Shown in pieces: positions 1 through 10,259 of a stretch of 10,259 nt of DNA. The first letter of the stretch is position 1. The number at the start of each line of letters is the position of its first letter. The DNA lies in assembly GCA_963766735.1 (NCBI GenBank), contig CAVYBU010000012.1, positions 1 to 10,259 on the forward strand, written 5' to 3'. Source of the DNA: an uncultured Chloroflexia bacterium (GTDB taxonomy: Bacteria > Chloroflexota > Limnocylindria > Limnocylindrales > CSP1-4). A program made the position numbers and the translations under genes. The notes under the pieces were generated by a model. That model was not told the DNA's origin and did no database searches. It was given only the letters and a program-made list of their open reading frames with translations.

Positions 1-375
1 CTCGTTCGTCGCGGTTGAGAATCCGCGCTCACCGGCACGCGGTGGGTCGCGACCGGGATCAACAATGGCACGGGTGGCGTCACGAGCGTGGAGGGCGGCG
101 TCGAGGTGACCGCTGTCTTCGCCGAGGACGGCAACGTGGCGGGCTCGGGCGGCTGCAACGGGTACAGCGCCACCTACACCGTCGACGGATCGAGCATCAG
201 GGTCGGTCCGACCGCGGGGACGATGATGGCCTGCGAGGACGACGTCAACACCCAGGAGACCGTGTACTACGCGGCGCTGGCGGCGGCCACCACATTCGGT
301 CTCCGTGACGGCGGTCTTGAGCTGCGGGACGACGCGGGAGCGCTCCAGGTCTCGTACCGGGCCACGATGCCCTGA
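1..375 (+). CDS. META domain (HslJ-like) protein, 5'-truncated by window edge, apparent frameshift near nt 20-25
   Basis: Frame 1 from nt 19 reads ESALTGTRWVATGINNG...VAGSGGCNGYSATY...GTMMAC...LELRD, i.e. the META W...G.GGCN...T.MAC pattern. A TGA at 16-18 interrupts this frame, but frame 2 upstream reads SFVAVENP, which would join ALTGTRW if one base were added. The ORF-track start at 88 is internal to the domain. Confidence 0.85.
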
Positions 376-395
376 CCTGAACCCCGGCCACACAA

Positions 396-431
396 GCCCG
401 ACCGCCGCGCCGCGAGGCGCGGTTGTCGGGC
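396..431. terminator. GC-rich hairpin between convergent genes, probable terminator
   Basis: GCCCGAC-CG-CCGCGCC [GCGA loop] GGCGCGG-TT-GTCGGGC. It lies between the + strand stop at 375 and the inferred - strand stop at 445-447. There is no strong U tract. Confidence 0.65.
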
Positions 432-444
432 AAGGGCGCGGTGG

Positions 445-1109
445 CTACCCGGGTTGCGCGGTTCCGTCGACTGTGACCGGGGCTTCTGGCTCCGCGGGCG
501 GGGCCGCCTCCGCGGGCGGGGCCGCCTCCGCGGGTGCCTCCGCCTCGACGGGCGTGTTCGTCCCCACAGGGGTCTCAGGCTCGACGGCCACCGGGGCCAC
601 CGGCTCGGCGTCCTTGAGCGGCCCCCCGACCTTCTCGTGAGGCCGTGCGTCAGGCTGCTGGCCCTCGCCGCGATCCGCTCGCGCCTCGCCGCGATCCGCT
701 CGCGCCTCGCCTTGCCTCGCCTGCGATCGAGGAGCACGGCGGCCACCAGGCCCACACCGATGCCCACGGCAAATCCGACGGCGAGGTGGGCAGTCCGGCC
801 CTGGGCCCAGCCCCGGGCATAGGCGCGGTCGTAGCGGTCACGATCCGTCCCCGGCCAGTCGCGCTCCAGACGCGCGACCAGCGCCTGCAGACGGGGCGTC
901 GAAGCCGCGTCGCGAATCCGCCCGCCGATCTCGTCCATGCGGTCGTCGAGGTGCAGATCGCCGCCGGCCTTCACCAGGTCACGCCGGACGCTGCGCGCGA
1001 GATCGGTCGCATGATCGAGTCGAACCCTGGTCGTGCCGGGTTCGACGGCGAGCTGGGCAGTGTCGATGCGGACGGGAAACGCCCCGCGCGCGCGGTCGAG
1101 GATGGTCAT
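445..1109 (-). CDS. YtxH-like single-pass membrane protein with acidic Pro/Ala-rich tail, frameshifted at C6 run 622-627
   Basis: GGAGGG RBS (1118-1123) precedes the ATG at 1109. Hydrophobic LAVGFAVGIGVGLVAAVLLD followed by RRRGKARRERI resembles the YtxH start. Adding one G in the G6 run gives ...RRSGGPLKDAEPVAPVAVEPETPVGTNTPVEAEAPAEAAPPAEAAPPAEPEAPVTVDGTAQPG-TAG (221 aa), which stops just before the hairpin. The ORF-track frame instead runs through the hairpin into the META gene. Confidence 0.65.
490..534. repeat. 18-bp tandem repeat x2.5 (CTCCGCGGGCGGGGCCGC), encoding (P)AEAAPP units on - strand
   Basis: Exact copies at 490-507 and 508-525, partial copy at 526-534. Confidence 0.9.
663..711. 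repeat. 21-bp exact tandem duplication (CCTCGCCGCGATCCGCTCGCG), encoding RRERIAA x2
   Basis: Exact copies at 663-683 and 684-704, plus 7 bp at 705-711. Confidence 0.9.
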
Positions 1110-1352
1110 GTGGCAGGCCCTCCGTCTGGCTGCTCCGCATCAACGTGTGAGCGGGATCGTGGTGCGCCGGCTGACGGTCCGGGGCGGGCATCACGGGTCT
1201 ACAGGGTAGCCCGGGCCGGCGCCGCGAGGCAATGCTGACCAGCCTTCGTGGGGGTGCCCTGGCGCGGGGACGTGGTCGGAGCCGACGGGAGCCTCCACGC
1301 AGAGAGACGGAGCCAGATGCGCGGTCACTAGATCGAGATCGCGATGTTGGGG

Positions 1353-1381
1353 TTGACAAAAGAGAAAGGCAGCCTTATAAA
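1353..1381 (+). promoter_or_regulatory. sigma70/sigmaA-type promoter of the DUF2089 operon
   Basis: TTGACA (1353-1358), 17-bp spacer, TATAAA (1376-1381), in the only strongly AT-rich patch of the window. GAGG RBS at 1405-1408 precedes the GTG at 1416. Confidence 0.85.
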
Positions 1382-1389
1382 AGAGAAAG
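1358..1389. promoter_or_regulatory. 11-bp direct repeat AAAAGAGAAAG x2 (21-bp period), candidate operator
   Basis: Exact copies at 1358-1368 and 1379-1389, overlapping the promoter spacer and the -10/+1 region. Confidence 0.55.
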
Positions 1390-1415
1390 CACATAACGCT
1401 TTATGAGGTTCTGTC

Positions 1416-1853
1416 GTGCTCTATGACATCATCGCCACCTGTCCCGTCTGCACGGGTGAGCTTGCGGTGACGCGGCTGCGCTGCAGCAGTTGCGGGACGA
1501 TCATCGAGGGCGAGTTCGGGGTGGGGCGGTTCGCCAGCCTCACCCGCGAGCAGACGCAGGTCCTGGAGAGCTTCCTGCGCAGCCGCGGGAACCTCCGCGA
1601 CATGGAGCGGGAGCTCGGGATCAGCTATCCGACGGTTCGGGCCCGCGTGGAGGCGCTGATCCGCGCGCTCGGGTTCGGGCCCCGCGACGAGGCGGATCCG
1701 GCCCCGAGCGGCGGGGCCGATCCGGGCACCGTCCCCGCCGCAGATGACATCCAGGCCGCCCGGAGGGACATCCTGGAGCGCCTCGCCGCGCACGAGCTGA
1801 GCGCCGAGCAGGCCGCCGAGGCCATTCGCGCGCTGGGAGGGAACGCCCGATGA
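1416..1853 (+). CDS. DUF2089 family protein (zinc ribbon + HTH + C-terminal SHOCT-like), probable transcriptional regulator
   Basis: CPVC...RCSSC zinc ribbon, GNLRDMERELGISYPTVRARVE helix-turn-helix typical of DUF2089, and C-terminal RRDILERLAAHELSAEQAAEAI. Confidence 0.9.
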   Translation: MLYDIIATCPVCTGELAVTRLRCSSCGTIIEGEFGVGRFASLTREQTQVLESFLRSRGNLRDMERELGISYPTVRARVEALIRALGFGPRDEADPAPSGGADPGTVPAADDIQAARRDILERLAAHELSAEQAAEAIRALGGNAR

Positions 1854-2998
1854 CAGGGAACGCAGCCATCGTCTCCCACTCCCGCGAGCTGCCGCTCGAC
1901 CCGGGTGGGTCCGTGGAGATCGTCCTCGCGGCCAGCGACCTGAGGATCCGCGGGATCGACGGTGACCGGGTGGTCGTCAGGGCCCGGGACGGCAAGCCCC
2001 TGGACGATCGCGTCCACTTCGAGACCGCCCCCGGCGTCGTCCGCATCCTGGACGGCGAGGGCGGCTTCCGGGACGGCGAGGGCGGGTTCAAGCTGGGACC
2101 GGTCCAGGTGCGCATTCGTCGTTCCCCGGACCTCGACATCGAGCTTCCCCGGACCGCCTTGGTCTCGCTCCGCACGACGAGCGGTGACGTGGAAGCCCTC
2201 GGGATCGGCGGCGCCAGCCGATGGGCATCGGCGTCGGGTGACCTGCGGGTCTCCGTGTCTGCCGGTCCGGTGCACCTGGACACGATGTCGGGCGATGCCG
2301 TCCTCGAGTCCTCGGTCGATATCGCCCTGACGGCTCGGACGGTGTCCGGTGACCTGAAGGTCCGGGCGCCGCGCCTGGAGACCCTCGACGCCAGCACCAC
2401 CAGCGGGGACATCCGGGTGGAAGGGGACCTGGCCCAGGGCGCCCGCCACAGCATCAGCTCCGTCTCGGGCGACGTCGACATCATCACGGGCAGCCCGGTC
2501 CGTCTGGAGGCCCAGACCATCGCCGGCGACATCCGGGCGACCGGGCCGCACGCCACGGAGGGTGGCCAGGGACGCCGCACGCTGGTCGTGGGTAAGGGAT
2601 CCGTTCCGCTGGCCGTGCGCACGACCTCGGGCGATGTTCGGCTCCGGATCGTGAACGGAGCCGGGATCCTCGCCCCGCGGCCTCCGGTGGTCGCCGTGGC
2701 GCCGGCCGCGCCCGCATCGCAGGTCGCACCCGTACCGCAGCCTGCGCCGGAGGCGCCGGCCCCGCCCGAGCTCGCCGCCCAGCCGCCGGCGCTCGACCCA
2801 GCCAGTGAGCCCCGACCTCTCAACGAGGAGGACACCCAGGCCTGGAACGCCCCCGAGCCGGCGATCGACCGGCGCGAGGCCGATCGCCTGGACGTGCTCC
2901 GGGCCCTCGAGCGCGGGGACGTTGACATCGAGACGGCCTCTCGTCACCTCGAGGCGCTGGACGAAGCCGGCCCTCGCTCGTTCCGGGGGTGGTGCTGA
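1850..2998 (+). CDS. DUF4097 beta-strand repeat (toastrack / YvlB-LiaX-like) protein with C-terminal SHOCT-like motif
   Basis: Repeated T/S-x-SGD-V/L/I units (TTSGDV, SASGDL, TMSGDA, TVSGDL, TTSGDI, SVSGDV, TIAGDI, TTSGDV), a Pro/Ala linker, then RLDVLRALERGDVDIETASRHLEAL. ATGA overlap with the upstream gene. No signal peptide. Confidence 0.9.
   Translation: MTGNAAIVSHSRELPLDPGGSVEIVLAASDLRIRGIDGDRVVVRARDGKPLDDRVHFETAPGVVRILDGEGGFRDGEGGFKLGPVQVRIRRSPDLDIELPRTALVSLRTTSGDVEALGIGGASRWASASGDLRVSVSAGPVHLDTMSGDAVLESSVDIALTARTVSGDLKVRAPRLETLDASTTSGDIRVEGDLAQGARHSISSVSGDVDIITGSPVRLEAQTIAGDIRATGPHATEGGQGRRTLVVGKGSVPLAVRTTSGDVRLRIVNGAGILAPRPPVVAVAPAAPASQVAPVPQPAPEAPAPPELAAQPPALDPASEPRPLNEEDTQAWNAPEPAIDRREADRLDVLRALERGDVDIETASRHLEALDEAGPRSFRGWC
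2051..2092 (+). repeat. 21-bp imperfect tandem duplication encoding DGEGGFR-DGEGGFK
   Basis: GACGGCGAGGGCGGCTTCCGG followed by GACGGCGAGGGCGGGTTCAAG. Confidence 0.8.
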
Positions 2999-3426
2999 TG
3001 GCCACCGATCCGCTGGAGCAGGTCCTCAATCTCGTCGCCGACGGCACTGTCAGCGCCGAGGAAGCCGCTTCGATCCTTGCCGCGCTCGACGCCCGGTCCG
3101 GGCACACCGCGACGGCCGGCACCGGGGACACCCGGAAGGCCCCGCCCCGCGACGTGCCGCCCGCCGGCTCCAGCTACGACTCCCAGCCCGACGTCGACGC
3201 CGGCGGTCGAGCGGCCGTGTCGCTCCGGCTCGAGGTCAGCGAGGGCGGCCGCCAGATCGTGAACCTCCGCCTGCCGATCGCCGTCGGCCGCCTGGCCCTG
3301 GACCGCGTGCCCGGGCTTTCCGGGGACCAGGTTGACCGCGTCCGCGAGGCGCTCAACAGCGGCATGCGAGGTCCGGTCCTGGAGGTCGACGACGGCGACA
3401 ACGTGGTCCGGATCGTCCTGGAGTGA
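2998..3426 (+). CDS. Small protein with N-terminal SHOCT-like domain (type found in DUF2089/YvlB-like operons)
   Basis: ATG at 2998 overlaps the upstream TGA (TGATG). LEQVLNLVADGTVSAEEAASILAAL, a low-complexity linker, then LRLEVSEGGRQIVNLRLP...GPVLEVDDGDNVVRIVLE. Confidence 0.8.
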   Translation: MATDPLEQVLNLVADGTVSAEEAASILAALDARSGHTATAGTGDTRKAPPRDVPPAGSSYDSQPDVDAGGRAAVSLRLEVSEGGRQIVNLRLPIAVGRLALDRVPGLSGDQVDRVREALNSGMRGPVLEVDDGDNVVRIVLE

Positions 3427-4791
3427 ACTCTCTGGCGGGGGCCCGCTCCCTGCCGATGTGGCGGGCGTTCGGCGTCCGCGACTTCCGCCTCCTGTGGGCG
3501 AGCGAGGCCATCTCCGTCCTCGGCGACCAGTTCCACTACATCGCCCTCGCCTGGCTGGTGATCAGCCTCACCGGCTCCGGCCTCGCGCTCGGCGCTGTGC
3601 TGATCGCTGTCGCGCGTGCCCCGGGCAGTCCTCATCGTGCCGTTCGGCGTCCTCGCCGACCGCCGGCCGGCCAGGGGGTTGATGGTCGCCGCCCACGTTG
3701 CGCGGGGCGTCATCGTCGGCGTGATTGCCGCCCTGGCGATGAACGGCATGGCCTCCGTTCCTGCCCTGATGGTCCTCGGCGTCCTGTTCGGTGCCGCGGA
3801 CGCCCTGTACATGCCCGCCCAGCAGGCGTTCCTGCCGCGAACGGTGGAGGCGGATCGTCTGCCGTCGGCGAACGCGCTGCTGCAGGGCACCCTCCAGCTC
3901 TCATCGATGGTGGGCCCGCCGCTTGCCGGGATCGTCATCGCGATCGCCGGCACGGGGACAGCGTTCGCCGTTGACGCTGTCTCCTTCTTCGTCGCGGCCC
4001 TCGTCATCCTGCTCATGGGGCCGGCCACGGCTCGCCGGATGGCGGACCCAGCAGCCGGTGTGGCGGCGCCCGCTGGGACCGCGCAAGTTGCGACCGCGCC
4101 CGTTGAGACCGCACCTGTTGGGACCCCGCCCGCGCCAACGGGCCGGTCGTTCAGGGCGGAGCTGGTGGACGGCATTCGCTACGTCGCGGCCGACCCCGCG
4201 GTTCGCACCCTGCTGCTGCTGGCCATGGTGCTGAACTTCGCTCTCAACGGGCCCGCGGGTGTCGGGATTCCGTGGCTGGCGCAGCGGCGTTTTGACGCGG
4301 GTCCCATGGGTCTGGCTGCCATGGAGGCGGGCTGGGCCGCGGGCGCCCTCGTGGGGATCATGCTGGCCGGCAACGTGCGGCTTGAGCGCCAGGGCCGCGC
4401 GGTCGTCGCGGCCGTTGCCGTCGCCGGCGTGATGATGGTCGCCGTCGGATTGCTGGGCTCGCTGCCGGGCGTCGTCGTGGCACTCGCCGCGGCGGGCGCC
4501 ACGATCGGCTACGTGAACGTCGTCGCGGTCTCGTGGCTGCAGGGCCGCATCCAGCCCGCGATGGTCGGTCGGGTGATGAGCATCGTGATGCTCATGGGGT
4601 TCGGGATCTCGCCCCTGTCGCTGGGGCTATCGGGCGCCCTGATCGACATCGACGCGACCGCCCTGTTCGTCGGGGCCGGTGTGCTGACGGTCGCCAGCGC
4701 CGTGTTCTCGATCGCGGTGCGCCTGCCTGCGATGCTCGACGAGAGGCCCGCTCTCGCTCAGGTGGGTGCGGCGGGCGCGGCCGGATCCTAG
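3423..4791 (+). CDS. MFS transporter (MFS_3/DHA3, MefA/EntS-like), one extra base near 3615
   Basis: GTGA overlap with the upstream gene. N-terminal RDFRLLWASEAISVLGDQFHYIALAWLV joins VPRAVLIVPFGVLADRRPARGLMV (MFS motif A) if one base at about 3615 is removed; the span is 1369 nt = 456 codons + 1. Multiple TM helices and WLQGRIQPAMVGRVMS in the C-terminal half. Confidence 0.9.
4063..4125 (+). repeat. Degenerate 15-bp repeats in MFS central loop (AAPAG-TAQVA-TAPVE-TAPVG)
   Basis: ACCGCGCAAGTTGCG / ACCGCGCCCGTTGAG / ACCGCACCTGTTGGG at 4078, 4093 and 4108, with a weaker unit at 4063. Confidence 0.6.
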
Positions 4792-4832
4792 CCAGGCTCG
4801 CCGCATGACGGCGGACGACCCTCCGGCCGACC

Positions 4833-6141
4833 TCAGCCTGCGTTGGCCGCCGGAGTTTGCCCGGCGACGCCGGGCAGCGTCACGCTGAACCGGGCGCCGC
4901 CGCCGGCCGGGGAGTCGGCGCGGATGGTCCCGCCGTGTGCGTCGACGATCCGGCGCGCGATGGCGAGACCCAGGCCCGTGCCGCCGGACCCGTGCCGGGT
5001 CGTGCCCGACAGGCGGGTGAACGGCTCGAAGATCCGCTCCCGTTCGGCAGGTGGGATGCCAGGCCCTCGATCGTCCACCTCGATCACGGCATTCCCGTCG
5101 ACGCCTCGCGACTCTCACCGTGACGGTCTCCCCGGGCGGCGAGTGGTCGATCGCGTTGTCGATCAGGATGAGCAGCAGCTGCACCAGGCGGTAGCGGTCG
5201 ACGGTCGCCGGGACCGGCATGGGCGCGTCCATCTCGAGGCGCACGCTCCGCTCGGCGGCCAGCGCCGTGGCGCCGCGGACGGTGTCGGCGGCGAGCGCGG
5301 CCGCATCGAGACGAGCGGGCTCGACGGTCAGCCGGGTCTCGTCCCAGGCGGCCAGCTGGAGCAGCTCACCCACGAGGCCGCCCAACCGGTCCGCCTCGCC
5401 GATGATGTCGGTGAGCAGCGCATCCCCGTCGCCGGTGACCAGCGCCTCGCGCTCCAGCACCTCGGCGTTGGCGCGGATCAGCGCGGCGGGCGTGCGGAGC
5501 TCGTGCGAGGCATCCGCGACAAACCGGCGCTGGGCCTCGAAGCTCTTCCTGATCGGGACGAGCGCGCGGCCCGTGACCACGTAGGCGATCGCCGCCGCCC
5601 CGATCAGTCCCAGCGCGCCGACGATGAGGACGGCGAGCATGAGGCTCCGCGCCTGCTGGTCGTGGAGCGTCAGATCGAAGCCACCCTGGACGAACCCCGT
5701 CTGGGCGCCATCATGGGTGACGGGCATCGTGAGCACGCGCACCTCGACCCCGTCGGTCTCGATCGTCCGGACGTCCAGCCCGTCGCCGGCATCTCCGAGG
5801 GCTGCGGCGTCCGGGAGGCCCGGCAGCGTCTGGCCGGTCCGGTTGAGGAGGACCCGCCCTTCGGCATCGAGCACCAGCATGACGGTGTCGGCGACCGCCG
5901 GCGAATGCTCGCCGACCTCCTGCCGCTCCTCGCTGCCGGGCAGATCGCCATCGAGCGCCGCGACCTGTGCGCGGACTGCCACCTCGAGGGCCTGGTCCAG
6001 GTCCGCGTCGAGCGACGAGGTCGCCACGACCACGGTCGCCACCCCGACGCCAATGACCAGCAGGGTCAGGAGCGCCAGCGTTGTCGCAAACAGGCGAAGC
6101 CGCGTGCGACGCAGGAGTCGCTCGGTCGAGGTGGTCGCCAT
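4833..6141 (-). CDS. Membrane sensor histidine kinase (HisKA + HATPase_c), frameshift near 5100-5112
   Basis: Two TM helices flank an extracytoplasmic region. H-box FVADASHELRTP and N-box ILIDNAIDHS are in the 6141 frame; G1 DDRGPGI, F-box IFEPF and G2 GTGLGLAI are in the 4833-5087 frame. The span is 1309 nt = 436 codons + 1. Confidence 0.93.
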
Positions 6142-6143
6142 CG

Positions 6144-6818
6144 TCAGTCCGCGGCCTTGAGCGTGTAGCCCACGCCGCGCACGGTCTTCAGGCGTTCGGC
6201 CCGGTCCAGCTCGCCAAGCTTGCGACGCAGGTACGAGACGTAGAGGTCCACGACGTTGGAGTAGACGTCCGGCTCTGCCCCCCAGACCTGGTCCAGGATC
6301 TGCTGGCGCGTGACCACCTGGCCGGCATGGCGGATCAAGAAGCCCAACAGCGCGAACTCGCGCGCGGACAGGTCCACCGTTCGCTCGCCGACCTGCGCGA
6401 CGTGCCGGAGCTCGTCCAGCACGAGGTCGCCCGCCGCCATCCGCCCCTCTGCGGCGGGTGCCGGGCGTCGCCCGAGGGCGCGGATCCGGGCCAGCAGCTC
6501 GGAGAAGGCGAAGGGCTTGGCGAGGTAGTCATCCGCTCCCGCGTCCAGTCCGGTGACCCGATCGTCCACGGACCCGAGCGCGGTCAGGAGCAGCACAGGT
6601 GTGGCGATGCCCTTCGCCCGGAGCAGGCGCATGACGGAGATGCCGTCGATATCCGGCAGGCCGCGGTCCAGGACCACCACGTCGTACGGGGCGGCCTCCG
6701 CGAGGGCGATCGCGGCCACCCCGTCGGGGGCGATGTCCGCCACGTGGCGCTCGGCCACGAGGACCCGCTTGATCAGGGCCGCCATCTTCGGTTCGTCTTC
6801 GACCACGAGAACACGCAT
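6144..6818 (-). CDS. OmpR/PhoB-family response regulator (MprA/CusR-like)
   Basis: MRVLVVEDE, phosphoacceptor in VVLDRGLP, LLLTA, GADDYLAKPF, and winged-helix SNVVDLYVSYLRRKL...TVRGVGY. Confidence 0.96.
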   Translation of the reverse strand: MRVLVVEDEPKMAALIKRVLVAERHVADIAPDGVAAIALAEAAPYDVVVLDRGLPDIDGISVMRLLRAKGIATPVLLLTALGSVDDRVTGLDAGADDYLAKPFAFSELLARIRALGRRPAPAAEGRMAAGDLVLDELRHVAQVGERTVDLSAREFALLGFLIRHAGQVVTRQQILDQVWGAEPDVYSNVVDLYVSYLRRKLGELDRAERLKTVRGVGYTLKAAD

Positions 6819-6868
6819 CGCGCCGCATTGTGGGGGCGGCGGGCGTGTTGGTCGAGGGCCGGGGGCCT

Positions 6869-6905
6869 TCTCTGTGGAAACTCACATCCGGGACTCACGG
6901 CCGGG
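6869..6905. promoter_or_regulatory. Candidate response-regulator binding repeats in divergent intergenic region
   Basis: TCTCTG (6869)-N5-ACTCAC (6880)-N7-ACTCAC (6893); the last two extend to ACTCACATCCGGG / ACTCACGGCCGGG. Confidence 0.5.
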
Positions 6906-6966
6906 TGGGTGATCCAGTTCGACAGTGGGGGAGCACAAAGCCGCTCAACCCCGGGAGAACGACCTC

Positions 6967-7251
6967 ATGATCCACCGAACTGCCATCTTCGTCGCGTCGC
7001 TGGCCTCCGCCTTCGCACTCGTCGTCGGCCTCGTCGTCGCCGGCTTCGCACCGTCGGCCGCCCCCATCGCGGCGGAGCCCGTGTCCGCTCCCGTCGTCGC
7101 TCCGACCGACGTGCCCCCGCCCGTCGTCCAGGTCGACACCGTCTACGTTGCGCCGGCCGCCAAGCCCCAGGACATCGTCGTCACCAAGGTCGTCAAGACA
7201 ACCCGCAGCGGCGGCGACGACGAGAACGAGCACGAAGGATCGGACGACTGA
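6967..7251 (+). CDS. Small membrane-anchored/secreted hypothetical protein (94 aa) with acidic tail
   Basis: GGGAG RBS near 6953-6957 and ATG at 6967. Hydrophobic N-terminus IFVASLASAFALVVGLVVAGFA, Pro/Val-rich body, ends TTRSGGDDENEHEGSDD. High GC at third codon positions. Confidence 0.8.
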   Translation: MIHRTAIFVASLASAFALVVGLVVAGFAPSAAPIAAEPVSAPVVAPTDVPPPVVQVDTVYVAPAAKPQDIVVTKVVKTTRSGGDDENEHEGSDD

Positions 7252-7661
7252 TGTCTGACCACCACCCGAATCGCCCCATGCCTCCCACCAGCACAGACGC
7301 GGGCCTGCGATCAACCCCGCCGGCCCGCGGCGCCGCCCCCATCGGCGGTGCCGGGGCACCGCGTCCGCATCGCGCCAGGCCGGATCCCCGGCCCATGCGG
7401 TTCGCCATCGGCATGGCGGGCCTCGCGTCGGTGACTGCCCTCCTGACGGCGATGCTGCCGTCCGTCACGCCGTCCCAGGTCGTGGTTGTCGACGCCGCGG
7501 ACAGCACCACTGCCCTCGCCCCGAAGCCGTCCGTGGTCCACGTCACCAGGACGGTGGTTCTCCAGCCCGGCCAGACAGCCCCGCCGAACTCCTCGGTCGT
7601 GGTCCAGCCGAACCCGACCCCGCGGATCGTGGTCAAGACCGTCACCAAGCAGTCCGGCTAG
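7251..7661 (+). CDS. Small single-pass membrane hypothetical protein (136 aa)
   Basis: ATG at 7251 overlaps the upstream TGA (TGATG); this is the real part of ORF 6081..7661. Basic Pro-rich N-terminus, hydrophobic FAIGMAGLASVTALLTAML, Pro/Val/Thr-rich C-terminus ending IVVKTVTKQSG, stop 2 nt before apbE. Confidence 0.78.
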   Translation: MSDHHPNRPMPPTSTDAGLRSTPPARGAAPIGGAGAPRPHRARPDPRPMRFAIGMAGLASVTALLTAMLPSVTPSQVVVVDAADSTTALAPKPSVVHVTRTVVLQPGQTAPPNSSVVVQPNPTPRIVVKTVTKQSG

Positions 7662-7663
7662 CC

Positions 7664-8587
7664 ATGACTTCCACGACGACACCCGTGAGCATCGATGCCC
7701 GCCGCCCCATGATGGGCGGGACGGTCGCCGTGCAGATCCTCGACGACACGGACGCGGTCCGCCTCGAGCGGGAGGCAGTGCGCGTCCTGGACCGCATCGA
7801 GGCCTGGGCCGCGCGCCTGACCCGGTTCTCGCCTGATTCCGAGCTGATGCGCCTCAACGCGGCGACGACGCTGCTGGTGCCCATCGGGCCCACGCTGACC
7901 GCCGCCCTCGACTGGGCGCGGATGGCCGAGGGGATGACCGACGGCCTGGTCGACGCGTCGCTGCTTGACGAGCGCCTGGCTGCCGAGGCCGGCCTCGATC
8001 CGGCGGCCCCCATCAAGGCCGGTCGCCGCTGGTCGCTCCGCCGCACCGCCCGCGGCGCCGCCGTCGAGCGGGAGCCCGGCGTCCGGTTCGATCTCGGCGG
8101 CGTCGCCAAGGGCTGGCTCGCGGATCGCGCGCTCGCGATCACACCCGGCCGATCGGCTCTGGTCGACGGCGATGGAGACGTGGCGATCCGCGTTGCGCCC
8201 GGCGACACGTGGGCCATCGGTATTGGCGATCCCCGCGAGCCCGGCACGCTGCTTGGCGCCGTCAACCTCGGTGCCGACGGCGATGCGACGCGTGAGTGGG
8301 GGATCGCGACCTCGGGCACGAGCGTCCACCGCTGGACTCACAGCGGCAGCGATGCCCACCATCTCATCGACCCGCGAACGAGGCGCCCCGCCGCGACGGA
8401 CGTGATCCAGGCGACGGTGCTGGCCCACTCGGCGCGCGTGGCGGAGATCTTCGCCAAGACCGCCGTGATCGCCGGCACGGACCGCGCGTTCGGCGTCCTT
8501 GACCACCCCGGAGTCCTCGGGGTCCTCCTCCTCACCGGGCGCGGCGAGCTCCGCGCGACCCCAGGGATGGTGCGATGGCTGCAGTGA
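7664..8587 (+). CDS. apbE: FAD:protein FMN transferase (ApbE family)
   Basis: MMGGT, LTRFSPDSELMRLN, FDLGGVAKGWLAD, VDGDGDV, WAIGIGDP, IATSG, HHLIDPRT and QATV are ApbE hallmark motifs in the expected order. Confidence 0.95.
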   Translation: MTSTTTPVSIDARRPMMGGTVAVQILDDTDAVRLEREAVRVLDRIEAWAARLTRFSPDSELMRLNAATTLLVPIGPTLTAALDWARMAEGMTDGLVDASLLDERLAAEAGLDPAAPIKAGRRWSLRRTARGAAVEREPGVRFDLGGVAKGWLADRALAITPGRSALVDGDGDVAIRVAPGDTWAIGIGDPREPGTLLGAVNLGADGDATREWGIATSGTSVHRWTHSGSDAHHLIDPRTRRPAATDVIQATVLAHSARVAEIFAKTAVIAGTDRAFGVLDHPGVLGVLLLTGRGELRATPGMVRWLQ

Positions 8588-9406
8588 AGTTCCGCGGGCT
8601 CGACGCCCGCACCGGGCCGGCTCGCTGGGGCCTCGCGGCTGTGGCGATCGGGATCGTCGTGGGCGTGACCGCACCCGCGGCGGCCCGGGGTCTCGGGTTG
8701 GTCCTGGAGGCGAACCCCCAGGGCCTGGTCTGGCTGTTCGAGCGGCTGTTCGCCTGGCTCGCCTACATGGCCATGGCAGGCTCCGTGATCTACGGGCTGC
8801 TGCTGTCGACCAAGATCCTTGACGTCATCGCGCACCGCCCGATCAGCTTCTCGTCTGCACCAGGACCTGGCTGCGTTCGGGCTGGGCCTGGCCGGTATCC
8901 ACGGGATGCTGCTGGGGCTGGACCACACCGTCCCGTTCACCTTCGCCCAGATCCTCGTTCCCGGACTGGCCCCGCACGCGCCGGTGGCGGTGGCCTTTGG
9001 CCAGGTGGCCCTGTACCTGATGGCGGCGGTGACCACCAGCTTCTACCTGCGCAAGCGCATCGGGCAGCGGGCATGGCGGACGTTCCACTACGTGACGTTC
9101 CTAGCGTTTGCCGGCGCCACCATTCACGGCATCGCGGCAGGCTCGGACAGCAACGCGCCCTGGGCCGAGGCGATCTACCTTACCTCCGCCGTGCTCGTGC
9201 TGTTCCTGCTCACCTACAGGATCGGGATGTCCGTCGTGGCCCGCGGCGAAAGCAGCGCCCGCGTGGCGAGCGCGCTTGCGGAGGCACGAGCCGGTGTGCC
9301 GGCTCGACACGGGACCGGTTCGCAGGATGCCGGCGGCCCGCCTGCGCAACCCCGCCCGATCTCGGTCCGCGACGGCGTACGCCTGCGCCGGAACCCCGTG
9401 GCCTGA
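8584..9406 (+). CDS. Ferric-reductase-like transmembrane (MsrQ-like) heme protein, one extra base near 8854
   Basis: GTG at 8584 overlaps the apbE TGA. ...IAHRPISFS joins LHQDLAAFGLGLAGIHGMLL...WRTFHYVTFLAFAGATIHGIAAGSDS after removing one base; the span is 823 nt = 274 codons + 1. Four His in two pairs as in this family. No FAD/NAD-binding domain. Confidence 0.87.
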
Positions 9407-9462
9407 GTGCGAGTGCCGGCCAGCCGAGTCAGAGCCCGGACAGGTCGCGCGATGAACGCCGC

Positions 9463-10140
9463 CTACCCTTGCTCAGGTCCAAGGATCGCCGTGAGGACCG
9501 ACGCGAAGTCGCCGTCGGTCGTCACCGATAGCTGGTACCACTTCTCGTGCGCCGAGTCCCACCAGAATGCCTCGGACGCGAGGCCGACATCGGCAGACGG
9601 ATCGGCCGGAACCCGGACGAACACCTCGAGACCATGGCGTTGCTGTGTGGTGCGGATCCAGTACGGGTTCGGCGAGTGGTCGAGGACCTCGTCCGACGGA
9701 AGGACGTCGTCGATCTGCGCGCCGAATTGCTGCTCGATGGGATCGAGGCCCGGGATCGCCTGACCCTCGGTCAGGGTGACCGCGAGCGACCCGATCCAGT
9801 CCCCGTCGATCAAGATCGTGCCTTCGAGCGACCCGCCCTCGGCGACCTGGTAGTCATCGCCTCGGTCAGCCTCGATCACCTCTCCGTCCTTGTTGGTCAC
9901 GGTTGAGGTTGACGTTCCGCTGTAGAGCAGCCAGTAGGGATCGTCGATCGCTGGGGCACCGACGTGCGCGGGCCGGTTCGGCACGGCGCTCGGGGCGGGG
10001 GTCGGTGCCATAGTCGCCGGGGAGGCCGACTGATCGACTGGCGAGGGGGACGCTGCGGGCGTCACCGGCGGCGTCACGGGCGTCGTGGTGCATGCCGCAA
10101 GCACGAGGAGGGGCGGGAGCAGGGCGAGACGCCAGCGCAC
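9463..10140 (-). CDS. Putative lipoprotein of unknown function
   Basis: GGAGG RBS 5 nt before the GTG. MRWR + hydrophobic stretch + lipobox LAA-C, a Pro/Thr/Ala linker, then an acidic globular-looking domain. Confidence 0.8.
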   Translation of the reverse strand: MRWRLALLPPLLVLAACTTTPVTPPVTPAASPSPVDQSASPATMAPTPAPSAVPNRPAHVGAPAIDDPYWLLYSGTSTSTVTNKDGEVIEADRGDDYQVAEGGSLEGTILIDGDWIGSLAVTLTEGQAIPGLDPIEQQFGAQIDDVLPSDEVLDHSPNPYWIRTTQQRHGLEVFVRVPADPSADVGLASEAFWWDSAHEKWYQLSVTTDGDFASVLTAILGPEQG

Positions 10141-10191
10141 GAAGACCTCCGGTACTTGGTAGTGCTGAGCGTGGATCCGCGGCCGAGTCTG

Positions 10192-10259
10192 TCAGGAGGC
10201 GCTCGACCCCGGCGAGGCGGGGAGTGCTCCATCATGCGCCGCCGGCCCGACGGGTGTCT
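10192..10259 (-). CDS. Possible C-terminal tail of a gene entering from the right edge
   Basis: An open frame reads TPVGPAAHDGALPASPGSSAS-TGA (stop at 10192-10194). Too short to verify. Confidence 0.25.
   Translation of the reverse strand, partial: TPVGPAAHDGALPASPGSSAS

Follow-up and report, generated by a model that had tools for sequence, protein, structure and literature searches.

ApbE enzymes attach FMN to the Ser or Thr of [S/T]GA[S/T] motifs, upstream of which an Asp usually stands, and this flavinylation wires extracytosolic redox enzymes. Among the described systems closest to the locus reported here, E. coli MsrPQ likewise has a ferric-reductase-like haem b subunit (MsrQ/YedZ) without a dehydrogenase domain, but its partner is the molybdoenzyme MsrP, and we know of no ApbE in that system. 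The STEAP metalloreductases and the bacterial and eukaryotic NOX enzymes, the best structural matches to our ferric-reductase-like protein (FRD), share its His spacing but carry a cytosolic FAD/NADPH domain, whereas we propose a flavin held outside on a separate tail protein. In the MsrQ-like clusters (Meheust et al. 2021, eLife, PMC8238504), as here, apbE lies beside a six-helix, two-haem ferric-reductase-like protein; by that account they may transfer electrons across the membrane to an extracytosolic flavin and are frequently linked to iron-uptake genes, and quinol is the presumed electron source of MsrQ (cited in PMC8238504). Their definition there asks for an FMN_bind, DUF2271 or DUF3570 substrate and for a target that carries a signal peptide or lipidation site, a combination that the present locus does not have. 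The same survey left clusters lacking export signals out of account, reports about 4% of apbE genomes without any substrate and, as far as its text goes, describes no tail proteins like the A and B treated below. In the Flavin-tag system (Tong, Fraaije and co-workers; PMC9400968), a V. cholerae ApbE without its signal peptide, expressed in E. coli, flavinylates unrelated proteins on a tag of 12 residues that may stand at the N- or the C-terminus; as proposed here, a short unstructured terminal peptide suffices, at the C-terminus, in the cytoplasm and with a leaderless ApbE. That tag, however, is synthetic and has 12 residues, a canonical DGLSGAT core and a Thr acceptor, whereas the tails described here are natural, 5-7 residues long and without the upstream Asp, with a Ser as putative acceptor. 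The literature searched yielded no published account of a fold-less C-terminal flavin-carrier tail of this kind.

The locus lies in a 10,259-nucleotide stretch (the window) of an uncultured Chloroflexia genome and comprises the genes A, B, ApbE1 and FRD1, divergent from a two-component system (Table 1). Reading frames and sequence bear out the small proteins A and B, the ApbE gene and the tight junctions of the preliminary description: A and B overlap by 1 nt in TGATG (7249-7253), B and ApbE1 are separated by 2 nt (7662-7663), and GTGA (8584-8587) lies at the ApbE1/FRD1 junction. The fourth gene, taken there for a single open frame starting at GTG 8584, fared less well, being split in the window into two frames; ATG 8575 is its likelier start, because the N-terminal MAAVKFRG/MAGV.YRG is kept in 14/14 orthologues, and gives a 13-nt overlap with apbE. 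In eight genus loci the divergent intergenic region contains the conserved blocks GGTCGAGGGC and TCTGTG-N7-TC-CAT, followed by a GGAG-type ribosome site; the blocks may represent an operator/promoter, and a consensus scan detected no sigma-70-like promoter in this region and no terminator. The response regulator and kinase neighbourhood is syntenic, with the regulator present in 9/9 genus loci; against NCBIfam the regulator scores below cut-off for both RppA (217 bits, cut-off 250) and CztR/SilR/CopR (201, cut-off 279). The arrangement A-B-ApbE-FRD recurs in all 15 orthologous genus loci and extends to another family of the same order (f2), where the tails read ...EHEEGEGSDD and ...ATKPSGAP. 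The conservation of A and B directly upstream of apbE and FRD, on which the preliminary description had staked its reading, is thus found in the genus and in f2, with analogous pairs in other phyla.

Table 1. Positions of the module 1 genes and their divergent neighbours in the window
Feature	Position	Strand	Basis or content
Gene A	6967..7251	+	ORF, 94 aa
Gene B	7251..7661	+	ORF, 136 aa
ApbE1 (FAD:protein FMN transferase family)	7664..8587	+	ORF, 307 aa; Pfam PF02424
FRD1 N-terminal part, frame 1	8575..8853	+	Cytoplasmic MAAVKFRG..RT..RWGL, helices 1-2, loop ..AHRPISF
One-base insertion breaking the FRD1 frame	8853..8855	+	DNA alignment with L004/L005/L006/L008
FRD1 C-terminal part, frame 2	8855..9406	+	Helices 3-6, four haem-ligand His, unconserved cytoplasmic tail
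OmpR-type response regulator	6144..6818	-	Pfam; divergent neighbour of gene A
Sensor histidine kinase, partner of the response regulator	4627..6141	-	ATPase domain in two frames, second piece 4833-5087
Divergent intergenic region, response regulator / gene A	6819..6966	+	Alignment of 8 genus loci

The four-His, ferric-reductase-like nature of the fourth protein and its want of an FAD/NAD domain were described correctly. FRD1 carries His pairs on helices 3 and 5, H-x13-H (LHQDL..GIHG) and H-x12-H (TFHYV..TIHG), corresponding to H2/H16 and H78/H91 of the frame-2 part, and all four His are invariant in 13 sequences (H95, H109, H171 and H184 of alignment A3); the same spacing occurs in NOX. Pfam scans found no FAD/NAD domain, and the C-terminal cytoplasmic tail is not conserved. 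The Pfam family Ferric_reduct (PF01794) is matched below its 28-bit cut-off throughout: the piece in the window scores 16.4 bits, five intact orthologues score 16.0, 18.1, none, none and none, and the f2 orthologue scores 26.8, so that three of six orthologues show any match. Searched against the PDB, the FRD profile matched SpNOX (E 0.0015). An AF2 model of an intact orthologue (pLDDT 75.8) has six long helices; its top 10 Foldseek matches are all SpNOX, STEAP or NOX5 (E 0.016-0.19), with no Foldseek match at E 0.001 or better, and VIA-align places it with STEAP1/4/2 and SpNOX at Z 13.3-13.5 (STEAP1, Z 13.5, rmsd 3.8 A over 172; STEAP4, Z 13.5; SpNOX, Z 13.3, 21% identity), although helical bundles can attain a Z of about 13-14 through arrangement alone. 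On the best reading of sequence and model, FRD1 belongs to the NOX/STEAP/MsrQ superfamily as a cytochrome b with six helices and two haems but no dehydrogenase domain.

ApbE1 matches PF02424 with 122.9 bits (cut-off 25.6; E-value 2.2e-35) over profile positions 1-259 of 266 and aligns to the solved ApbE/Ftp chains 1vrm and 4xdt, keeping DLGGVAKGW, ATSG and HHLIDPRT; the motifs GxAKG, TSG and HxxDPxT, which presumably hold the catalytic residues, are invariant in alignment A2. Unlike the characterised periplasmic enzymes, it has no signal peptide, lipobox or membrane helix: the protein begins 16 residues before the PF02424 domain without a hydrophobic stretch, and the N-termini of 15 orthologues likewise lack one.

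Protein B starts with a cytoplasmic, Arg/Pro-rich segment containing R-x-[RK]-P-D-P-N-P-x-R, crosses the membrane once and continues into an extended, Pro-rich ectodomain (HVT..V.L.PGQTAPP, PTPRV) that ends in T-K-Q-S-G. As the preliminary description stated, neither A nor B has an FMN-binding domain: both lack any Pfam or NCBIfam family, and none of the folded ApbE acceptor domains listed, in the part concerned, in 10.1101/2024.03.13.584918 (FMN_bind, NqrB/RnfD, DUF2271, DUF3570, flavodoxin_4, FMN reductase) is found in either. In an AF2 model of B (pTM 0.20) only the membrane helix is formed. The statement that A and B contain no [S/T]GA[S/T] motif is literally true but overlooked a degenerate one in B. 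The tail residues T, Q, S and G are invariant (alignments A1/A4), and T-[RK]-Q-S-G-x0-2 forms the C-terminal end of 95 of 97 B homologues; it is best read as a degenerate [S/T]GA[S/T] site with Gln for Ala and Lys/Arg for Gly, which makes Ser135 a candidate flavin acceptor. Gly-Ala precedes the tail Ser in none of the 95 anchored homologues, the upstream Asp is missing, and B in the window ends at TAG where its relatives have Lys-Pro. Of the genome's 24,899 open frames with at least 80 codons, only 34 end in [ST].[AQ]SG.{0,3}, and two of these 34 end just upstream of its only two apbE genes. When 401 genomes of the phylum were searched with the B alignment, nine matched, all from one family (f1), which makes the B sequence family narrow, unlike the B-type architecture. 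The nearest ESM Atlas clusters are all labelled "hypothetical protein". Export of B by the Tat route was considered and rejected, as a single invariant Arg, not a twin arginine, precedes the helix. It counts against this reading of the tail that low-complexity proteins of high GC commonly end in Ser/Gly/Thr-rich stretches.

Protein A (26 database matches including itself, none named) begins with MIHR and has one membrane helix, a Pro-rich linker, conserved QVDTVY and VT strands and an acidic tail (...SGGDDENEHEGSDD); this acidic/His-rich tail contains no conserved Ser/Thr (alignment A5). Of the suggestion that A and/or B carry flavin, the half concerning B survives, since B's invariant T-[RK]-Q-S-G corresponds to the [ST]-x-A-S-G of its counterpart B2 (below). 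The picture of both as free flexible stalks has to be revised: in a predicted complex of FRD, A and B orthologues, the B helix is placed on FRD and the A and B ectodomains are paired as a shared beta-sheet, in which residues 48-77 of A contact B and the lowest-error pairs are those between A and B. With B scored, this complex reached 0.80 (runs 0.80, 0.50 and 0.80; best of three controls 0.04), a measure of model confidence and not of binding, on a scale whose mark is reached by 116 of 157 solved complexes versus 2 of 215 mismatched pairs and which holds only roughly here because our own alignments and three chains were used. The runs share at least 87% of contacts, with a partner pLDDT of at least 75.

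A second module of the genome, FRD2-A2-B2-ApbE2, is paralogous to the first and adjoins a Fur/Mn-Zn ABC operon; its synteny with ZnuC-ZnuB-Fur-ZnuA holds in 11/11 loci. In each of the two modules apbE comes immediately after a B-type gene. The B2 tail reads [ST]-x-[A/G]-S-[G/A] in 119 of 120 homologues, 74 of the 119 having Gly at -2 and with it the canonical [ST]GAS. Equating the two tails rests on position and architecture, since hhalign detects no profile homology between B and B2 (probability 0.4%). A2 carries RR-A-[IM]-V-L, and an apparent conserved gene after ApbE2 ("x602") was discarded as an antisense shadow of a PfkB kinase and its neighbours. Beyond this genome, 61 of 80 ApbE loci of other species have such an FRD directly downstream, and in 51 of these 61 a membrane ORF ends just upstream of ApbE. 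Forty-five of the 51 bear short Ser tails that fall into a few recurring classes (drawn post hoc, after viewing the tails), and 47 of the 48 scanned belong to no Pfam family; L059, L096 and L122 were left out of that scan. The automatic choice of upstream ORF was wrong for at least L059 and L096. The N-flank of the helix is the more positive in 42 of the 51, which places the tail outside by the positive-inside rule, and by a crude measure (a hydrophobic 12-residue window of at least 2.5) none of the 61 FRD-linked ApbE proteins has a leader. Ser-tailed, Pfam-less membrane proteins thus precede leaderless ApbE and FRD genes in Chloroflexota and Actinomycetota, and the FRD subfamily was found in 182 of 401 sampled Chloroflexota genomes, a tally that includes four unpublished ones (G266, G078, G310, G212).

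The module does look like the minimal transmembrane electron-transfer unit first suggested, and no canonical flavinylation substrate was found in the assembly. We lean, with modest assurance, towards B being a domain-less, C-terminally flavinylated carrier for the export of electrons from haem to flavin, probably for metal reduction. What the analysis shows is gene content, conservation, motifs and fold; the flavinylation, the topology, the donor and the acceptor are our inference. The operon would encode a small membrane complex that moves electrons across the cytoplasmic membrane, FRD1 most likely drawing them from the quinol pool. The helix of the signal-anchored, fold-less B would pack on FRD1 and its ectodomain would pair with A in a beta-sheet at the outer face, while ApbE1 would transfer FMN from FAD to Ser135, yielding a covalently tethered flavin near the outer haem. 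With no export signal on ApbE, the modification probably takes place in the cytoplasm and the tail is passed out afterwards, as its lack of a fold would allow. The free acidic/His-rich tail of A is the probable binding site of the cation that undergoes reduction. The metal-linked neighbours, namely the CopR/RppA-like pair at module 1 and the Fur-family regulator with a Mn/Zn/Fe-type ABC importer at module 2, suggest that metals are reduced outside the cell, for uptake or homeostasis, a reading drawn from gene neighbourhood and sub-threshold family matches.

It seems unlikely to us that A and B are instead structural or assembly subunits of the cytochrome, their tails serving contacts within the complex and ApbE acting on FRD or on a protein elsewhere. 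The model does contain extensive A-B and B-FRD contacts that include B 111-125, the B tail is not a canonical motif, and a substrate could be missing from an assembly that is 93.85% complete and in which we found no FMN_bind, DUF2271 or NqrB/RnfD protein (in the DUF3570 search the control genomes were silent). An FMN_bind protein is present in 11 of 24 genus relatives, which partly bears out the alternative, already raised in the preliminary description, that such a substrate elsewhere explains ApbE; in all six loci examined, however, its gene adjoins an ApbE3 of its own, so it does not account for ApbE1, and tblastn found a homologue of neither in this genome. In these six loci the leaderless ApbE3 lies beside an FMN_bind protein with a signal peptide, so in this lineage it is usual for an exported substrate to be served by an ApbE that has no leader. 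Like module 1, this third module combines a haem membrane protein, a flavin acceptor and an ApbE without signal peptide, but its acceptor is a folded, secreted FMN_bind domain with the canonical motif DGISGATYTS, its NOX-type FRD (479 aa) has FAD/NAD domains, and it has no A-type protein. FRD itself has no conserved [S/T]GA[S/T] and an unconserved cytoplasmic tail, and the frequent canonical tail of B2 and the position of both apbE genes directly after a B-type gene also speak against a purely structural role. MsrP, noted as absent, is indeed missing from the window: no MsrP-type Oxidored_molyb match occurs on contig C12 or near module 2, and two such genes lie on other contigs (C2 and C21).

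We give still less credence to the idea that ApbE serves flavin trafficking, supplying the cytochrome with non-covalent FMN as an FAD pyrophosphatase or a chaperone and flavinylating no protein. YedZ/MsrQ reportedly binds FMN, FRD has no flavin domain, and a leaderless ApbE would sit in the cytoplasm, where FAD is; according to the account in PMC4767422, ApbE/Ftp members differ in FAD pyrophosphatase versus FMN transferase activity. Trafficking would nevertheless leave unexplained the invariant Ser-Gly tails before both apbE genes and the canonical [ST]GAS of B2. Equally doubtful is a Ser tail that signals O-glycosylation, phosphorylation, proteolytic maturation or envelope attachment and neighbours apbE through a shared complex: the tails vary by lineage (..QSGKP, ..TRSS, ..SSR, ..SGGS) more widely than any described ApbE motif, and the Pro/Thr/Ser-rich ectodomains resemble glycosylated linkers, yet within the genus the module encodes no modifying enzyme besides ApbE, which is also the sole enzyme conserved with the tail across phyla. 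Rather more weight, though well short of a likely explanation, goes to module 1 being a decaying pseudogene cluster here, its FRD frameshift real and its operon inactive. One surplus base (TCG-T-CTG) separates the two FRD1 frames, B stops two residues early at its TAG, the MFS gene has a further one-base insertion, and the kinase is split as well, a break for which blastn gave no match to relatives and hence no confirmation by DNA alignment. Against decay, three breaks of the indel type within 10 kb, among genes that are well conserved apart from them, resemble assembly error, the close relatives are long-read MAGs (per their record titles), and the FRD gene forms one frame in 14/14 genus orthologues covering both halves. 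The surplus base is also absent from all four bridging metagenome contigs (runs X1-X4), although these, 94-98% alike, come from relatives and not from this strain and so cannot decide on assembly error.

Returning to B as a C-terminally flavinylated carrier, it is tempting to speculate, more tentatively, that the locus embodies a natural domain-less flavin tag, in which a tail flavinylated before export and then resting on the outer haem, A's metal-holding tail and the minimal NOX/STEAP-like cytochrome make up a three-subunit extracellular metal reductase. Such a reductase might be widespread in Chloroflexota and Actinomycetota, suiting monoderms unable to keep FAD outside, and would define a new C-terminal [ST]-x-x-S class of ApbE substrate. 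The module offers a candidate answer for a large part of the substrate-less apbE genes, in which the acceptor would be five residues at the C-terminus of an anchored protein that has no fold. If true, this would widen the sequence rules for ApbE, imply that flavinylation can precede export and give protein engineers a minimal flavin tag of natural origin; it would also point out a system by which bacteria abundant in soil and freshwater probably reduce metals.

Proteins A and B, encoded upstream of ApbE1 and the ferric-reductase-like membrane protein FRD1 in module 1, belong to no Pfam or NCBIfam family, in keeping with the preliminary description, which had found no FMN-binding domain in either, and none of their homologues in the protein collection (26 for A, 97 for B) is named. 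That description had proposed conservation of the pair upstream of apbE and FRD as a check on their role, and this was borne out by tblastn: the order A, B, ApbE, FRD is found in 15 of 15 orthologous genus loci (a count that includes L017, whose sequence stops before FRD), with identities of 35-67% for A and 40-66% for B, and a divergent response regulator and kinase are also syntenic in all nine larger genus loci. In the second family of the order, with genomes of 1.1 Mb, A and B escape tblastn; read directly, its locus L020 encodes an anchored protein ending ...EHEEGEGSDD, another ending ...ATKPSGAP, then ApbE and FRD. The divergent promoter region (window 6819-6966) holds two blocks, GGTCGAGGGC and TCTGTG-N7-TC-CAT, that are conserved across eight genus loci and are possibly a regulator site. 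In addition, a DUF2089 zinc-ribbon/HTH protein, a DUF4097 "toastrack" protein and a SHOCT-like protein are encoded in a tight row at 1416-3426, and in most genus loci this row keeps its synteny with the MFS gene and the two-component pair.

Coordinates of the flavinylation-related modules and of a neighbouring gene
Feature	Location	Strand	Product or remark
A	window 6967-7251	+	94 aa
B	window 7251-7661	+	136 aa
ApbE1	window 7664-8587	+	307 aa
FRD1	window 8575-9406	+	ferric-reductase-like gene
Convergent lipoprotein-like gene	window 9463-10140	minus	225 aa, LLVLAAC; no Pfam or NCBIfam family
ZnuC-ZnuB-Fur-ZnuA-FRD2-A2-B2-ApbE2	G000 contig C3, locus L027 7584-14218	minus	paralogous module (module 2)
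Third module	L141 4155-7019 (G006); also L137-L140, L142		relatives' loci

B consists of an Arg/Pro-rich N-terminus with the conserved R-x-[RK]-P-D-P-N-P-x-R, one helix and a Pro-rich ectodomain in which HVT..V.L.PGQTAPP and PTPRV are conserved; modelled alone, it gives the helix and nothing else (pTM 0.20). Its end, T-[RK]-Q-S-G plus zero to two residues, is kept in 95 of 97 homologues. In A, a helix is accompanied by conserved QVDTVY and VT strands and by an acidic tail that often contains His and usually ends DD; the alignment of this tail shows no conserved Ser/Thr. The only other apbE of the assembly (G000), the likewise leaderless ApbE2, lies in module 2, which shares its strand with the ZnuC-ZnuB-Fur-ZnuA-type genes immediately preceding it, an order kept in 11 of 11 genus loci. 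Here A2 and B2 each have a helix and a coiled coil; A2 ends ...REHDDDD, and B2, whose N-terminus is Arg/Pro-rich, ends ...TKATTAASGG. The B2 end reads [TS]-x-[A/G]-S-[G/A] plus zero to two residues in 119 of 120 homologues listed, and 74 of these 119 tails carry Gly at -2, which places the canonical [S/T]GA[S/T] flavinylation motif at the very end of the protein. The tails match residue for residue (T-K-Q-S-G in B, T-K-A-S-G in B2), and hhalign detects no homology between the whole proteins (probability 0.4%), so that the likeness is one of architecture and tail, with no common descent implied. Just 34 of 24,899 open frames of at least 80 codons in the assembly end in [ST].[AQ]SG.{0,3}, a pattern picked after the tails had been seen, and two of the 34 immediately precede the two apbE genes.

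Beyond the order, 80 loci from species genomes were fetched with the ApbE alignment (several classes of Chloroflexota, Gaiellaceae, Acidimicrobiia, a Streptomyces and a few others). FRD directly follows apbE in 61, and in all of these the ApbE lacks a strongly hydrophobic N-terminal stretch; in 51 of the 61 a membrane ORF ends just upstream of apbE. By tail kinds defined post hoc, these ORFs end in ..QSG../..xSG.. (23), [ST][RKH][STA]S (10), [ST][GSR]GS (5), ..SSR (4) or [HYS]VS (3), and six fit no kind or were mis-picked. No Pfam family was found in 47 of the 48 scanned, the exception being an FNR-like reductase; in at least 29 loci an anchored protein whose tail is acidic and often rich in His is also encoded upstream. 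The FRD profile matches 182 of 401 sampled Chloroflexota genomes, four unpublished ones included. As a separate observation, an FNR-like FAD/NAD/2Fe-2S reductase is encoded upstream of apbE and FRD in the Ktedonobacteria locus L093 (1913-3487); it might supply FRDs of this class with electrons from the cytosol.

ApbE1 clearly belongs to the ApbE family (Pfam 122.9 bits) and aligns with the motifs of solved ApbE enzymes, and inspected N-termini reveal no signal peptide in it or in 15 orthologues. FRD misses its Pfam cut-off (16-27 bits against 28); its four His, spaced H-x13-H and H-x12-H, are invariant, its C-terminal tail is unconserved, and a profile search matches SpNOX (E 0.0015). The AF2 model of an intact orthologue (pLDDT 75.8) structurally best matches STEAP1, STEAP4, STEAP2 and SpNOX (Z 13.3-13.5, rmsd 3.3-3.8 Å over 154-176 residues), with Foldseek E values of only 0.016-0.19. 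The domain search found no FAD/NAD domain in FRD, as had been described. On re-reading the sequence, the described junctions of the four genes also stand (TGATG, 2-nt gap, GTGA), and the fourth gene turns out not to be a single frame in the window, being shifted by one extra base at 8853-8855. Its start is more likely ATG 8575, because each of the 14 orthologues having that part retains MAAVKFRG / MAGV.YRG. FRD is one frame in 14 of 14 genus orthologues spanning both halves, and the extra base is absent from four of four bridging contigs of related populations. Assembly error is the likelier cause of the break, because a one-base insertion near 3613, seen against three relatives, also breaks the MFS transporter gene (3423-4791) into two frames, and the HATPase_c domain of the histidine kinase (4627-6141 and 4833-5087, minus strand) is divided between two frames, apparently the third indel in 10 kb. 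The window is contig C12 (10,259 bases) in its entirety; the assembly comprises 3.6 Mb in 35 contigs (93.85% complete, 4.22% contamination), and G+C in the window is ~72%. The names carried by homologues assign it to Chloroflexota, 'Candidatus Limnocylindrales'. Identical ORF ends on contig pairs C4/C32, C3/C24, C8/C11 and C3/C16 suggest duplicated contigs or strain mixture.

The operon had been described as lacking a canonical flavinylation substrate. This stood for the 93.85% complete assembly, where FMN_bind, DUF2271 and NqrB/RnfD are all at zero, and did not extend to relatives, as FMN_bind occurs in 18 of 41 of them and in 11 of 24 of the genus. In six of six loci examined, it belongs to a third module, in which a NOX-type FRD carrying FAD/NAD domains is joined by the FMN_bind protein, with a signal peptide and the sequence DGISGATYTS, and by a leaderless ApbE3; tblastn finds no homologue of this FMN_bind protein or of ApbE3 in G000. 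Because the FMN_bind gene has an ApbE of its own, the relatives' canonical substrate does not account for ApbE1 or ApbE2. It is thus usual in this lineage for a leaderless ApbE to neighbour an exported substrate, and this lessens the topological objection that leaderless ApbE1 poses against an exported B tail. The available text of PMC8238504 and 10.1101/2024.03.13.584918 gives FMN-bind, NqrB/RnfD, DUF2271, DUF3570, flavodoxin_4 and FMN reductase as ApbE substrate classes; the former, a 2021 survey, counts 4% of apbE genomes as orphan and excludes clusters without signal peptides. No description of C-terminal tail acceptors was found in the full-text literature searched, which covered few subscription journals and no supplements.

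FRD, A and B of the relative G006 were folded together, each with its own alignment and B as the scored partner. The score was 0.80 (runs 0.80, 0.50 and 0.80), the best of three controls reaching 0.04, with at least 87% of contacts in common across runs and a partner pLDDT of at least 75. Among solved complexes 116 of 157 attained the score mark, as did 2 of 215 mismatched pairs; this calibration comes from pairs with other alignments and holds only roughly for FRD+A+B. In the model, B 33-64 (juxtamembrane motif and helix) contacts FRD helices 1-3 and B 83-125 contacts A 48-77, with least error where A 54-60 (QVDTVY) and B 87-94 (HVT..V.L) form an intermolecular beta-sheet. The interface also takes in the outer loop that follows the second His of helix 5 (FRD 190-196), and leaves the acidic tail of A outside. 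The model supports, rather than shows, a three-subunit complex of FRD, A and B.

The module can be read as follows. Flavinylation before export would be the simplest course, since ApbE is leaderless and FAD cytoplasmic, and the modified tail would then putatively be exported; in the available text of PMC9400968, a leaderless ApbE modifies the terminal 12-residue Flavin-tag in the E. coli cytoplasm. Electrons, probably donated by quinol, would pass from the FRD haems to FMN tethered on Ser135 in the C-terminal tail of B, and on to an outside acceptor, the free acidic/His tail of A being a likely cation site. Gene neighbours suggest that the modules may be linked to metals: a Fur-family regulator is encoded beside module 2, together with an SBP whose nearest families are MntC/AztC, and the regulator beside module 1 comes nearest to RppA and CopR/CztR/SilR, with the SBP and the latter regulator both scoring below cut-offs for these families.
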